Shown piece by piece: positions 1 through 64,000 of a stretch of 64,000 nt of DNA. The stretch lies in NCBI GenBank assembly GCA_002104945.1, contig MCFH01000039.1, positions 62,001-126,000 on the forward strand. The letters are read 5' to 3'. Within the stretch, counting starts at the first letter, position 1, and every line of letters begins with the position of its first letter. The notes beneath the pieces were generated by a model. That model was not told where the DNA came from, made no database searches, and saw only the letters and a program-made list of their open reading frames with translations. The translations under genes and the position numbers were made by a program. This stretch comes from Piromyces finnis finn (taxonomy: Eukaryota; Fungi; Neocallimastigomycota).

Positions 1-18
1 AGAAAATCTATATCTGTC

Positions 19-2694
19 ATGGAAACATTAAATACCGATAAGAATAGACTGCATGTATTAAGATTCTCAATGGATTATAAGGATGAAGTGCCGTCTTCAT
101 CACTTGATGAAGAGAGTTTCATGGATGAGGAAGGAAATAAAAATCAATTGAGTATGGATCCTAGTGAAGATGAAAAATTCAAGACTACAGATCATTCCAA
201 TAGTTCTTATAATGAATATTTTGATATGGAATTACCAGGTTGCAAAGATATTAGTTTTGAATCGTCATCAGAAATGGCTGAAAGAAATGATAAAGATGAA
301 ATTCAAAAGAATAGTGAAGGTATTTTTGATTTTGATGATTTAGATCATCTTGACATTGAACAAGAGGATAATTCGGATGAAGAGGAAGAAGATGAAAATG
401 AATTTAAATCAATGTTTGAAAAGAAATTTAACGTTAAAAATATTCATGATATTGATGGAAAACAAAAAATTATTAAACATAGAAATGAACAAAAGGGAAG
501 ACATGAATATAACCATCATCATGGCCTAGGTAGTCATACTTTTAAAAAATCTACCTCTAAAGAAGATGCGGCTACTCCATTATCCATCAAGAAAGACACC
601 ACTAATGAAAATATTACTATCTTTAATGATTATGATTCTATCGTACGTTCTCTGGAAAATTCTTTGACAGATCTTACAAGAAGAACGTCTGGAAGAAAAG
701 AAAAAGATGAATTAGTGGATGGTAGATCTAATTTAAAAGAGGGAGAAGTAGATATGATGAGAAAAGAAGTTATTGATGTTTCATTACCACCTCCAGAGTT
801 AGGTCGAAGAACATCTAGTATGAAAGAAAGTATAGATTCTCGATCCCATTCCAAAGAAGAGATGGATTCCTCTGTCAAAACCTCTTCTATTACTGCTGAG
901 GCTACTGATGCTACTACAAATACTTCTTTAACCGGCGGTCTTACCAAGAAAAAATCTTCTTCCTTTGGTATGAAAGATGATCTAATAGAGTCTAGATCAC
1001 AATCGCTTGATGAAATCGACTCTTCTTCTAAAAATTATGATTCAAGAACTCGTTCAAGTGAAAGTTCTTCAAATGCGGAACCGGCGGTCAGAAAATCATT
1101 TAAGAAAGAAGATATTGAAGCAAGAATCCGTGCTGCAAGTGAACGCTTAGTTTCAAAACCAAGAGATGAAAGCAAATATACTATGTATGATACTTATGAA
1201 GAAAAATATTCTTCAAATGATAAATCAAAATCAAGTCAATATGCCGTGCCTAATGATAAAATATTACCTATTTCTTCAAGAGCTGTCAAGGAAAATCCAA
1301 AACGCACTTCTCGTGATTATGATGAAAGATATTTGAGAGAGGAGTACACCACCAGTCGTGATGAAGAAAGACGCAGTAGTCGTGATGATGATAAGTATTC
1401 TGATCGCTATGTTAGTCATGATATGTATTCTAGTCATGACAAGGATGAAAGACGTTTAAGTCGTGGTGATAGATATGACAATTATGACAATAAATATGAT
1501 AGTTTTGATGATCGCTACGACAGTCATGATGATCGCTATGACAGTCGTGAGGATCGCTATGACAGTTTTGATGATCGCTATGACAGCCGTGAAGATAGAT
1601 ATAGTAGTCGTGGAGAGGATAAATACGCTAGTCGTAATGAAGATCGATATGCCAGTCGTAACAGCAAGTTAAGATCTTCAAAATACGATAATTATGATAA
1701 TTCAGATACCTATAATACAAATGAAACGAATGATTCCTATAATGACACCTATGATCGTAACAATGATTCTTACGATTCCTATGAAAAATACAAAGAAGAT
1801 AAGTATTCTCGTCAAAGTGCTGGAAGCAATAAACAAAGATTAAAGGAAGATAGCTATGATCATTATGAACATACTTCTAGTAGTAGTAGAAACCATTATT
1901 CATTATTAAAAAAGAAGGTTTCAAGAGATGCGACATACTATAGTGAAGATAGTGATAGTGCCCTTGATAGTTATAATAGAGGAAAATCAAAAGATGATCA
2001 TCGTATTAGTCTTGGACTAGAAATAGAAAAAAGTATGAACAAGGAAGATAAATTAGTATTATCATCAAGTAAAAGACACAGTTCCTATACCAGTAGTAAA
2101 TATAGAGACAGAGACAGAGACAGGGATAGAGATAGAGAAAGAGATAGAGACAGAGAAAGGGAAAGAGATAGAGATAGAATTAGAGACAGGGACAGAGACA
2201 GGGACAGAGAAAGAGACAGAGATAGAGACAGAGACAAGGATAGAGAAAGGGAAAGAGACAGAGATAGAGACAGAGAAAGAGCAAGAGAAAGAGCAAGAGA
2301 TAGTTATTCCAATAGAAACCTTGGTAGTAGTAGTGGTAGTACTACTAAATACAAAGATATAAGTAAAGAAGATATGAAAGTTCATCGTGATAGTACATTA
2401 ACTCGCAAAATAAAGAGAAGTTCCGTTCAAGAAGGTATAAATAAAGAACAAAAGTTAAATCGAAGAAATAGTTATAGTGAAATTGAAAAACTTCGCCTCA
2501 AGAAAATAGAAAAGATGAAAAAGCACGGAAGTTTACCACCTAGTAAGCGATCTCCGGCAATTAAAGAAAATCATCATCGAGATGCCCATGTTAGCAGTAG
2601 TACTGATGATGAAGATGATATTCCAATTGCATCCATTTTAAAGAAAAGATCTTCATTGGAAAGAGTTCGAAAAAGTTTAAATAATAATAAATAA
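19..2694 (+). CDS. Low-complexity, probably disordered D/S/R/Y-rich protein with RD/RE dipeptide tract; possibly 5'-truncated by the window edge
   Basis: 891-aa ORF; the frame is also open from base 1 (AGA AAA TCT ATA TCT GTC ATG), so the true start may be upstream. YDSxDDR/YDSREDR heptads at ~1490-1620 and RDRDRE tract at ~2100-2300. No globular domain recognised. Confidence 0.75.
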   Translation: METLNTDKNRLHVLRFSMDYKDEVPSSSLDEESFMDEEGNKNQLSMDPSEDEKFKTTDHSNSSYNEYFDMELPGCKDISFESSSEMAERNDKDEIQKNSEGIFDFDDLDHLDIEQEDNSDEEEEDENEFKSMFEKKFNVKNIHDIDGKQKIIKHRNEQKGRHEYNHHHGLGSHTFKKSTSKEDAATPLSIKKDTTNENITIFNDYDSIVRSLENSLTDLTRRTSGRKEKDELVDGRSNLKEGEVDMMRKEVIDVSLPPPELGRRTSSMKESIDSRSHSKEEMDSSVKTSSITAEATDATTNTSLTGGLTKKKSSSFGMKDDLIESRSQSLDEIDSSSKNYDSRTRSSESSSNAEPAVRKSFKKEDIEARIRAASERLVSKPRDESKYTMYDTYEEKYSSNDKSKSSQYAVPNDKILPISSRAVKENPKRTSRDYDERYLREEYTTSRDEERRSSRDDDKYSDRYVSHDMYSSHDKDERRLSRGDRYDNYDNKYDSFDDRYDSHDDRYDSREDRYDSFDDRYDSREDRYSSRGEDKYASRNEDRYASRNSKLRSSKYDNYDNSDTYNTNETNDSYNDTYDRNNDSYDSYEKYKEDKYSRQSAGSNKQRLKEDSYDHYEHTSSSSRNHYSLLKKKVSRDATYYSEDSDSALDSYNRGKSKDDHRISLGLEIEKSMNKEDKLVLSSSKRHSSYTSSKYRDRDRDRDRDRERDRDRERERDRDRIRDRDRDRDRERDRDRDRDKDRERERDRDRDRERARERARDSYSNRNLGSSSGSTTKYKDISKEDMKVHRDSTLTRKIKRSSVQEGINKEQKLNRRNSYSEIEKLRLKKIEKMKKHGSLPPSKRSPAIKENHHRDAHVSSSTDDEDDIPIASILKKRSSLERVRKSLNNNK

Positions 2695-4382
2695 ACAAAT
2701 GAAAAAAAAAAGTTTTTATCCTTTTCTTCTATTATGATAAATTAATGACACGCTAAAGAATTATCCTCAGAAACAAACCATCAACTATCAACTATTATAG
2801 AATGATACTTTTATATCTATATACCTACATTACCTATTCTATATTGATAGGATTATAATAATAATAATAAAAAATAAAAAAAAAAAACAGTAATAATAAT
2901 ACCAATTTTATCCTCATAAAATATTTCATACAAAAGCATAAATATTAATAAATAAATGAATAGCTTAAAAAAAAACAGCAACAGCAACAGCAACAATAAC
3001 TGTAATAATAATAGCAACCCAAAAATACCATCCTAAATTTAACCACCACTACAATATCATTTAATTTTGTAAAATAAAGCCAAAAATAAAAAAAAATAAA
3101 ATAAAAAAAAAAAAAAATAAAAAAAAATAAACCGACAGTTTATCATCAATACTGTTTTAGTCATTAATGATAAAACAAAATATATATAATTATATTATAA
3201 TTATATATAAATGAAATATATAAATCGACTTATTTAAAAAAAAAAAAAAAATTACATTCATCCACTCATAATTATTTACATTTATACTATATTTATAAAT
3301 CGAGAAAAAAAAAAAAAAAAACATAGTTATCAGTTATAAAATGTAATAAAAAAAAAAAAAAAATCGATACATTTTAGTAAACAATTTTTTGAAATTGAAC
3401 CGTTAACCTTTATAATCTAGATTATTATTATTATTTTTTTTATTATTATTATTCTATATTTATATATAATATTATTATCAATATTCGTTTATTCTATATC
3501 CACCGAAAAAAAAAATTTATATATATATAAAATTAGTAAATTATTTATATTATTATTCACTTAAAAATATTATTATTATTATTATTTTTTTTTATTCTTA
3601 TTTTTTTTTAATAATCCGGCCGGTATTATTAAAAAAAGAAAAAAAAGGTAATAACAACAGCAATAATAAAATAGTAATAATTATAATATAATAATTATAA
3701 TAATTAATATTTCTATACATTTAACTCCTTTTACAAATTTAATAATTTAGAAAAAAGAATGAAATAGTAATAATAATGCTTTAATCTATTACTTTGTTAA
3801 TTCCAATATTTATTTTGATGTAAAATCTTAATTACATACGTACAATACTATTTCATCTTGTATAAAAGATGATATATATATATATATATAAATTACTACA
3901 AAATACATATTAATAATATATAATATAGGCATGATTAATTTTTAAACCATTTAATGGCATGAATATAAAAAAAAAAAAAAAAAAAAAAAAGATTTTTTTT
4001 TTTTATTATCATCAAATCCCTTATCTAAGGAACCCACAAGAAATAAATAAAGAATAAAATAACAAATATTAAATAATTTGATTTCTATATAAAATTTAAT
4101 AGTTTTATTATTATTATTATTTTTTTTTTTACAAATATATATTTTATTAAAATAACACAGGCTGTTTTTATAATATCTATTTTATATATCATTTATTTTT
4201 AATTTTTTATGATATATATATATATATATATATAAAATAAATAATATTACTATGATGTAAATAAAAAAAAAATGCTTTTTTTTTTTAAAGTTGATATATA
4301 TATATTATTAATAATAAATGTAACTATGATGTAAACTTTTTTTTTTTTTTTTGAAATTAATATACTAAACCAAAAATAAAAG

Positions 4383-4823
4383 TTAATAATTAGAAATTTT
4401 ATAGGGTACAGGACGCATTAATGTTCCCTTAATAATATCATAAGCTCTATTCATAGAAGAACTTGGACAATCTGGATTTACCCCTTCACCAATACCATCA
4501 ACTTCAATGTTTTGCATAATACCTTCATTCGTTATACGACTTTTATATTTATAATTTTTAATAAGAATTTCCTTTAAATCTGCCATTTCTTCCATTCTTT
4601 CCAATACATAACTTTTTTTATCATGTTCTTGTTGACGTAATTTCGATAGACTTTGTTGTTGTTGAGCATTTCCTACCATTTTTTCTATTTCTGGTGGTAA
4701 ATTTTGTATATTATGACGATAACCGGTTTTAGTATCAATTCTACGATCAACTAATCTAGAAATACAAGTTTCTTTTGGAACATCTAAATAGATAAGTCTA
4801 TTTTTTTTTTTTTTTGTGTGTGT

Positions 4824-4858
<35 letters not shown>

Positions 4859-7412
4859 GATATATAAATATAAATATAAATATAAATATAAATATAAATA
4901 TAAATATAAATATAAATATAAATATAAATATAAATATAAATATAAATATAAATATAAATATAAATATAAATATAAATATAAATATAAATATAAATATAAA
5001 TATAAATATATACATATTATACATATAAATATTTATTAATAAAATAAAGAAGAAAAAAAAAAAAAAGAAAAAAAAAACTATAATTTTTTTTATTAATTAC
5101 CTATTTGGATATATTTCAAATTTATTTAATCCATCAATTTCTTCTTGAGTGGTAGGGTAACCATCTAAAATCCAACCATTTTGTTCACAATCTTCTTTTT
5201 TTAATCTTCTAACAATTAAATCTAATACAATATCTTTTGGAGCTGGATTTTCATGTTATCAATATTAATATTTAATAAAGTCATTTATTGATAAGAAAGA
5301 AAAAAAAAAAGAAGAGAAAAAATTATAATTAATATTCATAATTTTTTTTAATTATAATATATATAAATATTTTAATTATAATATATATAAATATTTTAAT
5401 TATTAATATATGTATATTTATATATTTATAATATATGTATGGATATATGCTTTTTTTTTTTTTTTTTTTTTTTTTTGGATAGGATCGATTGTAAATATAG
5501 ATAGATGAGTAGTTTATACCTTTATTATAATGATTAACAAAAGATTTAAGAATAAAACCTAATTCAGAATTTGTTGAAATTTCTTCTAGAATAACATTTT
5601 CAACAGAAACTTTTTTTAAATTTTTTGCATTATAAAATATATATAAAATGAGAATAGAAAAAAGGTAAATAGATAGATAGATAGATAGATAGATAAATAG
5701 TTACAAAAAATAAAAGGTATATTTTAATATTTAAAAATAACATATATATTTTTTAGTGTTATTATTATTATTATTGGTATCTATTATTAATTTTTTTTTT
5801 TTGTTATTATTTACCATGAACAACACCATATCTTTTAGCAATAAATTCTGAAAGTAAAGTTTTTCCTGATCCTGGTAATCCAGCAATAGCAATTTTTAAA
5901 CAGAATGGATTGTCGATGATAGGTCTTTGACCTAAATTATTGTATATAGCATTGGCAACATCTTCTTCCTTACCGTAAATACCATCAGGATAATAATAGG
6001 AACGATAAATACTTTTAAAACAATTGGCAATATTCGGTAGATTACGATTATAAAATTCAATTTTATTTTTAATACGAATTAAAAATTCAACTGGAATATC
6101 AATTAAATTATCTAATCTAATATTATTTGGCGGTGGATTATATTTTTCATGATAAGCAGTGGATGTTTTGGTATCATATTTCATATCAGAAATATATTTA
6201 TTGACAGTTTCTTCTGATATATCCAATAAAACTTTATTTTTCATCATTTGAGAAATTATATATTGATATAGAAATGAATGAAATGATAGAATAAATAATA
6301 TTAAAAATATAATATAAAATATTTAAAAATTAATTTCTCTTTCATTTCATATATATTTTATAAAGTATGATTTCATTAAAAATAAAAATAAAAAAATAAA
6401 TAAATAAAAAGAACCATTTTACAATGATATTTTTTAATCATTGTATTTTTTTTTTAAGTTTTTTTTTTTTTTTTTTTTTTTTTTTAGATTAAATAATAAT
6501 AATTATATTTAGAATCATACTAAATGAATCAGCAATAATTCCTTTTCTTTTCATAAGAAGAGCTTGTTCACGAGTTTTAGGGTATCCTTGTAAAATCCAA
6601 CCACGATTAACAACAGATTGATCTTGTATTTTTTTAAAAATTAAAGAGATAACAATATTATCCGGTACCATACGACGATCATTATAATAGGATTCAGCTT
6701 GTACTCCTAAGGATGTTTTCATTTCAATGGCTTCTTTAATTAATTCAGATACAACAATATGTTCACAATTTAATTTTCTAGCTAAAATACTTCCCTTTTT
6801 TTTTTTTATAAATATTTAATATATTAAATATAAATATATATTTTATGTATATATAAAATACATAGGTAGATTATAGATAAATATTATGAATCGTATAAAA
6901 TATATATATATATTTATATATAAATAAAAAATTTGAATAATAAAATTATATATGATTCATTATCATATATCATATAATGAATGTTTTTTTTTTTTTTTTA
7001 TTTTTGAATAACATACCACGACTTTTGTATTTGATGTAGTAATACCATGAAGAATAATAGATGGAACTATTTTTTTTTTTTTAAAAAAGAATATAGAAAA
7101 GAATGTTGTTTTATATAAAAAGTTGTATATAAATATATATAGGAATTATTTTAATAATTATATATATATAAAAAGAATATTAATAAAAGAGTAGTACACA
7201 CACACACACATATATATATATATCTTTTTTTTTTTTTTTTTTTTACCTTGAGGTTGTTGTAAATGTTCAATCATATATTCAATGGGATCCATAGGTTGTT
7301 TTGTAAGTAGCTTTTGTAACATATCATGAAAAATATTAAAGATATCATGTTTATCAGCATATTCCGCAAATCCATTAATTTTCTTTTTTGAAATCAAATC
7401 TTTCATTTCCAT
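4383..7412 (-). CDS. AK8: Adenylate kinase 8-like protein (N-terminal docking/dimerisation helix pair plus two AK domains), 7 exons, ~517 aa
   Basis: Phase-compatible GT-AG exons 7412-7247, 7066-7017, 6794-6521, 6231-5815, 5609-5520, 5242-5101, 4797-4383. N-terminal YADKHDIFNIFHDMLQKLLTKQPMDPIEYMIEHL, two GWIL(Q/D)GYP motifs, second P-loop GLPGSGKT, LID-like RRIDTKTG. Architecture matches flagellar AK8. Confidence 0.85.
4863..5010. repeat. (TATAAA)n hexamer microsatellite in AK8 intron 6
   Basis: About 24 uninterrupted copies; source of the spurious poly-IN, poly-KY and poly-FI ORFs. Confidence 0.95.
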
Positions 7413-7863
7413 GATGCTCTCTTTCCTTTCCTTTCCTTTTTTTTTTTTTTTTTTTCAATAAACTATACAAACACACACTCTTTCACAAAATTTAAAATTA
7501 TTTTTTTTTAAAGTTACTGTTAATATTATTAAAAACTACTCTTAAAAATTTTAATTTTTAGTTTTTTTTTTTTTTGAAATGTTCCATAAAATTTCAAAAT
7601 GGTTTGCTGGCTTTTTTGGTATAAACTTAAAACTTTTTTTTTATTTATTAACACTAAAAAAGTAAAAACTGAAAAAACTTTAAATTTTTTTTTTTTAAAC
7701 TAAAAATTCATTTGAAAAATGAATTTAAAAAAAAATTTTTTTTTATTAAATTTTTATTAAATTTTTTTTTTATTTTTATATTTTTTGTTATTTTTTTTTT
7801 CCATGAAAAATTCATAGGTTGGTAAAAAATAAACTAGATTTTTATTACTTTTCTTTTTTTCTT

Positions 7864-7914
<51 letters not shown>

Positions 7915-8433
7915 ACCTTAAAAAACAAACGTAGATAACTTAAAACGTTTATTAATAAATTAATAAAAAATAGAATGAAGCATTAGCCATTCTATTCTTT
8001 TTTTTTTTCTTCTATATGATCTATAAATTTTTAGTTTAATTCTTCTATATAAAAATACAAATGGAATTGTTGAAATTTAATCATTTTATCCATTTTATTG
8101 TTGAAAAAAAGAAAATATATAGTTTGTTATAAATATGTTGATCTATCTACTTGTATTTTAATAAAGATAATCATTACTCTTTTAAATTTATTTCTTATTA
8201 TTATTATTATTTTGTTTGTTTCTATTTTATAAAAAAAGGTTTTTTTTTTTATGTTGTGTTTTTTTTTTTTTTGGTTATTTCTTTTTTTTTTTTTTTTTTT
8301 TTTTTGATTTTTGGTTTAGAATATATTATTGCTAATATAATCTAATTATCTATTATTGTATATTAAAATTATTTTTATTATTTATTATTTATTATTTATT
8401 ATTTATTATTATTAATTTGATATTATTAATGTT

Positions 8434-8467
<34 letters not shown>

Positions 8468-9405
8468 TATTTCTAATAGTAATGGAGTGCATTATAAAAT
8501 TATTATTTTCATATTAACTTTATAATTATTATTGTTTTTTTTTTATATATATATTTTACTACTTTATAATCTAGATGTATGAATTGATTATTAGATATAT
8601 AATAAAATTACAGTTATTATATTTATATTTATTATTATTATTGATATAAGATTTTATATAGTGATATAATAAACTTCTGTAATTTTTTTCTTTATTTTAT
8701 ATATAATATTAAAATCATTATTATTATATATATCATTAATTTTTTTTTATATATATAATCCTTTGATATTACTTTTTTTTTTTTTAATTCTATTTCATAG
8801 GATTATAGTATCAATTATAATAATTATTAGAGTATAGTGTATTTCATACGTTCTAAAATTTGATAGTTTTTTTTTTATTTATTTTTTTGGTGTATATTAA
8901 TGTTGATCATTATTAAAAAGAAAATTATTTTTTTTATAAACACTGAATTATTTATATCTTGACATTTTCTAATACGTAGCGAGTAATTATTATAATTATT
9001 TTTAAAGATTGATATATGAATTAACAAAAATACAAAATTAGTATTTCTTTTGGGCTTGATATTAAAATTAGTGCGTATTTATCATTAGGTAGTATTTCTT
9101 GTTATTATTATCTAATCATTAGTAATTGATGTTTTTTATTTTGTTTTGCTTTGCTTCTTGATTTATTAATTCATACCTGTTGGATTACTGTATTATTAAT
9201 TAATTATATTTTTATCTATTATTAATGATGGATAGTATGAAAAACATTATTTTTGAAAAAAAAAATATTAAATAGTGTTCTATAGAAAAAAAATATATAA
9301 ATACTGATTGAAAAAATATAAATCTCCTGGCGACTTTCTTTTTTTTGTCTATAGGCTCTTAGGGCTTGAGGCAAATAGAAAAAAAAAAAAAAACTAGGAA
9401 TAGGT

Positions 9406-9942
9406 TTACATAAATGATGTAGTTTCATTCATTGAAAGAGAAAGTGGTGAGGAGGATGGAATCTGAATGGATAATTTTTGTGGACTATTCTTTGAATGTC
9501 CTTTCATTTTAATACTAGAAGTGGCTAAATCTGGTGAAATACCCATTTTTGAAATTCCAATCGATGAGGACGAGGATGGGAAATTCATATTTAATGATTT
9601 CATAGTAGATTGATTCATATTTTGACTATTGATTTGATTTCCAAAATTATTATAATAGTTATTGAAGGATGGTGAACCACCATTCATTAATAAAGAATAT
9701 GGATTTAATTGTTGTTTTTGTTGGAAAACATTATTTTGAAACATACTAGCATTAAATTGGGATGGAGATCCTTCGGATAATAATGCCGGATTATTAAATA
9801 TACTATTATTATTATATCCTTGACTTTGACCATACTTTAAGGATGGAGTATTATTTAATACAGATAAATAAGAATTTTGGAAATTGAGCGTTTCAAGAGC
9901 ACGTTGTTGTTGCTGTAATAGAGCCAAGTTTTCATTAATGCT

Positions 9943-9974
<32 letters not shown>

Positions 9975-12900
9975 CATTCATAATCATACTTGGTATCATA
10001 GAGTTAGTTGATGGGGTTGGATTTGGATCTGCAGTAAAATTACTAAAGAAACTACTCATTGGTGTTGTTGGAGTTAATGGAGAAACAATATCAATTGGTG
10101 CATTATTATAGAATAAGGATGGATTTAAATTATTCTTGGTTGTTGGAATAATACCTAATTCTTCAAAAAGTCTTTTGTAACCGACTTGATTTGGCTTAAT
10201 ATCTGTTAATTGCGATAATGCGGTACGAACTCTATCGGCCAATTGAATTTTTTCTTCATTATTAATACATGCACTAGCTAAGATTTTTTGAATGACACTT
10301 ACACCATATGCCGGATTACTTAAAATTTCCTTAAGGACAGCATCCCCTTGATAAAATATACTTTTAATAATTGTACTTCTAGCGTCCATTTCAACACGTT
10401 GATTTACTAATTTTAAGATAGTGGAAGATGCCAACTTATTACTACAGAAGGAAGCAATGTTTGGAACTAACTTTGGAGCAATAACTCTGAATCTTCCTGG
10501 TAAAGATGATGTATCTAAAAGCCATGTGATAAGAAGTGCACCATTTGGATTGACGCAAAGATCAGTTGCACAACGAACAATAGCCATTGCAACTTGTTTT
10601 TGTTGCCTTTTAGTGGTATGTTGGGATTCCAAACATGCTCTAATAGCTCTAGCACCAAATCGACCTGGTCCAATATCCTTACATTTAGCGACAATAGCAT
10701 CAAAAATAAATTGGTTATTTTGAGTGCCTAAACGAAGACAACATTGAATGACATAATTACCGAATTGATCAAGTAATAATGGTGGTGTATATTTCTTTAA
10801 ACCATCCACAATATATTGAATTTGAACTGGTCCTTTAGCTTCATCAATAATTTTTTGAACAACCCAAGTACCATTCTTATGAATACCTACAGTGGCCAAA
10901 TGTGGTGAAAGCTTTTTAATTAACTTTAAACGATTTTCGTCAGAAGTATGATCTAAAACCTTTTGAACAATGACATTACCAATGTAATCGGTGCAAAGAC
11001 CAACAACATCTAACATAATAGTATTAAAATAGGATTCAATTTCTTTAGCAGTGGTATGACCTTCTAATTTTTTTCTCATTTCTTTTAATTTATTTTGATC
11101 TACTTGACGTTTTGTGGCATGTTCGGAAAGAGTTGGGATAGTTGCAAAATATTCGCCATCTTCATCATCTGAAGATTTTAAATATTCAGTTGTAATTGGG
11201 ATGGTTAATTGTGGTAAATCCTTTTTTCCCTTTTCTGACTTTTTCTTACTTTTTTCTGAATCTTTACTCTTTTCAGTAAATTGTGTGGAGAGTGATTTTA
11301 CCGATTCAGAATCTAAAGATTCTGGAGCCTTAATATAACTTACTTTAAGAACTGAACCATTAATTTCTAATCCATTCATTTTTTTAAAGGCTTTCACAGC
11401 CTCATCTAAATTTTCAAAGGTAATAGATCCACTAGTTTTTTGAGGAAGTAATCTAGTAGTTTCAATTGAACCAAACTTTGAGAATTTCTTTTTTAATTCA
11501 ATTAAGCTTAAAGAAGCTGGAATGTTACTAATCCATAAAGATCTTGTTGGTGTACTAACAATGGTAACAGTTTCATCAACAGATTCAGGACTATGACTAT
11601 AGAAAGTAATTTGAATTTCGCTTGTCTTTATCATTTTACCGTTCATTTCATTTTTGGCTTTAGAGGCATCCTTTGGATTTTTATACTTTACGAAAGCAAC
11701 ATCTTTATCCGAGTCAAGTTTTAAGGATTCAATTTCACCAAATTTGGTAAAGTAAGGTTTTAAATCTTTGGTGGATAAAGAATGATCTAAATATTCAACA
11801 TACAAAGTTGTTGGACTTTCCACTAATGTTTCTTCATCATTTTCTAATTGTTGAAGTTCAGGAAGATTTTCAATTTCTGGTGAGAGTAAAATTTCATTAG
11901 AGTAACTAGAATTTAAAGTTAAACTCATCTTTGAATCTTCATCATCTTCTTTTTCATTCTTGTCTAAAACAATACCGTTATTATTTAATAAATTTCTTTC
12001 CATTTTTTTGATATTTAAATTGAATGAGGCACCACGACGATGATTTGGACTAAATAATTGTGGTTTTGGTGACATTTCTAAATAGTTAAGAGAGACAGAA
12101 GAAGCCTTTGGTTTATGAGTTAAAAGTGGTGAGCGTTGGAAAGGTGACTTTACCTGACCATTATTAAGTAAATTAGCGGCAAGAACATTTGAAACTCTAT
12201 TATCTTCAATAGTACCATTTGGTATTGGAGCAAATGGTGATGGTACAACATTATTATTTGATGAAGTTGAATGATTAGAAAGAACTGAAGATGGTCTTTC
12301 CTGGGAAAATATATTTTTACTATCAACTAATGGAGAACTAATATTTTTATTGGTGAAACTATAACCTTTTAATAATTCATTGGTATTTAATATTTTTTCT
12401 AAAAATATATAATAGTAAAAAGATTAGTAATTTCATATAGCCAAGTTTTAATATTTAATAGTGAAAAAAAAATTAATCATTTCATAAAGTCAAGTTTTTA
12501 AAATTTAATAGTAAGAATAATTAAATTTATTTATTAAAAAGGTAATTTATTGATTTATATAAAAACTTAATATATTTATTATATTAGAAAAACATTTACC
12601 ATTAGATTTTTTGTTCAAAGAGGAGAGAGCAGCATAAGCTAATTCATCATTAGAACTATCTAAAAAGTTTGCATTCATTTCTGATAAATGTGACGAAGAT
12701 GGTGATTGAGTTTGTGGATTAACTAAGCGATCAGCAGCAACAGTATTTAAAAGATTAGCAGCAACCTCAGGACTATTATTAAGATCCATTTGATTCAAAG
12801 TAGTCATAGAATTCATTGAAACCTGATTAACTTTAGTTGGACTTCCCCAGGAAGTTCCAGAATTTGTATTCATTGCATTAGACATATTCATCATTGGTAA

Positions 12901-13269
12901 GAAATTCACAGAATGAGAATTATAGCGATGGCCGGCACCTAATGGTCTTTCTCTTGCTAAATTAGATTCAACATTTATTTGATTTCCTAATAAAGTTGAT
13001 TCATTTAATAGATTGGCAGTATTATTAAATTGGGCTTGACCACCAAGGTTAACCATTTCTTTATTTAAAGAGGATGAAGAGAATGGTAATGTTGAATTAG
13101 TAGCTGTTGTATTAAAACCATTATTTTGACCTAAAGAAGAAAATACACTTTGACTTCTATTATGCATATTTTTTGGTTTTGTATCGCCTTTTAAAAAGGC
13201 TTCGGCACCCATCACGTTGGAATAAAAGGAGTTTTGATTAAATGATTCTTGAAACACTTGATTGTTCAT
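9406..13269 (-). CDS. PUF2: Puf2/Jsn1-like RNA-binding protein (two RRMs + Pumilio repeats, N/Q/S-rich termini), 2 exons, ~1220 aa
   Basis: Exons 13269-12600 and 12398-9406 join in frame over a GT-AG intron. RRM motifs (LYVEYL..VAFVKY; LWISNI..GSITF) then Pumilio repeats (DYIGNVIVQKVL, HKNGTWVVQKII, DQFGNYVIQCCL). RRM+PUF fusion is the fungal Jsn1/Puf2 architecture. Confidence 0.88.
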
Positions 13270-15072
13270 TTCTATTTAAAATAATAATAAATCTTTATTG
13301 TTTGTTTGAAATGATAGATGATTATATTAATATTTTTATTTTATTTGAATGGACACTAATTATAAATATATATATATTTATTTATTTTTATTTATTTATT
13401 TATTTATTACCTTGTTTAATGGAATAAATATAGTATTATTTATATATTATATATTATTTAACAATAGATTAATGTCTATATTATACATAAATTTATATTC
13501 TTTTTTTTTTGTTTGTTTTTGTTTTGTTTTGTTTTGTTTATATTGTTTTATTTGAATATTAAAATAAATTATTTAAAAATAATTTATTAGTTACTTGAAA
13601 TATTATTGAAATATTATTATTATTATGGTAAAATTATTCTCTTATTTCTTTGGAATATTTACTTTTTTATACAAGAATTATAAAAATTATTATTTTACCC
13701 TGAATTATTATTACAAAAGTGTATCATGCAAATTCAATAATTATTTTACGAGTATAAAGCTGAACTTTTTACAATAAACAATTAAAAAATTATTAATTGA
13801 CTTTATACAAAAAAGAAAAAAAAATATAATTTATTAATGTTTTCAATAAACAAAAGATTTGCCCTTAAATCTAATATTTATTAAGTTTTCTCTTTTTCTT
13901 GTTGTAATTTAATATTTATATAGATTATTTATTTCAATAAATTAAAATAATAATAAAAATTAATACTCTTATTAATTTTTAATAATAAATATTGTTTATT
14001 TATAAATTTAAATAAATATATATTATTTATAAATTTTATCTAAACTTGTTATTTTATATTATTTATTTTCAATATTATTTTTTTTTATATAACAATTATA
14101 TATAAAAGTTTTTATTAAATGATTATTAAATAAATAATAAGAATAATAAAAAATAAAATAAAAATATAAATATAAAAGAAAAGGTTTATAAATAAATAAA
14201 TGATTCTTTTTTTAAAGATTATTATAATTATGTAATTATATTATCTAATTGGATTTTCTTTTAAAAAAAAAATTAAAACTCTTTTTCCTTTTTTTTTTTT
14301 ATTCTTTCTTTTCTTTACTGTTTAAGAAAAAAGAAAAACTGAATGAAAACTGGTTTATTTCTATTAAATATAAAAACAAAAGAAAAAGAAATTATTATAA
14401 TTTTTTTGTTTTTTTTAAAAGATTAATTTTGATAAATAAATAAAAGTAAAAAAAAAAAAAAAAAAAAAAATTAAAGGAAAAAATTATAATTAAATATAAA
14501 TATTTCTATATTAAAAAATTTTATTTATTACAAAATTTTATTCTATTATGATGTTATTTTTAAATGATTATTTTATTTATATTTACAATTTTTTTTTTGA
14601 AAATATAAAACATTATAATTCATTCTCTCTTAACCATTATATACACACACACCTTGTTTTTATTTAGGATATAAAAAGCTTCCATTATTATTATTATTAA
14701 AAACTTTTACTATGAAAGGATTAAAACCAAAAAATAACATCTTTTTTTTTGTTACCCAGATTTTTGCATTTCTATGAATCGTTTTCTGTATATTAAAAAT
14801 ATTTTCATTTTCGTTTTTAATGTTTGAAGTTTTTTATTAATTAATTAATTAATTAATTAATTAATTTAATGTGATTTAATTTTGTGTAACTTTATAAAAT
14901 TAAAAAAATTACAATTTATTAGCAGTAGTAAAAAACAATAAGCAATAAGTAATAAAAATTAGTTGAATGGTTCAATGATTCAATGGTTCAATTATAGTGA
15001 AAAAAGTATTATATTATTTTTAAATGATTTTCATAAACAAGCCATATGGTTTTACCACGTATTTTCTATCAT

Positions 15073-15123
15073 TTCTTGAAATTAATTGAAATCAATTGAA
15101 ATCTATTGAAATCTTTTGAAATC
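15073..15123. promoter_or_regulatory. Possible heat-shock-element-like array: TTCnnGAA followed by GAA every 10 bp
   Basis: TTC at 15073-75; GAA at 15078, 15088, 15098, 15108, 15118. Matches the step-type HSE spacing; could equally be a 10-bp tandem repeat. Confidence 0.25.
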
Positions 15124-18082
15124 AAAAGGCTTACATGAGCGTTACACATCACTTGAAATAATTTTTTTTATTTTCTAAAAGAATAAGAATTAAAGTTTAA
15201 ATTTAATTTATTGTAAAATTTTATAAATTTAGCTGTAACCAATAATATTCATGATTTTTGATTAAAATGTAAAATCATCACTAGGCTTCAAAATTTAATT
15301 AGAATTTTTATATTTAATAAAGTTTTTTCTTTTGGTAGTTTTGTTTTAAAAATTTGTTAGGTTAAAACAAAATAAAATTTTTTTATGCGGTTATTTCTTT
15401 GTTTTTCACTAACCATTAAAAAAAAATAAAATTTAGAGTTTTTTCATGTAACATGTTAAACATGGTTTGTTGAAAGAGTAACGAGTATATAATTAAAGCA
15501 TATAAATGAATACAAAGTGGAATATAAAAGAAATTACTATTAAAATGGATAAAGGTAATATTAAAAGATGCATTGTTAAAAAAAAAAAGTATAAAGACTA
15601 TTATAAAAATGTATTATTAAAACTTGCTGTTAATAAAAAATGGTTATTAATAAAAAAGTATTATTAAACATTTAGTTTTTAAATTCATAACATTTATATA
15701 GAAATAGTATAAAGAAAAAAAAAATATGTAAAAAAGGCACATTCACTCAATATTTATTGGATCTGTTTATTGTTATGATATCAAGTGTGGTGGTGGCATT
15801 ATATTTTATACTAATACTAATGAAAACAATGAAACTTTAATAACTATTTAGTATAAAATATTAAAATATTGAATATTTCTACCTTTAAATTCATTCAATT
15901 TTATTAGTAAGAAACAGAGTGTGATCACTCTTCTTTACTCTTAGTAAATACTTTTTTTTTTTTCAAAATTAATTATTAAATAAATTAAATGACTATTTCT
16001 TTTTTTGGTAATGGATATATATATATTGACCAATGACTATCACGTATTTTAATATAAATGTTACACGAAAATAAAATGATGATTTATTATTTTATTCTAT
16101 TTATTTTGATAAAATTAATCTGTAATTTTTTATATTAATTTAATTAATAAATATTTAATAAATTAGATTAAATTTAATTGCATTCATAAATATATAATTT
16201 TTATTATTTATATTGATAGATATATATTAAGATTATAATAAAATATATATTTAAATAAAGTTTTAATATTTTCTTTTTTTCTTTATAAAGGAAAAAAAAT
16301 ACTCATCATGAAAAATAAAAGGGTTAAGTTAACTTTAAATCTATTAATGGTTGCTACCTATATTGCTATGCGACTACCTTGGAACTATTTTATAAAATTA
16401 CAGATTTATTTGTTATAAATGATTGAATGTCAAAATAAAGAATTCGCATAAAAATTTAACAAAAAAGAAATGATTTATTTCAATTATTTTATTATTTAAT
16501 AATTTATTATAAAAATATTAAAAAAAGAAAAAGTGAGGAAGAAAAAGAGAAAATGACACAACTTTGAAACAAGCAACAACTTTTATAGAATATTATATAA
16601 AAAACACTTTATATTTAAAAGTTTATTAATATTTTCTTTAAAAAAAGATTGTAAAGTAGATTTATTGTTTCTTATAAAGTATGTTTATTTTTTAAAGTAG
16701 AAAATCTCTTTTCTAATAGGATTATTAAGGTTGTTTAAAAAAAGAATATTGATATGGATGATCCATAAAAAAATTTTTTTTTACTAAAATGTTAAAATGA
16801 ATAATGAATAAAAGTAATAAATATAACAATTACTTTATATATAATTTATAGAGTGTAAAAGCTTTTAAAAATAAATGAATTACAAAATATGCTATAGTTT
16901 GGTACTAATGTCTTCTTCTTTTAAACTTTTTAAAATTAAATGTTTACTTTTTAATTTTAATTTTGATAAAAAAGTATATAATATTAATAATAAAAAGGAA
17001 AAAGGTTTTATAGCATAATATTAATATAATATTATAGATATTTTTTCAATACATTTTTTATTTTAATAGTAATATATATAAATGTAGGCATGTTGTTTTT
17101 TAAACATTATATATAAAAGTTGAAGGCTTACTCTTTTTTTTTTTTTTTTTAAATTAATAAAAATACTTTTTTTCTTTTTAAAAATGGTTCATTTTATGTA
17201 AAATATATTTAAAAGGTAGATAAAATTTAAAGATTATTATTACTATGTCTTTTCTATTTTTTTTAATTTTAACAATATTGTTGTAAACTGATACTCTCAA
17301 TTGTTTAATATTCATTATTAATTATTTACTTATCCTAATATTATGTTCTACAACAACAGCAACAGAAAACAAAGCCTATTCAAAATATTATAATTTAAAA
17401 GCATTTACCAAAGAAAGATAAACTTTGTTTAATATTTTATTCCCAAGAAGAGATTTAAATACTTTTATGCTTTTTGAACATTAGGAATATGAAACACATT
17501 AATATTCAAATTTAAGTAATTAAAATACAATAATTATTAATACATTATTAATAATTAAATATATAAAATAATTAAATATATAAAATTTAATTAAAAACTA
17601 CACGATTATAATGTAATAGCGATAATATTTGATATTATAAACAAATTATCCTAAAAAATAGTAATTAACTTATTTTAGACATAAATAATTTATTATATTC
17701 TTTAACATTAAATAAATGGAGTAAAAATGTATAAAGTTTTATTTTATATCTATTTTTATTACAATTATATTGATTAGATAAAGTATAATTTGTTCTACAT
17801 AAAAACACTATAAAAACATACTCTTTTATACATTCTAAGTAATCATTTATAATTATTATTTGTAAATGATATAAATGTTTTAATTATAAAATGCTTTTTA
17901 ATGCTTTTAATATATGTATGTGGGAAATAAAAACGATTATAAATTCTTGATAAATTTTTAATTACTTATTTTCTATTTCTTATATATATCATATTGATAT
18001 TTTATTTAATCTTTTTTGTATTAAAAATTAAAAATTAATTACAGAAAATGTGAAAGTTTTTACTATTACAATATGCCATTTA

Positions 18083-18390
18083 TTTAAATATCTATTTAAT
18101 TATCCATTTATATTAATTGATTTAAATATTTATTTATTTATCTATTTATTTATCCATTTATATTAATTAATTTAAATATTTATTTATTTATCTATTTATT
18201 TATCCATTTATATTAATTAATTTAAATATTTATTTATTTATCTATTTATTTATCCATTTATATTAATTGATTTAAATATTTATTTATTTATCTATTTATT
18301 TATCCATTTATATTAATTGATTTAAATATTTATTTATTTATCTATTTAATTATCCATTTATATTAATTAATTTAAATATCTATTTATTTT
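18083..18390. repeat. 50-bp minisatellite, 5 full + partial copies
   Basis: Unit tttaaatatttatttatttatctatttatttatccatttatattaatt(g/a)a starting at 18121, 18171, 18221, 18271, 18321. Confidence 0.92.
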
Positions 18391-20595
18391 TATTATTAAC
18401 CTATTATAAAACATTTTCATTTTTATTTCTTAAAAAACCATCTATTTTATACAATTCTTCTTTTTATAATATACTTGGCTTCAACCATAATTTACTAAAA
18501 GTTTTTACCTTTTTTTCTATATCTGAAATATAGAAATGGTGGTTAATGAAAATTGCATTATTGTTGTACAAAATTTTATTCTGTCATAATGCCAATTTTA
18601 ATAGTACCATTCTATCTACATTTTTATAGTTTATAAGATTATTTTAAATTTTTTTTTAAAACAATCTAATAATCTTAATACGAAATAGGATAAAACAGGT
18701 GTTACTTCGTCACAGTAAGCAGAATTCTATTTTTATAAAGTGCCTCAAAAATAAGCAGAAAAAAAAATTTTTTTTTGGCTTTTATGGCTGGCCAAGAAAA
18801 AAAAGTTTAATATTTTTAAATCAATACATTACAATACATTTTATAATGTAAATGTAATGTAATTTATTGTAGAGTATTATTAATTTACATGACAATGTAA
18901 TATATTATATAATATATTAAATAATATATAAAATGGTAATTTCCATATATAATATAATATTAATATTTATTATTAATTTAATATTCTTTAATTTTAGTTA
19001 TTATTATTAAAAGAGATTTAAATATTTTCCTTTATATATTATTATATACATTGTAATATAATACTTCATATATTAACAATATTTTCAATATAAATCAATG
19101 GAATAATAAAAAAAGATCGAATAAATATATATAATTATAATATAATTATAATATAAAATAATAATATAATATTTATTAATTTAATAAGAAAGAATAACAC
19201 TTGTCATATATTAAAAATTTATTCTTTTTTTGTGAAAAATTATTTTAAAAATTATTTCATCATCATTTAAATTTTTTTTTTTTTTTTCATTTTAATATTG
19301 TAATTATTTTTTTTTATTAGTATATTTATTTTTTTTTTTTAAAAAAAAGAAAAAAGATAAATTCTATAAATATAACCACATTACCCTTTTTTTTTTCTTT
19401 TTTTCTTTTTTTAAAAAAAAATATAAAAAAATAATTAAAAAAAAAAAAAGTAAATATTCAATTTTTATTATTTAATATGCTATTTAAATAGAAAGAAAAG
19501 AAAGAATTATCCTTTTTGAAATATTTAAAATATCCAGAAAATAACAATTCAATTTAAAATATGATTCAATTTTGAAATTTGACTTTAAAACAATATCACT
19601 AATATTAACAATAAAATTAAATAAAAATTTCAAAATAATACCATGTATATAATGTAAAAAATATAACGTTTTAAAAGTAATATATTAAAAACTTTCCATT
19701 TAAAAAAAAAGCTGTAATGATAATTTTTAAATTTAATATTTTTTTAATAAATATAAATATATATTAAAATTAATTATTTGAAAAATATAAATGATAGTAT
19801 TTAAAAAAGCTTTTTTTTTTCTTTAAGAAATATTGTTATGTAATAAATTTAGTAAACAATAACCATAAGTATACATAATATATAATAACAACAATAATAG
19901 TAAATGTAAAAACAAAATCAAAAATAAACTATATAAATCTTAACAAAAAATACTTCAGAAATACCTATTCTAATAAAATTTCACAAAAGAATCATACTAT
20001 TGATATTATTTTTTATATTTTTTTTATATAAAATATAATTAATTTGTAGAAAAAAAAAATTACCAATTCTATATATTTAAAGATGAAATAATTATTAAAA
20101 TATCTTTTTTTATTTTATATGCTTTTTATAAAATTATTTAGTTTAAAAAAAAAAAAAAAAAATTAAATTATTGTTTTGTATATGAACATGGTAGTAATAT
20201 AACAGGATTGTTTTAAAAGGTATAGATATAAATATATTTTATATAATTTATAAATTTTAAATATTATATACTAAATAGTTAATTCTATAATAAATTGAAT
20301 TAAATTTAAATTTTCACACAGTTGTGTTATATTAAAACCGTGAGTCGAATTCTGTATAATAATAAATATATCATATATTTAATTTCTGTTTTTTTTTTAT
20401 TTTTTTATTTTTACCCACTTTATTATTTTAAAATAATATTTAATTTAATTATTAAAGTGAGTATATAAAAATAAATAACAAAAAAAAAAAAAAAAAAAAC
20501 GATACATGTATAAATGTATATGATATAAGAAAACTTAAAAATAATACCTAATTAAAAAGTCTCCCAAGTAAGACATATTTTATATACAAGAGTTA

Positions 20596-22306
20596 ATGAA
20601 TAAACCAAATTTAAAAGTAGTAGTTTTATTTGGTGCTTGCATAATACTAGCAAAATATCACTCAGATAATACTAGTAATTTCATATCAAATATAAAAAAT
20701 ATTAACATTCAATTAATTCAGGATTATTATAAAAATCCACCAATAGAAGATTTAGAAGTTATTACAAATATAATTGAGAAAATTATAGTAAAACTTCCAT
20801 CTAGAAAAGCATTATTATACGGAATATTATCATTCTTTTTTATCTTGAGCTATTTTCAATATTTCCTTATTTTTTTAGATATATCTAAAGAGAAAATGCT
20901 TCAACTATTTCCTTTTAAGCAATTAGTCAATAGCAATAGTTTAGATATTTCCTTAAAACAAATTACAAATTCATTAAGTTTATTGACACAACGTCAAAAA
21001 CTTATCAATTCTATTTCTAATTCAAATGTAAAATGGATAAATAACATTAGAACCTATAATACCAAGGTTAATCAAGAAAAGGCTATTAGTAGTATTGCTG
21101 ATTACATTAAAGAACATAAATGTAAAAATATTGTCGTTCTTAGTGGTGCTGGTATATCTACCAATGCCAATATACCTGATTTTAGATCTCCTGGTACTGG
21201 TTTATACAGTAATTTATCAAAATATAATCTTCCTTCCCCACAATCCATATTTGATATTGTATATTATAGACATAATCCAAATCCTTTCTGTCATATCGCA
21301 AAGGATCATTATACCAAAGATTATAAGTGAGTTTAAAACCTAAATATATATGATATCTTTAAAAAAAAATAATATATAAGGTGTAATTCTATATATATAT
21401 ATATATTAGAATTTTGAATTATAATTTATATAAAGAAAAAAAATTGAATTATTATTAGAAAGGATGGGTTTTTTAATGGATGATATTATCGATAGAATAT
21501 CTATTTTAAGTGATTAAATTGTTGTTTATTATTGAATAAAATAAAACTAAATAAAATATTAATTATATATATATATATATGAATATTTACAAAAATAGGC
21601 CTACTTTAACGCATTATTTCATACGTCTTTTAGCTGAACGTGGCTTACTTTTAAGAAATTTCACCCAAAATATTGATGGCTTAGAAGAAAAAGCTGGACT
21701 TCCTGAAAAATATATCATTCATGCCCATGGTACTTATAAAACCGCACATTGTGTCGGTAATGAATTAGGTTGTGGTTGTGGTAAAGAATACTCACAAGAA
21801 TGGTTCAAGGAAAAAATGCTTAAAATGAAAAAGCCAATTTGTCCTGTTTGTAGAGGTTATGTAAAGCCAGATATTGTCTTCTTTGGTGAAGAATTACCAA
21901 TATCATTTTGGTTTGGTTTACAAGATGATATACCTAAATGTGATTTAATGATTATCATGGGTACATCATTACAAGTAAGTAGGAGTAACATTTAAAATAA
22001 ATTGAATTAATTATATCATAGATATTAATAAGAATGTAAATATATTTCTTTCTTTTTTTTTTCAAAATATATTAATAGGTTCATCCATTTGCCTCAATAC
22101 CTGATCAAGTAAATTTAAATGTCCCAAGATTATTAATTAACAAAACTGCTGTTGGTCCATTCAAAGAATTTGCATTATTACCAAAGAAAAATCAAGGAAG
22201 AGATTATGCATATTTGGGTAACTGTGATGATGGTTGTATGGAATTAGCAAAAGCATTAGGTTTAGATAAAGAATTGATGGAACTTTATGAAAATGGAAGA
22301 AAATAA
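20596..22306 (+). CDS. Class I sirtuin (SIRT2/SIRT3/Hst2-like NAD+-dependent deacylase), 3 exons; start may be 20596 or 20896
   Basis: Exons 20596-21326, 21599-21974, 22079-22306 (GT-AG, in phase). Motifs GAGIS, PDFRSP, QNIDGLE, HG, Cys zinc module, KPDIVFFGE, GTSLQVHPFA. Confidence 0.92.
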
Positions 22307-23591
22307 ATGTCAATATCAAACAAACATGAAATGATAATTTAATATCTATTTCTATATATATATTTTATTTGTAAAAAAAAAAAAAATATTAATATCAAAT
22401 TATATATTTACTTTTTTTTTTTTTTTTTCCCTCCCTCTACTCTTAATAAAAACAATATTTTTATTATAATCAACAATTCTATATCAATAATAATAACAAA
22501 TAATAAATAATAATAATAATAATAAATAAATAAATAAAAAAAAAAAAAATTAAAAATAATATAACCAATATTGAACTATTCAAATTAAATATATATATAT
22601 AAACTATAGTAAACTAATAAAAAATGCCAATATTAATAAAAGAAATCATTCAATTTTAAAACTCAAAGAAAAATGGGAATTTTTTAAATATTAAAGTTTT
22701 TCCTTTTTTATTATTATTATTATTAATAGATGGATTAATTCTTATATATATATAAAAAAAAAAAGTTGGTGTAGAAAAAGCAAAGTTTTTAAAGCTATTT
22801 GAAAGGATTTATTTATTATTATTTCATGAAAAATTTTGTTACCAGAAAACTTTAATAAAGTCGTGAGAAGTTTAGGTATAAAAAAGAATTAAGAATTACA
22901 TTAATGCAATTCTAAATTCACACCTTTATTAAATGAAATTAGTTTTTAAAATTATGAAATTTATTTTTATCCAATAATTTTATTTTTGAATTTAAAGTTT
23001 ACTATAAAAACTTTAAATAAAAAGGCAAAAAAAAAAAAAAAAAAAAAAAAAGGCAAAAAAAAAAAAATTAAATAGTATTCTGGGGAAAGAGAGAAACTTT
23101 ATGCATTAAAAAAAAAAAAAAAATAGTAATTGCATTTCTTAATAATTTATGCCACTTTGACCATTATAAAAAAAAATATTTTTATTATTATTTTAATTAA
23201 ATGTTTGTTGAAGTCCTTATTAAATAAGAAAATAAGAATTGATATAAAGTAATTATTTTGTTTTATGGTGGATAAAAAATTAAATAAAAAGAAAAAAATA
23301 ATTATTGATAATTTGACGATTTTTTTTTTCTTTTTAATAAAATATTATTAAAAAAAAAAAAACTTTAATAATTAAAAATATAAATATATATAATAATTGA
23401 TTCAATTTGTGTCATTCTATCAAAAGTAATACTAAAAGAAAAAAAGTTTTACTCTAACGAATCTATTTTATAATTGTTCAACATTTTAAATGAAAATATA
23501 TTAATAAATATTGTAAATTAAATGAGTTATATTAAATATAAAAAACATAATAATAATAATAATAATAAACATAATAATAAAAATTATTAGA

Positions 23592-23732
<141 letters not shown>

Positions 23733-23906
23733 TTAAACATAATAAAACTATAATAGCAACAACAACAAGAATAACCCTTTTCAAAATTTAATTATATTTT
23801 TGTAGGCTCTATTATTGTTGTCAATTGGTATTTTAAATCTATATAATATATTATTGAATCTATCTATCAATATTTTTTTTAAACTTTTAGAAAAAGTATT
23901 ATAAAG

Positions 23907-23946
<40 letters not shown>

Positions 23947-24056
23947 GATAGATAGATAGATAGATAGATAAATAGATATAAAACTGGAAATAAATATTTT
24001 AAATATTAAGAATTATATGATATGTAATGGTGAAAAAGTATTTTTAAAAACTAAAT

Positions 24057-27000
24057 ATGGAAGTATCCAGTCATAAATTAACAAAAAAATTTAGTAGATC
24101 AGAACATCATTTTGAAAATGAAGAAGAAAATAATAAAAATTTTTTACTTTCATGTAAAAGTGGAAATCAATCTTTAATGAAAAGATATTTATCGCATATC
24201 ACGAGTATTAATGTAAAGGAAAAGGAAACAGGAAATACAGCACTTCATTTAGCATGCATTAATGGTCATGAAAAATTGGCTCAGTTACTCATTAAAAATG
24301 GTATTGATATTGATGAAAAAAATAATGAAGGGTTTGTTGCTCTTTACTATGCCATCTATAATGGATTAGTGAGTACGGTAAAAGTATTATTAAATCATGA
24401 ATCGTACATGGAATGTCTCGATAAATACGGAAATTCTATTTTACATATTGCATGTGAATTGGGATACATTGACATTGTAAAACAATTATTGGAAAAAAAG
24501 GTACTAAATAATCATAAAAATAATAATTTTAAAACTCCTTTTCACATTGCTTGTCAAAAGGGGTTTATTCATATTATCGAACTTATGTTACAACGTCATG
24601 ATATATTGATTGACGATATTGATAGGGATGGGAAAACAGCGTTAATTTTAGTCTGTGAAAATAATCATTTTGATATTGTAAAACTGTTACTAAAAAGTAA
24701 TTGTAATATATATATAAGAGATAATGCAGGGAAATCGGCCATTTATTATGCTTGTCAAGTCAATAATACGGATATGATCAAGGCATTAATTCATGCAAAT
24801 GCTGATATTATGCAATATGATAATGATACGGTATATCCATTACATTTAGCATGTATGAATGGAAATCTAGAAATTGTAAAAATGTTTGTGGAATTGTTAA
24901 ATGCCGATATGGAATGTAGAGATAACCATGGTTATACGCCACTCTATGCTGCTTATATTAATCAACAAAGTAGTGTGATAAAATATCTTATTTCAAAAGG
25001 ATGTAATGTCGATTCTCAAAATAATGATGGGGTGGCCATTCTTCATTATTGTTGTATGATTGATTGTTTAGATTCTTTAAAGGCAAATAATAATGATGAT
25101 GTCGTCATTGCAGCGACTAAAAAACGTCGAAAAGAAAGGATGACCTCTTTTAGAAGTTATGCTTTAGAGGATACCCTTTACTGTTCTATCGAAGAATTAT
25201 CTAATTTTGTAAAGACTTCGTCTGTCCCGAGTGTAGCTTCAAACGATACCCCTTCTAAAAAAAGGGGTACTAATACTACTGCCAATAATAAAAAGAATAT
25301 GGAAAGATCATCATCATCATCTTCTTCAGGTTCATTAAAAAGAGAAAAAAGTATGGAACAGAAAAAATCATTAAAAAGTGCAACACTTCGTTCCCGAATG
25401 AGTTTAAAACATCTTCTTTCAAAATCATCAGGAAAAATTGGAAATAAAGAGGAGACATCAAAAATAGTTTTGGATGAATTGAAAAGGAATAATGAAAATA
25501 ATTTAAAAAATCATAAAAAATCAAAAAGTGAATACCTTCCAAATGAAAATATTAATAAAAGAAGAAATAATAAGGAAAAAGGGGAGGAGGACGAGGAAGA
25601 TGAAGGATTGAAAAAAGGAAAATCATTTTATTTTAGTTTTAATCGTAAAAGTAAAAATGAAGTGAATAATACTTCCTTGAAAGAAAAAAATAAATTGTCT
25701 ATAAAGAAGAAAGAGAATGATAAAAATGAAATAACAAATACCATTTCTGACCCAAAGGAAAATGAAAAGAAAAATAGGACTAAAAGTTTGTCAAACATTA
25801 AAAAAAATAAAATCAACGATTCTCAGTCAAGTATTTTACTTCATGGGACAAGAAGTCTTTTAGGTAGCCTTGATTCTTTTCTTTCAACAACTAGTAGTAC
25901 CAACAATGTTGCTACCATCAATAATAAAAATTTATATTTTAGTAGTGAAATGGAATATATAGAAATTTTATTGGATAATAATGCAAATATTAATATTCGA
26001 GACAATGATGGGAATACACCTTTAATGATTGCTTGTGCTTTTCGAAGAATAGAACAAATCAATTTATTATTAAAACGTGGGGCTAAAACAGATGTTTTAA
26101 ATAATGAAGGGATTACCCCATTGGATTTTCTTTGTTTTGACAAAGAATTGGGAATACGAAAAGAAGGAATCAATATATATAATTCAAGTCGGTATGAAAA
26201 TTATGTTCCATATCTATTACAAAAGGATACCTCTTTATCAAACGCAAGTAATAAAAATTATAAATATACACCACTTCACCTGGCATGTTATAATAATAAT
26301 TTAGAAATGATTAAATTCCTATTGGAAAAAGGTCAAAGTATTAATGCAACGGATTGTAATTTAAATACCTCCTTTCATATATTATGTAAAAAGGGATATA
26401 GTAATATACTAAAAGAATTATTTGAAATGAAACTAAATATTAATGTTAATGCTCAAAATGTCATTGGTAAAACAGGAATACATTATGCCTGTCAAAATCA
26501 AGATGTCATCACCATTAAATTATTATTGGAACATCATGTTAATTTACAGCTAGCGGATAGTCATGGTAATACACCATTGCACGTTGCTTGCTCCATTAAT
26601 AATTATGAAGTTATTGATTTACTTCTTAATCATATCATATCTGAATTTAGTAATAATTCCCTTCAAGTATCATCCACTGCCACCTCCACCGAAACTACAA
26701 AAAAAAGTGAACCCATCACCAATGAAATGGAAATTATTAATTGTTTTAACGAAAAGGATGAAACTCCGATTTTTTTAGCATTAAAGAATGATCATATAAA
26801 AATTGTTAATAAATTACTTCACCTTCATAATATCAATATCTCCTTTAGGGATAAAGAAAATGAAAATACCTTGTTACATTTAGCTTGTGAAAAAGAAATT
26901 GTTAGTACAGCTCAAAATTTACTATGGCTTTCCATGGACCCCAACGTTCAAAATAAAGAGGGAAATACACCACTTCATATTGCATGTCAAAAAAGTAGTT

Positions 27001-30000
27001 TAGATCTTATTAATGTTCTTCTCAATTTTAAAAATCTAAATGTAAACTTACAAAATAAAGATATGGAAACACCGATTCATATCGCATGTAATCATAAATC
27101 AGAGGATTTATGCCTATTCCTATTGGATCGAAATGCGCAATTAGATTTAGAGGATAAACATGGGCATACTTCCTTTTTCATTGCGTGTAAACAAGGACTC
27201 AATAAAGTTGTTAAGAAAATGTTAAAATCAGGAGTAGATGTTCATAGAACCGATAAAAATGGCTATACCGCTTTACATCTTGCTTGTGCGTATGATCGAG
27301 CTCAGATTGTTAAGATGCTACTAGATTATAATGCAAATATAAACTTTCAAAATCCTTCCACCACCGTTTCTCCATATGACATTATTATGGAATCCCAAAA
27401 TAAAATCATAATGAATTTAATAGATAATAAAAAGGAAGTCAAATTAAAACGTCCAGCGTCAATGAGTAATCCAAAAAATCCAAATAAATCGTACAATGAT
27501 TATAAATCGGAAGCGTTACTTTTCATGTTTGGGTCGAATAACCTATCGGCAGTTCCAAAACCAAAACTTAAAAATAGTAAAAGTGATTCGCGTTTGAAAC
27601 ATCATCTAGAAACTAATGATAATCAAAATATTGAAGAGGTCACCTCACCTCTTCATAAAGCATGTGAAAAAGGTTTTGAATTGAAGGTGAAGGTCTACCT
27701 GGATTACGGAGATGATATTAATTTAATTGATGATTTTGATAATACTCCCCTTCATTATGCCTGCACCTACAATAGAATAAATATTACAAAAATTCTTCTT
27801 CAATCCCCAAAAATTAATGTGGATATTAAATGTTGTCAAAGTCGTATCACGCCATTTCTCTGTGCCGCCTACACTAAAAATATAGAAATGATGACTATTC
27901 TATTAGAACATGGGGCAAACATTAATGCCTGTGATAGTAATGGTGCCTCCGTTTTATTTAATTTATGTAAAGATGAAAATAAAGAGGTGTACAAGTATCT
28001 CTTGGATCATCATATTAGTGTAAAAATTCAGGATAAATCAGGCATGACAATTCTTCATCAAATTGCCGTCACAAATAAAAAGGAATTAGCTGAATTAATT
28101 ATTAATTATGACCGTAGTATTATTGATTATCAAGATATTTATGGTAAAACAGCGCTTCACTATTGTGCTATAAATAACTATAAGGAGATTATGAAAATGT
28201 TAATAGAGAATAATGCCAATATTAAAATAAAGGATAAAAAAAATAATAATGTCGTGGATTATTTAATAGATAATGATAATTATACCGAGGATATAAAACA
28301 ATTAATTAAATCTCTTGAACATTCTGACTTGAAAGGTAAGTTTAAATATGGAAAGAAAAAAAATATTTATATATATTTATATATACATTTATTATTATTC
28401 TATTTATTATTCTGTTATTTCATAACTAAAATTTTTATTATCTCTATTATTATTATATAATTATAAATTATTAATAATATTATTATTTATTATATATATT
28501 GCTATTGTTATTATTATATATATATATATATATAATTGAAAATTATTAATAATCTTATTAAAATTTTTGTTTTACCTTTTTTCTATTAATTAACTATATT
28601 ACATATTAACATATATAAATATTATTTATTATCTATCTTTTATTTTTATCACTCTATTCCATATTTTTTTTTCCATTGGCTACTAAACGAAATGGTTAAA
28701 TTTATATCATGCATTTAGATTTTAATTTTCATTCTAACCAGTTAATCAAAGCATGTAAAAAAGGAGATTATGAATGGGTGAAACAATGTCTTGAACAATT
28801 AGGCGATAATATATATTATGTAGATGAATCAGGTAGAATTGCTCTTCATTATGCCTGTGAAAGTGGAAATATCGATATTGTAAAATTATTATTGGAAAAA
28901 GGGTCATGCATCAATATTTATGACAATAAATTCTTTACTCCCTTATATTTAGCAAGTTTTAATGGATATTATGATATATCCAAATTATTATTGGAGAGAG
29001 GAGCCTCGTCTAATAATATTGATTATAAAACGTTTAAAAAAATTGAAAGATTACAAGAAAATTCCAATAAAAAGAATATTTCATCTTCTATGGAAAAATT
29101 TAGTGATATTGAGGAATACTTGAAATACCGAGCTAAAAATAATACTTTAGAGAATACCAAAACCAAAAGTAAGGAGATCCAAAAACAAAAAGTGGAAGAT
29201 AAAAGTTATTTAAGATTATCAAGTACTCCTTTAATATCCGCTATATTAAATGGTCAAAATGATATTGTTGAGGAATTAATAAAAAATGGTACTAATATTA
29301 ATGAAAAAGATGAACAGGATTTAAATCCCTTTTATTATGCTTGTTCTATTAATAATGAAAGGGCGATTCATCTTTTAATTGAAAAAAAGGTTGAAATAGA
29401 AAATTATTGTGATCCATTGAAAACGTCTGTGATGCATTTTGCCTGTAAATATGGTAATGTTGAATTAGCTGAAAGAATTATAGATTGCTATGCTATGTTT
29501 CAAGGAAATATAAGTCAAAGTAGTATATATTTATCACGTTCACATTCAAGAGAATTAAGCTTTGAAAGGTATTGTGGAGTTAATGAATTTAATAAACCTA
29601 ATATGTTTGGAGTGACACCATTTCATTGGGCCTGTCTATACGGTAAAAGAGATATTATTAAACTATTTAAAAATGGAGGTATTAATATCTTTATCGAAAA
29701 AGATATTAATGGTAGTAATGCACTTCATCATGTTTGTAGTAGTGGTAATACAGAATCCGTAAGATTAATATTGAAATATATAAAATTGTATAATACAAAA
29801 GTTATTCTTGATCAAGATTCCTATATTAATATAAATGAAATTAATGGTAATGGGGATAGTGCTCTTCATATTTCTGTAAGAATCGGGAATGAAGATATTG
29901 TAAAACTTTTAATTGATAATGGAATCAATCAAACCATACTAAATAGTAATAATCAAACTGCAAAACAATATGCAGAATCTATTAAACAACATAACAAAAA

Positions 30001-30022
30001 AATACTAGAATTATTAAATTAA
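24057..30022 (+). CDS. Large multi-block ankyrin-repeat protein, 2 exons, ~1860 aa
   Basis: Donor AAAG|GTAAGT at 28335/28336 and acceptor TTTAG|AT at 28718/28719 fuse the 1467-aa and 437-aa ORFs in frame (..LK D FNFH..). Many G.T.LH.AC repeats; no catalytic domain seen. Confidence 0.8.
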
Positions 30023-30468
30023 GATCTAAAATAAAATATTATATATATGTATCATTATCATTTTTTTTATTTTTAACATTATTCATAGTTTTTTTTTTTT
30101 TTATTTTTACTTTTTTTAAAAAAGTCTTTTTTTTTTTTTGCTTTTGTTTTTTATTATTAAAAGTTTTATTAAAAAAATATAAAAATTACTATTACTATCG
30201 TATGTCTTTTATATCCTTTTTTTATTTAATTATACCCCCAAACTTGCTTTAAATGTAGAATACCTCAAAGTACATAATTAATTTGTAAATTATATTTAAA
30301 ATTTATATTAAATTTTTTATTATCTAATTTCAATAATAATAATAATAAAAAAACCAATAAATAATAATTATTTTTATTTTTATTATTATTATTTTTTTTT
30401 TATTATTAAATATATATAATTTAAAAAAAAAAAAAAGTTTAAAAGTATTAAAATATAATAAAATAAAT

Positions 30469-31431
30469 ATGAGTAAATTAAATATTGTTATAACAGATGC
30501 TTCTACTGTTATCTGTAATAATGACATTTCATTAGATGTTTTTAAACAATATGGTAATTTAACTTTAATTGATTATACCGAACCAACTGACGTTGCTGAA
30601 GCTATTAAAGATGCTGATATTGTTTTATGTAATAAAACCCCATTAACCGCAGAAAATATGAAAGATGCTAAAAAGTTAAAATTTGTTGGTATATTAGCCA
30701 CCGGTTATAATAATATTGATATTAATTATGCCAAGTCTCGTGGTATAACTGTATGTAATGCAGGTGGTTATTCCACTAATTCTGTTGCTCAACATACTTT
30801 TGCTTTATTATTAGAATTAATTAACAAGGTTGCTATTTATAATAAGGAAGTTAATGAAGGAAGATGGATGAACAATAAAATTTTCACCTTCTTTGATCAT
30901 GAAATTATTGAACTTGCTGGTAAAACTATGGGTTTAGTTGGTTGTGGTAATATTGGAATTAATGTTGCAAAGATTGCTAATGCATTCAATATGAAGGTTC
31001 TTGTTCATACTAGAAGTGGAGGTAAGGATACTGATCTTGTTAAATATGTTGATTTAGATACCATTTTAAAGGAATCTGATATTGTTTCCTTACATTGTCC
31101 ACTCAATGAACAATCAAAGAATTTATTTAATGATGATACATTTGCTAAAATGAAGGATGGTGCTTACTTTATTAATACTGCAAGAGGTCCAATTGTTAAC
31201 GAATTAGCTTTAAAGAAAGCTTTAGAATCAGGAAAATTAAAGGGTGCTGCCATTGATGTTCTTGAAGTTGAACCAATGAAAAAAGATTCACCACTTTTAA
31301 ATGTAAAGAATTTAATTATTACACCACATGTTGCTTGGGCTCCAAAAGAAACTAGACAACGCTTAGTTGATCTTGTAGCTGATAATGTTAAATGTTATTT
31401 AGAAGGAAAACCACAAAACGTTATTGTTTAA
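30469..31431 (+). CDS. D-isomer-specific 2-hydroxyacid dehydrogenase (glycerate dehydrogenase/hydroxypyruvate reductase-like), intronless, bacterial type
   Basis: 320 aa; ATGYNNID, GLVGCGNIG Rossmann motif, SLHCPL, INTARG (Arg), DVLEVEP (Glu), TPHVAW (His). Confidence 0.93.
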   Translation: MSKLNIVITDASTVICNNDISLDVFKQYGNLTLIDYTEPTDVAEAIKDADIVLCNKTPLTAENMKDAKKLKFVGILATGYNNIDINYAKSRGITVCNAGGYSTNSVAQHTFALLLELINKVAIYNKEVNEGRWMNNKIFTFFDHEIIELAGKTMGLVGCGNIGINVAKIANAFNMKVLVHTRSGGKDTDLVKYVDLDTILKESDIVSLHCPLNEQSKNLFNDDTFAKMKDGAYFINTARGPIVNELALKKALESGKLKGAAIDVLEVEPMKKDSPLLNVKNLIITPHVAWAPKETRQRLVDLVADNVKCYLEGKPQNVIV

Positions 31432-31718
31432 ATGACTGTTTAATTTTTAATAATTAAATTTAATTTTAAATATACAATACTATTGATTTTTAATTAAATA
31501 ATTACTTTATTAATTTACACATAAATGAAAATAAACTCTATTAAAAGAAAAATAAACAAATCAACACAAATAATATAAAAGTAATTAATTGTAAATCGAG
31601 AATTTTATTGTTTATGTGTTTTTTTTTTTTTTTTACATTTAATTTACATTTATTTTTTTTTTTAAATAAGAATTAATAAATTAAAACATTTTAAAAAGAG
31701 TATTATTTTATTATTAGT

Positions 31719-32515
31719 TTATTTAAAATCAACTAAAACTTCCTTGACATTGCTTTTACTAAGAATAAAGTGAATTTGTTTTGCTTCTCTGTCATATATC
31801 TTTTTATGAAATAAAAAAAAAAAAAAAAGGATGAATAGTTCATTAGTTTCACGTTTATTTATTTTTTTTTATTACTTCAATTATACTATTAGATAATAAT
31901 TACTTCGTAACAAGGTAAATTCTTTCCTTCATAGTCACTACGAACATAACCAGTAATTTCTGGGTTTTGTTCAATATATTTAGTCATAGCTGGGTAAACT
32001 ATTATATTTATCAAGTATTTATAATATTTTTAATAGGTTAAAAGACTTTATTTCTTTATACCAATCAATCTCTATATTTATTCCTTTATTATTAAGTTAC
32101 CTCTCATTGGAGCGGTCATAAATGAAATACTTTGTAACATTTTAATACTGCTCATTTGATGGTAACCATGAATAGCTTCTTCTTGTTCTTCAATTTCAAT
32201 TATTTCAAGTTCTAATTCTTTAAGTTTTGATAAGGTTTCTTCATTTGGATTCTTAATAATGGCACCAATAAAGGTACGTAATTTATCTATGTTATCGTAA
32301 TGGTAATATTAATAAGTATGAATGTCATGTATTATATTATTATTATTATTTTTATTATTATTATTATTAGTTGTTGTTGTTGTTTTATATTACTTACCAG
32401 CAGGAACTTTTTGAAGATCGTCATAATATAATCCACAATATAAAACATCAATTTTAGCTTCAGTTAATTTTTTTTCTAATTCTTGAAATGATTTACCAGT
32501 GTTTTGATATGGTCC

Positions 32516-32596
<81 letters not shown>

Positions 32597-32597
32597 G

Positions 32598-32638
<41 letters not shown>

Positions 32639-32639
32639 G

Positions 32640-32671
<32 letters not shown>

Positions 32672-32672
32672 G

Positions 32673-32730
<58 letters not shown>

Positions 32731-33014
32731 TTTTTTTTTTTTTAAAAAAAGAATACAAGTAATTTTAAGTCTAAATATGTACTTTATAAAAAAAAAAAAA
32801 AACTATTTATTATATCTTTATTTTTTTTTATCATTTTTCAAATTAAATATTTAAGTAAATCAAAATACAAACCTCTAAATCTTACACCAGCAATGGTCAT
32901 TTTTGGAGTTTTGTCTCTTTTAACAATGATTTTTGAAAAAAAGCCGATATCATGTAATAAATAACCAACAATGGCACAAAGAACAAAGAAAATTGAATTA
33001 ATTACTAAAGCCAT
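31719..33014 (-). CDS. TEX264-like membrane-anchored GyrI-like domain protein, 5 exons, 206 aa (mostly absent from the ORF track)
   Basis: Phase-compatible exons 33014-32873, 32514-32398, 32286-32101, 31998-31904, 31799-31719. N-terminal hydrophobic helix (ALVINSIFFVLCAIVGYLL), then FRGPYQNTGKSF, GLYYDDLQKVPADKLRTFIG, RVYPAM, YEIYDREAKQIHF. Confidence 0.7.
32517..32728. repeat. (TAT)n microsatellite in intron 1 of the TEX264-like gene
   Basis: Long TAT run with three TATGTT interruptions; source of poly-Y/L/I ORFs. Confidence 0.95.
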
Positions 33015-33672
33015 TTCTTCTTTTATATTGAAATATTGTTTCTTTTCTTTTTTTATATAAAAAAACTATGAATATTCCTTTGGGGATTTTTCTTTTTTTT
33101 TTTTTTTCTGGTATTTTGAAAATAAAAATAAAGAGAAGGAAGAAAAAAAATGAATTTTTCTTTTTACTTTTTATATATCACCCATCAATACTTTGCCACC
33201 ACCACTTAACATTTTAATTTATAAAATAATTTAATTTAGGAAACTTAAAAAATTAAAATTAGTTCCATTCTCCCTTCTAAACGAATTCTTTTTTTTTTTT
33301 TTTTTTTATTTTTATTTTTATTTTTGAATTGTATCTTCTTATTATTCTCTACATAAATGAAAGAAAAAAATGAAAATAAATAAATAATAATAATAATAAT
33401 AAAAAAAGAAAAACAATTATATATATAAATATAATTGAAAGTATTATAAAAACATTTTTATTATTATTAATCAATTAATTAAATATATACAAAGATTACA
33501 AAGATTATGAATATGAATAGATTATAACTAAAAAAGTCCTGATAAATAAATAATCATGAATATACAAAATATATATTATATAATTTTATATATGAAAAGA
33601 ATAAAATAAAATAGTATGATATATCATTTTTATGGAAAAGGTTTGGTTTGTAAAAGATTTTTTATACTTTTT

Positions 33673-36600
33673 CTAACTTATAGATTGTATTTTTTTAGGA
33701 TATTTTCTTTTGTATTTTAAACAATTCGTTATTGCATTTTCTAATTCTTGCATTCTAAATGTTTCATCTCTTTGTAATTCCTCAATTTCATCTTCTTTTG
33801 ATTGAATAATTTCATCTTTATATTTAATTTTTTCTTCTAATTTTACAACTTGTTTTTCCAAATTTTCAATGGTTTGCTTATAACCTTTAACGGTTGATTG
33901 AACTTCATTAAGTTCGTGATTTAATTTATCTTCATTCTCTTTATGTTGTTTGATCTCATTTTCATTTGTAATTATCTTATTATTTAATTCTTCAATCATT
34001 TTTTTTAGTTTTTTATTTTCTGATTGTAAGTCATCGATTTCATGATTCTTTTCTTCTAACTTTTCATTTATTATGGAAATTTCTTTTTTAGATTTATCTA
34101 AATTTTGTTGTTCATTATCAATTTGTTTTTTGTAATATTCAACTTGAGCATCATGTGCTTTACTATTAATTTCCTATTGATATTGATAGATTAAATAAAA
34201 ATAAAAATTATATATATATATATATATAAATATTAAATTTCTATATTTCTCACTTTTTTTTTTTTTTCTAAAAAAATACATAATGATAAATGTAATAAAG
34301 GTATAAGTATAGATATATTATCATTATTATAATACTAATACTAATACTAATACTAATACTAATACTAATACTAATACTAATACTAATACTAATACTAATA
34401 CTAATACTAATACTAATACTAAATAATACTAATACTAAATACTAATACTAAATATAATATAATACTAATACTAAATAAATAAATAAAAATACTAATACTA
34501 ATACTAATACTAATACTAATACTAATACTAATACTAATACTAATACTAAACTAATACTAATACTAATACTAATACTAATACTAATACTAATACTAATACT
34601 AATACTAATACTAATACTAATACTAATACTAATACTAATACTAATACTAATACTAATACTAATACTAATAATACTAATACTAATACTAATAATACTAATA
34701 TAAACTAATACTAATACTAATTACTAATACTAATACTAATACTAATACTAATACTAATACTAATACTAATACTAATACTAATACTAATACTAATACTAAT
34801 ACTAATACTAATACTAATACTAATACTAATTACTAATACTAATACTAATACTAATACTAATACTAATACTAATACTAATACTAATACTAATACTAATACT
34901 AATACTACTACTACTAATACTAATGATATATTATATCAATAATACTACTAATAACAATAATAAGAAAATGTCATTTTTATTAAAGTACCTCTTTTTTCTT
35001 AAATGAGTCGGTAATTTGATCTAGATCCTTTTGATGTTGAATTTTATGTAGAGATATTTTTTCTTTAAGTTCATCTATTTCCTTTTTATATATATCAATA
35101 TAAGTAAATAATAGTTATATAAAACTATATGTTATATATATATTATATACATATATATACATACTTTATATATAGATGTTTTTTCAATTTTCAATCTTTG
35201 AATTTGGTCTTCATATATTTTTTCTTTATTTAAATAATCCGTTTGTAAATTACTTTTTAAATCAACAATACGTTGTTTGTACGTATCATCTTGTTCTTTT
35301 ATTTGTAATGAGTTTTGTTCTTTTATAGTTTCAATTTGTTGATCATAACCTTCTTTGACTTTTTGTATTTTTTCTATTTTTTTTTTTTTTTTTTTTTTTG
35401 AAATAAAGTTATTAAATTATGTTAATAATCAATAATATAATATATATGCTTTTTTTTTAAAAATAAAAAAAAACCCAACCTTCATATTCTTTAATTTGTT
35501 GTTTTAATTCATTATTTTCTTTTTTTGAATATTCAATTTTTACTTCTAATTCACTAACTTCTTTATTTTTACAAAGAATATTATAATTTAAATCGGATAA
35601 TTTGTTATTATTAAGTTCATTAATTCGCATTACATTCTAGGTTAAAAAAGTATGAAACGATTTATATATAAAATTATATGAAATAAAAAAAAATTAGATA
35701 ATCAATTAATTAAATAATATTCATTACAAGTATTATTCTAAAAAAATTTTTCATATAGAATTATAAAATGGAATAATACTTCTTTTTCAGTTACTAAACT
35801 CATTTGCATTTTCTTTAACTTTTCTCTAAAATCATTTCGTTCATTAATTAATATTTGCTCTATTTTTAGTTTTTCTGCTTCTAATTTTCTATATTTATCT
35901 TTTAATAAATTTAAGGAATCCTGACTGTGAAGAATTTCTTCACTTGCTTTTGAAAGTTTTGTTGTTAAAGAGAGTTGGGTTTCTTCTGACATTGACAATT
36001 TATTAGATAAATGTTGAATTGTTTCATTATGAGATTTTGTTAGGGATTCAATTGTTGTTGAAAGTTCATTTGAATATTTAGATTGATTTATACTATCTCT
36101 ATTCTTTTCAATTGAACTATCTATTTATTTTATTGGGTTAATGAAAATAGTCATAATTTATATAGTTTGATGATAATGTTAAAAATAGTGTTAATAATTT
36201 GAAATATTAAATTTTAAAAATATAGAAAAAAAGGAAAAATATTTATTAATATCTATTTATTTACTTATTGATCTCATTATATCATCTGAAATATCATTGC
36301 CAGAAATTTCTAAATTGACAATAGACTTATTATTAATTAACATTTCTGAAAATTCTCTCCCTCCAATTAAACCAAGACTATTCCATCTTAAATCTAATTT
36401 TCGCATTAAATTTAATTATATTATTATTATATATATATATGTATTTTTTTAATTAGGATTATAAAGAATGGTGAAAAAAAAAAGTTTTTTTTTTTTTTAT
36501 TTATATACCTATAGATAATAATGTTTTATTAAATTTTAATGCATTTGCTATAATTTGACCACCTTTTGGACTTATTTTATTGTTTCTTAAATCAATATGT

Positions 36601-37477
36601 AATAATGATTTATTCATTGCTATTCCATCAGCTAAAGCTTTTATTCCATTATTCCATATTCCAATACAATTCCATTCTAATATTAATCTTTTTTATATTT
36701 ATATTCATAAAGTAAATTGTTAAAAGTATATATATATATATATATATGTATATTTTGAAAGATAATTAATATATTATTAAATAATTTGTTTTTATAAAAG
36801 CATATATAGATAGAATACTTACTCTTTTATTGAATTATTTATTTTTAGCATTTGACCTAATGCAATTGTACCATCGGCTCTTTTTTAAAATATATATTAT
36901 ATAATTATTTGAGTACTGCAAGTTCTTTTTCTTTATTTTATGAATATTTATAATAATTATTACCTGATATTATTTCCGCTTAAATCTAAAACCTCAATAG
37001 ATTTATTATTCTTTAATACATTTGACAGTATTATTGTTCCTATGTAAAAAATATAAAAAATAATATAATATTTTGTTTTGTTTAAGTAATACATATAAAA
37101 GTGATATAAAAACTGAATATATTTAAAAATACAAACCATCATCACTTAGAAAGGTATCTGATAATATCAATTTTTTTATAAATCTATCATTGACAAGAGA
37201 AAATGCTAATGCTTTAAAATTCTTTATATTTATTATTATAACTATTAATTAAAGGTCAAATAAAAAAAAATTAAAAAGAAAATAGAACGCTTTATACGGA
37301 TAGATAATATACATTTAAAGTTGTACTGATTGAACTTAAGTCAAGGGTATCAGTTATGGTATTACCATTTTTTCCTTTATATCTATCTTTATTATTTATC
37401 TTATTTAATATTAATTTTGTTGGTTCACAACCTATTTTTTGACAATTCAGAATATAATTTTGACATAATACTTCCAT
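33673..37477 (-). CDS. LRRC45: LRRC45-like leucine-rich-repeat + coiled-coil centriolar protein, ~11 exons
   Basis: Spliced product MEVLCQNY..LDLS..LILSDTFLSDDG..LDLSGNNIRADGTIALGQML..LILEWNCIGIW..IDLRNNKI..DLRWNSLGLIGG..GNDI then long coiled coil; residue pattern follows LRRC45. All junctions checked were GT-AG and in phase. Confidence 0.8.
34331..34925. repeat. (AATACT)n hexamer microsatellite, ~600 bp, in last intron of the LRRC45-like gene
   Basis: Near-perfect AATACT tandem run with scattered interruptions. Confidence 0.95.
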
Positions 37478-38544
37478 TTTATTATATCTATCTATCTATC
37501 TCTCTTTTATATTTTAATAATGTTTTCAAGACCTAAAAAATAGGTTGAATGACAATAATACTAAGAATATTTCAATCGTTTTTTTATATTATAAAAAAAT
37601 AAAAAAATAAAAAAAATATTTATAATTGTTATTATTTCCTTTTTTTTTTTTTAAATTAAATGTTGTGTATACTATAGAAAAAAATATTATTTAAACTTTT
37701 AAATGTGAGCAGCACTTTTTTCTGTTATCCACCAGTAAAATAAAAATACTTTAATAAATTGAAGCTTTGTTAGATTTTAAACTTTTTAATGTTTATTAAT
37801 GTCGAAAATTATAAAGAAAAACAAAACAGAAGAATAAATAATAAAATTTAGGTTTGTAAGAATTACTGGTAAGAAAGCTTTTTATATTTAATATGTAATT
37901 TTAAATTATAGTTTTTTAATTATTTTTTAATTATAAAATGAAAAATGAATAATAAAAAAAAATATTCGGAGTTTTAATAGCAAAGAAAAAAAATTGTTTT
38001 TTTAAATATCATTAAAAAATATTTAAATTTTATTAATATTAAATGTTAATAAAAAGATGATACTCATATTATTAAGTAATTTAAAGAATGCCATATTAAA
38101 TTGTTAAAAAAAGATGTTAATATAAAAACAACAATGAACCACTTTTACAAACTATTGAAATAAAAAAATTTTGTCTTTACATATAATAATTGAATTACTA
38201 CTTTGTTCTATTTCTTTTTTTTTATTTAGAAAATGATGTATAAATATAAATGAATAGTAAATATATAACCACCTTTATTCTTATTTTCTATTAAATAAAG
38301 AATTTTTTTTTTTTTTTTTCAATTAACCAAGCTTTTTGGTAGGAAAAAAATGTTCTCTGGTAAAGTAAAGAATGTTTAATTTTTAATATTTAATAAAATT
38401 TATATTAAAATATTATTTATGATTGGATAATCCATGCAATGATTAAAAGGTAAAAAAATATTTTATTATAGGAAATTTTTTTTTTTTTTTTTTAATATTA
38501 AAATTTTCGATAAAAAAAAAAGAAACATTAAGAAATAAAGGAAA

Positions 38545-39905
38545 ATGGAAATTCAAGGTGAAGACGATTATTTTGTTAAAAATACTCCACCAAAAAATAT
38601 CGAGGAAGTAGAAAAAAAAACTAAAGAATTTTTAAATTTCCAAATTGAAAAGGATAGACGTGTTGTTCTTGTTACTGTATGTTATTCATTAACAAATAAA
38701 AATGACTTGAAATTAAAACATATAAAATTTTTAAATAAAACCAAAAAAAATTAAATATATTTTATTCATTGTTTATTATTTCTAATAGTCTGGTGGAACA
38801 ACAGTACCACTTGAAAACCAAACTGTCAGATTTGTTGATAATTTTAGTGCAGGAACTAGAGGTTCTGCTTCAGTTGAATATCCTTTTTATATTAAAAATG
38901 AAATTTTAAAAATGTTCATTTTTCAATTCATTTGAGTATTTTAATATTTCAAAGAATAAAAAATATTATTTCTTAATTTATTTTATTTTATTTTTTTTTT
39001 TTAAAATTCTTTCTTTTTTCTTTCTAAATATATATATTATATATATATTATATATACATAACACAACATATACATATTTTATTCAATATAATAAACATAT
39101 TTCATAGAACAAGGATATGCAGTTATATTTTTATATAGACAACATAGTTTAAGACCATATAGTAGACATTATTCCCACTCTAAAAATTGTTTCTTAGATA
39201 TGCTCGACATTGACAATGACAATATTATTGGTACCAATTATACTTTATTAAAATTTTTATTTAAATTAAATTGACAATAATATAAAAAATAAAAAAAAAA
39301 AAAACAATAAATTAATTCTTTTTTTTTTTTACTGCTTTATATGTTATATCTTTAATATTTAGTTAATAATAAATATAATAGTTTTATGAAGATAATTTTA
39401 GAAAAATATAAAAAGGTATATTTTAAAATGCATTTCTAAAAATTCGAAATGCATTAAAATCTAATTTGAAATCTAAAAATTAATATTATTTTTTAACAAA
39501 AACAAAAACAAAAAAAAAAAAAAAAAAAAAAAAAGTTTTATCCTTATTTAAAATTATATTATTATTATTTTTTTTGAAAAACAATAATATAATGATAATA
39601 ATAAAAGGCAAAAGCTGAAAATCTTTTACTTGAAATTGATTTCTTTACTGTTAAAGATTATTTCTTCTATTTAAATAAAATCACTAAAATTCTTTCTACC
39701 ATAGAAGAAAAGGCAATGTATTATTTAGCAGCTGCTGTCAGTGACTTTTTCATTCCACCAGAAAGAATGGTATTGTATTTTTTTTTTTTTTATTTTTAAG
39801 AAATATTTTAATTTATAATTAGTTCATTACATAAATAATATAGTTCTAAAATTTAAAAAATAATACCTAATCATTAACAAATACTATTCGTATTATTATT
39901 ATTAT

Positions 39906-39936
<31 letters not shown>

Positions 39937-40417
39937 TTGGTTTAAAATATAATAATTTATAGGTTGAACACAAGATTCAATCAAGAGCTGGTGGTCTTAA
40001 CCTTTCATTAGATCAAGTACCAAAGTTCTTAAAACCATTGGTTAGTGAATGGGCCCCAAAAGGTTTAATTGTTTCATTCAAGGTAACTCTATTTACTATA
40101 TATAATTATTATGAAATAAAAGAAAAATAATAATTTTTATTTACTTTACCTATACTTGTTTTTATATATAGTTAGAAACTGATCCTGATTTATTAATATC
40201 CAAGGCTAGACAAGCTCTTGATAGATATGGCCATCAAATTGTTATTGGAAATATGTTATTAACAAGAAAAAGAGTTGTTCATTTCATTACCAAAGATGCC
40301 GAAAGAAAAATTGAAATGAGTGATGAAGAATTAAAGAATGGAATGGAAATTGAAACAAAAATCATATCCGAATTAAAAATTAAACATGATAACTGGATTG
40401 AACAATCAAAGAATTAA
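38545..40417 (+). CDS. CAB2: Phosphopantothenate-cysteine ligase (PPCS/Cab2), 7 exons, 311 aa; intron 2 is AT-AC
   Basis: Exons 38545-38676, 38789-38877, 39097-39230, 39363-39415, 39608-39769, 39963-40082, 40172-40417. Motifs [56 protein letters not shown]. Confidence 0.92.
38878..39096 (+). other. U12-type (minor spliceosome) AT-AC intron, 219 nt
   Basis: Begins ATATCCTTT (38878-38886), the U12 5' splice-site consensus; ends ..TAAAC (AC at 39095-96). Removal restores [23 protein letters not shown]. Confidence 0.85.
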
Positions 40418-41944
40418 AATATTTAGTTTTTAAGAATTTAAAATAATAACAAGAATAACTATTTTATTCTCATAATAATAGTAATAATAATAAGAAGAAA
40501 TAAATAATTATTATGAATAATTAATATATATATAAATTATCTAAACTATATAGTAACAAATAAACAAATAAATTATATAGTATAAAAAATATACAATTTA
40601 AAATTCATATAATAATAATAATAATAAAAGAATTTATTAAAAAGCATATTATTAATAATACCAACTATCTTAATAAATGTAGTGTTATTGTTGAAATAAT
40701 TGAAAAGGATTTATGTTTTAATAAAAGTTTTTATACCCATATTATTTTAATAGTAATGTAAATTGTGTTTTTTTTTTTTTTTTTAATATTTTTTCTTAGA
40801 TAAATAGTAAATTCTTAAGGCAAAAATTAAAAATTAATATTATATTTGAATTTCTCTAACATTTAGATATTAAAAAATTTTAAATATTATAATTTTTTTT
40901 TTGTTCCTTTGGTTAGTTTCATTGAGGTGTCTTTTATTTCATACTAACCATTTACAATTTGTGTATTTATTCAAAAACAACCTTTATGACTTATACTATT
41001 TCTAGTACTAAATAAATAGGTATTTGAAATATTTTATAGGATTTCTTATATATATGTATGTTTAAAAAAACGATTATTATTATATTACTCGTAGTTCAAG
41101 TAACATATAATTTTAAATTTTAATACTATTTTAATTTTTATAATTCCGCGTTTGTACATGGTATTTGGATATAATTATAATTCATTTAATATATTTTCTC
41201 CAACCTAAATAAAGAACTTTTTTTTTTTTAAATCTATGAATTATTTCAATATTTATTGTATAATTATTAATAATAAAATTACTTTTTTTAATCAAATTAA
41301 TTATTACATTATATAATAAGATTGGTTATTATTTCATATTTCATTATAAATAATTAATAAATAACGTTTTCTTTCTATTAAAATAGTATTATTTTAGATT
41401 AATTTTTGGTTATTTAGAATATTAAACTTTTTAACTTCACCACTAAACATTAATTCATTATATTCATTATCGTTAATAATGATAATAATGAATAGAATTT
41501 TATATTAAATACACTCATTATTAATTCTATTTATTTACCCAATAGAAACACCAGATATATTTACTTTTCAATAAAGTAAAAAAGAAGAAAAAAAAAGCTG
41601 GTAATCTTAATAAATAGAATTGGTATAATGAAAATAGTTGTGCTACATTTAAATATAAAAATAATTAATGATTAAAAAAAAAAAAAAAAAGGTATATATT
41701 TGAGAAAAAAGAATAGAAAAAAAATTATAAAAAGAAAAAAAGAAAAATATATAAATAAATATTTATAAATAATAAAACTTTATATATTTGTAGATAAATT
41801 GTATTATATTATTTTTTTTTTATCATTAATAATAATAATATATAATTATTTAAAATAATTATATATATAATTTAATCCTTCTTGTAATTTTATGTGTATA
41901 TAATTATAAAAAAATTTAAATTATAATAAATATCAGAAAAAAAA

Positions 41945-44412
41945 ATGAATTATATTTATACAATTTTCTTCTTGTTCATTGCAAGTCTTTCGTTTGCTGA
42001 AGAACTTGGATTAAAGACATTAATTTTATCTACTAAAGATAGTACAGAAGTTGATGCTATTAAATTATCATTGAATTCGTATGGTATTAGGTATGATCAC
42101 ATTGAATTAAAATTAAAGGAGTTAACCGGTAACTTAACTCTTTATGATGAAAATAATAATCCAAAGTATAATATGATCGTTTTGAGTTCCGGTAAATTAA
42201 CTTTACTGGATGAATCTTTCAATTGGGTTAGTGTTTTAAATGACGAACAATGGGCATACTTGGATCAATATGAAAGAGACAATAGTATTCGTAGAATCAC
42301 TTTATCAGATTCACCAGATCCAGTTTTAGGTATTTCTATTTATGATCAAAATCGTTGGGGTACCGATAAAACACAATCTATGATAAAGGCTGATAATAGT
42401 ATTGCTGATGAAATGTTTACTAATGCTGGTATTAAATATGATGCTGCTTTAGATACTTTAGGGTAAATATGTTCATACTCATTAATAATATTGAAAAGAG
42501 GACATTTTAATAAATATATAATATTAAACATTTTGATACTATTTATATATATATTAAATATTAAATATACTAATTTTTTTTATTAATATTGTTTTATATT
42601 TTTCTATATAATAATTAATATAAATTTAATTCAAAAAAAAAAAAAGATTATATCACACACCAATATCAATTATTAATGCTACAGTTGAAACTAAGCCTAT
42701 CCTTTACTTCCAAAAAGATGATATCTATACTGAAGATACAATTGCCGCTTTATACATGAAATTACCAGATGGTAGAGAAAGATTATCTTTCTATTTTGGT
42801 TTTGGTGATTGGTCATTAAACAGTATTATATTAAATCACATATGGATTAATTGGGGTACTCGTGGTATTTATAATGGTTTCAGACGTGTTTATTTCACTG
42901 CTCATATAGATGATGTCTTTTTAGCTACCGAATTAGTAGATCCAAAAAATAATTTAGTAGAAGGTGAAGAAGTATTTAGAACCACACCAGAAGATTTTGA
43001 AAATATTAAAAAATATCAAAAAGAAATTGTTCAAAAAATGAACCCTGGTTCAGTTTTCCAAGTAGAATTAGCATTTAATGGTAATGGTATTTTAATTGAG
43101 GCTGACTACGATCAATCTTTACAAGTCTTCGGAGAAAGATTAGTTGATTTAGAATTTAAGAAAGAACCAGGACAAGGTACTTACAACTGGCCAGTACAAA
43201 ATTATCAATTTAACTTTTCTGAAAGCTTTTTAAAACAAGATCCTCTTTATACCTATTTCCAAGATAAAAAAAATAGAGAACCATTTTATTGGAGTTCTCA
43301 TACTTTTACACATGAAAATTTAGATAATGCTTCACGTTCTGATGTTGATAATGAAATTAGAGTTAATCTTGATATTGCAAAGAGATTTGACCTGGTTCAT
43401 GAAGATGGTACTTGTGAAGATTGGTGGTCTGGTGGTTCAATTATCACTCCTCAAATTTCAGGTCTCCGTAATCGTGATGCTATTGAAATCTTTAATCAAT
43501 ATGGTATTCATAGTGGAACTGGTGATCTTTCTCGTCCAACCCTTTGTAATCTTGAAAATCCTTATCTTCCATATTATACTACAATGGAAGGTAGTAATTT
43601 TGATGGTTTCCCAGTTATTCCACGTTCTCCATCCGAAATTTATTTCCATTGTAGTACTTCAGAAGAAGATACTTGGATGTATAATCAAATTTATCATAAT
43701 GTCTTTGGTCAAGATTCAGATTGGAAAACTATTATTGAACGTGAAAGTACTCGTGTTTTAACTTTAATGATGAAATTACGTCATGAAGCTCATCAATTCC
43801 ACCAAGCTAACCTTCGTAATGCAGATTTAAAACAAAAGAGTCTTCTTCAACAATGGACAGATGCAATTGTTGAAAGATATAATTCTTATGTTAACTGGCC
43901 TATGATTTCATTAAAATTGGATGATTTAGCTAAAACATTTACTGACAGAAATGAAATTGAAAATTGTAATGCTTCTTATGCCTTAGTAAAATCAGGTCAT
44001 TCTGTTACAGGAATTAAGGTTAGTGCTAAAGGAAAATGTATTGTTCCAGTAACCGTTCCATTTGAAGTTGAACGTAACAGTAAATTTAGTTATGAACAAG
44101 TTGGTAATGATCCATTAACTATTTGGGTACCATTAGATAACAGTAATGAAATCATAAATTTCAAAAATGCTTACATTTGGGGTTCAGAAATTCAAGAAAC
44201 CACCACTATCACCACCACTACTACAACTGTTGAATCAACCACTATTATTGAATTAACCACCACCACCACGACAACTACTACCACAATACCTGTTGAATCA
44301 ACTACTACCACTACTACTACTTCTTCTACAGTTATTGAACCAACAACTACTATAGAACCAACAACTATAACTACTACTTCTTCTGCAGCTGTTGAACCAA
44401 CAACCACACCAT

Positions 44413-44446
<34 letters not shown>

Positions 44447-45191
44447 AACTACTACTTCTTCTGCAGCTGTTGAACCAACAACCATATCATCTACTACTAC
44501 TACTACAACTACTACTACAACTACTACTTCTTCTGCAGCTGTTGAACCAACAACCATATCATCTACTACTACTACTACAACTACTACTACAACTACTACT
44601 TCTTCTGCAGCTGTTGAACCAACAACCATATCATCTACTACTACTACTACAACTACTACTACAACTACTACTTCTTCTGCAGCTGTTGAACCAACAACCA
44701 CACCATCTACTACTACTACAACTACAAAGAAAACAACTACAACAAAAAAATCTACTACTATTACTACCAAAAAGAGCACTACTACAAAGAAAACAACTAC
44801 AACTAAAAAATCTACTACTACTACTACCAAAAAGAACACTACTACAAAGAAAACAACTACAACTAAAAAATCTACTACTACTACTACTACTACCAAAAAG
44901 AGCACTACTACAAAGAAAACAGCTACAACTAAAAAATCTACTACTACTACTACTACTACCAAAAAGAGCACTACTACAAAGAAAACAACTACAACTAAAA
45001 AATCTACAACCAAAACGAAGACCATCACATCTACTAAAACAGTAACTAAAACTAAAACTTCAACAAAGAAAACTACAACAAAGAAATCAACTACATCTAC
45101 TAAAAAAACCAACACATCAACTAAGAAAACCACCTCAGCAACTAAAACTCGTGTTGTTGAAAATGAAGCTGTAAATGTATGTAATATTTAA
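41945..45191 (+). CDS. agd3: Secreted Agd3-like carbohydrate esterase family 18 polysaccharide deacetylase with Thr-rich stalk and Lys/Thr-rich tail, ~1020 aa (possible third exon 45304-45354)
   Basis: Exons 41945-42462 and 42647-45191 join in frame (DTLG-LYHTP). Signal peptide MNYIYTIFFLFIASLSFA; motifs LNHIWINWGTRG, HIDDVFL, SHTFTHENLDN, ITPQISGL, GDLSRP, HQFHQANLR, as recalled for Agd3. Symbol denotes similarity, not proven orthology. Confidence 0.8.
44379..44745 (+). repeat. Coding tandem repeat (SSAAVEPTT..TTTT) in the CE18 stalk
   Basis: Five units starting 44379, 44457, 44529, 44601, 44673 (78, 72, 72, 72 bp spacing). Confidence 0.9.
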
Positions 45192-46215
45192 ATATTATAT
45201 GTATATTAATATTATTACATATTTATCTATAAGTATGAATAAACTAACTTTTTTTTTTTTATTAATATTTCATATTACAATGGATTACAATATGTTATAA
45301 TAGGATTTCATTAATGATATTTTAAGTGTTATTAAAAATATATTGAAAATCTAATTTTAAAATGATCAATACAATTAAAAAAAAAATTATTCCTATTATT
45401 TATAGGATATATGATTTTATTATAATTTAAAAAGAATCCTTTACTGTGTGAATATTTATTAAACTCTCTAATTATTTATATATAATTTATAATGTAATTG
45501 TAAAAAAAGAACATTCAATGTTAAGATACCTTGAATGCTACCGAACAACTTTATCTATTTTAGTTATTTATATAAATATTAAATATATATAAATATAAAT
45601 ATATGTAAAAGATACTACATTATCATAATATTTAAAATATTAAATTATTAAAATCAATTTTTAGTGTTTTAGATCTTTCTATACATTGATAGAAATTCGA
45701 TACATTATGTATACATTACTTAAAATGTATTAAGTCTCCTATATATTTCTATTAATTAATATTTTATATATTGTTGAAAAAAAAAAGAATTTTCTATTAT
45801 TTATATTTATATATTATTAATTTAATCAATTTAATTAGTTAATTAAAAATTATATATTATAATAAATAATAAATTAATTTTAATTAAATTTTTTTTTTGG
45901 CATATAGTTCATAACCATAAAAAAAAAAGGCTTTTTTTCTCAAAAAAAAAAAAACAAACAAAAACAAACATTATTATATGAATTGTTGTTTATAAAAGAT
46001 TTAACTTTTAACAACAATATTGTTATAATATTATTTATAAAAAAAACAATAACAAGTAAAATAGTAATATTAGAAAAAAAAACTATTAATAATAGTAATA
46101 GCTATTAATAATAGTAATAATTAATCATTAAAATAAAAAAATAATAAATTAATAAAAATTCAAATCAAATCATTTTAATTATTATCAAACAATAACATAA
46201 ACAATAACATAAATA

Positions 46216-48036
46216 ATGAGAGAACAAGAATATACATTAATTGGTAATCCAGCAATTTACCAAAAAAGAATTGCAAGAAAAAGTGTACTTATAAAAAAAA
46301 TTATAGGTATAATATGTTATACAACAATAGTTATTTTCCTTACTTACTATATTACAAGTCATCAATCGTCGTCAGATAATGACAATGCTGAAGTTGATAC
46401 AAATAGAACTTATATTCATATTCCAGAAGATTCAAAATTATTTGAGCTAACCGATTTCTATCCAGTTAACGGTAATAATACTAAAGGACCTATAACAATT
46501 AATAGAGAAAAAGATAATGGCAAAAAAGTAAATTTATATGAAAAAATGGTTAATGTCACTGATAATGAGTTAGAAAACTTTTATTATGATTACGAAACTT
46601 TTGATTCTCTTGAAGATAAATTAGCAATGAAAGATGAATATTTTTGTGAATCACAAGGTTATGAAAATGAATATGAAATTAAATGTCCACTTTATTATCA
46701 TATTGTCATTGATAAATCTTTTTATGGTCGTTATGCAAGAGATTTAAAACATTGTACCGAAGGTTATGACGGAGAAAAAAAATCAAAGTCTAATTTATTA
46801 AGATCTAAGAATATGATTACTAAATGTGGTAGAGATTACACTTCAAATATAAAGGAATCTTGTGAAGGACATGAAAACTGCAAGATTTTTCCAAGTTTAT
46901 CAGAATTCAGAGATAGTTGTACCGATATTTATAAATATGTTCATATCAAATATCACTGTGAAAAAGATAAGGTATTGAAGAAATAGTTTTTTTTTTTTAA
47001 AAAATTCGATAAATTGTTATATACATATATAGAGAGAACTAAATTTAACATTTGTTTATTATATTTATGTTTTTTTTTTAAAAAAAAAATTATAGAAAAT
47101 CAAAAAACCAAATTTTGCCATAGCTATGTATGCAGATAAAATTAAAGTAAATTCTGTTTATGAAAATGCCATTAGTGAATTTTATCAATATTCTGATATT
47201 CATAATTATAAATTTTTCTTAAATCGAGAAAAATATGACAATGAAAGAAATACATATTATATGAAAATTAATACATTAATAGAAGTTGTTATCCAAGGTT
47301 TAAAAACAAAAGCATATGATTGGGTGCTGTAAGTTGACTCTATTTTAATTACTTATTACTAATATTACTAATATGTGGATGAATTTCTATTTTCATTTAC
47401 ATAGATATAAATAAAAAAATTGTTTTTTTTTTTTTTTTTTTAATAATAGATACTAAAATGTAATATGTTTAATATATTTATATTTATTCATATTTAACAA
47501 ATAGTTGGGTTGATAGTGATGCTGTTTTAACCAATCCAAATATAAAATTAGAAGCCTTTGTACCCACAGATAGCGATATTCATATACTTTTTGGAATTGA
47601 TAGAAATGGATTTAACGCTGGTGTCATTTTAATGAGAGTTCATTCATGGACTCTTAATTTTTTAATGAGAGCAAAATCATTACAATATTTCAAAAAAGAA
47701 AAAAATCTATTTTTTGTAGATCAATCTGCAATAAATAATGTTTTAGTCGGAGATCATGAAGAACGTCACTATATGATTATCCCAAGAAATTGGATTAATA
47801 GATATGTGAATCCAAACGAAGCAATAATACCAAAAGCTTTCATTTATCATCTTGCTGGACGTAATGAAAAAGAAAAGGAAGCAAATGAACTCCGTGATAA
47901 AGTATATAATGTATTAAGTACGGATCCAAAATGGTTCAGAGAATTTACAAATAAAAAACTAAGAAAGGAAGTTTTACAGTATTATGAAAAAAATAAGGAT
48001 GTAAATAATAGAAAAAAATTGGAATTCCAAATATAG
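46216..48036 (+). CDS. Type II membrane GT34 glycosyltransferase (GMA12/MNN10 family) with luminal SUEL/Gal-lectin domain, copy 1, 3 exons, 506 aa
   Basis: Exons 46216-46971, 47096-47328, 47505-48036. TM IIGIICYTTIVIFLTYYI; lectin CES..C..FYGR..C..C..C..C..DSC..YKY..YHC; GT34 YDWVLWVDSDA (DxD), GFNAGVILMR, DQSA, FIYHLAG. Confidence 0.85.
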
Positions 48037-48589
48037 AGTTGATATACTTTTAATATTTTTTAAATTTTAAAAAAATATAAGGAAAAACAAAAGATTATTT
48101 TATTATTTTTTCTTTTTACATAGAAAAAAAAATATAAAAAATGCAAATTAATTAATTAAAATTACGTTCTTTTTATATAAATATTGTTAAAAGAAAAATA
48201 TATACACCTATATTCATATTTTATACATAGAAATAAAAGAAAAATATCTATGGTTAATTTAGAACAAAAAATGTAGTTTTTAAATAATAAAAGTAAATAG
48301 TGTGAAAAAAAAAGTATTATTTTTTTTTTTCAAATATTCCAATCATATTAAGTATTAAAAATTTTAATTTAAAAATGTCACACATTGATTATTGTATAAA
48401 GTTTAGAATCAAGCCACTTTTTGTTTATAAGAAAGAAAAATAAATAATTTTAATATATTAATAAACTTTAAATATTATAAAACAAATATTATACACAATT
48501 TATTTTTAATTATTATGTTACACAAATTATTTTAATAAACTTTCTTTTAATAACTAATTTTTTGTAAGGATTGTATTTCATTCGTCAGG

Positions 48590-49365
48590 ATTCTTCAACA
48601 ATGGACAGATGCAATTGTTGAAAGATATAATTCTTATGTTAACTGGCCTATGATTTCATTAAAATTGGATGATTTAGCTAAAACATTTACTGACAGAAAT
48701 GAAATTGAAAATTGTAATGCTTCTTATGCCTTAGTAAAATCAGATCATTCTGTTACAGGAATTAAGGTTAGTGCTAAAGGAAAATGTATTGTTCCAGTAA
48801 CCGTTCCATTTGAAGTTGAACGTAACAGTAAATTTAGTTATGAACAAGTTGGTAATGATCCATTAACTATTTGGGTACCATTAGATAACAGTAATGAAAT
48901 CATAAATTTCAAAAATGCTTACATTTGGGGTTCAGAAATTCAAGAAACCACCACTATCACCACCACTACCACAATGTTGAATTAATCACTACTATTGAAT
49001 TATTTACCACCACCACTACAACTGTTGAATTAATCACTACTATTGAATTAACCACCACCACCACCACTACAACTATTGAATCAACTACTACCACTATTAC
49101 TTCTTCTACAGTTATTGAACCAACAATTATTATAGAACCAAAACCATAACTACTACTTCTTCTGTAGCTGTTGAACCAACAACCACACCATCTACTACTA
49201 CTACTACTACTACTACAACTACTACTTCTTCTGCAGCAATTGAACCAACAATCAAATTATCTATTAATGCAACTAAAAAGTCAACTACTCTCACAAAATA
49301 AACAACCTCCACCACTATAATTTATATTACAGAAAATGATGTTGTAAATATATGTAATATATCTA
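48590..49365 (+). pseudogene. 5'-truncated, frameshifted copy of the CE18 gene 3' part (module 2)
   Basis: From ~48592 matches 43844 onward almost base for base, then a deletion gives a stop at 48983-85; degraded Thr-rich tail follows. No signal peptide or catalytic core. Confidence 0.85.
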
Positions 49366-49593
49366 AAAAATAAAAGTATTAATCTATAATAATAAACTCC
49401 CTTTTTTCTTTATTATTAATATTTCACATTACAATATAATTTTATTTATAAAATTTTAAGTGTTATTAAAAATGTTATAAATCTATTATTAAACTAATAT
49501 TATAACCATTCATTAAAATGTTTTAATCCACTTTCTATCTAAATATATATATTGTATTTAAAAATCTTTTAATCAATTATTCTTTTTATATAA

Positions 49594-49830
49594 TTGGTGT
49601 ATAATATATGATATTATATTAATATAATATATTAATTTTAAATTTAAAAAAATTTAAATATAATTTAAATATATTTTTTTATTATTGGTGTATAATAAAT
49701 GATATTATATTAATATAATATATTAATTTTAAATTTAAAAAAATTTAAATATAATTTAAATATATTTTTTTATTATTGGTGTATAATAAATGATATTATA
49801 TTAATATAATATATTAATATTAAATTTAAA
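49594..49830. repeat. 91-bp tandem repeat (~2.5 copies) upstream of GT34 copy 2
   Basis: ttggtgtataat.. unit starts at 49594, 49685, 49776. Confidence 0.85.
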
Positions 49831-50195
49831 TATATTAAGTTTAATTATAAATAAAATTCTAATATATTAAGTTTAATTTTTTTTTAAATAAAACATTAAA
49901 AAAAAACAAAAACTTTTCTTCTTTTTAAAAAAGAAAACAGAACATAAATGTAATATTAAAGCTTTATATTCAGCAATAAAAATAATAGTAATAGTAATTC
50001 TTAATATTATTTATAAAAAAAAAAAACAATAACAAGTAAAATAGTAATATTAGAAAAAAAAACTATTAATAATAGTAATAGCTATTAATAATAGTAATAA
50101 TTAATCATTAAAATAAAAAAATAATAAATTAATAAAAATTCAAATCAAATCATTTTAATTATTATCAAACAATAACATAAACAATAACATAAATA

Positions 50196-52016
50196 ATGAG
50201 AGAACAAGAATATACATTAATTGGTAATCCAGCAATTTACCAAAAAAGAATTGCAAGAAAAAGTGTACTTATAAAAAAAATTATAGGTATAATATGTTAT
50301 ACAACAATAGTTATTTTCCTTACTTACTATATTACAAGTCATCAATCGTCGTCAGATAATGACAATGCCGAAGTTGATACAAATAGAACTTATATTCATA
50401 TTCCAGAAGATTCAAAATTATTTGAGCTAACCGATTTCTATCCAGTTAACGGTAATAATACTAAAGGACCTATAACAATTAATAGAGAAAAAGATAATGG
50501 CAAAAAAGTAAATTTATATGAAAAAATAGTTAATATCACTGATAATGAGATAGAAAACTTTTATAATGATTACGAAACTTTTGATTCTCTTGAAGATAAA
50601 TTAGCAATGAAAGATGAATATTTTTGTGAATCACAAGGTTATAAAAATGAATATGAAATTAAATGTCCACTTTATTATCATATTGTCATTGATAAATCTT
50701 TTTATGGTCGTTATGCAAGAGATTTAAAACATTGTACCGAAGGTTATGACGGAGAAAAAAAATCAAAGTCTAATTTATTAAGATCTAAGAATATGATTAC
50801 TAAATGTGGTAGTGATTACACTTCAAATATAAAGGAATCTTGTGAAGGACATGAAAACTGCAAGATTTTTCCAAGTTTATCAGAATTCAGAGATAGTTGT
50901 ACCGATATTTATAAATATGTTCATATCAAATATCACTGTGAAAAAGATAAGGTATTGAAGAAATAGTTTTTTTTTTTTAAAAAATTCGATAAATTGTTAT
51001 ATACATATATAGAGAGAACTAAATTTAACATTTGTTTATTATATTTATGTTTTTTTTTTAAAAAAAAAATTATAGAAAATCAAAAAACCAAATTTTGCCA
51101 TAGCTATGTATGCAGATAAAATTAAAGTAAATTCTGTTTATGAAAATGCCATTAGTGAATTTTATCAATATTCTGATATTCATAATTATAAATTTTTCTT
51201 AAATCGAGAAAAATATGACAATGAAAGAAATACATATTATATGAAAATTAATACATTAATAGAAGTTGTTATCCAAGGTTTAAAAACAAAAGCATATGAT
51301 TGGGTGCTGTAAGTTGACTCTATTTTAATTACTTATTACTAATATTACTAATATGTGGATGAATTTCTATTTTCATTTACATAGATATAAATAAAAAAAT
51401 TGTTTTTTTTTTTTTTTTTTTAATAATAGATACTAAAATGTAATATGTTTAATATATTTATATTTATTCATATTTAACAAATAGTTGGGTTGATAGTGAT
51501 GCTGTTTTAACCAATCCAAATATAAAATTAGAAGCCTTTGTACCCACAGATAGCGATATTCATATACTTTTTGGAATTGATAGAAATGGATTTAACGCTG
51601 GTGTCATTTTAATGAGAGTTCATTCATGGACTCTTAATTTTTTAATGAGAGCAAAATCATTACAATATTTCAAAAAAGAAAAAAATCTATTTTTTGTAGA
51701 TCAATCTGCAATAAATAATGTTTTAGTCGGAGATCATGAAGAACGTCACTATATGATTATCCCAAGAAATTGGATTAATAGATATGTGAATCCAAACGAA
51801 GCAATAATACCAAAAGCTTTCATTTATCATCTTGCTGGACGTAATGAAAAAGAAAAGGAAGCAAATGAACTCCGTGATAAAGTATATAATGTATTAAGTA
51901 CGGATCCAAAATGGTTCAGAGAATTTACAAATAAAAAACTAAGAAAGGAAGTTTTACAGTATTATGAAAAAAATAAGGATGTAAATAATAGAAAAAAATT
52001 GGAATTCCAAATATAG
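50196..52016 (+). CDS. SUEL-lectin/GT34 glycosyltransferase, copy 2, 3 exons, 506 aa
   Basis: Exons 50196-50951, 51076-51308, 51485-52016; offset 3980 bp from copy 1; only 7 coding substitutions seen, all in exon 1. Confidence 0.85.
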
Positions 52017-53023
52017 AGTTGATATACTTTTAATATTTTTTAAATTTTAAAAAAATATAAGGAAAAACAAAAGATTATTTTATTATTTTTTCTTTTTACA
52101 TAGAAAAAAAAAATATAAAAATGCAAAAAGAAAAAAGAAAAAAATTATAATAGTATAAATTTTAAAAACTTTTTTAATTATATTATTAAATAAAAATTAT
52201 ATTAAAAGAAAAAATATATATATAATTATATTTTATTTATATTTATATATATAAGTAAAAAATATATGATTAATTTAACAGAAAATATAGATTTTAAAGT
52301 AATAAATATGATAAAAATATAAAATATATAAAAATGTCCTTAATGTTAAAAAAAAAAAACGTATATATATATATACACTTTTTTGATATTTATTATTAAT
52401 ATTTAAAAAATGTCCCCCGTTGATTTTTTGTCTTCCATGATAAATTTTATTTTTTTATCATGATGTTACACAAATTATTTTTATAAACTTTTTTGCATTA
52501 TTTTTTGCAAGTATTATATTGTTTTAGTCAAGATTATTTTCTTTGATTGTTATTTTAGTGATTACACTTTTACTGGTAAGTAACTACGACTTTAATTTTA
52601 AAACTATTAAATGTACTTTACATATTCAAGTTGATCACGATGGTATAGGAATATTTTTTTTAAAATAAACTTTATTGGAATGATACTTATAAACATACCT
52701 AAAATTTATCCAAATTTTTTGGAACATGGTTTTTATGTGGCAATGAAAAATCAACTATTTACATACAATTCAACTAAAGCTTATTTAAGAATAATGTTTT
52801 TTAATATAAAAACTGATAGTAAGGATATTAATAGTAATAATGCTAATTAGGAATCTATCACTGTTAAATTTATTGTTGAAAAATAGAAAAAATAGAATTT
52901 TTAAAAAAAAAATTTCGAAATTCAATAGTGCCAACTTTTATATCTTTGGATCGTCTTTTTCTTTCAAAATTCTCATTTTTAGTCACTCTACCATTTTTTT
53001 CTTTTTTCATAATAATTAATATA

Positions 53024-54205
53024 AAGATTATATCACACACCAATATCAAATTTATTGGAGTTTTAATACTTTTATATAGATAATTTCTCACATGCTAATA
53101 AAATTTAAAATAATTTTGATATCTCAAAGAAATTTAACTTGGATCATGAAGATGGTATCCAAGTCAGTAATGATCCATTAACTATTTGGGTACGGTTAGA
53201 TAACAGTAATGAAATCATTAATTTCAAAAACGCTTATATTTGGGGTTCAGAAATTCAAGAAACAACCACCACTACAAATGCTGAATCTATTGTCATTATT
53301 GAATTAGCAATGACTATTACTACTACTACTACACCTTATTGAATATACTACTATTGAATTATCAACAATTTCTACTACTACCATTAATCTATTGAACCGA
53401 ACTACTGCCACCACTACTTCTTCTACAATTATTACATCAACAACTACCATTATTATAAATAAAAAGTTTACTACTACTAAAAAGAGTACTACCACAACAA
53501 AGAAAACAAGTAAATAATTATTACTAAAAATACTACAACCAAAACAAAGACTATCACATCTACTAAAAATACTACAACCAAAACAAAGACTATCACATCT
53601 ACTAAAAATACTACAACCAAAACAAAGACTATCACATCTACTAAAAATACTACAACCAAAACAAAGACTATCACATCTACTAAAAATACTACAACCAAAA
53701 CAAAGACTATCACATCTACTAAAAATACTACAACCAAAACAAAGACTATCACATCTACTAAAAATACTACAACCAAAACAAAGACTATCACATCTACTAA
53801 AAATACTACAACCAAAACAAAGACTATCACATCTACTAAAAAAACTAAGACTTTTACAACAGAAACTACTACATATAAAAGGAAAACGACAATGAAAACT
53901 ACAAAAAAAAAATCAACAACAACATCTACTAAGAAAACCAACACATCAACTAAGAAAACCACTACATCAACCAAGAAAACCACCTCAGCAACTAAAACTC
54001 GTGTTGCTGAAAATGAAGCTGTAAATGTATGTAATATTTAAATATTATATGTATATTAATATTATTACATATTACATTATCTATAAGTATGAATAAACTA
54101 ACTTTTTTTTTATTAATATTTCATATTACAATGGATTACAATATGTTATAATAGGATTTCATTAATGATATTTTAAGTGTTATTAAAAATATATTGAAAA
54201 TCTAA
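53024..54205 (+). pseudogene. Internally deleted CE18 relic (module 3)
   Basis: Collinear fragments matching ~42645-42670, ~43392-43410 and ~44097 onward of the intact gene, then frameshifted Thr-rich tail and a near-identical 3' end and 3' flank. Confidence 0.8.
53532..53843 (+). repeat. 39-bp tandem repeat x8 (would encode TTTKTKTITSTKN)
   Basis: Units start 53532, 53571, 53610, 53649, 53688, 53727, 53766, 53805; identical except the last base. Confidence 0.95.
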
Positions 54206-54774
54206 TTTTAAACGATCAGTACATTGAAAAAAAAATTATTCCTATTATTTATAGGATATATGATTTTATTATAATTTAAAAAGAATTCTTTACTATTTGA
54301 ATATTTTTAAGCTCTCTAATTATTTATATATAATTTATAATGTAATTGTAAAAAAAGAACATTCAATGTTAAGATACTTTGCTTTTTTTTTTTTTTTAGT
54401 TTTTTTGAGTATTTTTAGTTTTAAACATTTTATTTATATTAAAAATTTATATATTATTGATATAATAATGAATTTATTATTATATATTATTATAATATAT
54501 TAATATTGATTTTAAATAAAATTTTAATTTAATATATTAATTTTATTTCTTTTTTTAATATAAAGTTTTCTTTTTTTTTAAAAAAAAAAAACCTTACTTT
54601 TTTGATAATGATAACAAAATGTTATATAAAAAAGATAATTAAATTTATCAAATTGTACATTTAAATTTAACAATAATATAATAATTATAATATTTTTAAT
54701 AATATAACATAATTTATTAAGAAATTCAATTCATATAAAACTTCTTGTTTAATTATTAACAAACAATAACATAA

Positions 54775-56630
54775 ATGATGAGAGAACAAGAATATACATT
54801 AATTGGTAATCCAACATTTCACCAAAAAAGAATAGCAAGAAAAAAAGTACTCTTAAAAAAATATACTGGTATAATATGTTATACAACAATAGTTATTTTC
54901 CTTACTTATTATATAACAAGTAATCAATCGTCATCAGATAATGACAATGCCGAAGTTGATACAAATAGAACTTATATTCATATTCCAGAAGATTCAAAAT
55001 TATTTGAACTAACCGATTTCTATCCAGTTAACGGTAATAATACTAAAGGACCTATAACAATTAATAGAAAAAAAGATAATGGCAAGAAAGTAAATTTATA
55101 TGAAAAAATGGTTAATGTCACTGATAATGAGTTAGAAAACTTTTATTATGATTACGAAACTTTTGATTCTCTTGAAGATAAATTAGCAATGAAAGATGAA
55201 TATTTTTGTGAATCACAAGGTTATGAAAATGAATATGAAATTAAATGTCCACTTTATTATCATATTGTCATTGATAAATCTTTTTATGGTCGTTATGCAA
55301 GAGATTTAAAACATTGTACCGAAGGTAATGACGGAGAAAAAATACCAAAATCTAATTTATTAAGAATAAAGAATATGGTTACTAAATGTGGTAGTGATTA
55401 CACCTCATATTTTAAGGAATCTTGTGACGGACATGAAAACTGCAGAATTTTTCCAAGTTTATCAGAATTCAGAGATAGTTGTACCGATATTTATAAATAT
55501 GTTCATATCAAATATCACTGTGAAAAAGATGAGGTAAAGGAGAAAAAATTACAAGTATAATAAATTAAATCATTTTGTTTTTTTCAATTAAATTTAATAA
55601 ATCTATGTATACTTTTTTTTTTTTTCCTAATTAAATATATATATATATAACAGGAAATCAAAAAGCCAAAATTTGCCATAGCTATGTTTGCAAATAAAAT
55701 TGAATCAAATTCTATTTATGAAAATGCCATTAGTGAATTTTATCAATATACTGATATTCATAATTATAAATTTTTCTTAAATCGAGTAAAATATGATAAT
55801 GAAAGAAGTACATTTTATATGAAAATTAATACATTAATAGAGGTTGTTATCCAAGGTTTAAAAACAAAAGCATGTGATTGGGTGCTGTAAGTTGACTCTA
55901 TTTTAATTACTTATTACTAATGTGTGAATGAATTTCTATTTTCATTTACATAGATATAAATAAAAAAATTGTTTTTTTTTTTTTTTTTTTTTTAATAATA
56001 GATACTAAAATGTAATATGTTTATTATATTTATATTTATTCATATTTAACAAATAGTTGGGTTGATGGTGATGTTGTTTTAACTAATCCAAATATAAAAT
56101 TAGAAGCTTTTGTACCCACAGATAATGATATTCATATGCTTTTTGGTGTTGATAAAAATGGATTTAACGCTGGTGTCATTTTAATGAGAGTTCATTCATG
56201 GACTCTTAATATTTTAATGAGAGCAAAATCATATCAATATTATAATAAAGATCGAGATTTATATTATGTAGATCAGTCTGCATTAAATAATGTTTTAGTT
56301 ACAGATCATGAAGAACGTCACTATATGATAATACCAAAAAATTGGTTTAATAAGTATAATTTTAATGAAGTACAATTAGTACAAAGGGATTTGTTTAATA
56401 AGAATAAGGTATCATTAGAACCAAGCGACTTCATTTATCATTTTGCTGGTCTTGGTGATATAAAAGATAAGAAAGCAAATCAACTACGTAATAAAGTATA
56501 TAATATATTATATAATGATCCAAATTGGTCTAAAGAATTTACAAATAAAAAACTAAGAGAGGAAGTTTTAGAATATTATGAAAATAATAAAGATGTAAAT
56601 AATAGACAAAGATTAAAATTACAAAATTAA
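54775..56630 (+). CDS. SUEL-lectin/GT34 glycosyltransferase, copy 3 (diverged), 3 exons, 521 aa
   Basis: Exons 54775-55533, 55654-55886, 56057-56630 in phase; WVDGDV DxD, GFNAGVILMR, DQSALNN, FIYHFAG; all lectin cysteines kept. Confidence 0.85.
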
Positions 56631-58533
56631 AATTGATATTTCTCTATGTAATAAAAGGTACTTTAGTAATTTTTTTTTTTTTTTTTTTTTTTTTTTTGCA
56701 TAAAAAAATTACTAAAGTGCAAATAAAATATTTAAAATAGCATAAATTTTAAATAGCTTATTAACAAAAATTTTTTGTATAGAAATTATAGTAAAAGAAA
56801 ATATATTTAATTTAGATTATAGAAAATGTAGTTTTTTTTAAGTAATAATAATAATAATAATAACAACAAAAATAATAAATATTCTCAAAGTGAATAATAT
56901 TGCAAAATAAAAGTAAAATATACCCTTTTTTTTTTAATATAAATTTAAATTATTTTGATTTTAATTAAAGAAAACTTTAAAAATTTTTTTTTTTTTTTTT
57001 GTTTTATTTTTATTTATTCCACATCTTTTTTAATATTAATGGGTAGTGAAATGCATTATTAGAGGTTTATTACTATTTAATAAAAACTTATTTTATGAAT
57101 TTATTATTATTAATGTTAAAAAGTTTATTAATTCTACTTTACTAATAACTAATAAAAAATTGGTCTATTTTAAATTTCTGATTTTTGCCTTTTGATAAAT
57201 TTTGAAATTAAAGTACAACTTGGTGTGAGAGTAAGATAACTAATGATGCCGTTGTTATCATTAGTTATTTTTACCACTTTAGGAATAATTAATTGATAAA
57301 GTAATAATACAATTATGACAAAAATATTATTTTATCTTTTTTTTTTTTTAATATAATATATAAAACATACAATTTCTGTTCATTTCCATTTTTGTTTTTG
57401 TTTTTGAATTCCTTTATTCATCATTTTTTTTAAACATACTAATTCATAAAAGCATTACAGTATTTTGTTGTTGTTAAAAAAAAAAAGACTTGCAACACAA
57501 AGTAAATGTTATTTTATATTGAATAGAAAAGTTAAAAAAAAAAAAAAGAATTATTAAATTACTATTATCTATTAAATATAATAGTATATTAAAAAAAAAT
57601 AATAATAATAATTAAAATTAGGATTAAAAAATAAAGTTTATAAAAAAAAAAATACCATTTTGAAACAGTATATAACAAAGATGGAATAATTAAAAAGTTA
57701 TATTCATATATAGATAGTATTATTTTAACACTATTATTGTTAATGTTAAAAATAATATTTCATTTTATTTCTTTTAAAAATACAAATAATCAAAATGATT
57801 CTTTGCCATTATAGTTTTCTATTGAAAAACCATATCTTTGTGGTAAAAATAACTAATGATACCAACAACATCATCATTTATATATATATTTTGATATGAA
57901 GAGTTTGAAATTAAAAGATTTCAAATAATATATTTTTTTGAAAGGTTTACTCTTCATACAACAATGTTATATATTCAATTAATCTATGAGAAAGAGTTAT
58001 TTATAATAAATATATTTAATGTAATGTTTTTTTTTTAAAAAAAGAAAAAAAACTATTTAATGAAAACTAAATTTCTTTATACAAAAAGAATAGAAAGAAA
58101 GAAAGAAAGACAATTTTTTAAAGATTAAAAAATATAGCTTAAATAAACTAAGATAAAAAAAAAACTATAATATTGATGAGATACTACCTAATATTTTTTT
58201 TTTCTTTTTGTTCTTTATAGCGTAACTTTATAAGATTATATTAAATTATTAGAGTTATTTTTTTAACATTATTATATGTATTTTTTATTTACTTAATTAT
58301 ATTACCAGAAATTTTTAAAAATTTTAAACATTTAAAAAGTATCTTCAATTATTATTCTTTTTAAAATAAAAAAAAAAATAAAAAAAAAAAAAAACATTTT
58401 ATTTTTTATTTTATTTTTGAAAACTATCCTTATTTTTAAAAAAAAATAAATAATTATTAACTAATTCACTTTTTTATAAACTTATGATTAAGCAAATTAA
58501 GTAAAATATTTATATATAAAAAATCAATAAAAA

Positions 58534-63903
<5,370 letters not shown>

Positions 63904-64000
63904 GTAACTATAGTTTTTTTTTATTATTTTAATATTTATAATAAGAATTTATAATTAATATTTACACATTATAAATTTAAATAAAAAAATGTAACTAAAA

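Follow-up and report, generated by a model that had tools for sequence, protein, structure and literature searches.

A U12-type AT-AC intron in the single-copy PPCS gene of the gut fungus Piromyces finnis, with a candidate branch motif far from the 3' splice site

Larue and Roy (2023, PMC10639083) have already described minor introns and minor-spliceosome snRNAs in P. finnis and N. californiae, and their study of the Neocallimastigomycetes covers the same species group, the same kind of intron and the same snRNA set as those treated here. Its main text does not name PPCS and does not discuss branch-site distance, and a search of the literature turned up no paper in which PPCS is named among minor-intron genes. 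The U12 AT-AC introns of animals and plants (for example the P120/NOP2 intron F class) provide a second comparison. The PPCS intron shares with them the RTATCCTTT signature, AT-AC ends, a non-zero phase, the lack of a polypyrimidine tract by the 3' end, deep conservation of position and four minor snRNAs. It differs from them in that its only good branch motif lies at 119 nt, not 10-20 nt, from the 3' splice site, in the presence of a CC-variant U6atac, and in being 89% A+T. The PPCS intron is one more example of a known intron kind, in a lineage whose minor splicing is already published; new here are its conservation between fungi and animals, its single-copy host gene, and a six-point series of branch distances at one orthologous site.

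We define "the window" as the 64,000-nt stretch of P. finnis contig MCFH01000039.1 that was analysed. Transcript contigs and the sequence itself place on its + strand a seven-exon gene for phosphopantothenate-cysteine ligase (PPCS/CAB2; Table 1). The coding lengths of the exons, 132 + 89 + 134 + 53 + 162 + 120 + 243 nt, make up 311 codons, which is the size of enzyme that the earlier note had predicted from AT..AC splicing, and the five remaining introns of the gene are all GT-AG. A metatranscriptome cDNA ORF of 311 aa from a close relative (L009:85-1017) served as a full-length proxy for gene identity. Compared exon by exon, this ORF is 87-100% identical to the window gene; it matches the Pfam DFP family (PF04127) at 68 bits and the structures of yeast Cab2 (6AI8, E = 9e-78) and human PPCS (1P9O, E = 8e-73). 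Pfam searches with single window exons, which are too short, gave no matches.

The gene is present in a single copy. A search of the whole genome (56,455,805 bases in 232 contigs, about 17% GC) with the L009 proxy returned six matches, and all six are exons of the window gene. Since no other exons were found genome-wide, there is no intron-less back-up copy of PPCS, and CoA synthesis in this organism therefore depends on the joining of 38877 to 39097. To this extent the description of an essential gene that relies on the splice, made in the earlier note, holds. The base composition of the surroundings is extreme; GC content varies between 13 and 33% in 2-kb bins of the window and is about 17% around the intron.

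Table 1. Features of the PPCS/CAB2 locus in the window (positions count from the first letter of the window)
Feature	Position	Strand	Description and support
PPCS exon 1	38545..38676	+	44 codons from ATG; translation, transcript contigs; 91% identical to L009 cDNA ORF
Intron 1	38677..38788	+	ordinary GT-AG, 112 nt; joint 38676->38789 in four runs
PPCS exon 2	38789..38877	+	89 nt; last two bases GA open a Glu codon; translation, contigs, L009
U12-type AT-AC intron	38878..39096	+	219 nt, phase 2, 11% GC; four runs, six lineages
U12-type 5' splice site ATATCCTTT	38878..38886	+	perfect U12 consensus (/RTATCCTT)
Distal branch-like motif TTCTTAAT	38970..38977	+	only good motif in intron; 119 nt to 3' splice site
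Proximal branch candidate TTATTCAAT	39079..39087	+	candidate of the earlier note; degenerate; A residues 10-11 nt from 3' end
3' splice site AC	39095..39096	+	sixth AC downstream of distal motif
PPCS exon 3	39097..39230	+	translation, contigs, L009 match
Intron 3	39231..39362	+	GT-AG; joint in runs X1 and X3
PPCS exon 4	39363..39415	+	contigs, L009 match
Intron 4	39416..39607	+	GT-AG; 7 letters unplaced beside masked repeat, boundary taken from sequence
PPCS exon 5	39608..39769	+	contigs, L009 match
Intron 5	39770..39962	+	GT-AG; sequence and contigs
PPCS exon 6	39963..40082	+	contigs, L009 match
Intron 6	40083..40171	+	GT-AG; joint in four runs
PPCS exon 7 including stop codon	40172..40417	+	sequence, contigs, L009 match

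The junction is directly observed. Exon 2 ends GTT GA and is followed by ATATCCTTT, the tail of the intron reads ATAAAC, and exon 3 opens A TAT TTC ATA GAA CAA GGA TAT, as the earlier note had described. In transcript contigs from all four runs, which come from three studies, 38877 is joined to 39097 and the 219 nt with AT..AC ends are skipped. The joint has a 4-nt register ambiguity, ATAT following both sides; the AT..AC register was chosen because no other gives canonical ends, and in this register the ends of the orthologous introns are likewise canonical, whether AT-AC or GT-AG. Unspliced read-through would meet a stop after 22 codons. The L009 ORF is continuous across the junction (GSASAEYFIEQGY), as are eight further gut-fungus proteins of 293-314 aa. 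The nearest GT-AG options fail as previously noted: TCA/gt (slashes mark splice boundaries) is out of frame and AGA G/gt removes nine residues.

The runs are transcript-like, holding 31-38% of the gene's sampled words, which is near its exon share; their RNA nature is presumed, and their assembled contigs speak to the main junction and not to minor isoforms or lariats. It is accordingly conceivable that the 219 nt are no intron at all and are a strain-specific insertion or an assembly artefact, the contigs deriving from DNA that lacks the insert. We consider this extremely improbable. The same contigs lack the other PPCS introns as well, so that all six are missing at canonical boundaries, while the exons match without differences. 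The early stop on read-through argues against an artefact too, as does Neocallimastix, where an equivalent intron is present in three assemblies and the protein is also encoded by intron-less cDNA contigs. At 39378-39392, in exon 4, some contigs of X1 and X2 end or run into unrelated sequence, and the joint between exons 3 and 4 is present in two of the four runs; these breaks may represent alternative isoforms or chimeric contigs.

The 5' splice site motif would carry little weight by its occurrence alone. RTATCCTTT occurs three times in the window, with 3.2 matches expected by chance, and neither of the other two copies lies at an exon end (that at 30211 is intergenic and that at 26222 is antisense to coding sequence). 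The case therefore rests on the exact position of the motif at the end of an exon, on the spliced transcripts and on the orthologous introns. Looser scans for 5' splice sites and branch sites revealed no obvious second U12 intron in the window.

AT-AC ends are not in themselves diagnostic, since U2-dependent AT-AC introns exist (PMC1557818), and removal of the PPCS intron by the major spliceosome could be argued from the degenerate proximal branch region and from the U-rich runs within the intron. The 5' splice site, however, is the full U12 consensus ATATCCTTT and not the U2-like ATAAGT type, RTATCCTTT is kept in six lineages, canonical U12 branch motifs are found in four of the six, and all four minor snRNAs have matches in the genome. 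We judge the U2-type reading very unlikely, and conclude with high confidence that 38878-39096 is a genuine U12-type AT-AC intron, in phase 2, within the Glu codon of the conserved SA-E/Y-F of single-copy PPCS/CAB2.

The snRNA genes were sought in the genome with Rfam models, the cut-offs being 53 bits for U12, 33 for U6atac, 39 for U11 and 53 for U4atac. U12 (66.6 bits) and U6atac (52.1 bits; L002:1501-1649, + strand) score above their cut-offs, and the branch-pairing box of U12, GUAAGGA, is intact. The candidates for U11 (38.2 bits) and U4atac (49.2 bits) fall just under theirs. The central stem-loop and Sm site of the U11 candidate are near-identical to the consensus, and the U4atac candidate and the major U4 (89.9 bits) are separate; the major U6 is likewise represented separately, by two copies. 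Over 11 nt the U4atac 5' end and the stem II strand of U6atac are exactly complementary, with both strands changed relative to the human pair. Pairing that stays exact when both partners have changed is a good indication that U4atac and U6atac are real genes. From these matches the genome appears to encode U11, U12, U4atac and U6atac. Some 550 nt away from the U11 candidate is a SNORD14-like C/D box snoRNA (52 bits, cut-off 64; L003:2162-2325, - strand).

Two domains characteristic of U11/U12-particle proteins were matched in the genome, one a ubiquitin-like domain of the SNRNP25 type (35 bits) and the other a CHHC finger of the U11-48K type (27.9 bits); PDCD7 (U11/U12-59K) had no match, and had none in the control genomes either. 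The presence of a minor spliceosome in the lineage, which the earlier note had deduced from the intron, is upheld by all four snRNAs and by the two domains, in agreement with the published report (PMC10639083).

Two of the snRNAs depart from the familiar forms. Opposite the CCUUU of the 5' splice site, the U6atac box has GCCGA in place of AAGGA, and a genome-wide search for a second U6atac copy with a canonical AAGGA box found none. Pairing with the 5' splice site is weak as a consequence, and this counts against the U12 reading. The 5' end of the U11 candidate (L003:1497-1512, + strand) is AAAAGAAAAGUU, unlike the usual U11 5' end, AAAAAGGGC; as its sequence stands, it could base-pair with C6 of the 5' splice site and with the run of U after it, though through fewer G-C pairs. 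A U6atac with GCCGA corresponds to the known "CC variant", which a 2008 paper (PMC2396436) reported from several protists, lower animals and a moss.

To survey orthologues, genomic PPCS loci of fungi, animals and metagenomes were collected by homologue searches and their exons were mapped. Five other lineages carry a U12-type intron at the same codon and in the same phase (GA/R of Glu, SAE/YF; Table 2), so that the position of the Piromyces intron is shared by fungi and animals. The introns of Rhizophagus irregularis, Basidiobolus meristosporus, Haliotis rufescens and Centruroides vittatus have in common with that of Piromyces the codon, the phase, RTATCCTTT and one TCCTTRAY-like motif. They differ from it in keeping that motif 10-18 nt from the 3' end, against 119 nt here, and the two animal introns belong to the GT-AG subtype, their 5' splice sites having the common form GTATCCTTT.

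Table 2. U12-type introns orthologous to the PPCS intron of Piromyces
Lineage	Subtype	Length (nt)	5' splice site	Branch motif	Distance to 3' splice site (nt)	Remarks
Neocallimastix	AT-AC	208	ATATCCTTT	TCCTTAAT	70	identical intron in three assemblies
Rhizophagus irregularis	AT-AC	76	ATATCCTTT	TCTTTAAC	18	
Basidiobolus meristosporus	AT-AC	71	ATATCCTTT	TCCTTGAC	12	
Haliotis rufescens (abalone)	GT-AG	2639	GTATCCTTTG	TCCTTGAC	10	
Centruroides vittatus (scorpion)	GT-AG	180	GTATCCTTTTT	TTCTTAAT	10	same octamer as distal motif of the window

No intron was found at this site in Rhizopus, Phycomyces, Batrachochytrium, Powellomyces, Paraphysoderma, Thamnocephalis or four metagenome loci. One metagenome locus (L011:1376-1437), ascomycete-like to judge by its intron, carries a GT-AG intron of the ordinary kind at a nearby but different position, four codons upstream of that of the minor intron. 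Since orthologous U12-type introns occur in both fungi and animals, the simplest reading of the comparison is that the PPCS minor intron was already present in the common ancestor of fungi and animals, if not earlier, and that it was afterwards lost many times and changed its subtype.

The expectation of the earlier note that standard predictors would mis-annotate such introns is borne out in one case and not in the other. In the public Rhizophagus irregularis assembly GCA_001593145.1 (L022:809-930), model P0014 mishandles the orthologous AT-AC intron; the predicted protein is without the conserved SAGTRGATSAE and has in its place 15 intron-derived residues, IEVFALSLTKNFNNT. The Neocallimastix models, by contrast, are correct.

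The position of the branch site is less certain than the identity of the intron. The usual place of TCCTTRAY is about 10-26 nt upstream of the 3' splice site. For U12 branch sites the optimum is 11-13 nt (PMC3584512). Within 10-26 nt of the 3' splice site of the PPCS intron there is no canonical branch motif. One TCCTTRAY-like motif is nevertheless present near or upstream of the 3' end in each of the six orthologous introns (Haliotis has a second one, far upstream), and in Piromyces this is the distal TTCTTAAT. The earlier note had proposed an AT-drifted branch site near the 3' end; a degenerate candidate is indeed present at 10-11 nt, but TTCTTAAT at 119 nt is the better motif and has a Neocallimastix counterpart.

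A motif of the branch class is present by chance in 4-5% of 200-nt stretches of the low-GC DNA of the window, and a perfect TCCTTAAY in 0.3-0.5% of such stretches. The probability of the distal motif being present by chance is accordingly about 0.05 in Piromyces and about 0.005 in Neocallimastix. Beyond their ends the introns of the two genera are unalignable in pairwise comparison, and MAFFT even misplaced the 3' end. It is unlikely, judging from these frequencies, that branch motifs would be found by chance in both of two otherwise unalignable gut-fungus introns.

The alternative for the same U12-type intron is that branching occurs at the proximal TTATTCAAT (at 39085/39086), the distal motif being a relic or a chance match. 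The A residues of the proximal candidate, 10-11 nt from the 3' end, are close to the 11-13 nt optimum (PMC3584512). Neocallimastix has a proximal counterpart in the A/T-only TAATTAAT, which is followed by the same 9 nt to the 3' end as TTATTCAAT is here. A proximal branch would also account for the use of the last AC in preference to the five earlier ones. The calculated U12 duplex is no weaker at the proximal site (-6.3 kcal/mol) than at the distal one (-5.7 kcal/mol), a difference that does not discriminate in RNA as rich in A and U as this.

Against a proximal branch, TTATTCAAT is a poor match to TCCTTAAC, the positions opposite the GG of U12 being A or T, and AT-only words like it are very common in the DNA of the window. 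When the pairing is worked by hand, its best duplex, that at -6.3 kcal/mol, is without a bulged A and is no better than those at other AT-rich sites. All six orthologous introns have exactly one proper motif near or upstream of the 3' end, and the distal motifs, improbable by chance, survive in the two gut-fungus introns that are otherwise unalignable. We hold branching at TTATTCAAT to be possible, with somewhat less than an even chance, and lean, on motif and comparison, towards the distal TTCTTAAT as what is probably still the U12 binding site.

A distal branch would have consequences for the choice of the 3' splice site. Between the distal motif and the AC in use there are five other ACs, at 39056-39073, and all are skipped, so that a simple rule of "first AC after the branch" fails here if the branch is distal. 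The spacer is low-complexity A/T, made up in Piromyces of a run of T, repeats of TA and a short stretch in which C occurs; that of Neocallimastix is without any C or G. A fold that would shorten the distance from branch to 3' splice site was sought, and no significant structure was found in Piromyces (z = -0.8) or in Neocallimastix (z = +0.3). In the gut fungi, a branch motif that ancestrally stood at the canonical spacing may have become separated from the 3' end by the growth of AT-rich filler. The Piromyces sequence at 39068-39081 has ATATAC followed by ATATTT, exactly the context of the Neocallimastix 3' splice site (ATATAC/ATATTTC), and this lies 23 nt before the 3' splice site in use. 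The arrangement suggests that the Piromyces 3' splice site was displaced by an insertion or duplication of 23 nt. Splicing at the older AC would shift the reading frame.

With the distal or the proximal site as its branch, removal of the PPCS intron would depend on the minor spliceosome. U11 would first recognise the ATATCCTTT 5' splice site, and U12, with its GUAAGGA box intact, would pair with the branch-site motif. The U4atac/U6atac.U5 complex would then displace U11, and cutting at AT..AC would join GA to A and restore the frame.

The known range of minor splicing is unchanged by the PPCS intron. What the finding adds is that an essential, single-copy gene of CoA biosynthesis, in a gut fungus used in biotechnology, would be tied to the minor spliceosome, that PPCS joins the minor introns conserved between fungi and animals, and that a public Rhizophagus gene model is shown to be in error. 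The distances of 10, 10, 12, 18, 70 and 119 nt at one orthologous site form a natural series in which the strictness of the U12 distance rule can be tested. The odds seem to us evenly balanced that the gut-fungus minor spliceosome works with a branch 70-120 nt away from the 3' splice site, or roughly tenfold the optimal 11-13 nt. If it does, the U12 distance rule would be relaxed in gut fungi, and neither distance nor a "first AC" rule would decide which 3' AC is chosen.
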